Below are positions 1-64,000 of a stretch of 64,000 nt of DNA, piece by piece. Made by a program: the position numbers and the translations under genes. Source of the stretch: Octopus vulgaris (Eukaryota); contig OX597822.1 of assembly GCA_951406725.2 (NCBI GenBank), forward strand, positions 7,936,001-8,000,000, given 5' to 3'. Under the pieces are notes generated by a model. The model had not been told where the DNA came from, ran no database searches, and was given only the letters and a program-made list of their open reading frames with translations. Position 1 is the first letter of the stretch. The number at the start of each line of letters is the position of its first letter.

Positions 1-29
1 ATATTGCTTAAAAATATTTTGTGCTTGGA

Positions 30-414
30 TGGAAGCACTCCGTCGGTAACGACGACGAGGTTTCCGGTTGATCCGAATCAACGGAACAGCATGCTCGTGA
101 AATTGACGTGTAAGTGGCTGAGCACTCCACAGACACGTGTACCCTTAACGTAGTTCTCAGGGATATTCAGCGTGACACAGAGAGTGACAAGGCCGGCCCC
201 TTGAAATACAGGTACAACAGAAACAGGAAGTAAGAGTGAGAGAAAGTTGTGGTGAAAAAGTACGGCAGGGATCACCACCATCCCCTGCCGGAGACTCGTG
301 GAGCTTTTTAGGTGCTTTCGCTCAATAAACACTCACAACGCCCAGTCTGGGAATCGAAACCGCGATACTATGACCGCGAGTCCGCTGCCCTAACCACTGG
401 GCCATTGCGCCTCC
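30..414 (-). mobile_element. tRNA-derived SINE, family A, full length
   Basis: Minus strand starts GGAGGCGCAATGGCCCAGTGGTTAGGGCAGCGGACTCGCGGTC...GGTTTCGATTCCC (A and B boxes). Near-identical to copies at 23110, 30436 and 49778. Imperfect TSD attttg(t/a)gcttg at 16-27 and 419-430. Confidence 0.9.
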
Positions 415-789
415 TCACATTTTGAGCTTGACTATCTGGTTCACCCGGTGCACGTTATTCGTATCTTTATAGCTATTTTTCATTAGGAAATTCTCCTGTT
501 CGTGTTCTTTCTCCTCGTCTTGTTCGTGCTCCTCTTGCTCACCCTCCTTCACCTCTTGCTCCTTCACCTCTTCGTCTTCTTGTCTTTATTCTCCTCTACT
601 ACTATGGTACTTTTTCTCTCACTGCTGGTATACGGTTCTTTACTATTTGTCTGCCACGAAACCAAATATGGGCATATCAATTCTGTGAGTTTTAACCATC
701 TTTTCCCTTTTATGCATATCAGATTGGAAACTTCATTCAACTAACCAGTCAAACATTTATGACTTCATCAGATAAGTATTTGAATAGGA

Positions 790-1098
790 ATATGTATGCA
801 ACTATGTATGTATGTCTGTCTGTATGTATGTATGTATGCATATATGTATGTATGCATGTATGTATGTATGTATGTATGTATGTATCTATGTATATATGTA
901 TGTATGTAAGTATGTACGTATGTATGCATGTATGTATGTATGCATGCATGCATGCATGTATGCATGTATGTATGTATGCATGTATGTATGTATTCATGTG
1001 TGTATGTATATATGTATGTATGTATGTAAGTATGTATGTATGTATGTATGCATGCATGTATGTATGTATGTATGCAAGCATATATGTATGTATGTATG

Positions 1099-1132
<34 letters not shown>

Positions 1133-1200
1133 TGTATGTATGTATGTATGTATGTGTGTATGTATGTATGTGTGTATTTATGTATTTATGTGTGCATGTT
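790..1200. repeat. (ATGT)n compound microsatellite
   Basis: About 400 bp of tatg/catg tetramers; this explains the HTYI/MYVC ORFs. Confidence 0.95.
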
Positions 1201-1486
1201 TGTGATAGTTTATAATGAATGGTCTTCAAAATTTCATTGGCTGGGGTTGGGAATTTGCAATAATACCAACAGGATACGAACCATGAAGTGTCGTTAACGA
1301 AAACATGCATAATAGAGTAAATACAATAAGTTTAAATTCCAAAACTAAAGCCTCCGAATATTATAATATAATATAATATAAAATAATATATGTCAACAGT
1401 GTATACGACGTAACATGATATGACAAAATATATGTGTGTGAGCCTGTATGTGTATGCTTCTGCGTATGTATAGGTATATATATATA

Positions 1487-2600
1487 CGAGAAGCGTTCAA
1501 TAAGTAATGCTCTTGACCCACTTGCATTTATTTGATCTAGCTGAAATTTTGCATGTACAATTATTTATATCTTTATAAATTAAGTGGCAAATTACAGCTC
1601 TGAACTAATTGTGGTTTCTGATTTACAGGTGTTTGAACTGAGTCAAGTGTGAAATGGAGCCTGTTGAGTGTCGAGCAGTGATCCGGTTTTTGTATTTGAA
1701 AGAACGCACACTACGGAAACTTTTGATGAAATGAAAGTAACTTATGGTGATGATTCCCCATCATATGACCTTGCAAAACGCTGGCATCGTGAATTCAAAC
1801 ATGGTCGGAACTCTGTGGAAACAGCTCTCAGATCTGGTCGCCCCCTTCTGCCATTGATGAGGCATCTGTCCGTCATGTTGAGGCTGCCATTTTGGAAGAT
1901 CGACGCATAACTATTCGCCAAATAGCCCATGAGGTCAAGATTAGTACCGGGTCTGTGGAAACTATCATTCATGACCATTTGCATATGCAAAAGGTGTCTG
2001 CCAGATGGATTCCCAGGTTGCTCACATCTTTCCAGAAGCAAGAAGGTGTCGATTGCTCGAGGATGAATTTGGAGATGTGCCAAGAAGATGAGTCAAAATT
2101 TTTCAAAAGACTGATTACACAGGATGAAACCTGGGTCCATCACTATGATCCAGAGATCAAAGCCCAGTCAATGCAGTGGACACACCGTGACTCACCTCCT
2201 CCAAAGAAGGCAATGGTGCAGCCCTCTGCTGGCAAGGTCCTGCTCACAGCCTTCTGGGACCAGGACAGAGTACTGATGACAGATTTCATGGCAAAGGGTG
2301 CCACAATTACAGGAGCCTATTATGCTTCACTTTTGAGGAAATTAAGAGAAGCTATCAAAATCAAGAGGCGGGGAAAGATCAGCAAAGGCATCCTCCTCCT
2401 GCAGGACAACGCTCCGGTTCACAACTCGCGTGGCGTCAGATCAGAAGCACAGGCGTGCGGCTATGAACTCATCCCCCATCCTGACCTTGCACCCTCTGAT
2501 TTTCACCTCTTCCCAGCCATGAAGTTGCTTTTGAAAGGAAAGCGTTTCCCAGATGATGCAGCCTTGATTTCTGAAGTTACGTCGTGGTTGGCTCGTCATG
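1487..2600 (+). mobile_element. Mariner (Tc1/mariner DD34D, irritans-like) DNA transposon, 3'-truncated
   Basis: TA followed by TIR-like CGAGAAGCGTTCAATAAGT at 1485-1505, then the transposase remnant. No matching right TIR is visible. Confidence 0.85.
1654..2590 (+). pseudogene. Mariner transposase pseudogene
   Basis: ATG at 1654 reads MEPVECRAVIRFLYLK, then after frameshifts KRWHREFKHGR..RSGRP, WIPRLLT, ITQDETWVHHYDPE, LLQDNAPVH and HPDLAPSDFHLF. A 4-aa deletion (PYSP) turns D34D into D30D. Confidence 0.92.
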
Positions 2601-2743
2601 TGGCAGATTTCTGCAACTGTGCAGACGGTTTCCATTTGTTGGAGAACATGAGTAAATGTGCAGCACATATATGTGATCAATATAAGCGAATCATTTATGC
2701 TGGTTGCTAACCGTAACAGAACTCATCGGCGGCACAATCCATC

Positions 2744-2823
<80 letters not shown>

Positions 2824-2849
2824 TTACTTATTTATTTATGCGCCCTTTA

Positions 2850-3136
2850 CAAGCCACGCCAGGCTCCTGGGCCCGGTTTCCGGGTTTCTGTGGCGTATGT
2901 GTTCCCACCACGCAGCTGGATGGGACGCCAGTCCATCACAGCGTTACTCCAGAGAGAGGAAGAGAGAGTGAGAGAAAGTTGGGCCGAAAGAGCACAACAG
3001 GGGTCGCCACCACCGGAACCTCGTGGAGCTTTAGGTGCTCTCGCTCAATAAACACACACACATCGCCCGGTCTCAATCGAAACCACGATCCTCCGACCGA
3101 AGTCCGCTGCCCTAACCACTGACCCATTGCGACCCC
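2850..3136 (-). mobile_element. SINE family A variant with alternative 3' module
   Basis: Same tRNA head (GGTCGCAATGGGTCAGTGGTTAGGGCAGCGGACT) and body, but the tail contains ctggatgggacgccagtccatc. Flanked by (TA)n on both sides. Confidence 0.8.
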
Positions 3137-3144
3137 ATACATAC

Positions 3145-3211
<67 letters not shown>

Positions 3212-3738
3212 ACATATGTATGATATACACATATATATATATATATATATATATGATACATATATATGATTTACACACAGAAGTGTATATTTATAAAAGT
3301 AAATCGGTTCGGGCGGATTTTACCGGAAATTTAAGTCGTAGAGACGTGTCAAGAATTTACTCTGAGAATTACGTTAAGTGTCCATATGTCTGTGCACTGA
3401 TTCTCCGTTTACATGTTAAAGACCTGAATCCCCTTCGCGATCGAATGTGATTTACCATACACACACACATACACACACATACGGACTCATGCACATATGT
3501 ATATATATTCCACTGATATGATCTAGAGATATTCAGTATAGATGTCACTCAGTGGTGCTGAAATGACTCAACCTTAGACTTTGATGTGTTTAGAGGATGT
3601 CAATTTCGCAGGGTAAAGAATGACTATAAGAGAGATGGAGTTCAGCAGACATGGCGGCAATGATACAGATGAGCAAATTAAATATATTAAATATTACAGC
3701 TTGGGTATGGAGTAGAAAATAAATATAATATATATATA

Positions 3739-4136
3739 CTAGCAGTATCGCCCGGCGTTGCTCGGGTTTGTAAGGGAAAGAACTATATAAGCATTTTTAG
3801 AGAGTTATAGCAAAAAAATAGCAAAAAAATGCATTAAAAATGGAAAGAAAAATGATGGTAATTTTTTTTTAAATCGTTGACTTATCGTAGACATTTCTAG
3901 AGAGTTACTTCCCTTATATAATTCGAAAAAATGCATTAAAATGGGAAAATGATGGTAAATTATTTTTAAAATCGTAGACTCATCGTAGACGCGCACTAAC
4001 ACCCAGAAGGGCTCGATATGAATCACGACTATAAGATACCCGGTTTTGGTTAAACTGCACCGCAAAATTTGGGAGTAGTTAGGAATCTAAATCGTAGGAG
4101 ACAGACAGCACACAACCTCACTTTTATATATAAAGA
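3739..4136 (-). mobile_element. Non-autonomous Helitron (~400 bp)
   Basis: Minus strand begins A|TCTTTATATATAAAAGTG and ends CCCGAGCAACGCCGGG (hairpin) CGATACTG CTAG|T: 5'-TC, 3'-CTAG, subterminal hairpin, AT target site. Internal ~105-bp duplication. Confidence 0.85.
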
Positions 4137-4452
4137 TATGCATGCAAAGCGAGAGATATTTTATATATAAAGTAGAATATTTCCGTATTATTTTCCATTC
4201 AGATTTGGTCTCCGACACGAGAACGAGAAATGTTAACGACCAATATTTTTACCTGTCTGTGATATTATAACCAGAATGCCATTAGCATCGAAGGAAAGTT
4301 TGTGTTTAGAACTGAGTATATTTTTTGGAGGAACCACTTTCCTTACCAGAATTCGAAGCAAACTTATTTTGAAAGTAATCAGAACTTGCACAAATGTCTT
4401 TAATATCTTTCTAAACACGATACAACCTCAGTATACACGCAGATACATACTG

Positions 4453-4857
4453 CTTTTCTTTTACTTGTTTCAGTCATTTGACTGCGGCCATGCTGGAGCA
4501 CCGCCTTCAGTCGAGCAAATCGACCCCGGGACTTATTCTTTGTAAGCCCAGTACGTATTCTATCGGTCTCTTTTGCCGAACCGCCAAGTGACGGGGACGT
4601 AAACACACCAGCTTCGGTTGTCAAGCAATGCTAGGGGGACAAACACAGACACACAAACACACACACACACACTCACATATATATATATATATATATACGA
4701 CAGGCTTCTTTCAGTTTCCGTCTACCAAATCCACTCACAAGGCATTGGTCGGCCCGAGGCTACAGCAGAAGACACTTGCCCAAGATGCCACGCAGTGGGA
4801 CTGAACCCGGAACCATGTGGCTGGTTAGCAAGCTACTTACCACACAACCACTCCTGC
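4453..4857 (-). mobile_element. SINE family B, full length, internal CA/TA microsatellite
   Basis: Minus: GCAGGAGTGGTTGTGTGGTAAGTAGCTTGCT..GGTTCAGTCCCACTGCGTGGCATCTTGGGCAAG..GACTGAAACAAGTAAAAGA. Matches copies at 32041, 39545 and 59953. Confidence 0.9.
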
Positions 4858-5329
4858 TTGTATGAGTTCCAAATTAAAAATCTACAATATAGATTTCCAT
4901 TATTTCAACCGATCACATATTTCATAGATGATAACAATGTAATTCCTAAATATCAGAATAATCCGATCGTAATATTGGAAATTCATTGCCGAAATATATT
5001 TGTCCAAATCTGTTAAAGCACACAATCTATGGATACCTTCCCTTCTGTATCTTAAGTAATGTTAATATCTAGATCATATTTTGCCGGATTCTTAAAACAA
5101 CTGTTATTCTCAAAATAACTCCTGTATACATTCTCTGTAGAACTCATTGCACTCTTGTAATTAATATGGGCAAAAGAATACTTTGTGAATTATAAATTTC
5201 ATCAATAGTGTCATTGTTTAAGTTTTACCAAGCAGTGGCATTCACTTACATGTGAAATTTCGAAATCAGTAAAACGTAAGCGTATCCAACGTATACGAAA
5301 GGAAGGGTCATTTTACTTATGTTTGTTGT

Positions 5330-5600
5330 TTGTTCCTTCTCGAGCCATGCCTGGCTCATAAGGGCCGATTTCCCGGTTTCCTTGGTGTATAGGTTCCCCA
5401 CCTGGATGGGACGCTGGTCCGTTGCAGGTGAGCTTCAAAATACAGGAAGAAAGAGTGAGAGAAAGATGTGGCGAAAGAGTCAGCAGAAGTTCGCCATTAC
5501 CTTCAGCCGGAGCCGTGTGGAGATTTAGGTGTTTCGTTCATCAACACACATACCGTCCGGTCTGAGATTCGTACCCGCGATCCCTCGACCACGAATCCTC
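5330..5600 (-). mobile_element. SINE family A variant (alternative tail), diverged
   Basis: Shares cctggatgggacg and gagtgagagaaag..tttaggtgtttc with the 2850-3136 copy. Confidence 0.7.
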
Positions 5601-6299
5601 CACATTTTACTTATGTAATGCATGATCAGTAATTTTATTTCCTCTCAACATGAAAAGTTGGTTACGTAACATATTTATGACAAAAGACAGAAAATGTCAT
5701 TGTCACATTATTAAATTTTTTTTTATCATTTATGCATTGCAAAATAAAATACATGCTGGAAGGTCTGACAGTATTAACACGAAAAATACATTTGACTAGG
5801 ATGCGAAACATAAAAATAAAAACATTCCGTTGTAAAAACGCACACTTATATAACAATATACATGCCATTTTTACTATAAATACAGAAATGTATGCAAAAA
5901 TTTAGTGTCATAAAGGCAAATATCCTATTGACTATGGCTTTGCAATCACGGTCGTGATATCGTGGTTTCATTTCTTGACTGGGTGCTGCGTTCTATTTTT
6001 CAGCAAAACCTTTCATCTCACGTTACTCAGCGATCGCTTAGACACCAGATATGGAGTATGCTGTGCATCTGTTAAGAGAAATAAAACTTGATGGCACAGT
6101 GAGCACTTACATTTGATCCCCACAGAAGAAGCCGTTTGTGTAGGTTGTACAACAACAAATTGCAAAACCGTCTTTCTCAGACTACTTGAGACTACAAAAA
6201 GGTTCTTCAGTATACCTACAACGAAGAAGACGCAATAAAAAATTCATAAAATATAGTGATTAAAAGGCATATATGAATGTGTATGTGCGTACACCTATG

Positions 6300-6348
<49 letters not shown>

Positions 6349-6369
6349 CACAGAAACACACACACACAA

Positions 6370-6412
<43 letters not shown>

Positions 6413-6483
6413 TAAACATATATATATATAAGTATATGTATATATATATGAATATATGTATACATATATGTAAACATATAGCG

Positions 6484-6587
6484 TAGTACTTGTTCTACCG
6501 GTCTGTTTTGCCGGACCACTTCGTTACGGGGACGTAAACAGACAAACATCGGTACCAAGCAATGGTGGGGGACAAACACAGATACAA

Positions 6588-6600
<13 letters not shown>
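6484..6600 (-). mobile_element. SINE family B internal/3' fragment
   Basis: gttacggggacgtaaaca...ggggacaaacacagatac matches the family B body. Confidence 0.75.
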
Positions 6601-6646
<46 letters not shown>

Positions 6647-6651
<5 letters not shown>

Positions 6652-8770
6652 AGGAGTGGAGGTCTGGTAATAACTTTCTTCTGCGCATGTGCGAGTCAGT
6701 GTTGTATTTGGCACTGATTCGGCGATGACGTGCTTTTGAAGTCGTCTCGAATTGAAAAAATTTTGAAGCTCCACTGTAAGGTAGGATTCTTGCTTTGGCG
6801 TCTTGTCGGGTTTTCTTTGTTTGCGGCAACGATTTTTTTTTTGTACAACCTAGAAGTACTCACTGGATTCTGAATTCTGGTCTATCTGCTGTGGAGCGAA
6901 TATTTTTTCTCCTTTAATTGTGAGAATTGTTGCTTGGAGGCATATCGTGCCTATTAAAAATTTGTTCACTTTTTGCGAATATTTAAGATAATTGTGAAAA
7001 TTCCTATTTTGGGGGAGTGCTTTTCTCTCCGAAGAGTGAACAACTTGTATACAATTTTTTGTGTATGTTGTGTTCCAGATGTGGTGTTCCGGGTTCAACC
7101 TTGGCCGGGCCTACCTAGTGGCCGGAAGACATTTTTGCTGTGATTTTGAACAATTGACTCACTTTCATCTAAACTTTTTTGACTTTCTTTTTCGTGAATT
7201 GTTTTCCTTTCTCTTCTTTCCATTTTATTGTGTCTTTCCTTTGATTTCTATTTTCTTCTCTCTTTTTAAGTTTTATTTTGAACTATTTTCGAACTGTTAT
7301 AGAAAACAAGAAAACATGGTAATGGCAAAAGACAATGTTTTGGAATGGGAAATGATACCACGCAAACAGTGGTTGAAAGACCGTGTAGATAGGACAGTGG
7401 TGTTGAGGACCTACTCCAAGTCATTCGACACCATCACCCTATTCGATAAGACTGTAATTGAAAATGTGTCGGCAGAGTGTTTGCCAATTATTAATTTCAT
7501 TTCCAGGGGTGTCAAATACGCAACGGTGTGGTTGTTATTTGACATCCCTGAAGGGGCTCACAAATATGCGAGTCAGCCTTGGAGGGCAAGGAAATTTAGT
7601 TTCTTCCCACGTATTGTGGGAAGAGGTTGACAAGAGCTAGGGTCTGCGGGTTGCCACCCAGAAAAAAACCCGCGTGGATAGAGGAGACTATCCGCCGGGG
7701 TCTAGATGGCAGCGGATCCAAGCTCCTTAACGTGTAAGTTTTTTATGCGGCTGATTGGGTTGAGTCAAAAGCTGTTTTGACTCGTTGGACCCAATCAGCC
7801 AATTTGGTTTTCCAGACTTTTTGAAAATGGTCGGGTGCAAGTACCCGGTGATTCTTAAGGGTCGCCCCCACCCTCTCAGGTGTCATCGGTGCCTGGAGCC
7901 TGGCCATATAAAGGAAAACTGTCCCCGGGAACAAAGTAAGGTCCTGGAGCAGTTGAGCGAGACCTCTGTAGAAGAGGGAATGAAGGCGGCCGATGAATCG
8001 GAGGATTCCTCAAAGAGGGTCAGCAAGAGGAAGAATGTGAGCGATAATGGGTGCTCACCGAAGGATCATAGGGATGAGGAAGGGGATGCGAATCTCCCAG
8101 TCACGAATGAGACGCAACCTCCCACAGTTGAATAGAAAAAACATGAAGAAGAAGAGGAACGGGATATTGCCGACAGTCGGTGATATAGTACTGGAATGTC
8201 CCGGAACCTCGTCGGTTGGGGTTGTGCCACCGGCAGGGAAAGAGACACCGTTGGCGGGAAGTGTTCCGCCAAAGGTAGAATTGTATATCCCGCCCCCGGA
8301 GGAAGACGAATTATTGGTCTTCTATAGAGGCAGAGATGTTGAAAAGGTGGTGGAAAAGCACCATAAGAGAGCACGTTTAGCCTGCCCAAAGGATCCCGAA
8401 TGGCCTCCGCAGATAACTGTGGAGGTCATAATGTTGGACGTGACGTATAGGCTGGTGGTACTCAATGAGAAATATCACTTGTACCCGTGCGATGCAGACA
8501 TGACACCCGCTTTGATCTTGAATGAGGCGTAGTTGATGGCAGATGATGCGGGCACAAGCGATGTTGAGGAGGAATATGGATAAGAGGTTGAAAAGCCTAG
8601 GTGTTATTGAAAGTACTTTTTGTTATTAAATATTGTGAACAGTGTAGAGGTTTGTTGCCTCATGAACAATATACAAGAGATCAATGTCCTCGGGAAAAGT
8701 CGATCGGCGGGCGTAGTTTATTCCCCCGAGGTTGGGAAGCAAGCTTCTTACCACATATCCACTCCTGAGC

Positions 8771-8773
<3 letters not shown>
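6647..8773 (+). mobile_element. ORF1-only non-LTR-retrotransposon-derived element bounded by inverted SINE-B heads
   Basis: GC-richer ~2.1-kb block between (TA)n tracts with a T-rich 5' UTR and an ORF1 remnant. No ORF2. The ends 6647-6681 and 8730-8773 are inverted copies of the SINE-B 5' end. Confidence 0.65.
7316..8532 (+). pseudogene. Gag-like/ORF1 protein with CCHC zinc knuckle (Tx1/L1-type ORF1), disrupted
   Basis: MVMAKDNVLEW..RTVVLRTY.., then ARVCGLPP, then ILKGRPHPLRCHRCLEPGHIKENC (CX2CX4HX4C) and an acidic low-complexity tail. Several frameshifts and stops. Confidence 0.75.
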
Positions 8774-8816
<43 letters not shown>

Positions 8817-8926
8817 TTACATTTGTGTATATATATATGATGCATATATATATACATATATATATATATACATATATATATATACTTACATCTATGTATA
8901 TATATGGGTATATGTATGGATGTATG

Positions 8927-8980
<54 letters not shown>

Positions 8981-9628
8981 CCAGACACAGAGAGAGAGTG
9001 ATGGAGAGAGAGAAAAGAAGGAGGAGAGAGAGAGGGAAAGTTATCGTTCGAAACATTTTGGTCCAGAAAAAGTCAAACTTACGAAGTTTTGCAATGTAAA
9101 GTAATGCGTATAGAAAACTAACAACAACATGATATTGTGAGGTTTCCTGAAGAATAATTTAACAACGCCTGTTATCTCTGGTAAGTTATGCATTATGAGA
9201 GAAATATAGTTAAAATATCAGTGGATCTTACGTCTATTTAGCTCTCCTTGAACGGATTACGTCAATCCTTTCTCGAAAGGTTTTGCTATGTTACTTCTAC
9301 TACTACTCTAGAATTAATGTAGCTTTTACTATGATTGATAACAATACACTACCCTGCACCAATCTGGAGATAGCTGATGTTTATTATGACTGTACCAGTA
9401 TATACTGAGAAGAGATTTAACAGAAATCCTTGCTTGTCACTCAGGTAGACATACAGTTTAATGATATTTCTCTTTGTAAGTCTATTCAGGTATCTTACAC
9501 GAAATCAAATGAATTATTATATAATCGCTAAGGTGACACTTGAATTTGTTGTTTATTTAGTTATTTAGATATTTCGCTTCATATAATACCGAGGAAATCT
9601 TTCTATAGACATGCATTATGTATGAGTG

Positions 9629-9688
<60 letters not shown>

Positions 9689-10197
9689 TACAAACACATT
9701 TGTGTGTGTGTCTGAGTGTCTGTATGTGTAGGAATAGCGAGGTAATAGATAGATGGATAAATAGATAAATAAAGATGGTGATATGTGCATTCGGTCAGCC
9801 TGATAAAGGAGTAAAGTAATGAAATGAGAAACTGTTGTCGCTGCAGAACCTTATAAGAATGTATATTGATATTTTATGAAGGACTTACGTATTCTTTTCC
9901 AGTTTTTTCCCCAATAGGAATATTTCTCATTGATTTGTTATTTCATAGACTTTGATCGCATTCGTTCAGCATTTTTGTATAATATCCTCAAATAAATTAC
10001 TGTCTCACACTTTTTAAGTCTAATTACGGTCTCGAAAAGCGTTAATTTGTTTAATGTATAATTATTTCCCTCGCAGTGTTACGGCAAGACGAAAATAATC
10101 ACATTGGGAGAAAGCCTGTCTATTATAAGATTGATCCGAGCTCTTTGTGTGTCAGCTGTTGTGACACCAGACTTAATACTCTACCTATATATATATA

Positions 10198-10668
10198 TAA
10201 GTAAGGAAAAATTTTTTTTTAAATGCAGAATGCTCAAATGAAAGAAAATTTTAATAAAATGAGAAATTGATAAAATATATAAATATATATTTATTCAACC
10301 GGTTTTCGTCATTGTATGACTTGTCAAGAATATTTATGTTTAAAAAATTTTTTTTTTAAATTAGAAAGGGGAAAAAAAGAAAATTGCATTGTTTTTTGTA
10401 AAAGAATAATGATAAAAATGTACAAAAATTAAAAACTAAGTTCTCCGATACATTGTGAGTTCGTTGTGTATCTTGAGTTTTATGGTTGTTTACGAAAAAA
10501 TTACCTTGAGGTGTTAAGATCCAAAGGGATTAAGAGCATGTGTTGTGTTGTTAAATTCAGCATGTTTGCAGGACAGGAAGTAGTAGTAATTGTAATCAAT
10601 TTCTCATTTTATTAAAATTTTCTTTCATTTGAGCATTCTGCATTTAAAAAACAATTTTTCCTTACTTA
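10198..10668. repeat. Inverted repeat (~73-bp arms), probable inverted PLE pseudo-LTR remnant
   Basis: taagtaaggaaaa..gagaaattgat (10198-10271) vs atcaatttctc..ttccttactta (10595-10668). The spacer encodes LIPLDLNTSR* on the minus strand (PLE-like C-terminus) and a decayed HHR-like CTTGACAAG-TCAT-ACA-ATGA-CGAAA. Confidence 0.7.
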
Positions 10669-12249
10669 TCATTTCTCCACGTGCGGTCAACACAACCCCA
10701 CCATTTATTGATCTATATATATATATATATATAATGTTTGTGTGTGTTCGGTTTCTGTGTTTATAAACTACAGACTGCCTATATGGTTTCAGAATGTCTT
10801 CATAATATATAGCTCATAATAAAAGTGGTGTGTTGACAAAATCTTTAGGGCTTTGTATAAAATGCTTGGCAGAATTTTTCGAAAGACGTTACGTTCTGGG
10901 TTCAAATTTCGACAGAGCCAGATTTGCCTTATGTGAGTCTTGGATCAATAAAATAGAGAAACAGTGAAATCTTTAGTCCAATTTCATCGTTCTAAACTTG
11001 CTGACGTTACGTCAATATCTGAAAGATTGCTTTCATTCTATAAAGTGATTCTTTCTTCGTCAATATAAACCTCTACTTGCATATCTTCCACTTGTAATGA
11101 ATATTCAATATTCAATACATATAATGATACTGAGCGCAAGTCTGCATTTGGCTTCTACAAATATATTATTATTAGTTTTCGTCTAAATCATCAACATTGG
11201 TGCAATATCCATAAACTGATTATTACGTAAAAATATTTCAAACATAATGAATATTATGAAAGAGAGTTAAGTTATGGTTGGTCACCATTATTAAGAAACA
11301 CATTTATTTAAAGTTTTTAAATAGTTGAGAAGTATCGTAACTGTAATTTATAGCAGACAAGAAACCTTTTGTTTTATTTGCATGTTTACTAAAACGTGTT
11401 ACTAACTGATTTCTTTTTATTTTATTAATATTATATTAATTTGGAAGATATTTCTTTAATTTTTTTAGTCTGTTCAAATTCAATTATTGCATTTTACAAG
11501 AATCGCATTAGTGCCAAATAATTAAAAATTTGATATTTTTATACTTATTTTTGAATATTTCTAAGAATTTAACTAATTGCATTTATTGAAAATTATTGTT
11601 TACTTTGGAACTAACTATTCGTTTAATGGTGTTGTTTATTATACAATTATAAGAATAAAATCGGTTCTTTTATTATCTTTGTTTATTAATAAATTACTTG
11701 ATTATGTATATGTGATGGAGCCAATAGTTTTCTAGCAATTTGCGATATAATAATAAAACATTCAAACTGTTTGAATAAAGATATTAACGTTCTTAGGAAA
11801 TGTAATAGATGTCTGGTAAGTTCGACAAATTTTACATATTTACTCACACTCGATTACTTACAAATGTATATATTACATCGAGGGCACAGGTAATGTTTCT
11901 CTATATCTACATAAAGGCCCGAGCTTAAATGGAAAACGTTGTCGTCTCATGAACATTAGGTCGCATATTTATCCTTTTGACATAATTCATCATACGCATA
12001 GACAGGCTGCAAATTCAACTTTTATTTATTGCATTGTATAAATATATTCTACCGCAAAGTGTATAGCCACTTCAACTTCCGTGTATAAGACGTTTCGGTA
12101 GATCAGTTATGAGATTGCCGAAAAGTTGTATGACTCTCTACGACTACATAGTGACAAAAATCTATTTATGAAAGTATGGTTCAGAGTATGAAATCAAGTC
12201 AGTCTTGACAAATATGTGGCTACACACACACATACATATACATACATAC

Positions 12250-12283
<34 letters not shown>

Positions 12284-12311
12284 ATACATATATATGTATA
12301 TATATATATAA

Positions 12312-12568
12312 GAGACCCCCTTCGGTCATGAATGAACATGGGATTGCACCTAGAAAGTTACCCTCCTAGACACAAGTCCGGGCAAGGTTGTTTATGGAAG
12401 ACCAGCAGTCGCCCATGCATACCAGCCTCCCCCTCTCCACGCCACCAGTGTTATCCAAGGGAAAGACAAAGGTCGATACAGCTTGGCACCAGTGACGTCG
12501 CAACTCATTTCTACAGCTGAGTGAACTGGAGCAACGTGAAATAAAGTGCTTTGCTCAAGAACACAACA

Positions 12569-12569
<1 letters not shown>
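12312..12569 (-). mobile_element. SINE family D fragment, 5'-truncated
   Basis: Minus: GTGTTCTTGAGCAAAGCACTTTATTTCACGTTGCTCCAGTTCACTCAGCTGTAGAAATGAGT, a conserved SINE-core-like segment. A related decayed copy lies near 5930-6060. Embedded between TA repeats. Confidence 0.6.
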
Positions 12570-12623
<54 letters not shown>

Positions 12624-12721
12624 GTATATATGTATATATATATGTATATATATATATATATATACATATATATGTATATATATATATACCCATATCCATA
12701 TATATATATATATACCCATAT

Positions 12722-12780
<59 letters not shown>

Positions 12781-12781
<1 letters not shown>

Positions 12782-14139
12782 TTTATTTAAAGCAGCAGAA
12801 AATTCAACAAAATCTGTTACTCTGAGTTTCTCGTTGCCGTTCATCAGAGAGTTTTTGCTAGAATGGAACCGATACATCAATTCAATCCAGACTCTTACAA
12901 ACGCTATATCTTTTTAAAAAATGGACTTGTTTGATTGGCCCTTTAGAAATAACGGTCAATCTTCGAGCGATAAACAAAATGAGCTCAAAAATATATGTAT
13001 ATATATATAAAAAAAATTATAAAAATTATAAAATTCGAGGAAAAAACCTTACATTGAATAAAATACATATTGACGTTAATGAAGAAAATATAATTAATGC
13101 ATAGAAATTAAAACGCATTATAAATATTACACTGCAATACATATTTATATTAAAGTATACATATATATATCAACATACACAGAGGGATGCGTGCAAACGC
13201 CATACATATACAGACGTATAAATATAAATTTAAAATATACACACAAATGCATGCATACATATATGTACGCAATCTATCTCGCACGCAAGTTAAAATCATC
13301 GATGTAGCGTTTCTCATTTACGTAGTAAAGCTTAAGTAAGGGGGACGTAAAGTTGTACCAGTATCAGTTAGAGGGAAAAAAACGAAAGAAAGTAAGAGAG
13401 AGAAAAAGGAACGAAGAAGGGGGAAGGAAAAAAAGAAAAAGAAGGAGTGGGGAAAAAACGAAATAAGAGTAATTATGTATACAAGCTGTGTAACCGCGTT
13501 ATTGACATATATGGAGACAAGTATACAAATACACAAGTTCGAATGGATACATACACACACAGCCGTGTATGTGTGTGCTTAAGCACAAACATACGCTCAC
13601 TTATACATACACAGAGACGCATACTTACAAACACATATTCATGGCTATACACATATTTATATCAAAATTCTAAGTTTTGACAACATTGCTTTTTAAAAAA
13701 GGTGAGTGCAATAATGAAAAATATACGAAAGACATAAAATATAACACTCTATTTTGGATCATCTATAAATTAAAAATCAAGGTAATCCTATACAATACAA
13801 TAACATGAAATAAACAAAGCCGAAGGTTTTTGCTAATGTATATGTAGAAATATAAGACTTTGCTATACGGAATGAAATCTGCATAGCGCGAAACAAATCC
13901 ATCGTCGCGTTTACATACTAGTTCAAGAGTCAAAATCAAAATTTGAAAAATCAAAAATACAAAATATATACTCTATCCATATGGTATATTTATATTTGAC
14001 ATTTTAAATTTGGTTGCGTGTCTACATAAGTTCATTAGCTCATTTCTTTGATTCAAAGAATTATTGTCTTTGAATAAAATATTCAGTTTTTCTAATAGGC
14101 AAAGCTTTAATTTAAAATTATTTCTGTGTGCTCCATGCC
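12781..14139 (-). repeat. PLE direct repeat, downstream copy (EN C-terminus + pseudo-LTR)
   Basis: ctttatttaaagcagcagaaaattc...tgtgtgctccatgc is repeated at 16246-17614. Confidence 0.93.
12814..12851 (-). ncRNA. Minimal type-I hammerhead ribozyme motif in pseudo-LTR
   Basis: CTCT-CTGATGA-ACGGCAACGA-GAAA-CTCAGAG-TA-ACAG; one stem-I mismatch relative to the 16279 copy. Confidence 0.65.
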
Positions 14140-16107
14140 TGTATGGTGCCGCTCTGTCCAGAATACTCCATGTCACGTTGAAAGGTGGGGTTTCTTTTTC
14201 TTTTAGTTCCCAGACATATTTTGCTAGGCTGGTCCTCTTCCTATTCTCTGGGTATTTAAATGAATTTTTATGTGAATAAAATTGTGTTTTAAATGAATTT
14301 TCTGAAGCCCCTGTGTATGTCTTGTATTCCGATGAGCCTTCTATTTGCACCTTTGCTCTATAAACTACTCCTTTCACTAGACATTCCCCTTCTAACGGAC
14401 AGGAGTTTTCGTTTTTGAAATTGCATTTCTTAATGGGCTCGGCACCATGTCTAATCTCAATCAGATTCCTATTATGCTGGCTAATGTAAGAGGCGAAATT
14501 TCTGCAACAAGAATAGCTAACCTTCAGGGTTCTTCTATTAAATATCCTATAGAATTTATACCCTGCTTAAAATGCTTAGAGACTAATCTCAAAAATTCCT
14601 TACCTATATTAGTCTTTACGGCCAAATTGAAAGCCGGGTTGAACCACAAAACTTTCCTGGTCCTAGTTCTTCGTGCAGCATTATTATCAGCATTAAGCTA
14701 GCTGTAATGGATCTTCTCAGAGAATCCACTATTCTTTAATGCGCTATCGTAATAAGGTGCAGCATTATGGAAAGCTGCCTCGTCCGAAGAAATTGAAGAT
14801 ATTCTTCTACCTACATTGCTGACTAAGTTCCTAAGGATAACTGGTGGATGGTTCGAATCTTTGCTAATATACGATAGCTTTTCATTGGGCTTACGGAAAA
14901 GTTTAAATCTATCCGACCTTACATTAAAATTTACGTCTAAAAAATCTACACTATTCAGGTTAGCATCTATTGTAACCCGTAAGCCCATCCTTTGAAAGAA
15001 AGCAATAAGGTCCTTCCTAAGTCTATCTGATTCATGGCTGTTTAGATTATGCGTGGCTATAAGGCCGTCATCCCTATATAAACCTGCATCTATAAATGGG
15101 AATTATATTTTTAGATTATGGAGAATAAAGGCTCCTATGAGCATATATAACTCAGCTTCGTCGTATGTCCCCATCGGTACATCGAAAAGAGAATCCTCAG
15201 TCTCCTTAATCCAGGTGGAATCCTCGAAAAAAAGAAGCGATTTCCTCGCATGCATAATAATATCAATTTCCGAGCTACCGATGCTGACATACTGCTTGGC
15301 GAAGTCCAATGCCCTTAGGAGCAACGTCCTAGATATTGACGGGTAAAAGTCAATAATGTCGAATTGTGTGAAACTACAATTATTCTTATAGCTAATACAT
15401 TTAAACCACTCTATGACTGACTTACTATTCTTCCAAATTCTCAAGTCTACTTCACTATCTAACTTAGCTAAAATATGGTCCAAAATATGTTTGCTAATGA
15501 TTCCTATCTCAGTTTTAGCCGGATTTATCAATCTACATTTGGGGTTTCTATTAAAATTGGCTTTATGCTCTTTCAAGGTAATAAAAGCTGGTCGTGGTGA
15601 AAGATATTCAATCCTATCGCTAATCTTAAGATCGTTAGCTATTCCTCTTGCTTCTAGGTTCACCTCTTTGTATATATTCGTGTTATCTTTTTTGTGTGAA
15701 TCTGTGACACTATTCGAAATCAGGCGCTTATAAACGTCCTTATCAAGTGCATATAAGTTCCTTGTCTTATCAGAATTAATGAAGATCTTATTCGAGTTGT
15801 TAATCTCCTTAATTTTTTCTCTCATATTTCTCTGTAATTGGTTGGTATATTTGCGGAATTTAATTTTCCTAATAAGCTCGAAAAGGTCTTTCTCGCAGGC
15901 TTCTAATTCCGGAATAGGTGGCGGGTTTCTGGGAGATTTAAATCCATATTTGTTTCCGTCTATTTTCTGTTTAGTATCAAAGAAGAAGGCTTTCCATCTC
16001 AATCTTCGAATAAACGCTTCCGTTTTCTCTATAAGACCTTTGAGATATTGCTTCCGTGCAGGGATAGGTATATTTTTCTGAGAAAAATCCAGCGGGTAAA
16101 GTTCCAT
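13973..16107 (-). pseudogene. PLE reverse transcriptase / GIY-YIG endonuclease ORF, few lesions
   Basis: KNIPIP..RWKAFF, FDIIDFYPSI, PMGTYDEAE, AGLYRDDGL, DFLDVNF, SNHPP, WFNPAF, CNFKNENSCPLEGEC, VVYRA..YTGASE, LCLLEK, LCRHATKF. Frameshifts near 15103 and 14560; TAG at 14698-14700. Confidence 0.93.
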
Positions 16108-16245
16108 CTTTTTCAACTGTTTGTTCTTCCTACTTGTGCAGAGTCGCTGAAACTTTTATAAGGAGCGGGTTACACCGGTGTAAACACATAAATGTGAAAC
16201 AAGGTGGAAAAAAGAGTACTCAAATACCAGTGGTAGAGTAATATG

Positions 16246-17614
16246 CTTTATTTAAAGCAGCAGAAAATTCAACAAAATCTGTTACTCTGAGTTTCTCGTT
16301 ACCGTTCATCAGACAGTTTTTGCTAGAATGGAACCGATATATCAATTCAATCCAGGCTCTTACAAACGCTATACCTTTAAAAAAAAACAAATGGACTTGT
16401 TTGATTGGCCCTTTAGAAATAACGGTCAATCTTCGAGCGATAAAAAAAAATGAGCTCAAAATATATATATGTATATATATATATTAAAAAAATTATAAAA
16501 ATTATAAAATTCGAGGAAAAAACCTTACATTGAATAAAATACATATTGACGTTAATGAAGAAAATATAATTAATGCATAGAAATTAAAACGCATTATAAA
16601 TATTACACTGCAATACATATTCATATTAAAGTATACATATATATATCAACATACACAGAGGGATGCGTGCACACGCCATACATATACAGAGGTATAAATA
16701 TAAATCTAAAATATACACACAAATGCATGCATACATATATGTACGCAATCTATCTCGCACGCAAGTTAAAATCATCGATGTAGCGTTTCTCATTTACGTA
16801 GTAAAGCTTAAGTAAGGGGGACGTAAAGTTGTATCAGTATTAGTTAGAGAAAAAAAAACGAAAGAAAGTAAGAGAGAGAAAAGGGAACGAAGAAGGGGGA
16901 AGCAAAAAAGAAAAAGGAGGGGTGGGGAAAAAAACCAAATAAGAAAAATTATGTATACAAGCTGTGTAACCGCGTTATTGACATATATGGAGACAAGTAT
17001 ACAAATACACAAGTTCGAATGGATACATACACATACAGTCATGTATGTGTGTGCTTAAGCACAAACACACGATCACTTACACATACACAGAGACGCATGC
17101 TTACAAATACATATCCATGGCTATACACATTTATATCAAAATTCTAATTTTTGACAACATTGCTTTTAAAAAAAGGTGAGTGCAATAATGAAAAATATAC
17201 GAAAGACATATAAAATATAACACTCTATTTTGGATCATCTATAAATTAAAAATCAAGGTAATCCTATACAATACAATAACATGAAATAAACAAAGCCGAA
17301 GGTTTTTGCTAATGTATATGTAGAAATATGAGACTTTGCTATACGGAATGAAATCTGCATAGCGCGAAACAAATCCATTGTCGCGTTTACATACTAGTTC
17401 AAGTGTAAAAATCAAAATTTGAAAAATCAAAAATACAAAATATATACTCTATCCATATGGTATATTTATATTTGACATTTTAAATTTGGTTGCGTGTCTA
17501 CATAAGTTCATTAGCTCACTTCTTTGATTCAAAGAATTATTGTCTTTGAATAAAATATACAGTTTTTCTAATCGGCAAAGCTTTCATTTAAAATTATTTA
17601 TGTGTGCTCCATGC
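16246..17614 (-). repeat. PLE direct repeat, upstream copy (5'-truncated tandem unit)
   Basis: Near-identical to 12781-14139. Confidence 0.93.
16279..16316 (-). ncRNA. Minimal type-I hammerhead ribozyme motif in pseudo-LTR
   Basis: CTGT-CTGATGA-ACGGTAACGA-GAAA-CTC-A-GAG-TA-ACAG: stem I CTGT/ACAG, near-palindromic stem III, GUA cleavage triplet. Confidence 0.72.
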
Positions 17615-17639
17615 AATAAATCAATAACATATACTAACA

Positions 17640-18070
17640 CTTTAAATCTAATTCACCGTGGCAGTAATTTCAGAAACAGGCCGCAAACTCCAGTTGAAAA
17701 TACATGTTTCTCGAAAAAGATTGTCTACAAAGCCGAAGTTCGCAACAAAGAATGTACGTCAAAAGATCGAATATCCGGTTCAAATAAACATTTTCAATGT
17801 CTGATTCTGGCATCATCTTTGTACAGTCCAAACAGGTGCATGAGAAATACCACATCACTGTCAATGTATATCAGACAACTGAAAAATACTGTTGTCAGCA
17901 ACATTGTCATAAAGTGGAGCATTAGAATCAAATTGAGAGCATATAACGAAGGGGTATAATATGCAACTGTGTGTGAACGAACCACGGAACATTCTGAATG
18001 CATAAGAGGCAAAATTTTTATCTTTGTCTGCCCACAAGTACCTAAGCCTGTTTCTCACCCAGACTATTTC
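17640..18070 (+). pseudogene. Old PLE GIY-YIG remnant, opposite orientation
   Basis: NFRNRPQTPVENTCFSKKIVYKAEV..TTSLSMYIRQLKN..IKWSI..AYNEG parallels the EN domain at 13973-14430. Confidence 0.7.
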
Positions 18071-18439
18071 CACCTACAACCGTTATAGTAGCAACACTAT
18101 GCCTGTAATCATAGTTAATGGAGCTCCCTGAACAGGCAGTCCATCATCAGTTTCCTAGCCATCATAATAATCAGCGTCACTCGTCCACCACCATTATTAC
18201 TACCACTATCATCAACACCACTGCTAAATGCATCGCCATTAGCGACATGATTATCAACTAAAATATCCACTATTGAAACCATTATAGGCACATCACATAC
18301 TTTATGAAACATGGTCTGTTTTATGATCCATTTCGTGCATATGCCGAATATCGATGACTACCACCCGAATCTTATTCACTGCTTGCTGTATTTATGATAT
18401 ATGTATGTAATTCTCGCAATCCTTTTTCCTTTTCCTTGG

Positions 18440-18822
18440 GACTGTTAAGAAGTTTTCTACCCAACCACATGGTTAGGGATACAGTCCCATTGCGTGTCAT
18501 CTTGGGCAATTATCTTCAATTAGAACGTCGGGCTCACCAAAAGTTTGTGAGTAGATTGGGTTGACGAAATCTGAAACACGTTCGTCGTATATGCCTATAT
18601 GTGTATGTGTCTTTGTGTCTGAAGATGCCACCCACCAGCTTGAGAAACGGTGTTCTTGTGTTTGCTTCTATTAGTCTAACGGTTCGGCCCGACGACCGAT
18701 AGAATAAATACATGGCTTTAATAAAAAATACTAAGGTCGATTCATTCGACTAAAAATTTTTCAAGGCGGTTTCCAAACATGGCATCAGTCTAATAATTGA
18801 AACAAATAAAATATAAAAGATA
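18440..18822 (+). mobile_element. SINE family B, diverged
   Basis: ccaaccacatggtt..gtcatcttgggcaa..gatagaataa..tgaaacaaataaaa. Confidence 0.75.
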
Positions 18823-19837
18823 GAGATACTGTTACAATTATTGGTCACTGCTTCGGGGAAAATACTAAGCGGCATTTCTTCCAGTGCCACCGGGGTCAAC
18901 TTTACATTTCATCCTTTCTACGGCAAGAAAATAAGTACCAGTTGAATATTGGGGTATAGCTAATCGACGAAATTCTTTCCCTCGAGATTGTTGGCCTTGC
19001 CTTCAATATTAACAGTTACCATTGATATTGCAGACTTTACAACAATAGTGAAAATAATTATTATCCTACATCTATTTTTCGTTCATGTCTTTCTTCTCCA
19101 CCAACATCAACCACATCAGAGTTTAATAAATTATTTATTCATTTATCCTGTCCTATTCTGTTTTCATTTCTAATTTATCGCTTTGTTTCGGGTTTTCCTC
19201 TTTCAACTGCAATATTTCTAAGGTTTTTTTTTTTACATTTCTTATAAATTTTTATAATTTCCATAGTGTTAAATTATCTTTAATTTTAATGCCCACAATA
19301 CTTTTCAAAATAATTTTCTTTAATTTACAATATTACAAATTTTGTTTCTATTATTTATATGTTAATATTTTAATACCAATGCCAATATTCTTAATTCTCT
19401 ACGTTTTATTTTCTTCTTCCAGCTTTTTTATATTTCCTTTGTACTGTTTCAATTGATTTTATCTCTACTGTCCATTTCTCGTTATCACAATGATTAGTAT
19501 AGACCACTTCTGACGTATCCTTGAATTACTGACCAATCCCCTATATCAAAACTCTGTTCATAGGATGGTTTTATCATTCTATTCACTTTAATTTTCATTT
19601 TATTTATATTTATTTTCTATTCTTATGGAATGCAAACCCATCAATATAATTTCCTACACATCGGCTCCCAGACCATTCGACAAATTATATGCTAATTTTA
19701 CATAATGTTACTTGTCATGTTTTCCATTTGTTTCTTTCGTTGTTTGCGTATTTCTTGTTGTTTGCTGTTGGTGGTGCCCTGTACCCATACTTGCATATGC
19801 ATGTATGTATGTATGTATGTATATATGTATGTATGTA

Positions 19838-19886
<49 letters not shown>

Positions 19887-19889
<3 letters not shown>

Positions 19890-20428
19890 ATGTTACAATT
19901 ATTCAATAGTCAAGATAAAATTCTGAGTATCAGATGCCGAAGCGGAAATCCACAACACCATCTCTTCGGATATCTGGCCATCTGAAAAACGCTATGAAAA
20001 AAGACCGTTATACAAAGGGAAATTACTGTGTTATAGTTCCGCTACTTATATAAATTAAGATTAAAAGTTCATAGTAAAAATGTAAGCATGGCTACTCATA
20101 CGCTCACATGTGCGCTCGCGGACCCATGTGAGCGTATGAGTAGCCATGTTTACGTTTTTACTATGAACCTTTAATCTTAATTTATATAAGTAGCGGAACT
20201 ATAACACAGTAATTTCTCTTTGTATAACGGTCTTTTTTCATAGCGTTTTTCAGATGGCCAGATAGCCGGAGAGATGGTCTTGTGGATTCCCACTTCGGCT
20301 TCTGAAACTCAGAGTTTTTTTGTTGACTATTGAATAATTGTAACATATTATTTTATAGATAAATTTCCTTTATCTATATAATATTGAGGTCTCTTTCTTT
20401 CTTTTGTTATCTTACCGTTTTTACCAAT
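19887..20428. repeat. Long fold-back palindrome of a PLE pseudo-LTR (~224-bp arms, 14-nt loop)
   Basis: Arms 19887-20110 and 20125-20349; the right arm continues to 20428. Same family as 54325-54560 and 63520-63690. Each arm carries an HHR-like motif (19913-19975 minus, 20260-20320 plus). Confidence 0.9.
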
Positions 20429-20440
20429 ATATATATATAT

Positions 20441-20824
20441 ATTAATTGATGACATCAATTTTAACACCCGTGGTCTAGAGTATAAAAAAAAAACGAGGTT
20501 CAGTAATAGTATTGCATATATAAATATAAGAAGGAATTTTACCACTATGCGGAAACACTTATGCTAGAAGAAGATCCGCTATGGTCTTAACCACTAAGAA
20601 TTGTTCTCTATAAAATTTAGCAAACACCAGCAACGTAAGCGTGCAAGACAAATGAAAAGCATGATTTTCATTTGTCTAAGACCATACTGGATCTTCTTCT
20701 AGCATAAGGGTTTCCACATAGTGGTAAAATTCCCTCATATATTTATATATGTAATACTATAACTGAACCTCGGTTTTTTTATATGCTAGACCACTGGTGT
20801 TAAAACTGATGTTATCAAATTAAT
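20441..20824. repeat. Second fold-back element (~148-bp arms) with internal hairpin
   Basis: attaattgatgacatc..atggtctta (20441-20588) vs taagaccat..gttatcaaattaat (20677-20824). The spacer contains agacaaatgaaaagcatgattttcatttgtct. Confidence 0.85.
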
Positions 20825-21559
20825 ATCCAATTTTTCACCCTCATCTTAATTTTAAATATATATATATATATATATACATATGTGTATATGTGTGTCTGTG
20901 TGTTTTAATCTGAGTGTCTGAATGTTATGTTTATCTATATGAGTATGTCTTGTATTTGCCGTTTCAAATACGGAATTTCTGTGTCCTATGATATATTTCA
21001 TTTCCCACGCACATTTCTCATGTACCTTTCCGTCGTAAAAAAGTTTCTAAGTATATAACCATTTAAATATCTCAATTCCATCAGCATAATGTGTTTACTG
21101 CTATCAACAACGATCTTCATTTACATCTGGACATACGCTACTCCATGAACTCAAGTTTAATTTAGCAACTATGAATGAGAATTCTGTTTTTGAAAGAGTT
21201 ACCTCATCGGTCTTAGTTACTAGACATAATCGAGGTTTTGTTAATGTAATCATTCTGGCGAAATGACCAATGTTACCATTGAAATTTTCATGACAATAGA
21301 CTGAAAATAGTTTATAGAGATGCAAATACTATTCTAAATTTTATTGCTTCCTAAATATTGGTTTTCCTTGTGGTTGCTAATAGTGTGATACATATATTGT
21401 AATTGTGAAATTCCAACTAGAATCATACTTTATTTACTTTATTCAATTTATTTCTAGTTGTTCATATTCCAGTCTTTCATGGACAATGAAAATTTCATAG
21501 ATATGGCATAGAACAATTTATTTTGCCATCGCTGTGAACTGCATACAACAATGATTTAC

Positions 21560-22030
21560 CTGCATAAGAGCAAGTTACTCTATGAAGGAGTTCCTAATTT
21601 ATATACCGAAAGTGTTTAACACTATAAATACCAGCGGCCTGTCAACGGGGAAATTAGTACACATAGTGTCATATAATAAATATGTAATATATGGTATAAT
21701 TACTAACATATGGTATAATTTTGAACAGAGCATATTTTAGCCATTTCTCTGCAGATTCAAGAACAAAATGACGAAAACCTTAATTGGTTTTCGAACTTTA
21801 TTGGTTTCTCATCAGAGGCGTCCACACCATTCTGACAGTTTGCTTGCAAACAATCAGCCAAACTGCTTATATACTCAACAAATGCAGCAATTACTCTATG
21901 AAAGAGTCCCTATATTTGCATACCAGAAGTGTTTAACACTCTATAAATAACAGCAGTCGGCCAACGGAGATCTTAGGTCACACAGTATCATGGTATGATA
22001 TAATAAATATGTGACAAATGGATGCAATAA
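21560..22030 (+). repeat. Diverged direct duplication (~160-bp unit, ~320-bp spacing)
   Basis: ttactctatgaa..agtgtttaacact..ataaata.cagc..caacgg..tataataaatatgt occurs at ~21575 and ~21891. Confidence 0.7.
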
Positions 22031-22041
22031 CACGAATATAG

Positions 22042-22178
22042 GGGTAGGCATGGGTATGTGCTAACAGGTTTGCTTCCCAACCACATGGTTCCATGGTTCC
22101 GGTTCCAGGTTCACTTCCTGGCAACTTGGACAAGTTTCTCCCACTATAGCCTCAAGCCGACCAAACCCGTGTAAGTAG

Positions 22179-22229
<51 letters not shown>

Positions 22230-22475
22230 ATGTATGTATGTATGTATGTATGTATGTATGCATATGTTTGTGTGTCTATGTTTGTGTCCTCACCATCACT
22301 TGACAACCGATGCTGATGTGCTTACATCCCTGTAACTTAGCGGTCTCTTTTGGAACTGATAGAATAAGTACTAGGCTTACAAAGAATAAGTCCTGGCATC
22401 GTTTTCCTCGACTAAAGGCGGTGGTCTAGCATGCCCGCAGTCAAATGACTGAAATAACTAAACGAATAAAAGAAT
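22042..22475 (+). mobile_element. SINE family B
   Basis: ttgcttcccaaccacatggttcc..cttgacaaccgatgctg..gcagtcaaatgactgaaa. Confidence 0.85.
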
Positions 22476-23109
22476 ATATATATATTTACTTTCACATCTT
22501 ATACTTTTTATGCGATTATATCGTTCAAAGAATCTTTAAAACTATTTCTCTTCTAGATATAACATTATAGATAGAGGTGTTATATTCCAGTATATTTTAA
22601 GATGTACTTATTGAATTGTGTTTGTAAGTATAAATATTAAATGTTCATTATTTTAATATATTATTGCAATCAACATATGTGATTTAGTTTTAGAAGACTT
22701 TACATAAAAAATATTTACGTTACTCATGTATCATCTTTTTCCAAGAGACTGACATTTTTTACACATGTTTTCATTATCCAGCTGTGCTCCTAAAATAAAT
22801 ATTTGTTTAACCATAATGAGCTTTCCGGGCAAATTTCCACGTTTTTCCTTTAATTTACTTTAATTTAACTTTAGCCACCTTAGTCGGTATTAGTGATATC
22901 TGATTATCATAATGAATAACATATAACACAATGATTTGACTTCCTAAATTTAACTCAATGCGCAACTCCACGATCTCGTTATGCATGATTATATAATGAG
23001 AGAACAAAATTATCATATTTAACAGACTTTTAAATATATTTATCTAGCATTATTTTAAAGTTCTTACCACGAATCATTAACATACTACGATCTCACAAAT
23101 AGAGAGAAG

Positions 23110-23495
23110 AAAGCAATCCGTCGGTAACGACGATGAGGGTTCCGGTTGATCCGAATCAACGGAACAGCCTGCTCGTGAAATTAATGTGTAAGTGGCTGAG
23201 CACTCCACAGGACGTGTACCCTTAACGTAGTTCTCGGGGATATTCAGCGTGACACAGAGAGTGACAAGGCCGGCCCCTTGAAATACAGGTACAACAGAAA
23301 CAGGAAGTAAGAGTGAGAGAAAGTTGTGGCGAAAGAGTACAGCAGGGATCACCACCATCCCCTGCCGGAGCCTCGTGGAGCTTTTTTAGGTGTTTTCGCT
23401 CAATAAGCACTCACAACGCCCGGTCTGGGAATCGAAACCGCGATCCTATGACCGCGAGTCCGCTGCCCTAACCACTGGGCCATTGCACCTCCACC
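23110..23495 (-). mobile_element. SINE family A, full length with TSD
   Basis: TSD cgatctcacaaata at 23088-23101 and 23496-23509. Confidence 0.92.
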
Positions 23496-23651
23496 GATCT
23501 CACAAATAAACACTGAAACAATACTAGAGTTTTCTCGATCTTCGTCAAATCTGTATTATTATTATTAAGAAAACCACGAAACAGAAGTAAAATGACATTC
23601 TACTAACTGTAAACATTTTCTCGTTATACACATTTCATGAATAATCTTTTC

Positions 23652-24217
23652 TACGCTAGGCACAAGGCCCGAAATGTGGGTGCGGCAGTCGATTAGATCG
23701 ACCCCAGTACGCAAATGGTATTTAATTTATCGACCCTGATAAGAATGAAAGGTGAAGTCGGTCTCGGTGTAATTTGAACTCAGAATATAATACCGACGAA
23801 ATACCACTAAGCATTTTCGAAATACCTATGTCTTTACTACCCAAAAGGGGCTAAACACAGAGGGAACAAACAAGGACAGACAAACGGACTAAGTTGATTA
23901 TATCGACCCTAGTGCGTAACTGGTACTTATTCAATCGACTCCGAAAGGATGAAAGGCAAAGTCGACCTCGGTGGAATTTGAACTTAGAACGTAGCGGCAG
24001 ACAAAATACCTCTTTCTTTATTACACACAAGGGGCTAAACATAGAGGGGACAAACAAGGACAGACATAGGTATTAAGTCGATATCATCGATCCCAGTGCG
24101 TAACTGGTACTTAATTTATTGACCCCGAAAGGATGAAAGGCAAAGTCGACCTCGGCAGAAACGAACTCACAGAAACGTTAGCCCGGCCTGCTAACGTTTC
24201 TGCCAGCTCGCCGCCTT
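23652..24217 (-). mobile_element. SINE family C, three head-to-tail units
   Basis: Repeats of gcctttcatcctttcggggtcgataaattaagtaccagttacgcactggg (minus strand; resembles the Meta-type SINE core). Head GGCGGCGAGCTGGCAGAAACGTTAGC at 24217. Confidence 0.82.
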
Positions 24218-25771
24218 GCTTTTTATGAATAATCTTAAGAAAACAACTGCACCATATTTTTGGTATATTATTTTGCTATCTTATTTTGATACCTTATTTT
24301 TCGTCCCATCACACCTCTTGAAAACATTTTTTGGTTATTAATTCTACAACCTGTGTACCATATTAACCCTTTTTGAATTTCCTTGGCAATTCATGTATAA
24401 TATTGAACTCAGATATTTCCATCCTGAAAACAAAATTAACTTTAATAACCACTTCTATTCAAGAATTCAAATTTTACCTCATAGATATTAACTTTATTTT
24501 CTCCAATACATTCATTTCAATAATAAAATTTATTGTACGCAAATGCATTGTTAATACATTATTCTAAGATAGTTTCTTTTTAATTTTCAGAAAGCTTTGC
24601 GCTTCCATAATTCATTCAGATGTTTTCAAAGCAACCAATTTTTACATTCTTCACACTTTAATTATCGCACTCATACATTTAATGACATATTTTAATGGAT
24701 CCCTAAAAATTTGTTTTTCGAATAATGTGCATCATTAAACGACAAATAATGTAATCTATATCCTCATATTCAATTTTCTTAAATTCATTCGTCTAATGTA
24801 GAATAATTCCAATTTATATATTTCTTCAATAAATAACATGGCTTTATAAACAATATACGTTTTTTTCTTTTGCTCGATACTTTAGTTCAGAGAAAATCCA
24901 TCTAACATTATACATCGTAAATCGTCCTAAATAAAAATCATGTTCATTTCTATTCCATTATATGTCGAAATTCTTCAATTTTCAAATCCGTAGAATTCAT
25001 AATTTCTTCGAACAAGTTTCAGAAATCTAAATTTTTGTACATGAAACTAAGATAGTCATTGAAATTCGGTTATCATACTTACAGCATGCTGAGCTGGAGT
25101 TCAGTTCTACATAGTTTTCCAGTATTCATTCATTACTAAGTTTCATATATATATAACAGTAATGTTTCTAAAATATTTCATCTGAATGTTGAAGAAATTT
25201 GTATATATGGATACACATAAAAATACCGAAGAACTTTCAGGGGTGTGTGCTAGGATTCAAACCTTTTACCTTAAAATGACTGCCTTAATAAGGCTGGTGA
25301 AGTACTGAGTGAGGTTGAATGAAAGATATTTTATAAGTTTGAGTGAAGCTGCAAATTGTATCTATCGTCATATTGACGTATATATAATTCTAATTCCCAA
25401 ACAATTATTTTTTTCTTTCCTTTTCGTTTTTCCGTGTTTTCAGCTTTTCACTTTTTACATCTACTTCCTTCTCGTTCTTTCTCGTATTTTATCCTCTGTA
25501 TCGTCCTGTTATAGCTTGTATTCCCATATGGGCAGAACATGAGAATTGTAGGCACACAGAATGTTAGAAAATGCTCTCTGAGTTGTTTTGATCGCATAAA
25601 ACAATAGTAGCTCTTAAAAATATAAATACTGTGGTCTGTTTATTAAATGACATTTATCTCTCAGCAAATAGAGTGCCGTCACGGAACAGTGCACTATGTG
25701 TGTGTCTATGCGTGTGCATGCGTGTGTGTGTCTGCTTGCGCACCTGTACACACATACACACACACACACAC

Positions 25772-25859
<88 letters not shown>

Positions 25860-26252
25860 ATTCTTTTATAGTTTTTACATTTTTCAATCATTTGACTGCA
25901 ACCATGCCGGAGCATCGTCTGAAAGCGGGTTTAGTCGAACAAAGCAATCCAAGGACTTATTCTTTGTAAGCATTGTACCTATCCTAACGCTAAGTTACGG
26001 GCACGTAAACAAACTAATATCGGTCGTCAAGCGATGATGGGGGACAAACAGTGATACAAAGACAAACACACACACACACATATATATATTTATACATGGA
26101 GCTCTCAGGTTCCGTCTGCCAAGCCACTGGCAAGGCTTTGGTTAGTCCGTGGCTATAGTAGAAGATATTCGAACAAGGTGCCAAGCAATGGGACTGAACC
26201 CAGAACCATGTGGTTGGGAAGCAAGCTTCTTACCACACATTCACGCCTGCGC
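25860..26252 (-). mobile_element. SINE family B
   Basis: tcatttgactgc..ggacttattctttgtaagc..gttgggaagcaagcttcttaccacac. Confidence 0.85.
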
Positions 26253-27865
26253 CAAGGTAATTCAGATCCGCTCTGCATGAGGTGTGATAATTTCATGAAT
26301 TTATAACTGTCGAAAGTTAAAATTCCAGAAAAGAGCAGAGGGTATAATTTTTTTTTATATAAAAGTATAAGCGGACAGTGGTGAATACGTTTTTCTAGCT
26401 TCACATCCGTCATCAGTGGGGCCTTTTTCTGATATCTCTCAGATAATATGTTGAACTTGTTCTTAATAGCATTTCAGCTTTAGGAAATTCTATTATCTCA
26501 TCTCATTGCTAGTTTCAAATGTGATTTGGTCATAACGTCTTATGTCCTTAGGCGGAGATAATTGTAGTAAATTAAATCTTGTATTGGATGTAATATGGTA
26601 CAATTGTATTCATTTATGGTGTCTATGCCACTCGCCTCGCTACCATGAGTTTTTTCTCTTCATTCTTCTTCGTTTCATGTGTGCAAGTTATAAATGTGCT
26701 TTACTTCTTCAATATTCGTTTAGTTTGGTTGGCTACCGGATATAAGAATGGACAATTATAGTACTAAGATGATTATTGTGCCAGAATCACTGTAACTTGT
26801 CTCCAAAGAATGAGCCAGAATCGTTGTCCCCTTGCCTCCAAACAAAGAGTCAGTTTTTTTGCTTAATGCCAAAACAACTTCGGAGAATGCTTGATCCAAC
26901 TATTCTGTTTTCAATTCAAGCTGGAGTTAATTGCTAAGTCGTAAATATTACACATCTTCTAGAGGCGGAAATAACATTGAAAGAATGCAACTGAATGACA
27001 TGCTGGTTTTATGGAAGGAAGTCTATGGCGGCCATGCCTCACTATTTCTGCACCGCTGAATCTATGCGTGCTCTTACACAGAAGAGCATAGGCAAAAATT
27101 CAGGAATATTATGCGGCGGAAGGGGGTAAGAAGAAGTAGTAGATACAAAATATTATGAATGGAATTATGAATGGTAAGAACAATAGTTGCAAAGAACAAC
27201 AAAAATTACATCGACAACAACAACAACAGCAACAAAAGCAGCAGCAACAACGAAAGCAACAGTGAACATATTACTAATCTTTTCTGCAATCGACCTGAAA
27301 TTTGGTTAGAGGGATCTAATCGATAACATCAACCCAAGTACTCGGTAGATTTCTAATTTTACAAATCCTGAAAGGAAGAAAAGCAATGCTAACCTGATTG
27401 GAATTTGCACTCATAAGGTAACAATGGACGGAATGCAGACTTAGAAATAATAATAACACTAAATATACAAAATAACGCAGTCCTATATTTAACAGATGAG
27501 CAATTATGTACATTATTTACACAATTTACATATGACGATATTTGTCCTCATCTTGTTTGTTGTTAACACATTTCGGATGGTATACCCTCCAGCCTTCATC
27601 AGGTGTCTTGGGTAAATTTCGAACCTGGGTTCTCATTCCTAAGGTTATCTTTCGATGAAGGACACCTCCCCTTGTGGGATGAAGTTATAATAATAGACAC
27701 AGCACACTATTGGAAAATACGGAAACTAAAAGAAGCAGCACATATGCTAGGACACAACAACCTCCTAGGCAGACCGAATGCAGATATGAATAGCATATGG
27801 GAACCCGTATTAAGGAAGGACAGAAAGATATAAGATTTATAAGCCATAAAATTCACTCTAGAATT

Positions 27866-27942
27866 GCCCACCGGCATATGGCGTAATAGTTAACAGTGTG
27901 GGTTACTAACACCAAGATTCCGAGTTCGATGCCAGGCAGTGA

Positions 27943-27946
<4 letters not shown>
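27866..27946 (+). promoter_or_regulatory. tRNA-like segment with Pol III A/B boxes inside the PLE 3' region
   Basis: TGGCGTAATAGTTAA (A-box-like) and GAGTTCGATGCC (B-box-like) at tRNA spacing. Confidence 0.6.
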
Positions 27947-28006
<60 letters not shown>

Positions 28007-28015
28007 TACTCCAAG

Positions 28016-28059
28016 ACACCTGATGAAGGCTGGAGGGTATATCAATCGAAACGTTGTGT
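28016..28059 (+). ncRNA. Type-I hammerhead ribozyme motif (inverted copy at 27566-27606)
   Basis: ACAC-CTGATGA-A-GGCTG-GAGGGTATAT-CAATC-GAAA-CG-TT-GTGT. Confidence 0.72.
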
Positions 28060-28612
28060 TCACAACAAACAAGATGGGGACAAATATCCGTCAAATATAG
28101 ATTATGTATTCAAAATAACGGTTATCTTTTGTACGTTCCTTCCGTAAATGGCAGTGAAAGCTCTGCGCAATGGGCTGTCAGGAGACATGATGTATAGTTT
28201 CGTAATATACTAAATTTACAAATGTGAATGTTGCTTAAAAACCGTGATTATACATTTAATAATACTTTGTGAATTCCGGCGTATATTTTAATGCTCACTA
28301 CACACTCACACATACACACACATGCATTATTCTTTGCGTGCGTATGTATGTATTGGCATAAATATAAAACAGCCAAAGATTCTTTGAAGCGACTCTCTGT
28401 ATATTGAAGTAAAAGATCACAATGAATATATAATAATGAAAGGAAAGTTTTAAATGAGTTTCAAGTCTAACCACAATTCCATTCGACAAACATTTTCACG
28501 AAGCCAAATAACCGTAGCTACGTTACTCCCAATGCTTTCATCTAAATAATGCATGCATACATGTATACCTGCCTACCTAAATTTTTTTGTCCCCTTGCTT
28601 TTTTTCTGTGTA

Positions 28613-28650
28613 TCTTTCTGTTGAAGAGCGTAGGCTCGAAACGTAAAAGA
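28613..28650 (+). ncRNA. Minimal hammerhead ribozyme motif (core variant)
   Basis: TCTTT-CTGTTGA-A-GAGC-GTAG-GCTC-GAAA-CG-TA-AAAGA; followed ~90 bp later by (TA)n. Confidence 0.6.
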
Positions 28651-28741
28651 CTTTTTCTATTCCCGAGCGCTATACTAATACAATTATTTGTTTGTACTCC
28701 AACTGCCTTCGTCTTTTGTTTATTTTCGTAAACTTTCCCTT

Positions 28742-28799
<58 letters not shown>

Positions 28800-28837
28800 A
28801 TATATATATATGTATATACATATATTTAAAATTATGA

Positions 28838-29440
28838 TTTAGGGTATCTACGAGATACCACCATGCTGAAAATAGCACCAAAGGTCTGACACTAAAACCA
28901 CATTAAATGTTCATACAGCACAAGGAGAGAAACATAAAAGACAAAATAGATCTAGTAAAAAATTACTGGATAATTCTAGATCCCCGATTTCTGGCTTTGC
29001 ATTTAGAAATGCTTTGCCTCATCAGTGGAATATACGCAGAAAGTAACATAAATGCATATATATATATATATATATATATATACAACATACGAATACTTAC
29101 ATATACGAACGTATACATACATATATATATATATGCACGTATGCATGACACCCAGTTTAAAGTGTCCGCTTCGTAACTCCATTGTGCGATAAGGTTAAAA
29201 TATCACCGCATTAAATACAGTGACGAAATACATTTAAATTTATATAAGGATAAGATCGTTAATTTAAATTAAATTAAATAACCATCTTATCAAGTAGCCA
29301 ACATGGAAATAAAAAACCTTCAAAGGTAATAATTATAGAAAATATAATTTAGGGTATCTACGAGATACCGCTTTGCTGAAAATAGCAGCCAAGATCTGAC
29401 TCTAAAACTACATTAAATGTTCATACATCACAAGGAGAGA
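28838..29440. repeat. Direct repeat pair (~93 bp), probable tandem pseudo-LTR remnant
   Basis: tttagggtatctacgagatacc..cacaaggagaga at 28838-28930 and 29348-29440, with an HHR between the copies. Confidence 0.8.
28974..29030 (-). ncRNA. Type-I hammerhead ribozyme motif with extended stem II
   Basis: TTCCA-CTGATGA-GGC-AAA-GCATTTCTAAATGC-AAA-GCC-A-GAAA-TC-GGG-GA-TC-TAGAA. Confidence 0.7.
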
Positions 29441-29670
29441 AGATAGAAAGACACATTTCTGAAAATTCACCTTAACTTTCAAGAAATAGATGTTTTTTTA
29501 TTGAAATTTTCTACAAATATACCACGGACTATGTAGATTCCGAGAACATAGAAATTGATGGTGGGGGGACAATTGAAGGTTACTTTTGAGGACCGTTCCC
29601 CACACCGGTATGTTTCTGAACAAGTCGTCCATATTTGTTTCATTTTCTTCGTTTTGTGCATTTGGTGCTG

Positions 29671-29860
<190 letters not shown>

Positions 29861-30435
29861 TGATTGAATCACTGGAATTCCCAATCTAAGCGCGTTTTAC
29901 TTATTACCAGTTGTCGATATATAAGGCACAACCTATATCTCTTAACTGATTTAATAAGAAATAATACTAGATGCCTTATTTATTGCGTTGCATAAATAGT
30001 AAACTGATGAATGATGGTAGAAAAATATCGTCTGATCGTATCATGGTCATGAAGATTTTTGTGGTTTATGAAATAATACATATGCAATATATTGTCTTCC
30101 CGGTGCCTTTAGGCACTCACTTGATATGGTAATCTAATGGCTAAACCTCCAATGAAAATATTTATACTGCTCTCATTAAGCTGAAATTGTGCATTGATTG
30201 TTTCAGACTTTGATCTACTATATATGACCCAAAAGATAATTTTAAAATATCTAATCACTGGGTGATCAGAACTGACCTGGCGATAAATAACAATAATTTC
30301 TTGTTCATGCAGAAACAAGTATTAATCGAATATTTAAAATGGCCGGGTATGCTCGTACGTCTCTATCTGAAGCTATCTAGTTGAAACCAATCCGGCAATT
30401 GTAGCAATTTAAACAAAAGATATTATACGGATCGT

Positions 30436-30812
30436 GGAGGCGCAATGGCCCAGTGGTTAGGGCAGCGGACTCGCGGTCGTAGGTTTCGATTCCCAGACCA
30501 GGCGTTGTGAGTATTCATTGAGCGAAAACACCTAAAGCTCCACGATGCTCCGGCAGGGGATGGTGGCGATCCCTGCTGTACTCTTTCACCACAACTTTCT
30601 CTCACTCTTACTTCCTGTTTCTGTTGTACCTGTATTTCAAGGGGGCCGGCCTTGTCACTCTCTGTGTCACGCTGAATATCCCCGAGAACTACGTTAAGGG
30701 TGCATGTGTCTGTGGAGTGCTCAGCCACTTTCACGTTAATTTCACGAGCAGGCTGTTCCGTTGATTCGGATCAACCGGAACCCTTGTCGTCGTAACCGAC
30801 GGAGTGCTTCCA
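30436..30812 (+). mobile_element. SINE family A, full length with TSD
   Basis: TSD attatacgga at 30422-30431 and 30814-30823. Confidence 0.92.
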
Positions 30813-32040
30813 CATTATACGGAGTATTTTGGAGGTTAGCGCATTGGGTAAAATGCTTAAAAGCGTTTCTTCCGGCTTCTTATTGTCTGAGTCGCTTTAT
30901 AGTCCCGCCGAGATCAACATTACCTTTCATCCCTCCATTATCGATAATACAAAGTACTATGGCAGGTATAATCGACCCACCCTTTCTATCTAAATCTACT
31001 AGTCTTCTGACAAAATTTGAAAGAATTAGCATAACTTATAATAGCAGAGTCAGATTATTTGCATACATGATCTTAACCGACACTTTTAGACTAAAGGCAA
31101 CATTGAAACCATACAATATAGTGTTTTGACCAAATGGCACAGAAAAGAGCCATCGCAACCCTGCTCCCCTCTCTCTAATTTTCTCTCTCTCCCTCACACA
31201 CAGACATATACACACACACATACAGAGAAACTATTTCCAGAATAGTGTGTTATTAAATTTGGTAATAGATGCCCTCATTTTCTATAGTCTATATCACTTT
31301 AGAGAAATATCTGGTGACTACAACAGAATATCAACCCTTTGTTTTGTACAAGATTTGAAAAACTGGCAAAATGCAAGGAAATATAGACATTCAATACCGA
31401 ATTCGGAATAATCACAAAAGAGCAAATGTAACATACTTAGTAGTGGAACACTAACGATATCCTTGAGATCCAACCTAATGGTAGCTACATTACATCATGT
31501 TGTTTATTTTTTTTATTTGCATATTTTTGTGAAATTCTGTTTTAAATATGGGAAATATATTTCTCGTGTAGCAAAATTACCATCGTGACGATTTTGAATA
31601 GATTCATAATGTCATGTGAAACACAATTCTTTGAAACCATAGAAAAAAAAAATAAGCGAGGACGATTTTAAATTCTGACGATGATTCACATGTGCTATTG
31701 ATACTAGGGAAGTGCGTTTTGTGCTTCTTAGAAATCGACATCTGGGTACCAATGAAGTTTGAAATATGCAAATCTCTATAAATATGAACTCCACGTGATT
31801 TTATAAGGGAAATGCTGCTGCAAAACACCTGCCATGTCTGCTCGTAAACAAACATCATGACGAACAAGTGACGGCCTAGATATTTGTTTCCGCCACAGTT
31901 AATGGCAAACAAAACATATGTGAATCATCAGGTGACATTACAGATGATAATGCTAAATTTTAATACTGAAATCTTCAAATGTGCTTATATTTGTCGAAAA
32001 ATAAAGTGGATTCTATTACCATAGATTAAGTATTCATATA

Positions 32041-32455
32041 CGCGTAGGAGTGGCTGTGTGGTAAGTAGCTTGCTAACCAACCACATGGTTCCGGGTTCAG
32101 TCCCACTGCGTGGCATCTTGGGTAAGTGTCTTCTGCTATAGCCCCGGGTCGACCAATGTCTTGTGAGTGGATTTGGTAGACGGAAACTGAAAGAAGCCTG
32201 TCGTATATATATATATATGTATGTATGCGTGTGTGTGTTTATGTGTCTGTGTTTATCCCCCTAGCATTGCTTGACAACCGATGCTGGTGTGTTTACGTCC
32301 CCGTCACCTAGCGGTTCGGCAAAAAGAGACCAATAGAATAAGTACTGGGCTTACAAAGAATAAGTCCCGGTGTCGATTTGCTCGAGTAAAGGCGATGCTC
32401 CAGCATGGCCGCAGTCAAATGACTGAAACAAGTAAAAGAGTAAAAGAGTAAAGAG
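32041..32455 (+). mobile_element. SINE family B, full length
   Basis: Head gcgtaggagtggctgtgtggtaag; tail (gtaaaaga)n. Confidence 0.92.
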
Positions 32456-33393
32456 TATGTGGAGATGTGTAACCATAGCAGAATTGTTTTTAAATGTAAC
32501 AGACGTATGAGTATATGAAACGGAAGAAATCTGACGCCACCAAAATCTAAGTCTGTTTACTTTTGTCACTAAAGATAACTAAATGAATGACTTTGCAGAA
32601 CGAAATCTTATTAGGTACATTTTCAGTACCAATTTAATGGCAATGAAATAAGAGGATCTATTGGCTGCTTCAAATATTTTTTTATGAATATCAGTAGTTA
32701 TAATAAACTGGAAGTAACTAACAATATATTACGTATCCTGATATGCGAATTAGTTCGCCATTTTTCCTGCACCTAACGAATAATTATACCGATATTTGTG
32801 AAGTTTTTCGCTTCCTATACCAGTCTATTATGACAGTTTTCTTTGATTTTGTATATTACTAGCGTATATTTCCAACACACATACATGCACACGCACACAC
32901 TCACACAAACAGGATCTGTTTGCCTCTCAGTCTCTCTCACCCTCTCTCCCTCCTCTCTATCACACTCTCATTCCTTCAGTTTTAAGAATTTGCTTATTTC
33001 ATTTGCCCTTGTCCGTTCATCTCAAATTTTTTGCTATCTAATTTCCTCTTATTTCCTTTTGCACTCGACGTCGCTATAACATTTTTACATCATGTCTCTA
33101 GCGTTCAAACAAGAAAATCTATAGTTTAATTCATACGTTTTCTTTTCGTTTTCTTTCACTCCATTCTCACGTCTTCTCTTCTATACATTTGTCAATTTAA
33201 TCTTTCAATTTTTATATATTTTATACCTTTTTAAATATTTTGCATAGAAATTTTGTGAGTTTGTTGTGTTATATTTCATAATTAATTCGGATCGATACTA
33301 GTTCCTCAACCATATGTTTGAAGCTATGGCTTACTACATTTCAAAATGGACGGATAGTAAAGGAATATTCAGAATATAATCAGCTATTATACA

Positions 33394-33482
<89 letters not shown>

Positions 33483-33551
33483 GCGCGCACACACACATTC
33501 ATGCGCACACAAATGCGCACACACGCGCACACACACACACACACACACACA

Positions 33552-33591
<40 letters not shown>

Positions 33592-36185
33592 AGATTTTTC
33601 GAAAGTAGTATATCACTCGATCAGTTAAGAAAGTAAAGGTATAATAAATACAACTTCCTGGGGTTTCCTGCCCGAAATATGAATTCATTTTACCATTTAT
33701 AAAGCTGTTCAAAGCAACATGACGGCCCACCTCTTGCGTTCGATGCAATCGAGTTTTGACGAGAAATCTTTAGTGAAAGATAATGAGAGATGCAGGGGAG
33801 ATAACATCACAGTAAATATATCCAATGCCCTTTGCATAGCAAAAATCCTTTAATGAACACTGAAGGGGTCTCTTATCTGTCCATTGGTATGTCCTCAATT
33901 CCTGCTAAGATGCAGCTTATAAAGAATATTTTGTTCTTGTTAGTTACACAGTTATTCCAGGTTATTAACTGCTTTAAAGATACGTTTTTCAAGAGAGCAT
34001 ATGGAACAGCTTTTTGAACAAACCCTATATTCAGTGGGAATTTAATTGTTGTTTCTCAAAATCGAAAAATATTTTGGCCAAAGATCTAGCGAGATTACCA
34101 CTGCAATGTAAATGATGTAAAGGAAGAATTCTTATATCTGTAGTTTCAACCGGCTAACCACATTATTTTTAATCTTTGAATTACTATTATGGCTTTACTT
34201 TTAGGGTAAAACATTTGTACATGGTTTCAAAGTACCCAAAATCAACAAAGGTGATGATTTTCACCACAATGAATGAACACAGTCAAATCAATTACCCCCT
34301 GTTACAACGCAAAATGCGGAAATGTAAACGTAAATTATTAAGATATTTACGCCAACGCTCGATAATTTCAGCCGATCCTACCCTCTAATCATCTAACGTT
34401 TGATCATTTACACTAAACATGGGAAGTTTGGGTTATTCATAAGAATAAGCTGTATAGGCAGTTGAATAGAAATTATTACCTCTCATCCTATATAACGCTT
34501 TTTCTGCCCTGCAAGCTTGAAATATAAAAAGTTTATTAGTAATGTTAGGATTGGAAGAAGAACATTTACATTTGATCAATTTTTAAATATGTCTTTTCAT
34601 GCAAGACCAGTGCATCGATTTGTCAGGATCATATATATATTGGAAGTATTAATGATGTGAACTAACCCTAACCTACAATTTTCCACCTGTGATCCGAGAA
34701 CTAAATGAAACATTGATTATAAATTCTAACGATACTTTCAAAGATTAGTGATGTGTAAGGTGTTCCATTTATTATTAGTGTATAAACTAAGATCAACGTG
34801 ATTTAATATACCTATCATATATTTTTTCTTTCTATGTATCCAGGTCAGCCTTATGCAATATGTCTTCACGGTTTATATAAAGTGATTTGTGTAGTTCTTG
34901 TTTGCTAATTTTTCAAATTTGCTTTATCAGATAGATCACCTGGTACTGAATCTTGAAGAAAATTGCCCCTTAATATGGATTTTTACTTTCGTTTCATAAT
35001 CGAATGGATCGACTTCAAATTGAATCAACTAAAAATTGAATTATTGGAATAAACAATCAATCCAAGTCCTTAACACGAAATATGAGTATAGATAAACAAT
35101 GCAAAAAGCAAAGAGATATATTAATGACCATAGAAGCTTCACCATTACCGTTATGATGCTCGATAAGTTATATGTTATTGGCGTGTGGTTGTTAGGAGAA
35201 AATATATAGGAAAATGATAACTTGCATTTATAGTTAGGGCTCACTGTTAATTCATGCCTCTGTCATTTTTCTTCCCTCAAGAATACGTTAGCTACCATGG
35301 TAAGTCTAAGCACCCAATTATTAGTATCATTGCATTGTTCACAGAATAATGACTGCATCAGAAATCCTTTACAGTAATTATTCTATTTCTTTAGATTCTT
35401 TACTCTAAGTCCAGCGTGAAATATTTGAACAACAACCAAACTCAAGGACACGTACTTTGTCTGCAGGACTTGGTACTTTACAAAGCAACACATCAATCGG
35501 CACATCCTGGGGTACACTGATGCTTATATTCGCAATGATAGAATATTTAGTCACAACATGTAGTAAAGTTTAATTAAGCAGAATATAAGCTTGTTATTTT
35601 AATAGTGGCTGTTGAGGATAAGTATAGCAGTGGAAAGGAGGTGTGCAACGTCAATGTTGTTGTATGTATGTGTGTGTGTGTGTGCACACACACATACACA
35701 TACACACTCACACACAGACACATAGACACACGCACGTATATATTTAGTTAAGTTATATTCTGTTTAGCTCCTCCAACTTCTGATTTCACCCAGTGTTATC
35801 CAGTAGTAGTATTATGTGTACTGTTAGATTTGCGATGCGGCTTCTATACTGTGTGAATAGATAATTGAATGCGTTGAAGCCAGCAAGCGCAACGTGCTTC
35901 TCCTGGCTTGCAGATATTTGGTTATGTAACCGTTTCCTTGCATTATGAGATCTTGTTGTGTTTTCTCAGGTGATATTTAAATATTCGCATGCATTACACA
36001 AACGCCCACAAACCTCTAACCCCTTTTTCCTATGATACTTCGCTAATAAACAGAGAAATGTTGAAAACGGCTATTTTAACTCACAGTATTCAATTATTAA
36101 ACATTCGTATTGGAATGAATTAATAAAATTTAATATCAAATATTTATTGAACTGTGATTTACTGTCAGATGACTCCTGGCCAAAC

Positions 36186-36268
<83 letters not shown>

Positions 36269-36296
36269 TATAATTAAATATAATAAAATGAATTAA

Positions 36297-36343
<47 letters not shown>

Positions 36344-37296
36344 AAATGAATTAAATATAATAAAATGAATTATATGCATAAACCCATATCTAGCTGCATT
36401 TATAATTTAGTGTACTAAATTCATAAATGATCATGAAATGTCAGTATGTGGGTCTTTAGTTGTTACCAATATTTGTGCGCATAGATTGCTGGGAGCTGGC
36501 AGAAACGTTAGAACGCCTGGTTAAACGCTTAGTCCATTTCTACGTTCTGAATTCACACTCCACCGTGGTCGACTTTGTCATTCATCATTTAGGGGATCAC
36601 AAAATAAGTAACCGCTGAGTAGTGGGATCGATGTAAACGACTTATCACCTCCTCATAACTTGAAAACCAATATTTGTATGCAGTACATAAATGCCTTCAA
36701 GCACATGCCTTTCCAAAGTAATATTTCCTGTTATCCTGGGATAATTTTGTACGGTTTAATTTAATACTTGTTTGTAAGCTCACTGAAAATATTCCTAAAA
36801 CCTGTACAGTGGTACTGATTTTGTTTACAAAACACTCCAACATTTTGTTAGCATTAACTGCACATAAAACGTAATGTTCAATTCAAGGATAATTTAAATT
36901 AAATTTCCATTTACAGACATCCATCTGGTGAAGGTAACGCGAGTGCATTTTGGATTCGAAAGCATATGATAACCAGAAGTTTGCTTTTTCTATTTCTGTA
37001 AATCTATTTCTTTATATATGGCTAAGACTGTTCTTTGGTGTGCTCATATTTGTACGTCTTCCAGACATTGTTTTCTTTTACTTAAATCGGAAAAAGCGAA
37101 AAGTAAATAGAAATATGCTAATGGGATGAATAAGTAGTATAGAGATCAGGGTGGAAGAATGAAGAAAAGAAGAAGGATGAGAAGGGGACTAAGGACCTTA
37201 GCTCTCCTTCCTCATTCTTTTTCATCTTCATCCCTTGACAACACATTTCCCCCCGCATATATGTGTGTGTGCCTGTGTGTGTAAACATATATATAT

Positions 37297-37446
37297 ATAT
37301 ATTAGAAGAAATGAGGTACTCAGAAATCTGGATGGTTTTTATATTTACCGATATTTATTAATATGTCACATGGTTATATAAATCATATACTAGTGCGTGC
37401 GTCCACTCTAGTGAAGTCGTCTGAGTACCTCATTTCTTCTAATATA
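37297..37446. repeat. Short inverted repeat (~27-bp arms) between TA tracts
   Basis: tatattagaagaaatgaggtactcaga / tctgagtacctcatttcttctaatata. Confidence 0.8.
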
Positions 37447-37493
37447 TAATACCTGTACATCATCTCCAAACCTTCTAAGATATATATATATAG

Positions 37494-37542
<49 letters not shown>

Positions 37543-37593
37543 TACATACATACACATATATATATGTATGTATATATATATATATCTACATAC

Positions 37594-37642
<49 letters not shown>

Positions 37643-38377
37643 TGTACATATGTATAAATTCATACACATATACATATACATAAGTTCAGTTTTTAACAAA
37701 ATGCATTCCATTTTTTAAACCTAATACAGTGTTCAACCGCAAGTTAGATGTTCTTTAAAACTGATGATGGGGAGATCATCCTTATCCAGGCACTGTGGAA
37801 TCGAAACACCGAAATAGTGGAATTGAAACACCGAAACATATTTTTCGACATTTGTTCATATGTTCATTCCTTGCAAACAATTCACCGAGTGTCGCCAGTT
37901 TTTACCACGCAATTCATCGTTTAAAAATCTACATTTAAATAGGTTTTGTTGTTTTAGGACCGTTGAACGTTGAACGCTTGTACTCCATGTTTGGAAAGAC
38001 AAATCTGAAATAAGTGCTGACTGTGCAGAGGTAATGTGGTTGCCGTCCCGTAAATACTCTCCACGCTTTCACAATTCATTTCAATGCTTAGAATCATGAA
38101 TTGGTGCAACAAATCTGAGTATATGTGACTATAGTACTACATAAAAACACTGGTTAAATTTATCCTTTTTGTGATGAAATAACACTATATTCTAACTGCT
38201 AGTGTATAATTCCAAAATGCACATCCCCTTATGGGAACCATTTAATTTAATCGTAGCCTCATCAATCCATATGCACTGTGAAAGTGACCGTGCTCCACCA
38301 CTAAGCTACCAGATCTAAACCATTCGTTTTATCATCCATTATACATACACACACACACACACATATATATGTATCTA

Positions 38378-38424
<47 letters not shown>

Positions 38425-38461
38425 ATATATATCTATATGTATCTATGTATATGTATATATG

Positions 38462-38515
<54 letters not shown>

Positions 38516-39544
38516 TGCATACATATATTTTTTGTTTTAGATTTTATGTAGAATTTGCTATTCCAGACAGCAAATGATATGGGAGGAAACTACCTATTTT
38601 TCGCGAAATCTCTGCATTATTTATATTAATGTGATCTAATCCTAGCTTTAATTGGGCTGGGATACCGCCATGATACTTATCGACTTTACATTGTGTATAC
38701 CATGGTAACGAAATTGGAAATGTATTCATGTTGATTGTTTTTGCGTTGAAATGTGGATTTAGTTTCCATAATATCAGTGGTATAAAATATACGTAGGTGC
38801 ACATCTTTAAGTAGTCGCTTTTAGAAATTCACGGAAACTTTCCGAAATGTCGTTTACAAGACACCTGATGATCTGAAAGACTTCAAGCAAAATTTGTTAT
38901 ACCGAATATTATTGTGGAAGGCACATACAAAGACCAAAGGTTTTGTTTGAGATATGTGACAGTTCATGGCTGTAATGATACCTCCATCTTTACATGGAGT
39001 TAAATTAATGGTTTCTTACTTTAAGGTTAGGTTTGACTCATTCTACACATTATACATACGGGAAAAAAAGTAATTATTCAAGATAATGTTGGGATACACA
39101 GCATTACTCGTATTATCAGTTTCTTAATGAGTTCAGAATCCCTCTCAATAATGGAAGTACGCGAATGTTCATGTAAATATTTATATCAACAACTTAAATG
39201 AGAACAAAATGCCACAACTTTACAAGGCACTATGTAAAAATATGAAGTATACGCCTGTTCCTACTAATACAGAGAAAATAGACACGGCATTCTGCTAGCT
39301 GGAATACTATTTGTAGTAAGTATTTTAGGAATTTACTCAAGCACATGACTGTAACAAGAGCTATCCAGAAAAAAGAAAAAAAATAATACATAAATAATGT
39401 TGCTTTGCGTTAGATGTTGCAAATCGTTGAACACATTTTTATGATTATTACTGACGAAATTTTAAAAATAAAAAGACAGAGAAATCATTATGTTCACACA
39501 TGTTTGTTATACATATTCATATTTTTCCTTTTGTCGTTTCCCCA

Positions 39545-39763
39545 TACTGTTTTACTGTTTACTGTTTTACTTGTTTCAGTCATTTGACTGCGGCCATGCT
39601 GGAGCACCGCCTTTAGTCGAGCAAAATCGACCCCGGAACTTATTCTTTGTAAGCCCAGTACTTATTCTATCGGTCTCTTTTGCCGAACCGCTAAGTGACG
39701 GGGACGTAAACACACCAGCATCGGTTGTCAGGCAATGCTAGGGGGACAAACACAGACACACAA

Positions 39764-39794
<31 letters not shown>

Positions 39795-39958
39795 CATATA
39801 TACGACAGGCTTCTTTCAGTTTCCGTCTACCAAATCCACTCACAAGGCATTGGTCGGCCCGGGGCTATAGCAGAAGACAATTGCCCAAGATGCCACGCAG
39901 TGGGACTGAACCCGGAACCATGTGGTTGGTTAGCAAGCTACTTACCACACAGCCACTC
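39545..39958 (-). mobile_element. SINE family B, full length
   Basis: Near-identical to 4453-4857; tail (actgtttt)n. Confidence 0.92.
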
Positions 39959-40479
39959 GTTTTCACAGAAAATGGAAGGAAATATGTAAAAGCCGCTTTG
40001 ATGATTTCAAATAAAAAAAAAATTGGCAGGGGCAGGGGGGGTGCATCGGAGAGATTAAACTTCAAAGCAATCGTTTTCGGAAATATAAACAACGAAACTG
40101 AGATGTTTATATATTTTATAGATAAACAAGGGAAGAAATTCCGAACATATTTCCCTCTTTCAACTTCATTAGCGAATATATTCCACATGCATTCGATTGT
40201 TAGCACTAGGGAGATTAAGTATTCGAAAAAGATTAACATTGAGACAAACCGAATATGACTGTGATAAATGCAGTTTAAAGGATAACTGATCAGGTATTCA
40301 AATACATAAATGAGTATTTGAGTGGAGTTATATTGTCTTCAATATACTTCAGTCATCTTCTGAGAGATATATTTTGAGCACACTTAGCAAATATAAAATG
40401 TCAATGCAAAGCGGGCATGTAGAATTTTGTTATTTAAAGTAGAACACCTGCGCATTATTCTACCTTCATACCCCTAAAT

Positions 40480-40524
40480 AAAAAGCAACAAGAATGGATT
40501 AGTAATCCATTCTTGTTGCTTTTT
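40480..40524. repeat. Perfect 22-bp-arm palindrome
   Basis: aaaaagcaacaagaatggatta-g-taatccattcttgttgcttttt. Confidence 0.9.
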
Positions 40525-40649
40525 TCTTGTTTATAATCACCCCACATTATTTTATGGTTAATATCATATAGTTTTCTGGTGCATCTAAGTTAAGTACCGC
40601 ATTCAAATGAATTCAATAGAATTCACTTGAATCTTAATTGCTTTTACTG

Positions 40650-40686
<37 letters not shown>

Positions 40687-40687
40687 G

Positions 40688-40909
40688 AGGCGAGCTGGCA
40701 GAAACGTTAGCACGCCATGCGAAATGCTTAGTGGTGTTTCGCCCGCCGTTACGATCTGAGTTCAAATTCCGCCGAGGTCGACTTTGCCTTTCATCTTTTC
40801 GGGGTCGATTAAATAAATACCAGTTACGCACTGGGGTCGATATAATCGACATAATCCGTTTGTCTGTTCTTGTTTGTCCTCTCTGTGTTTAGTCCCTTGT
40901 GGATAGTAA

Positions 40910-40911
<2 letters not shown>
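40688..40911 (+). mobile_element. SINE family C, full length, inside (TA)n
   Basis: ggcgagctggcagaaacgttagcacgcc..gagttcaaattccgccgaggtcgactttgcctttcatc. Confidence 0.88.
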
Positions 40912-40948
<37 letters not shown>

Positions 40949-41149
40949 TATGTTCATACATAGTCAGCGGGTTATTTATCCTCGATACTTTAAGGGAAGT
41001 GCACACAACACCATAAATCGACACTGTATAGGGAAAACGGTCTGACAATCTCAAGCCATATGAACTCGAATCTGCGCTCGAAATTCTCTTAAACTCCATA
41101 AAGAAACGATGGATAAACAGTTTATAACTGGTAGAGAAATACTACTGTA

Positions 41150-41380
41150 CATTTAAATATACCCGAACACTACAAAGGAAACATTTTAACTCGTCTCATC
41201 CAGAAAACAGAATGTGTTATGAAGCGCATGCACTGGAAGGTCTTTTTTTTGTTTGATTTTTTTTTTTGTATTCGAAAGTCTCTATAGCCACAGACTAACA
41301 AAGCTTAAAATAACGAAATTTCCCTTATTCTCGTACGAAGAATTTCGACAAGATCTTACGACAAGGTTACTTTCAATCTT
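41150..41380 (+). pseudogene. Old PLE ORF N-terminal remnant
   Basis: ILTRLIQKTECVMKRMHWKVFF parallels YLKGLIEKTEAFIRRLRWKAFF of the PLE ORF at 16107. Confidence 0.6.
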
Positions 41381-42013
41381 TCCTTTGTAAGTTCTAATAA
41401 GTACCCATTTACTGAAAAGCATTCAGTATTTTTCAGTTAAATAGACTCTACAAGATCACATAACGGCAAACATTAATATAAATTACATGTAAGTATCTAT
41501 ATGTGTGCGTTTATATGTATATGTACATATAAAATGAAATATGAGCACCAAACACAAGGACGCACAAGGCATCGACCTGCTTAGTATGTAGGAGATAAAG
41601 GCCCAATTCAACAACGAAAAAGTAGCAAAAGTAACAAAAAATAACATTAAGCCAGGGAAGAATTAAGAAATTAAAAAGCATACCAATAATACGTATGCCA
41701 TTCCGAGGCCCTTACTCCATGGTTTCGGGTGTTCGCCCAACGGGCCTTAACCTTCTTGCTGACATTTTCTCTTAGGTTTGGTGCTTTTTAAAGATGAATT
41801 GAGAATTTAAACTCATATTTCTAAACAGGTTGATACCTTATGCGTCATTATACTTCGGCTAATTTTTAATTTAATAACTATATAATGCTATTAAACCTCC
41901 TAGCATCTATATCACTGTCGTTATTATTGTCAGTTATTTATATTCACCACAGAATTAACAATTATAATATCTTATTTCGAATGTTTGCATTCGAATACTT
42001 GCCCATATATATA

Positions 42014-42278
42014 TGGCGCAATGGCCCAGTGGTTAGGGCAGCGGACTCGCGGTCGTAGGATCGCGGCTTCGATTCCCAGAACGGGCGTTTTGAGTGTTTA
42101 TTGATCGAAAACACCTAAAGCTCCACGAGGCTCCGCAGGGGGTAGTGGGGATCCCTGCTGTACTCTTTCGCCACAACTTTCTCTCACTCTTTCTTTTGTT
42201 GGCTTGCTCGCCTAGCCAGTGGGGTGGCGTCATTTGAAGGCTAAAACAATGCTAAGCGCATTGTGACCAGCGATGTGT
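42014..42278 (+). mobile_element. SINE family A variant with a third tail type
   Basis: Family A head and body to ctctcactct, then an unrelated tail gcctagccagtggggtggcgtcatttgaaggc..gtgaccagcgatgtg. Confidence 0.8.
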
Positions 42279-42309
42279 ACACCCACACACACACACGCTT
42301 GTGTCAGGT

Positions 42310-43810
42310 TGTTTACGCTACTGTTACCATGTAACCTAGTACTACCTGTCGCATGTTCGGTTCGGCGGCGACCAAACTGTCTACCCCACCAATTCCACTT
42401 GGTGAGGAGGGTCTGTATTGGACACCTTGCAGGACTAAAAACAAGACCTGTAAAAGGGCGGAAGAACCCTTAAGAGTCAAATGAATCCAATTATTATAAG
42501 TATATATGTGTACAGTTGGCTCAATTGTGTATGTGTGTGCCAGGTGCGTGTTTGGTGTGGTGAACTGTGGCTGAGTACTTCTTGTATATATGTGTGTATA
42601 TTGCGTGTACGTGTTTGTTTTTCATCTTTGAGGGGACAGAGATTTTATATATATATTTCTATTTTTTTTACTTCTTTTATTTTATTTGGTTTGTATGTAT
42701 TTGTGGATGTAGTTAAAGGGGTAGATGGAGATCCTAGGTTTGATAAAGCCGTGCGGAAGGCAATCTGTCTTGGAGAAGGTTACTCGTAATTCAAACCCTT
42801 CACTGCTGTCTTGCAGTGAGCCTTCGGTTGGACAAAGACTAGGAGAAGGTTACTCTGATATAAAACCACTGCAGATGTTAAACTCCGGGATAATAAAACA
42901 TGCGACCGCCACAATCACCCAGTCAACTTGCATTCGTCTGTCACTGGATATCACTGGGGAGGGGTGGGTGCTATACGTGTCGTACAAGAGTGTGGCATTG
43001 ATATTTAAAGGTACAGATATATCTTCATAACCCCGCGGCGATGCAATAGTGGCGCCATGTAAGAGGCTTAATGGGCTGGGAGTACGTAGTCATGAATCTG
43101 CACGTGGGCGGCTCAGGGCCCATCTAACGTCACTGGATTTTTGAAAGAGCAGTAGCATGCTTCGACGAGGTTGAGATACAAAAAGAAAACCTGCAAGTAA
43201 GAAAGTTCAAGTAACCTTGAACGGCGAACTGGCACAATATCCAAGGAGTTGGCTCGGTATAAAATCGACATTACTGCACTCTCTGAAATTTGGTTGAATG
43301 ATGAAGATCATTTGACAGAAACAATTACGAGTATGGGGTGTTGGCTTTGCCATTCGTACCAAGCTAACCCACAAAACAGAACAAACTAATGGTTTCAGTG
43401 ATAGGATTATGTATCTTCGAGCTCCTGTATCATGCAATCGTTCTATAACTGGTATCTCTGTATATGCTCCTACTCTTAATAGCCATCTTCTATGGCTTCC
43501 TATGAAGATCTCAGATCGGTTATGTTGTCAATTCGAAATGCAGATAAGATCCTTCTTGGCGATTTCAATGCCCGTGTTGGATGCGATTATAAGACCTGTG
43601 ATACACTAGGGAGATATGGTTTGGGCAAAATAAACGTTAATGGTCTACGTACTCTTGCGCTCTGCACTGAACTTGATCTCATCATCTGCAAAAGTGTTTT
43701 TCCTCAGAAGCATACCCACACAGCTACCTGGATGCAACCAAATTCCAAACATTAGCATATTCTTGACTACCTTACCACCCAAAAAGAGACCTTCTAAATA
43801 TTAGAACGGT
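42310..43810 (+). mobile_element. RTE-clade LINE, 5' UTR and start of ORF, decayed
   Basis: GC-richer 5' UTR with duplicated ggagaaggttactc motifs, followed by an APE endonuclease remnant. Confidence 0.75.
43220..43800 (+). pseudogene. Apurinic-like endonuclease (APE) domain of an RTE LINE
   Basis: ELARYKIDITALSE, GVGFAI, SDRIMYLR, SVYAPT, LLGDFNARVG, NGLRTLALC, TWMQPNSKH*HILDY, spread across frameshifts. Confidence 0.88.
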
Positions 43811-43989
43811 AGCTGCAGTGAGCTTGCCTTTAGATGTTAAAATATATAACAAATATTTTTTCATTGCTCTAATTTTCGTTTACTCCCCTTCACTTCATGT
43901 CAGTGATGGATATATTTACACATATGTATATACTTATAAATATACGTATCTACATGCACACCAACACACACACATATATATATATATAT

Positions 43990-44049
<60 letters not shown>

Positions 44050-44075
44050 GTGCATACGCAAATAGATTTATAGAT

Positions 44076-44108
<33 letters not shown>

Positions 44109-44728
44109 AATAGATTGATAGATATGTGTATGTAAATACTTAGGAAAAGAGACATACCAATATAATATATAGTATTTGTAGCTACCATTTGTCTACTAAG
44201 TATAATTTAGAATTACAAATGAAATTTTATCATCGTATCGCTGATATTAATTTCATAACTTAAAGAGACGTTGTGTAAACAATAAAATTAAATATGCTAA
44301 TTAATTTAATATAAACACACAAATATGGAAATATGTGTAATGTTTATTTTTGTCTCAATTGACTCCATTTGATCTACGTCGAATGCAAATTAACTACAAT
44401 AATTCATTTAAAATTGCACGCATATTTCTTAATTATAATACCTTTGATTATGCTCCGAATATTTTTATGACACATATTTCATTAATTGGTATTTGAAGCA
44501 TCAGTTATGAAATACAATTCAACTTGATTTAGAGCTGTACACATATTGTTAGTTTATAAATGAGAATATATATGCATAAAAATATACTTTTCCTTATAGC
44601 ATTTCTACAATTTCTCTCACAGTTTCCCTTACTCATGCGTATATGTATGCGCATAAGAGTAGTAATATCCATATATATATAAATATGTGTGTATATGTGA
44701 GTGTGCCTGCACATATATTTATATGTAG

Positions 44729-44773
<45 letters not shown>

Positions 44774-44828
44774 TACATATATATGCATGGATGTATTTAT
44801 ACACACGCACAAACTAACCCCCTCACAA

Positions 44829-44885
<57 letters not shown>

Positions 44886-45339
44886 TGTATATAATAACAA
44901 TATTTTAAGAATGGAATTTATAAATATTTAATACATCGTTATATATGTGTGTGTGTGTTTAAACGCGCGTGTGTAAATACACATGCATACCTATATACTT
45001 AAATATACGGGGGTAGTTATACATATGCATTTATGTATAATATTGATGTAATTTTTTTTAATGGTTTAATAGTTCGAACTTTTAATTAAACGTAGCAAGG
45101 AAATTATCATTCTTGTACACGCTCATAAATTCGAACTGCTAATTGTTTCCATATGTTGTCTTTCCTGAAATTCTCTTGCAATTTCTTTTCGAATACAGTA
45201 TAATTAGCGTGTTCTAGTTTTCCTGGAATTGTTTGATTCATTTAATTTTATCATGACTAAATGTAGTGCTTCCTAAAACAACGAAAATATATAAATATAT
45301 GTAAATAATTTTACCTTGTTTCAAGCTGTGAGCTGGCAG

Positions 45340-45432
45340 ATCGTCCATGAACTCAATTGCAAAAGACGTCCATGTGACAGAAGAAACGGTCAGAAACAAT
45401 GTCCACGAAGACATCAGAGATAAGTCTTATAG
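45340..45432 (+). pseudogene. Tc1/mariner-superfamily transposase HTH fragment
   Basis: SMNSIAKDVHVTEETVRNNVHEDIRDKSY resembles the second HTH of such transposases. Confidence 0.55.
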
Positions 45433-45814
45433 ACCAGAACGTGAAGGAAACAGTGAACGCTGGGAGAAACAGTTTTTGAAGAGAGAAACTATAGGTTTAA
45501 ACGTCCATGCAGTTAAAGAAATATGGTCATGTGAGGGCTAGCAAAATAGACGATGGTGGTGTGTTACCATCGAACGAGAGAGAGGGAGAAAAAAGAGAAG
45601 AGAGAAGTAGAAAACGGTGACGTAAGGAGTAGGAGAAAAAGGGAGTAGAAAAGGATGAAGGAAGAAAACAATATAGACTAGAGAGTTGCATCAAAATTGG
45701 CGAATATAACCTTACTTGGTAATGAACGCGTCGCGTTCAATTAAATGATAACTAATAAATAATATATATATTATATTATATTATATTATAAGACAATATT
45801 ATATTACAAAGAAA

Positions 45815-46520
45815 ATATCCACCCTCTCTTATCGACGAGGGAATTAAACGTGCCAAACAATTAGACACAAAAATACTAAGAACAAAAAAACGTGGCACCA
45901 CACTTCAAACCAAAACATTACTATTTATATCAAAACACAATCCCAGAAACAGTGAGGCATTCAACACTATTGTGCAAACTCTTCCTTTACTAACTAGAGA
46001 TCCAAAAATTTACGACATCCTGAAAACACAGAAACTCATCAAATGCAGAAATACAAGACACATCGCTAAAGAGACTACTAACAAATGCGAAGCTTTACAA
46101 AACAACCACGAAGCCAACGGTTGAAAAATGTGGACGCCCATACTGTGGAACCTGCCCCAACCTGCTTGAAGGTTCGGATTTCCTTTTCAAACAAGGGCGG
46201 AGGTTCACAATCAAAACTAGTGTCACCTGTGCCTCTGAGAACCTAATTTATGTAATAACCTGCTCAGGTTGCGGACACCACTATATTGGACAAACGAGTA
46301 TGACCTTGAGATACAGTACCACTCTACCTAAGGAGCAAATCGGTTTCCCGCAATACAGACAAATTCCTCTCAGTGATCGTATAGAAAAATGTGCAGGTAA
46401 CATCAAACCAAATTTCACAGTCTTCCCTTTCTACCAGTGCAAAGACACAATCTCTCAACTACAACGTTTAAATAAAGAAACTTTTTTTCATTGAAAAATA
46501 CAAAACACCTCTTAATATGC
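45815..46520 (+). pseudogene. Neptune-type PLE thumb/Zn-finger/GIY-YIG remnant
   Basis: From 46120: VEKCGRPYCGTCPNL..TCASENLIYVITCSGCGHHYIGQTSMTLR. The downstream 3' region to ~46955 has a decayed HHR-like ATGAATAGCGATAGCGAAACCGGTC (46811-46835) and ends in (TA)n. Confidence 0.85.
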
Positions 46521-46961
46521 ACGAATATCCAACTTTTAACTTTTTACATATTTCAATTCATGATTACATCACTGTACATAAATCCCCTACTAAACAAGGT
46601 TTTTGAAACTTGTCTCTGTCTGTACACATATATAATCCCCACCCATTACCGAAATCTGAACAGTTATCTCCCTTACCCACAACAATAACAATAATAACGA
46701 TAACCAATTACCGCCTTTTATTTATCTATTCGTGAATTTCCTGACACACAGCATGGACGAAATTTCTCCTTAAGAAAAAATATATATTCAAATAAGCAAA
46801 ACATAATATCATGAATAGCGATAGCGAAACCGGTCGAAATATTAAAAATCATATTAAAACTATGTAACTCTGCGTATTTTCCCTTTTTAATTTCTTATAT
46901 ACATTACAACGCACCACGTGGGAATAATCAAAATTCCTCTTTTCTGTTATTACTATTATAG

Positions 46962-47042
<81 letters not shown>

Positions 47043-47046
<4 letters not shown>

Positions 47047-47192
47047 TCCCGGTTGAGTCGGGGTTAACCACAGTAAATAAGGTACTCAATACATGGCAGA
47101 GTAAATTAATTTATTTTATTTTATAGAAGGAGTTTCTACAGGATAGAACTTTTCATTCAAATGAAATCATCAGGAAGCTTCCTGATAATTTC

Positions 47193-47196
<4 letters not shown>
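47043..47196 (-). mobile_element. Short pseudo-LTR fragment with HHR core and terminal fold-back, inside (TA)n
   Basis: Minus: CCTGATGATTTCATTTGAATGAAAAG. Palindrome aaatgaaatcatcaggaagcttcctgataatttcattt at 47159-47196. Confidence 0.6.
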
Positions 47197-47262
<66 letters not shown>

Positions 47263-47297
47263 TATAATATATATTATATATATATACATATATATAC

Positions 47298-47359
<62 letters not shown>

Positions 47360-47389
47360 CATATATACATATATGTGTGTGTGTGTGTT

Positions 47390-47772
47390 TATATGGGTAC
47401 ATGATGTCACTAACGGTGCAAATAACATGAAATACGTAAAGAAACGAGGGGAAAACGAGTGTCAGCGTTCCCTATGTTTCTCTCGTTCCGGTCGAACGAC
47501 TCTCCATGCTTGTTTTTGTTCGGTTTCCTTGTGTCTTGACTATCACTTTTTTGGTTCCCAAATTTGACCCTCCATAAATCCTACACTTTATTTTAAAATG
47601 TATGCAACGAAGACTCATATTGTCTTTGCATGCTCGAAATGAGGATTAGATAGACAGCTGACAACTGATGACGGGTCCTTTCTCTGTCTTTACTTTTCCT
47701 ATTTTTCGTTTTTCCTCTTTGTTTACGTCTTTCATGTTAGTTGCATCGTTTGAGATGTCTTGTACCCATATA
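47390..47772. repeat. Inverted repeat (~70-bp diverged arms)
   Basis: atatgggtacatgatgtc..ggaaaacga vs tcgtttttcctc..cttgtacccatat. Confidence 0.75.
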
Positions 47773-47775
47773 TTC

Positions 47776-47825
<50 letters not shown>

Positions 47826-47859
47826 AAGTGGAGTTGTAGGGTACCGCACGAGCGGAATT

Positions 47860-48049
47860 ATATAGGAAAGAAGGTTTTAAAATGCAATTTAAAAAGATGT
47901 TTATTTACTTCACCTGTTTCACTCTTTGGAAAACGATTGTCAAAAGTAACATGTAGAAGTTTGGTTGCGTTAATTATTGGTTGTTACAAAGAGTGAAACA
48001 GGTAAAGTAAATAAACATCTTTTAAAATTGCATTTTTGAACCTTCTTTC

Positions 48050-48056
<7 letters not shown>
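47860..48056. repeat. Inverted repeat (~69-bp arms, ~58-nt spacer)
   Basis: gaaagaaggttttaaaatgcaattt..tttcactctttg vs caaagagtgaaa..gaaccttctttc. Confidence 0.85.
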
Positions 48057-48085
<29 letters not shown>

Positions 48086-48324
48086 AATATTAGGAATGAA
48101 TCCAAAATTACAGGGAAAAATCAGAAAACACATAATATAATTCGAGACAAAACCAATTTAAAACCAAACAACTTAATCAATACATAAAATTTTAATATAA
48201 AATTTTATGTATTGATAAGTCTTTCCTTGTTTGAGGTTTTGGAACATAATAAAGTATTATTGTTAATCCAAACAAGACGCGAGGACGTGGAACAAATAAA
48301 GTATTAAAGAAGGGAAGAAGGAGG

Positions 48325-48359
48325 GTTTAACGTTTCGAGCGGAGCTCTTCGTCGGAAAC
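48325..48359 (-). ncRNA. Minimal hammerhead ribozyme motif (CCGACGA core variant)
   Basis: GTTT-CCGACGA-A-GAGC-TCC-GCTC-GAAA-CG-TT-AAAC. Confidence 0.6.
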
Positions 48360-48443
48360 ATGGGAGAAGGAAAGATCCCGTGAAGGAAGACAGAGGGAAA
48401 AAAATCGCCAGCGGTACTCACGAGGTCACATATACACATATAT

Positions 48444-48542
48444 ATGTATATATGTATATCTTTGTATATATGTATGTATATATAATATATTGTTATATTA
48501 TTTTTCATTTAACTGAATGCGACGCATCCATTTCCAAGTGTG

Positions 48543-48574
<32 letters not shown>

Positions 48575-48749
48575 ATATAAAATTATGTTTGTGTATGTGT
48601 ACATATGTATACATTTAGGAATTAAATCTCGTAAAAAAAGAGTACACAATAGCATGTATATATGTATATCTTGTATATGTATGTATATATAATATATTGT
48701 CATATTATTTTTCATTTAACTGAATGCGACGCATCCATTTCCAAGTGTG
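48444..48749 (+). repeat. Direct duplication (~97 bp)
   Basis: ..tattatttttcatttaactgaatgcgacgcatccatttccaagtgtg ends at 48542 and again at 48749. Confidence 0.85.
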
Positions 48750-49247
48750 ATATTCAGTGAAGTTCTGACTGGTTAATTTATGGGATTTGTTCATTTACAC
48801 ACACACAGACACACAGTCATATATATGTATGTGTGTGATTCTAGATTTCGAGTCATAGAGTATGATAGTGAAAGAGAAAATGTGAGAAAATGTGGCAGAG
48901 CTAAAAGAAGGAAAAGAGGAGTGAATTCAGAAAAAGAAAGTAAGGTAAAACAAAGAAAAAGAAATGGAATATAAGGGGGTTTGGAAGGAAGAAAATGAAG
49001 AAAATGGAGAAAGAGAATATATATAGTGAAAAAAGAAACGAGAATAAAAATAAGACATGTAAAGAAGAAAAAGGAGAAAAGGAATGGGTAAGTTCATAGG
49101 AATAGAAAAAAGAAGAAGAGAGCGAAAAAGTATAAAACGTACCTTACAGACAACTCTATAAACAGTCCTATCATTAACTGGAACATTTTAGCAAAACCAA
49201 GTACCTGTAATAAACGGAGCACAGTATGAAAATAGCATGTAACCTAA

Positions 49248-49366
49248 AACCTATTTCTTTATTACTCACAAGGGGCTAAACATAGAGGGGACAAACAAGG
49301 ACAGACATAGGTATTATGTCGATTACATCAACCCCAGTGCGTAACTGGTACTTAATTTATCGACCC
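49248..49366 (-). mobile_element. SINE family C 3' fragment inserted in an old PLE EN remnant
   Basis: Matches 24005-24125. The flanks read PIINWNILAK (49147) and TCPHERKF (49420), as in PLE EN C-termini. Confidence 0.65.
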
Positions 49367-49777
49367 GTTTATCCTATCTGCAAGCAACGTTCAAAAGCGA
49401 AGAGGAGAAACCTTTATTACTTGCCCACATGAGAGGAAATTTATCTACAAACATTTAAGCATACTCCTCCACCAGCGGATTTCCTTCTACAAACAGAATA
49501 GTAATAATCCTGCACGCAGCTTTCTAAACATCGGCTCCACCTCTTCATAACTTATCAATATTATTTCAATGATTCCCAGAACTCTTTTGTCGATGACTGC
49601 ACGAAGCAGTAGATATAAACATAACGTTTACGTGACTACACATGTTAATGACTAGTCTTTAAGACCTACTCCTTTCAACAATATAATTATATCTGCCATC
49701 AATTCCCCTTTATTTATACTATATCTGTTGGTCATATGCAGCTTTAAGTTCAATATGTCTATTATCTTTGCTATCGT

Positions 49778-50160
49778 GGAGGCACAATGGCCCAGTGGTT
49801 AGGGCAGCGGACTTGTGGTCGTAGGATCGCGGTTTCGATTCCCAGACCGGGCGTTGTGAGTGTTTATTGAGCGAAAACACCTAAAAGCTCCACGAGGCTC
49901 CGGCAGGGGATGGTGGTGATCCCTGCTGTACTCTTTCACCACATCTTTCTCTCACTCTTATATCCTGTTTCTGTTGTACCTGTATTTCAAAGGGCCGGCC
50001 TTGTCACTCTCTGTGTCATGCTGAATATCCCCGAGAACTACGTTAAGGGTACACGTGTCTGTGGAGTGCTCAGCCACTTACACGTTAATTTCACGAGCAG
50101 GCTGTTCCGTTGATCGGCTCAACCGGAACCCTCGTCGTCGTAACCGACGGAGTGCTTCCT
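49778..50160 (+). mobile_element. SINE family A, full length with TSD
   Basis: TSD tatctttgctatc at 49763-49775 and 50163-50175. Confidence 0.92.
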
Positions 50161-50812
50161 CCTATCTTTGCTATCATCTGATATTGCACCCTTACACAGT
50201 CTCAACAGACTCGTTTGAACTACTAATATTCTTTCATATTTATCTCGATTTCTTCATTAATATTTTACCCACATTTCGTTTCCCGCCGAGGCTTTTTTCT
50301 ATCACCTGCCTTCATACATTTTCCTCTTGTTTCTTCTGGCTTTCTTCCTATTTTTCTCCTTTTGTCATGTTCTTTCTCCATAATCCTTATAATTATTATG
50401 AACTCTTCCAATTCCTTTACATTGTCATGTATCCTGTTATCTCTCCATTTTCTTTTTCAGTTACTTTTTTCTCTAATTAAATTTTTCTTATCAACTTTTC
50501 TCTAATCTTATTTCATCAATATTTTCCAGCGTTTTCTCCTGTTTTTCCCCACAATGTTATCGATAACCCCGTCAAATTACTATTCTTTTTTGTTTTACCA
50601 TTTTCTGTTCATTCTTATCTTCTTAAATTTATTTTATTACACGTTACTCTATCTATTTTGAAATATCAACCATTCCCCCAAAACACTACCCCGAATGTTA
50701 GGCTTTCCTATCGGTTTAATTATCGTGATTTTCAGAAATTTTCAATAATATATTCATACCTCTCTCAATTTTTATCCATCTCTAATTTTTTTTGGAATTA
50801 TTCTATTTTTGT

Positions 50813-51019
50813 CTTCTCCTTTTATTTGTTTCAGTCGTGTGACTGTTGCCATGCTGGAGCACCGCCTTTGGTCGAGCAAATCGACTCCAGGACTCATTCT
50901 TTGTAAGCCTAGTACTTATTCTATCGGTCTCATTTGCCGAACAGCTAAGTTACGGGGACGTAAACGCACCGGCATCGGTTGTCAAGCGATGTTGGGGGAC
51001 AAACACAGACACACAAACG

Positions 51020-51095
<76 letters not shown>

Positions 51096-51266
51096 CATAT
51101 ATACGACGGGCTTCTTTCAATTTCCGTCTGCCAAATCCACTCACAAGGCTTTGGTCGGTCCGAGGCTATAGTAGAAGACATTTGCCCAAGGTGTCACGCA
51201 GTGGGACTGAACCTGGAACCATGTGGTTCGTAAGCAAGCTTCTTACCACACAGCCACTCTTACGCC
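50813..51266 (-). mobile_element. SINE family B, full length
   Basis: Family B head and tail with an internal (CA)n(TA)n. Confidence 0.9.
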
Positions 51267-51986
51267 CATATACTTTATTTACCATCTTACTATCTTGCCA
51301 ATCAATAAATCAGCAACCACTGCCACTTCAACTCTCATGGTATTTTTCAATTTCATTCCTTATTCTTAATAGTTCGTCGTCTGTTTTATGCATCAGGGAC
51401 CTGTCCCCACTTATCTTTCTCATTCAATTTCTGTTTCTTCCCTTTTACCTATCCTCCTTGCTTTTCATTCACTTTAATTGCTCGCTTTCTGTTTCTTCCT
51501 ATCAGAGTTATTTACTTTTTCTCCCTTTTCTCTCTTTTGTCCCTTATTAACATTCCCTCCAACCCTCTTGTTTTCTTTCTTTTACCCCTTTATCATACTT
51601 TCTCCCAATCATCTTACCCTACGACTAGAAATGTATACCTATATATTTAGATAAAAGTGCAAACCCTATCGATTTTCCGGACAAAATTTATCTGAATATC
51701 CTATGTGCCAACAAGTGAAAGTTAGAAAAGCAAGAGACGGACTCCCCTAAAATAGGAAATATATCTGTGTGTGTCTGTGTGTGTATGTTTCCATGCGTGC
51801 ATGAGTATGCGTGTGCGTGTATGTGTAAATGTGTGCATATATTTATGTAAGTGCATATTTGTTAATTTATGTTTCTTACTATGGTTGCTTTCATTTTATT
51901 CAATAGAAAGTAGGTATTTCGCTTACTTTTCCTACTTTATTTCTTTAATGAGAATTTATATCTCGTGGTAATATTAATAGTTTCTA

Positions 51987-53000
51987 AGGCGACAAGTTGG
52001 CAGATCGTTCCCATGTCGGGCAAAATACTTAGATGTATTTCTTCCAGTTATAAGTTCTGAGTTCAAATGCCACCAGGGTTGCCGTTGCCTTTCATGAGTT
52101 GGAGTCGATAAAGTAAGTACCAGGTTAGCCCTAGGGTTAATGTAATTGATTTACGGCTTCCCCCGAAATCGCTGGCCTTTGAAACTAATATTAGATATTT
52201 CTACGTCGGTGAGCCGGTAGAGTCCTTAGCACACACAGAGAAAAGCTTAGTAGCATCTCGTCCGTCTTTACGTTCTGAATTCAAATTGCACCGAGGACGA
52301 TTTTTGCCTATCATCCTTTCGAAACTGATAAAATAAGCATCCCCGCCCCTATAACCGCTGGCCTTGTGTCAACATTTGAAGCAAATTTCAAAAGTTTTCA
52401 AGGGTTGTCAGCTGGCGTATCCTCGGCATGATGATTAAAATGCTTACCAGCATTTTTTCAGGGTGAAACTTTTGTGTCCAAATATCACGGATGTTGATTT
52501 TGGTGATAATCGAATCGCCGTATTCGTAATTATATTCAGAGTCTAGGGCGGCGCACTGGCAGAACTGTTAGCACGCCGGGTAAAATGCTAACTCATTTCG
52601 TCTGCCATTACCGCCTGAATTCAAATTCTGTCAAGTTCACCTTTGCTTTTTATGCTTTAGGAGACAAAAAAGTTAGTACCAATTGAGCACTGTACTCGAT
52701 ATGATAGGCTTCACTTCTCCCTCAAAATTTCTGGCCTTGTACCAAAATTCGAAATCACTGTACTCAGAGTTTAAAGAGGTGAGCTTGCTGAATCGTTTAG
52801 CATGCCGAGAAAACTGCTTAGCGGCATTTCGTCCGGCTTTAACGTTCTGTGTTCAAATCCCACCGAAGTCTATTTGCTTTTTATCCTTTCGGGGTCGTTA
52901 AAATAAATAGCAGTTGAGCACTTTGGTCGAAATTATCAACTACTCCCCCCCATACCCCATCCACGAAATTACTGGCCTTTTACCAAAATATGAAACCAAT
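51987..53000 (+). mobile_element. Cluster of five old SINE family C copies, head to tail
   Basis: Heads at ~51987, 52206, 52400, 52547 and 52776; most contain gttctgaattcaaat..gcctttcatcc..ctggcctt. Confidence 0.75.
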
Positions 53001-54179
53001 ATACTCATAGGGTATATCACTATTTTTGGCGATGTTTTAAGTTGTTTTTCGCCAAATTATTGAACGTTATCTTTGGTATCTTCTGAAAAAATACGCTCTT
53101 GCTGATATAACATTATACTTTCTCAATTTATTTAAGTATGTAAATGTTTAAATGTAGCAAAATTGCCCTGACCATGTTTCTAAATCCTGTCCGATTATAT
53201 TAAATTCTTTCCTTTCCATAGTATACGTAACCAATTATATTATAGAAATATATATGTTTTTGTTTTGGTATATTCATCATTTTCTCTCTTGTAATAACGT
53301 AGCTTTTGTTTTTAAAACTTTCAGGGTAGGAAAGTACATGCTTAGAAACATCTGAAACAAATAAAATGTTCTTAAGCAAATTAGCTTCAATTCGATTTTA
53401 CGCTGCAATATACTTGCTTTTCTGTTTTCGTGCATAGAATGTTATGTATAATTGTGTTATATTATGTATTTGCTTGTTAAGCGAAAGAATATAATCGTAA
53501 TATATAAATAGCATAGGACTAAAAAAAAAACAACAAAAGGATATTGGCTCAAACAACAAATACATATCAACAATATGTACCACATATTTTGTATTGGATT
53601 TTTTTTATCATTCCGGTGTGTGCTAAGTTCCCAAATTATTATTTTATATTTGTTTTCATATTCATGTGAATTCACAAAGCATTTCTTATGGAAATGAAAT
53701 AGAGTTTCCTTGCAAACGCACCCAGTTTGTAGTTAAACTCGTTTCACAATTGTTGCAATTCTCAGCAGATGATAATGTCCATGATGTTCAAAAACGTGTG
53801 AGAACTAACGGGTGGTAACGATAAGCATGTTGGTAAAACGATCATGAAATATACTATCACTGCAACTGATTAACTCATTGCCTGTCTTCCAAGTCTAATT
53901 CGAAAATTCCACTGTAACTGACAAGGTGTCAGTCATGCAAAGCACCAAACTATATTTGATATTTTAATTATATACAAAGAGTTATTGAACAGTATAATAC
54001 ATAAGCGTTAAATAATAAAGCGCATAGTATATACATTAAAAGTAAATAACGTTCGATGACCGCATAACGTATCAAGAATAAAAAATATGGAATTGTCAAT
54101 GCCGCAAAGACTACTTATTATTTTTTTCGTATTATAGTTTAATTATGTAAAATAACATCCCTCTTTGAAGAAGATGCCT

Positions 54180-54228
<49 letters not shown>

Positions 54229-54422
54229 ATTCATAAATGAGGGCAAAAGACAAAATTTCTAATGCCAAATATGCCGAAAATTTTGGACATATTGTCCATT
54301 AAATATATATATATATATATATATTGATAAAACGGTAAGATAACAAAAGAAAGAAAGAGACCTCAATATTATGTAAATAGAGGAAATTTATCTATACAAT
54401 ATGTTACATTACTCGGTAGTCA

Positions 54423-54485
54423 AGATAAAACTCTGAGTTTCAGATGCCGAAGTGGAAATCCACAACACCATCTCTTCGGTTATCT
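54423..54485 (-). ncRNA. Hammerhead-like motif with extended stem II
   Basis: AGATAA-CCGAAGA-GATG-GTGTTGTGGATTTCCACTTCGG-CATC-T-GAAA-CTC-A-GAG-TT-TTATCT. Confidence 0.6.
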
Positions 54486-54680
54486 GGTCTATTTGAAAAC
54501 GTTATGAAAAAATACCGTTAAAAATGAAGGGAAATTACTCTGTTATAACTCTGCTTTGCCTGCGTACTTATACATCGCTCGCATTTTTCGTCATAAAAAT
54601 TATATAAAAATACATAAAAATATATAAAAATATATAAAAATATATAAAATCTTCTTGGGACATAACACAGAAAGCATGTT

Positions 54681-55075
54681 CTATCCGTTTTCTTTAGGGG
54701 ACCAAAAACGTAACAGAAATTTAGTCACATGTGGGCATGATCCGAAAAGCTCTGTCCTTGTATTTAGACATGTGGTAGGGTCTAAGCTGCTTTTCCAGAT
54801 AAGCCATCTCTCCATGTCGCATAAACCGCACCTTCCGCTGCCGTTAGTATAGGGCTTACATCTGGCCAAAATCTTCCATTGTATGTTATAATCGACACCT
54901 TTATCTCTTAAAGACCAAATATGATTGGATAATTGTGTCGCTTTTCTTTTGTTCCAGTGCCTAAAGCTCAAAGTGTGGTTATTGAACCTGGCCTTGAAAT
55001 TACCCTCTGTCAGGCCCACGTATTTCTTCGTCGAAACGGTGTCTTTATGAAGCTACCGTAAACTCTATAACCACT
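54681..55075 (-). pseudogene. PLE GIY-YIG endonuclease domain
   Basis: KYVGLTEGNFKARFNNHTLSF..TQLSNHIWSL..IQWKILARCKPYTNGSGRCGLCDMER..LNTRTELFGSCPHVTKF. Confidence 0.9.
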
Positions 55076-58000
55076 AAAGACATAGTGAAAAAAACCTATG
55101 TTCGAAGATAAAACCAAGGGTGGGGGCTTCATTAGTACCAAACGTAATCGTATTTTTGACAATTTAGCCGCAGTCATCAACAGGAGTAGCAACAAGCAAA
55201 ACGTCCTGCATAAATTATGCATTAAATAGAGCCCCCTATCAGTTTATTGGACTTCCTTGTGATGATAGACATATAATACCCCAATCCGACTGTATCGTTT
55301 TAAGACAAATTGTTTATAGGCAAAAACTGATAGCTCATTGCGTTAGTCTGTTATCGTTTAGGTCAGAGACTTTATAGGCCTAACAAATAGCTGCAAGTAT
55401 GTTTGTGTGCGCGCGCACGCGTATATGAACATATATACATACACGCTTGCATACGCAATACACAGATACTTAAATGTATAATCACCATCAAAGCATTTGA
55501 TACTTTCAAAAATCCATTTAAAGCAATGCAAAATTGAATCAATAGTGCAAATTTTAATGCAGACACCTAAGGCAAAAATAACTTCCTTTATTCATTAGAT
55601 GCTCTTATATAAAGTAGAAATATGATTGTTCCTTAGCTAAACTGTACCACGGCAAAAGAACACTTGAAATATAGAGGTTCAAAGGTCGTCTCAAAACTCT
55701 TGTAGGATGAAGAGCAATAGCATCAACCGTTTATAATCCTGTCGAAATTTTATATAAAACGCATATGAGCACAAATATAAAACTATATAGCCATTCGAAA
55801 TGGAATCGAACATTGACCAACAGAACGAAAGAAAAACGTCAAAGGAAAACAATCTACGGATATTACTTCTTCAGGCTGCTGATGATAAAATCCAGAAAGC
55901 AAAATTGTCAAAGACGAAACAACCTACTTACCAAACGCTATAAAGACACGCATGATCACTTACTACACAGAAGCCAGTGTAAACAACATAATGTCTTGAT
56001 ATGTATTAGAACATAATACTTGATAGTTGTAAAAATTATTTAGTATTGTGGATGACAATATCACTAATCCACTAATAACGGAGAGCTGAATAACTTCGAC
56101 GGCTAAATCTTAATAACGAACAAATTTTGGAGTTGTTATTTTGGAATTAGATCTCGTAACAACATTGTACATCATCTCAGTATATTTTCTCTCACCGAGG
56201 AGCTAATTCACTCGATATCATTAACAATGCATCGCTTGTAAACGAGGAGATAACTGCTACGACATTTATCTATATTACTTAACAAGAAAATACGCCCAAT
56301 ACAAGTAATTTCTGTAGATGTTTCCATCTCAAACAGCTCGTCATATCCTACGGAATTATTAAATTTACAATATACTGGCATTTTCTTCTAGTTATGTCAA
56401 TTATCTTCTCTTGTAGATGTCTCACATTCCGCGCCAGTATTCTAACGGGAGGTTATTTGTTTCTTAATAAACTTCCAATGGAAACTGTAGGAATATCCAT
56501 ATGAGATATATAATACATTCAATATTTTGATTCATTGATGTGCTTCGTTTAAAAAATAGAATTTCATTTTCTTTATTGCCTTCATCTGTTGGCAAAATAG
56601 AATCAATGATGCAAATAATGATTAGCAACAGAATTTCGATGAAAGTGATTGTTGCACTGATGTCGAATTTTAAGACATTTCGCTATCTAAAATGATATCC
56701 AAGCAAAAGAAATAGTTCGTCATAAGGTCGCACTGAGAGACAAATTGTCTGTCTATGTTCTATTGTCATCCATCAAACAAGAGGAATGTATCTTCTATTC
56801 TCTGTCCACTACCATATATGTATATATTAATATGATGAACATAGAGAAATACAATAAGGAATCGACTAAAGTTCGTATTTCATATAATTAGATTATCGTA
56901 TATTTGGATCTTCGTTTAAAAAATCGTTGCTAACCGGTTCAGTTGAAACGAATTTCTGTAAAGTGAAGTTCCTTATAATATGTTACCTCAAGGCAACGAA
57001 AATACATATAAAATTATGATCCATGTTTATGCAAGGATACGACGAGCCATAGAGTTGCCCGTATTCGCGGTACAGATTTATAGAAGCTGATATAATATAA
57101 CAGTGAATATTCTTTATTATGAATAATATGGTAAGTGCAGATTAGTTCAGTTGCTTAGTATAATTGTTTGTGTGATTATTTCAAACATTTTCAGTTTAAG
57201 AAAAGAGAGTATTAATAAATATTACAAACGTACAAACCTATCTACCTACGTAAACACACACACACATACTCACACACGAAAGCACACGCACACACACATA
57301 CACACTCCTAGACGCTTACACATACATACAGATCCACACACGCACACGCACACACTCACTCACATACAGACACACACATACAAAAGGAACAGCAACAGCT
57401 ATATGTATATTTTGAATTTTTTGCAGTTTTAATTAGAAATATTCGACATTTATACGTTAAAAAATATGTTTTTTAGAAAATATTAGAGATTAAAGTACCG
57501 GGGAAACATCAATTTTTTAGGCAACACGATTAATCAGTAAATTTCTTTAGCAAACCGTAAAGATGTTACTTACTTTTTCCACCATTTTTTTTTTTTTACA
57601 GTAAGTGATAACTCTCGTATGTGATAAGCTGCTACAAATTGATATTGAATACAGGAAACTCCCAGGTGAATTTTACTGGAATCCCTATAGATTTTATTAT
57701 TTTATAGTGAAGTTTGGATATTCGGCAATTTCTACTCTTTATCAGTTACGTATTTCGTTTTCTAAAAACGTGTTTTAACTTGTTTAGAGAAATAATTTTT
57801 TCTATTACTTGATACCATGCGTATTTGAGGAAAGCTTTCCCACTTTTACACACAATATCCCCATATATTCATCTTACATGCCTCTCGCCAAACCTCGCCC
57901 TCATATCCCTATATCCATACTCTCTTAACGTACATTTAAAAATTGCTACTCAAATCAACATTACAAACTCCACCAAAATACGCCATAATACACATACACT

Positions 58001-58492
58001 GTCACTCTTATGCGAACATACACACAACCAGAAAACCACGTAAACCGCTCCACTTTATAAGTCCATATCCAGACAGGAGGACTTTATAATATTTCCACAT
58101 ACACACCCACTTATTTGTTTCTTCTTAACTCTTTTCCATACAATCTGTTCCAGATCTGTATTCTAAACGCTTCGCTGCCATTTTCTCATTCTCATTGCCT
58201 ATTCTTATGTCTTACATTCTATTCATATTTTTTTCTTTCTGCTAATGACGGAGTAACGCCCACAGTATTGAGATTTTTTCTCTTTGCATTAAATTGTGAA
58301 GCCAATAGCATATTCTCTAAAACTTGTATTTCCTTCGTTAACTGTATTATTCGCCTTCACACTTGCTATATGTCTACGTGCATGCATATCTATATACTAT
58401 TAGAAATGAACTTCAATCTTGCTTGCTTGGAATATTACACAGTCAAACTGCAGCATCATGAGAAAATAGTTTAAAAGTAAAGGACCCCTGAA

Positions 58493-59858
58493 ATGTGAAT
58501 ATAAACAAAATAAGACAAGTTTCGCGTAAATCAGACCACTGATTCTTGAAATATGTTTTTTTTGTGGGAATATACTCCGAAAATAACTTAACCCTGAAAG
58601 GGAGGAAACTCTAACCTTCCGATTAGGTACATTATGGTGGGGAAAATTTTAGTGACTTTAACTTGCCAACGGAAAAATGCAAGTTGTTTTTACAGTTAAT
58701 GTTTCTATTTTCGATTTTGTTAAAGACAATATTTTAATCCTTTAGAAATATTTTTAGGTGAATGTGATTTCAAAACTGTAAGTATCTATATTTTAGTTTT
58801 CTATAAATAGAAAATATATATATTTTTTTTATATTTATATTTTATATTTATATTTTATCTAGTTTCAGCTCACGAGTTGTGACCATGCCGGGGCACATTT
58901 TAATTTTTTTAATTACTTTCAAAAATTATTAAAATTATTTTAGGTGTTTATAAAAATATTTTAAAGTGAAAATGGCTTTAAAGATACAGTAAATATTTCG
59001 TAAAAGGACCGTTCGTAACCTCGGTGTGAAATAACTTTTTCCCATACGTGTTTTTCGAGTGCATTCGACGTATTTGACCTCCAAAGATTTGCCTGCTATT
59101 TCTAGCACGCCCTGCTACCACGTAAGAGGGATCTGCGATAAAGGTCCCGAAATAACGGATACGTGGTAGCAAGGCGTGCAGGAAATAGCAGCCAAACATT
59201 TTCTTTTCTGAGGAAATGATCCGTTTAGGCGTGATTTCGATGTCACATTCGTTGAAAGGATGCGAATCAACCTGGAACAGTTAAAGAAAAAAGCACGAAG
59301 CGAAATTCTGTTGGTGGGAAACTCCGAGGTCCCTACTACACCACCTTTTGTTTTCCGGAAGAAAGTGGCTTGCGGTGGATTTGGAGGTGAGATACGTAGA
59401 ATGCACTCGAAAAAAGTGTGCAAATTTTTTTTCGTACCGAAGTATGAACGGGTCCTTTACAAAGTATTTACCCAAGATCGGGAAAGGCATGAGAATAAAC
59501 GGATTGATGAGACCGATAAAGCAAGAACTGAGCGTCTGGTGAAACAGAGGGAAAGAAACAGCAGCAGAGGAGATAAGGAATCGGGCGAAACAGAAGGAAG
59601 AAAGAGACAAAAGCAGGGAACGTCATGAATCGGATGATCATGTGAATACAATCGGAAAAACAAAACAAGTCTCCCATAAATCAGACCACGCGTTACCGAG
59701 AAACGCGATTTTTTTATGGTATCTTTATGAATAACCAAACCGGTGTATAATGGGGAAAAATGCTTTGGAATTAAGGTACGATTGGAATGTGAATACACGC
59801 TGAATAACAGAAGTTCGCGTAAATCGGACCACGGATTCCCGAGATACGCGGGGTTTTT
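58493..59858. mobile_element. Structured non-coding element, probable old DNA transposon/MITE
   Basis: Three direct ~70-bp motifs tgtgaata..aaatc(a/g)gaccac..gagata (58493, 59640, 59787); ~95-bp inverted arms 58988-59085 / 59380-59470; nested 32-bp inverted repeat 59093-59124 / 59160-59191. Confidence 0.55.
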
Positions 59859-59952
59859 TCGGCTAGCTTAAACTATTATTGGTGACCTTACGAGTCACGG
59901 GTGGTCTAGTATCGTAGAAAAATAAAATATAAAGTGAAAATATTTGAAGATA

Positions 59953-60369
59953 CAGGAGTGGCTGTTTGGTAAGTAGCTTGCTAACCAACCACATGGTTCC
60001 GGGTTCAGTCCCACTGCGTGGCATCTTGGGCAACGTGTCTTCTGCTATAGCCCCGGGCCGACCAATGCCTTGTGAGTGGATTTGGTGGACGGAAACTGAA
60101 AGAAGCCTGTCGTATATATGTATATATATATGTGTGTGAATATGTTTGTGTGTCTGTGTTTGTTCCCCTACCATTGCTTGACAACCGATGCTGGTGTGTT
60201 TACGTCCCCGTAACTTAGCGGTTCGGCAAAAGAGACCGATAGAATAAGTACTGGGCTTACAAAGAATAAGTCCCAGGGTCGATTTGCTCGACTAAAGGCG
60301 GTGCTCCAGTATGGCCGCAGTCAAATGACTGAAACAAGTAAAAAGAGTAAAAAAAAAGAGAAAAAGAGT
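59953..60369 (+). mobile_element. SINE family B, full length
   Basis: caggagtggctgtttggtaagtagcttgc..gactgaaacaagtaaaaagag. Confidence 0.92.
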
Positions 60370-60903
60370 AATACAACAGAAAATTTGCAAAGTTCAGGCT
60401 TTGTCTGCCATTAGCAAATCTTGTGACAACAAGATAGCTGTATTTTATTCAGAAGTTTTTATCATGTCTGCTTATCATGTCTACCTATGTTAGTTGCTTT
60501 ACATTTAAGTAGTTATATCTCATCGAATGACTCTCTCTGTCTGGCGACGAAATTATCAACTTTCAGTTGTATTTTATTCCAGTAGGTTACATATTAAGCT
60601 TATAGAATATTGCAACGATGATCATAACTAATAAAACTTAATACATGCAGACAAGATACTGATACAACTTGTAGATCTTACAATATGAACGTACTTCCTC
60701 TACGGTATTCATGCGATCATTGCAAGAGTGAAGGTCAACATTTTCTTGACTTTTTAACTTGTGTAGCAGTTTGATGTGAAATAGTTACCAGTAAGGAGAA
60801 CATCGAAGAATTACGGGTATTTTGTGACTGAAGATTGTAAGAATATAATCCAAAGTTTGTGGGATTTCTATAGTGTTAGATACAGATTGAACGATATAGA
60901 GAT

Positions 60904-62210
60904 CTACCTGACATATCCAGCGTTGCTCGGGATTCAAATGGTATAGTTTGTATATATGGTACGGTTAAGATGAAACATGTGATACCGGGGAAGTGCAGCA
61001 TTGATGACAAAACATTTGTGGTGTAAATGAAGGACTAATTCGACTAAGTGACATGTCATGCGTCTGATTGGAAGATTCCAAGCCCTAAATTTTCATGGAA
61101 AAGTGAATGAGGGTATGGGATGTTTGAACGCACTAAAAAGATCTCGGTGGATATAATCTCCTTTGTAACTGTCGGTGCTGCCGCTACTACGCTGAACAAT
61201 CAGCAAGCATAAGAGCTATATCTATGTGATAAATTAAGCTTCTGGGTGTACTCAACCGCACTTCATGAAAGAAATGACGTGGTGAGAGGGTTGGGTTGGC
61301 CAGGAAACGCTTGAAAACAACACGGTGGTGCGATATTTCGGCTTGCAATCAATAGTCGTAGCTCAACCGTTCACTCCTTCGCGTAAACAGCGTGCGACCA
61401 CTGTGAGGAAAACTCAGCTCCCAAACGCAAACAATTCTGCACGTAGCGTCGGGGTACAGATGGTCACATTAAGGACATGGTACCAAACAAACATGGTTGG
61501 GTTGGGTGTCGTTGGGTTGCTGACGTGGTTGGGGGTCAATAGTTGTGTCTCAACCATGCACTCCTTCGCGAAAACAGCGTGCGATTTTGTGAGAACGACT
61601 AAGCTCCCAAACGAAAATAATTCTGCATGTAACGCCCTAGCCCGCAAGGTTTCATTAAGGACACGGTCTCTAACTAAAGTGGTTGGGTCTTAAACACCAT
61701 AAATTAGGAGGTTAATGCACATGCGATATACTTAAGAACATGTATATGGCTTTCGTCTATGCTTAGACGGAAAATTTTCATACCGAAATTAAAACAAAAT
61801 AGTTGAATAGACGCTCAAGATGTAATATATTTTGGCATATATTTCATAATATACACAGTGCGTTCCAAACGGTTTTTATACCAACAAATTGCTACCTATT
61901 GTACTATGGCAACGAACTATTATTACTACCACTTAACAACGCAGTTTGAAGTCTTCATTGGTTCATCCATTTAATACAACATACTTATATAATTTCAGTA
62001 CGTGTTTTTTTCGATACGTACCACAGCAGAGGAGGTTTTTTGCACCCAGGTACCCATTATTCATTGTGTAACGTATTTTAAGAGTCTAAAACCATTTCTG
62101 CAACACAAGCAATGTATATTCGTATATTCCAAATTTAGAGAAAATGGGTTGTGAACGTCAACAATCTCTGCGGTTGTACACCCATACCCAGCCTCATATA
62201 TATAATTAGA
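60904..62210 (-). mobile_element. Probable older non-autonomous Helitron (~1.3 kb)
   Basis: The 3' hairpin ccagcgttgctcggg (60917-60931) nearly matches that of the 3739 Helitron. Decayed CTAG (ctac at 60904). Candidate 5' end TCTAATTATATATATGAGG at 62210. Confidence 0.5.
61347..61690 (+). repeat. Tandem duplication, ~188-bp period
   Basis: caatagt..ctcaacc..cactccttcgcg.aaacagcgtgcga..gctcccaaacg.aaa.aattctgca..cattaaggaca.ggt occurs twice. Confidence 0.85.
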
Positions 62211-62295
62211 AATATTGCATTTCAATCGATCAGTATTCAATAGATCAGTGAATTTATTTCACTTGAAATCCGACAGATAGAAGGGCCAACCTACT

Positions 62296-62336
62296 CCAGA
62301 CTGATGAAGCGGAATTACCCAGAAACTAGTCTCTGG
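62296..62336 (+). ncRNA. Type-I hammerhead ribozyme motif, canonical GUC site
   Basis: CCAGA-CTGATGA-AGCGG-AATTA-CCC-A-GAAA-CTAG-TC-TCTGG: perfect 5-bp stem I and palindromic ACTAGT stem III. About 125 bp upstream of a TA tract. Confidence 0.75.
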
Positions 62337-62539
62337 TTACTGACTTTGCTGGAGGGAAGTGCTTATCTCCCCTGTTTGAAAGCTTAAGGATACTGAACGT
62401 TTGTGTCGCGTAGCCAACTAGAATCGGCGTTTCCTGGTACTGGCATATTAAGTTGGCAACAATATATATATAATATGTATATAGAATATGTATATATATA
62501 GAGAGAGATAGATAGATAGATAGATAAATACATGAATAA

Positions 62540-62602
<63 letters not shown>

Positions 62603-63431
62603 CATATATACATGCATATATATATATATCATATATATATATATATCTATATATATATATTGTTGGTTCCTTTGGAACAGTATTAGAAGTCACCAACAGG
62701 AATAAAAAGGAAAACTGAATAGGGTGCCAGTCAAACAATTACAAAAGGTTCCCCCCCCCTTGGCACGGCCAAAATAATCAGAAAAGTATTAGAGAGTTGA
62801 AAAGAAAAGATAGCATGATCCTACAGACAGCAAGCCCGCTCCATATTCAATACTCCAATAGTTACAACAAAATTAACATATACGTTGAAATGCAACTAAA
62901 CGTTATAAGCGACATATAATGAAGGATAAAACTTCGACTTCGGACGTCTGACTCAATGTAAAAGTAGAGTTCCCTTTGAAACTATGAACTGAAAGCATAC
63001 CAAGTAACTGTGTGGTAAGAAACTTGCTTCCCAACTGCATTGTTACGGGTTCAGAGCAACGAAAGCCTCGGAGCAACGAAAGCCTTGTGAATGTGTGTGT
63101 GTGTGTGTATGTATATTTGGAGTGTTTTGAAAATTCCTTAATATAGCTATAATATTTGGAGAGAAGGCTTTTTCTCAAAGAGTTCTCCCACTGTTCTCTA
63201 GTTATCGAACAAATCTATGATCGCAGGTCCTCCAATTATTCCTCAATCCAGTGCATTCTCCATCATTTTGTTTTTATTTTAGCGTGTAATTTCTACTAGT
63301 TTCAGTAGTTTATGAACATTGATATAGCCTGTCATATTGATTTATCTAGTTAATATATCCTTTGTAGAAGGTCTAATGCTTTCAGCATTATATTAGTCAT
63401 TGGTATCATAATACATGTCTTCACTATACTG

Positions 63432-63469
<38 letters not shown>

Positions 63470-63470
63470 G

Positions 63471-63518
<48 letters not shown>

Positions 63519-63519
63519 A

Positions 63520-63687
63520 ATGGTCCGATAACTGAAGAGATGGTGGTGTGGATTTCCACCTCGGCATCTGAAAGTCAGAGTTTTATCTTGGCTACCGAAT
63601 AATTGTCACATAGTATATTTACAGATAAATTCTTCTATTTACGTAATATTGAGGTCTCTTTCTTTTGTTATCTTACTGTTTTTACCA

Positions 63688-63690
<3 letters not shown>
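63520..63690 (+). mobile_element. Solo PLE pseudo-LTR fragment with HHR motif (63527-63587), between (TA)n tracts
   Basis: GATAA-CTGAAGA-GATG..CATC-T-GAAA-GTCAGAG-TT-TTATC; homologous to 54325-54490 and 20260-20428. Confidence 0.82.
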
Positions 63691-63745
<55 letters not shown>

Positions 63746-64000
63746 CAGTTAATACCGAATGCAAATAGATATCACACATGCAGATTTTTATAGTGAAAAA
63801 AAGATCATGAATATATAACAATTACATATCCACTTTTGGAAAACAGTTTGAACGTCTATTTCCGAGAATATTATTCAAGGTTAATAGATTTGTAAGAGGA
63901 TATTTAAACTGAATATAAATTGATTTGCTACTAATAATGGTTTCGAAAACTTTGAAGTTATCGACAAGGATATATTTTTGACCAACACGTAAATAGTTCA

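Follow-up and report, generated by a model that had tools for sequence, protein, structure and literature searches.

A tRNA-derived segment in the terminal repeat of an abundant Penelope-like retrotransposon of Octopus vulgaris, a candidate Pol III promoter

The insertion described here, at positions 27478-28110 of the window (the whole 64,000-nucleotide stretch of Octopus vulgaris DNA that was analysed), belongs to an abundant, protein-coding Penelope-like retrotransposon (PLE) with a tRNA-derived segment in its terminal repeat, of which it is a truncated copy. This segment, which we call the head, is fixed in the PLE family and is part of its pseudo-LTR (pLTR). Judging from sequence, we regard as evenly balanced the proposal that the head acts as a Pol III promoter which drives the RNA of the element, ORF included, and that internal priming on this RNA yields both SINE-like and ORF-containing copies. 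More tentatively, and somewhat short of that balance, we put forward the fuller account of an autonomous PLE served end to end by Pol III: a captured tRNA-Arg-like promoter would have replaced the Pol II promoter of the pLTR, T4 runs would have been purged from the 2.5-kb ORF, an uncapped RNA would be translated from its (AAU/AAC)n leader, and thousands of SINE-like copies would have arisen by internal priming, a direct route to SINE- or Sm-alpha-like elements.

Anatomy of the insertion

The insertion is framed by perfect 10-bp target-site duplications (TSDs), the left copy at 27468-27477 (+) being identical to the right copy at 28111-28120 (+), which indicates that everything between them entered as a single event: inverted arm, endonuclease remnant, head, (AAT)n, hammerhead and tail. 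The inverted, 5'-truncated arm occupies 27478-27658 on the minus strand (86% identity over 103 nt, E 1e-27) and consists of segment X (27612-27658), a decayed hammerhead ribozyme (HHR) with its core from 27602, and the long form of the PLE tail. On the plus strand it is followed by the 57 C-terminal codons of a GIY-YIG endonuclease (EN; 27660-27833), by a TATA-like octamer, so called on its sequence, which overlaps the normal stop codon of the family about 30 nt before the head (27836-27843), and by the head itself (27866-27946), with an A box at 27879-27889 and a B box at 27922-27933. An (AAT)n/(AAC)n spacer of a length that varies within the family (27947-28008) leads, across a deletion of segment X in this copy, to a predicted minimal type I HHR with core and stems (28015-28060) and to the short PLE tail (28061-28110), which in tandem copies encodes the N-terminus of the ORF.

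All the parts named in a previous sequence-only reading of this DNA (EN end, head with A and B boxes, (AAT)n, HHR and inverted HHR arm) were found in the window, some of them with a different meaning. The EN stop that it placed at 27833 exists as a TAA at 27831-27833, but it is premature and private to the window copy; other copies continue to ...ILDL and stop three codons later, at the codon matching 27840-27842. The inverted arm, given as 27522-27611, was confirmed and reaches further, to 27478, with the TSD flanking the whole unit. The additional 45 bp or so of the left arm (27612-27658) are present too, but as the ordinary start-codon segment X, which the right arm of the window copy has lost by deletion. 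The second B-box-like motif proposed for this stretch was rejected, as it belongs to segment X, which normally separates (AAT)n from the HHR and holds the ATG of the ORF, and as it lacks the C with which a B box ends.

The insertion belongs to an abundant PLE family with a fixed order of parts

A 25-mer taken from the HHR matches the genome exactly at 5,025 places, against 0 for its reversed control, and the EN piece has 39 other matches at 89-93% DNA identity as well as 1,786 candidates. Longer copies reach a GIY-YIG-type motif, which was recognised by eye while a Pfam search gave no match for the EN, and a reverse transcriptase (RT) domain (RVT_1, E 1e-9) whose homologs carry PF00078/PF26215. 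Long copies are 92-95% identical to the column majority and their reading frames have decayed, which indicates that the amplification burst is old. The majority sense strand measures 2,826 nt and has an RT-EN frame of 838 codons, which begins at an ATG in segment X, upstream of the HHR, and passes through HHR and tail; in natural tandem copies the tail joins directly onto the ORF, and one near-complete copy with the order pLTR-ORF-pLTR was found (L310). The length variants common in this region preserve the frame, consisting of the loss of 3 nt at the HHR cut site and of 9-nt tail repeats (28048-28060, 27490-27530), as expected if the HHR and tail region codes.

The protein of the family is 57-69% identical to 21 database proteins, and scans for the DNA of such relatives brought up no locus or distant ones only; a PDB search with the protein gave no match, and the Cys linker between RT and EN is absent from the RT-EN alignment. 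A single ORF with RT and C-terminal GIY-YIG, a partial-tandem pLTR, an inverted 5' copy, an optional tail and a minimal HHR are all present, as in EN+ PLEs. The family is a member of the EN+ PLEs and probably of the Penelope/Poseidon clade. The element also occurs in sequencing runs of six organisms, and when the octopus genome was searched with a distant homolog, the best matches included loci of this same family.

The usual order of parts is EN stop, a 25-nt spacer, head, (AAT/AAC)n, the 45-nt segment X, HHR and tail. The sequence-only reading had proposed to count how often head and HHR are linked, and the linkage is close to constant: among 29 other copies selected by their EN, the head follows the stop directly in 28 and an HHR lies within 640 nt in 23, and X or HHR lies within 640 nt downstream of the head in 28 of 29 head-selected copies. 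A one-off SINE insertion was therefore rejected, since the head is present in 28/29 EN-selected copies and has no TSD of its own.

Some loci depart from this order. The (AAT)n spacer is often interrupted by other repeats, as at L094, L095, L110, L120, L152, L215, L240 and L259, and the interrupters, several of them apparently from the same few families, suggest microsatellite-targeting elements. Short tandem arrays of head-containing units (L109:972-1636; L176; L211; L256) are local satellite-like amplifications of the pseudo-LTR.

Several other repeats share the window. A second near-full-length PLE, of another clade, lies at 12790-16900 on the minus strand; its direct pseudo-LTRs, about 650 bp long, agree at 96% identity and contain one compact HHR core apiece (at 16312 and 12847), and the element has a broken RT + GIY-YIG frame (16155-13975) and no B box. 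A further repeat, whose 5' end resembles a tRNA and whose body is conserved, has copies at 30425-30810 (+) and 23111-23384 (-) and is likely an ordinary SINE family; tandem copies of about 184-205 bp of another abundant repeat lie at 23687-24160 and 27318-27416.

The head retains the boxes of a tRNA gene and has lost its fold

The likeness of the head to a tRNA gene is drawn from three observations: its A and B boxes stand in tRNA order and spacing, its best alignment among 30 sampled tRNA genes of 6 isotypes from the same genome is to tRNA-Arg(TCG/TCT), and one better-preserved copy scores 19.1 bits with RF00005, under the cut-off of 29. ARAGORN at default settings found no tRNA in the window, and an Rfam scan of 27400-28250 matched neither tRNA nor hammerhead; other Rfam scans, equally without a hammerhead match, returned only microsatellite-driven or chance matches. 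Three head copies that were folded showed no special stability and no cloverleaf (z +0.7 to +1.3), which, together with the missed Rfam cut-off, we count against the Pol III reading. A functional tRNA was rejected on the ARAGORN, Rfam and folding results, and the head looks like a DNA promoter whose RNA fold was lost, by analogy with Helenus and Ajax. It probably began as a tRNA retrocopy, or as a SINE head with an (AAT)n tail, that became fixed in the 3' UTR; no free-standing donor SINE was present among the 29 best head matches. The earlier suggestion of a PLE that captured a Pol III promoter stands in that the head is a candidate promoter, fixed, without its own TSD and coincident with the accumulation of 5' ends described below.

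The 5' ends of copies accumulate at the first nucleotides of the head

The 5' ends were mapped in 119 loci for which the HHR region was the sole criterion of choice, similarity having supplied 29 of them and an exact pattern in contig order 90; after a length filter had dropped 6 short matches, this gave 198 arms. The head is reached by 102 arms, while 94 end before it, of which 45 stop in the body and 49 either stop in the microsatellite or are interrupted, and 2 were unclassified. Among the head-reaching arms, 15 end at head positions 26-81, 30 at 9-25 and 41 at 1-8, and 16 continue upstream; expressed per nucleotide, the rate of ending is 0.28% at 26-81, 2.4% at 9-25 and 12.4% at 1-8, falling to 0.26% over the next 50 nt upstream and 0.21% beyond. 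Thus 41 of the 57 arms that get to position 8 end within the first 8 nt, a count in which 10 ends scored at -7 to 0 were assigned to position 1, being fold-backs or chance matches of a single base.

We infer from this distribution that the base matching 27866 is likely the RNA 5' end for most templates; the A box follows this base at a distance of 13 nt, and the TATA-like motif precedes it by 30 nt. A start 13 nt before the A box is usual for tRNA-type promoters. The TATA-like motif at -30 would fit Pol II too and is counted against the Pol III reading. So is the make-up of a set of 30 copies chosen for the 5' end of the ORF and read by eye: only 2 of them start at the head and 3 extend through it out of a copy lying upstream, the majority being truncated at a nearer point.

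The 3' ends lie at two tail sites and not at the predicted HHR cut

The predicted HHR is formed by stem I (28015-28019/28056-28060), the core CUGAUGA (28020-28026), an extra A, stem II (28028-28032/28043-28047) and GAAA (28048-28051), with the predicted cut after 28055 (GUU), that is, after body position 89. It is of the minimal type I: stem II is preceded by an unpaired base and stem III is palindromic, an architecture shared by the minimal HHRs of metazoan PLEs, which are predicted to be weak and to work as dimers (PMC4209133). Both HHRs of the window have decayed: the right arm has one mismatch in stem II, and the left arm is without 3 nt of the cleavage-site and stem III segment. A distant PLE on a metagenome contig (L301:118-2450; 30% protein identity) has a T-rich 3' UTR which contains a minimal HHR that is clean and has the same core with different paired stems; this PLE has no head.

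The sequence-only reading had offered an HHR-defined 3' end, which the copies do not bear out. Among 121 arms from EN-, head- and RT-selected sets, none ends at body positions 85-93; the ends cluster at 138-149 and 170-173, which are two PLE tail sites 50-85 nt past the predicted cut. Retrozyme or Sm-alpha-type monomers with HHR-cut ends were rejected on this count. Of the 6 length-filtered arms, one ends at 84 and one at 99. Furthermore, 14 of the 30 copies chosen for the ORF 5' end cross the cut site, by eye, which indicates that uncleaved RNA was a common template. HHR cleavage would separate the ATG from the ORF and may serve as an off-switch for translation.

Two-arm insertions combine one long and one short tail in 56 of 65 cases, and 32 of the 65 show a TSD-like flanking match of at least 7 nt, against 4.7% in shuffled-pair controls. 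The PAc element of Anolis presents internal RT priming at two sites, needs no HHR cleavage for insertion and has an ORF that starts within the HHR (PMC11167929). The two tail sites, the pairing of long with short tails and the TSDs together indicate that the short copies are PLE-mobilised and are not HHR-bounded retrozyme monomers. Short and EN-linked copies share alleles, and no diagnostic substitution separates 101 copies that start at the head from 58 EN-linked ones; the short copies differ by truncation at positions 1-5, by a lower CpG decay that is possibly a selection bias, and at a few single positions. The separate SINE/retrozyme hybrid lineage of the sequence-only reading thus finds no diagnostic substitution in its favour, although a recent split would fit these data too.

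Five loci (L273, L275, L276, L280 and L299, at about 1476-1760) run some 255-275 nt into the ORF past the tail before a pLTR piece restarts; in this sample, selected for the first 204 nt, the restarts possibly mark a third preferred end or a template jump.

The sense strand is poor in Pol III terminators

The sense strand of 19 long copies (34.9 kb; the copies are related, and amount to one lineage rather than 19 independent tests) contains 16 T4 runs, each in at most 2 copies, compared with 75 expected from mononucleotide and 45 from dinucleotide shuffles. The 2,826-nt majority contains none, with 2.9 expected from synonymous-codon shuffles (P 0.033), so that per element the significance is marginal (P 0.03-0.05, one lineage). 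By comparison, 48 T4 runs occur in the 3,465-nt unit of the second, head-less PLE in this window, and nine distant PLE or RT loci have 4.5-8.4 per kb, all of these controls being richer in T (27-33% vs 22%) and none a close relative. The absence of T4 is suggestive, favouring the use of Pol III, but not decisive. In two RNA runs of a related organism, either strand is covered to the same depth and the reads pile up at no start or end site; these runs may be unstranded or reflect passive transcription, and they support neither side on Pol III.

Alternative explanations of the 5' ends and of the coding RNA

The accumulation of ends at the head could arise without any RNA end there, as a hot spot of fold-back or template switching at the palindrome that opens the head. 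This palindrome lies exactly at the 5' boundary of the head, which we count against the Pol III reading; when junctions were read by eye, about 18 of the 41 ends at positions 1-8 proved to be fold-backs on it, and the same 5' fold-back, with loose ends of this kind, appears in reads or contigs of two other organisms. Yet about 23 of the 41 join unrelated sequence, the head is not unusually structured, and comparable palindromes of 4-5 bp upstream (-639, -496, -328, -129) collect few ends, with 3 of 38 upstream ends within 10 nt of -639 and none near the rest, so that we consider a hot spot very unlikely. Only slightly less improbable in our view is that Pol II starts at the same site, by use of downstream elements or of the TATA-like motif at -30, and that the tRNA segment is an inert relic of an old SINE or tRNA retrocopy which became fixed in the UTR. 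The octamer at 27836-27843, the decayed cloverleaf and the Drosophila Penelope pLTR, whose promoter is internal and TATA-less with a DPE and which also contains an intron (PMC2377424), speak for it, but it leaves the absence of T4 unexplained, the start coincides with that expected of Pol III for intact and correctly ordered A and B boxes, and no spliced junction was found among the best 15 of 259 RNA-read joints.

A division of labour between two polymerases deserves more weight, although we still think it unlikely. Pol III would make only short head-to-tail RNAs, the equivalent of a PLE-mobilised SINE, and the coding RNA would come from Pol II read-through or another promoter, which accounts for the 5' accumulation without the translation of an uncapped RNA. 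Longer precursors do exist, since 16 of the 57 arms pass the head and some copies have the order EN-pLTR-ORF, and the schistosome Pol III SINE-like HHR repeats provide a precedent (PMC6765202). Against it, the T4-free 2.5-kb ORF is left to chance (P ~0.03), the short copies carry none of the diagnostic substitutions that a lineage of their own would have (58 EN-linked vs 101 head-start copies), and tandem read-through is equally expected of Pol III on a T4-free unit.

A proposed route from one RNA to two kinds of copies

The reading that we favour, Pol III transcription of the whole element, starts from the observed anatomy, linkage, 5'- and 3'-end distributions, TSDs and T4 counts, and supplies the RNA 5' end, the identity of the polymerase and the translation of an uncapped RNA as inferences. 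From a partial tandem, Pol III would transcribe the head, (AAT)n, the start codon, the HHR and the T4-free ORF of 838 codons before entering the following pseudo-LTR. Reverse transcription would then be primed internally by the PLE protein, at one or other of the two tail sites: a start in the upstream repeat would yield the very common SINE-like copies of about 300 nt from head to tail, and a start in the downstream repeat the truncated copies that contain ORF sequence, such as that of the window. The HHR would lie inside the ORF without determining the ends of inserted copies. The A-rich (AAU/AAC)n leader might permit cap-independent translation, for which the leaders of plant viruses offer an analogy. 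Pol III RNA is uncapped and its translation is unexplained, which we count against the Pol III reading, and Pol III has been argued to be too weakly processive for autonomous elements (PMC10886601).

Comparison with known systems

The family resembles Penelope/Poseidon PLEs such as Penelope of D. virilis and PAc of Anolis in its single RT + C-terminal GIY-YIG ORF, partial tandems, inverted 5' arm, two tail lengths and minimal HHR overlapping the ORF start (PMC11167929, PMC4209133, PMC8557442). It departs from D. virilis Penelope, whose pLTR has a TATA-less LINE-like promoter and an intron (PMC2377424), by its head with A and B boxes, its (AAT)n and its T4-free sense strand. In the literature searched we found no report of a tRNA-headed PLE, and the accessible text of PMC6962438, PMC13282606 and PMC3653858 has no description of this element; Repbase, Dfam, subscription journals and repeat-library supplements (e.g. 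that of PMC13282606) were outside the search and may list the family.

As in the schistosome Sm-alpha and Sj-alpha repeats, a Pol III-type promoter stands beside a hammerhead and the promoter of an upstream unit would transcribe the next one (PMC6765202), but those repeats are non-coding, with a monomer set by HHR cleavage, whereas here the module belongs to an autonomous PLE and copies end where RT priming took place. Non-LTR retrozymes are likewise short, non-coding, pLTR-related HHR units proposed to be PLE-mobilised (bioRxiv 10.64898/2026.07.22.740005, the main text of which does not contain the word tRNA); they form HHR-to-HHR tandem monomers, in contrast to our dispersed copies, which extend from head to tail site, often as inverted pairs with TSDs. 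TRIMp3 elements (Cassandra, Helenus, Ajax) also hold a small-RNA Pol III promoter within the terminal repeat, with the boxes kept and the fold lost, but they are non-autonomous LTR elements shorter than 1.3 kb, whose autonomous partners must use Pol II according to the Helenus/Ajax paper, while here the promoter-like segment is attached to an autonomous ORF (PMC10886601).

Pol III promoters have been taken as the mark of non-autonomous, short non-coding elements such as SINEs and TRIMp3. An RT-EN element driven by Pol III, if true, would break the Pol II-only rule for autonomous elements, raise the question of cap-independent translation and offer a source from which repeats that combine a tRNA promoter with a hammerhead, Sm-alpha for example, could have arisen. 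R2 is co-transcribed by Pol I; it borrows the promoter of the rDNA and uses its ribozyme to form the 5' end, unlike the element described here. Should the Pol III reading be true, the two would nonetheless be alike as autonomous retroelements with a ribozyme-bearing RNA that is translated though not made by Pol II (PMC6765202). Whichever polymerase is used, the family constitutes a genomic primer-extension map of a PLE transcript, with its 5' end, two RT starts and an uncleaved HHR, and this map agrees with the in vitro results on PAc (PMC11167929).
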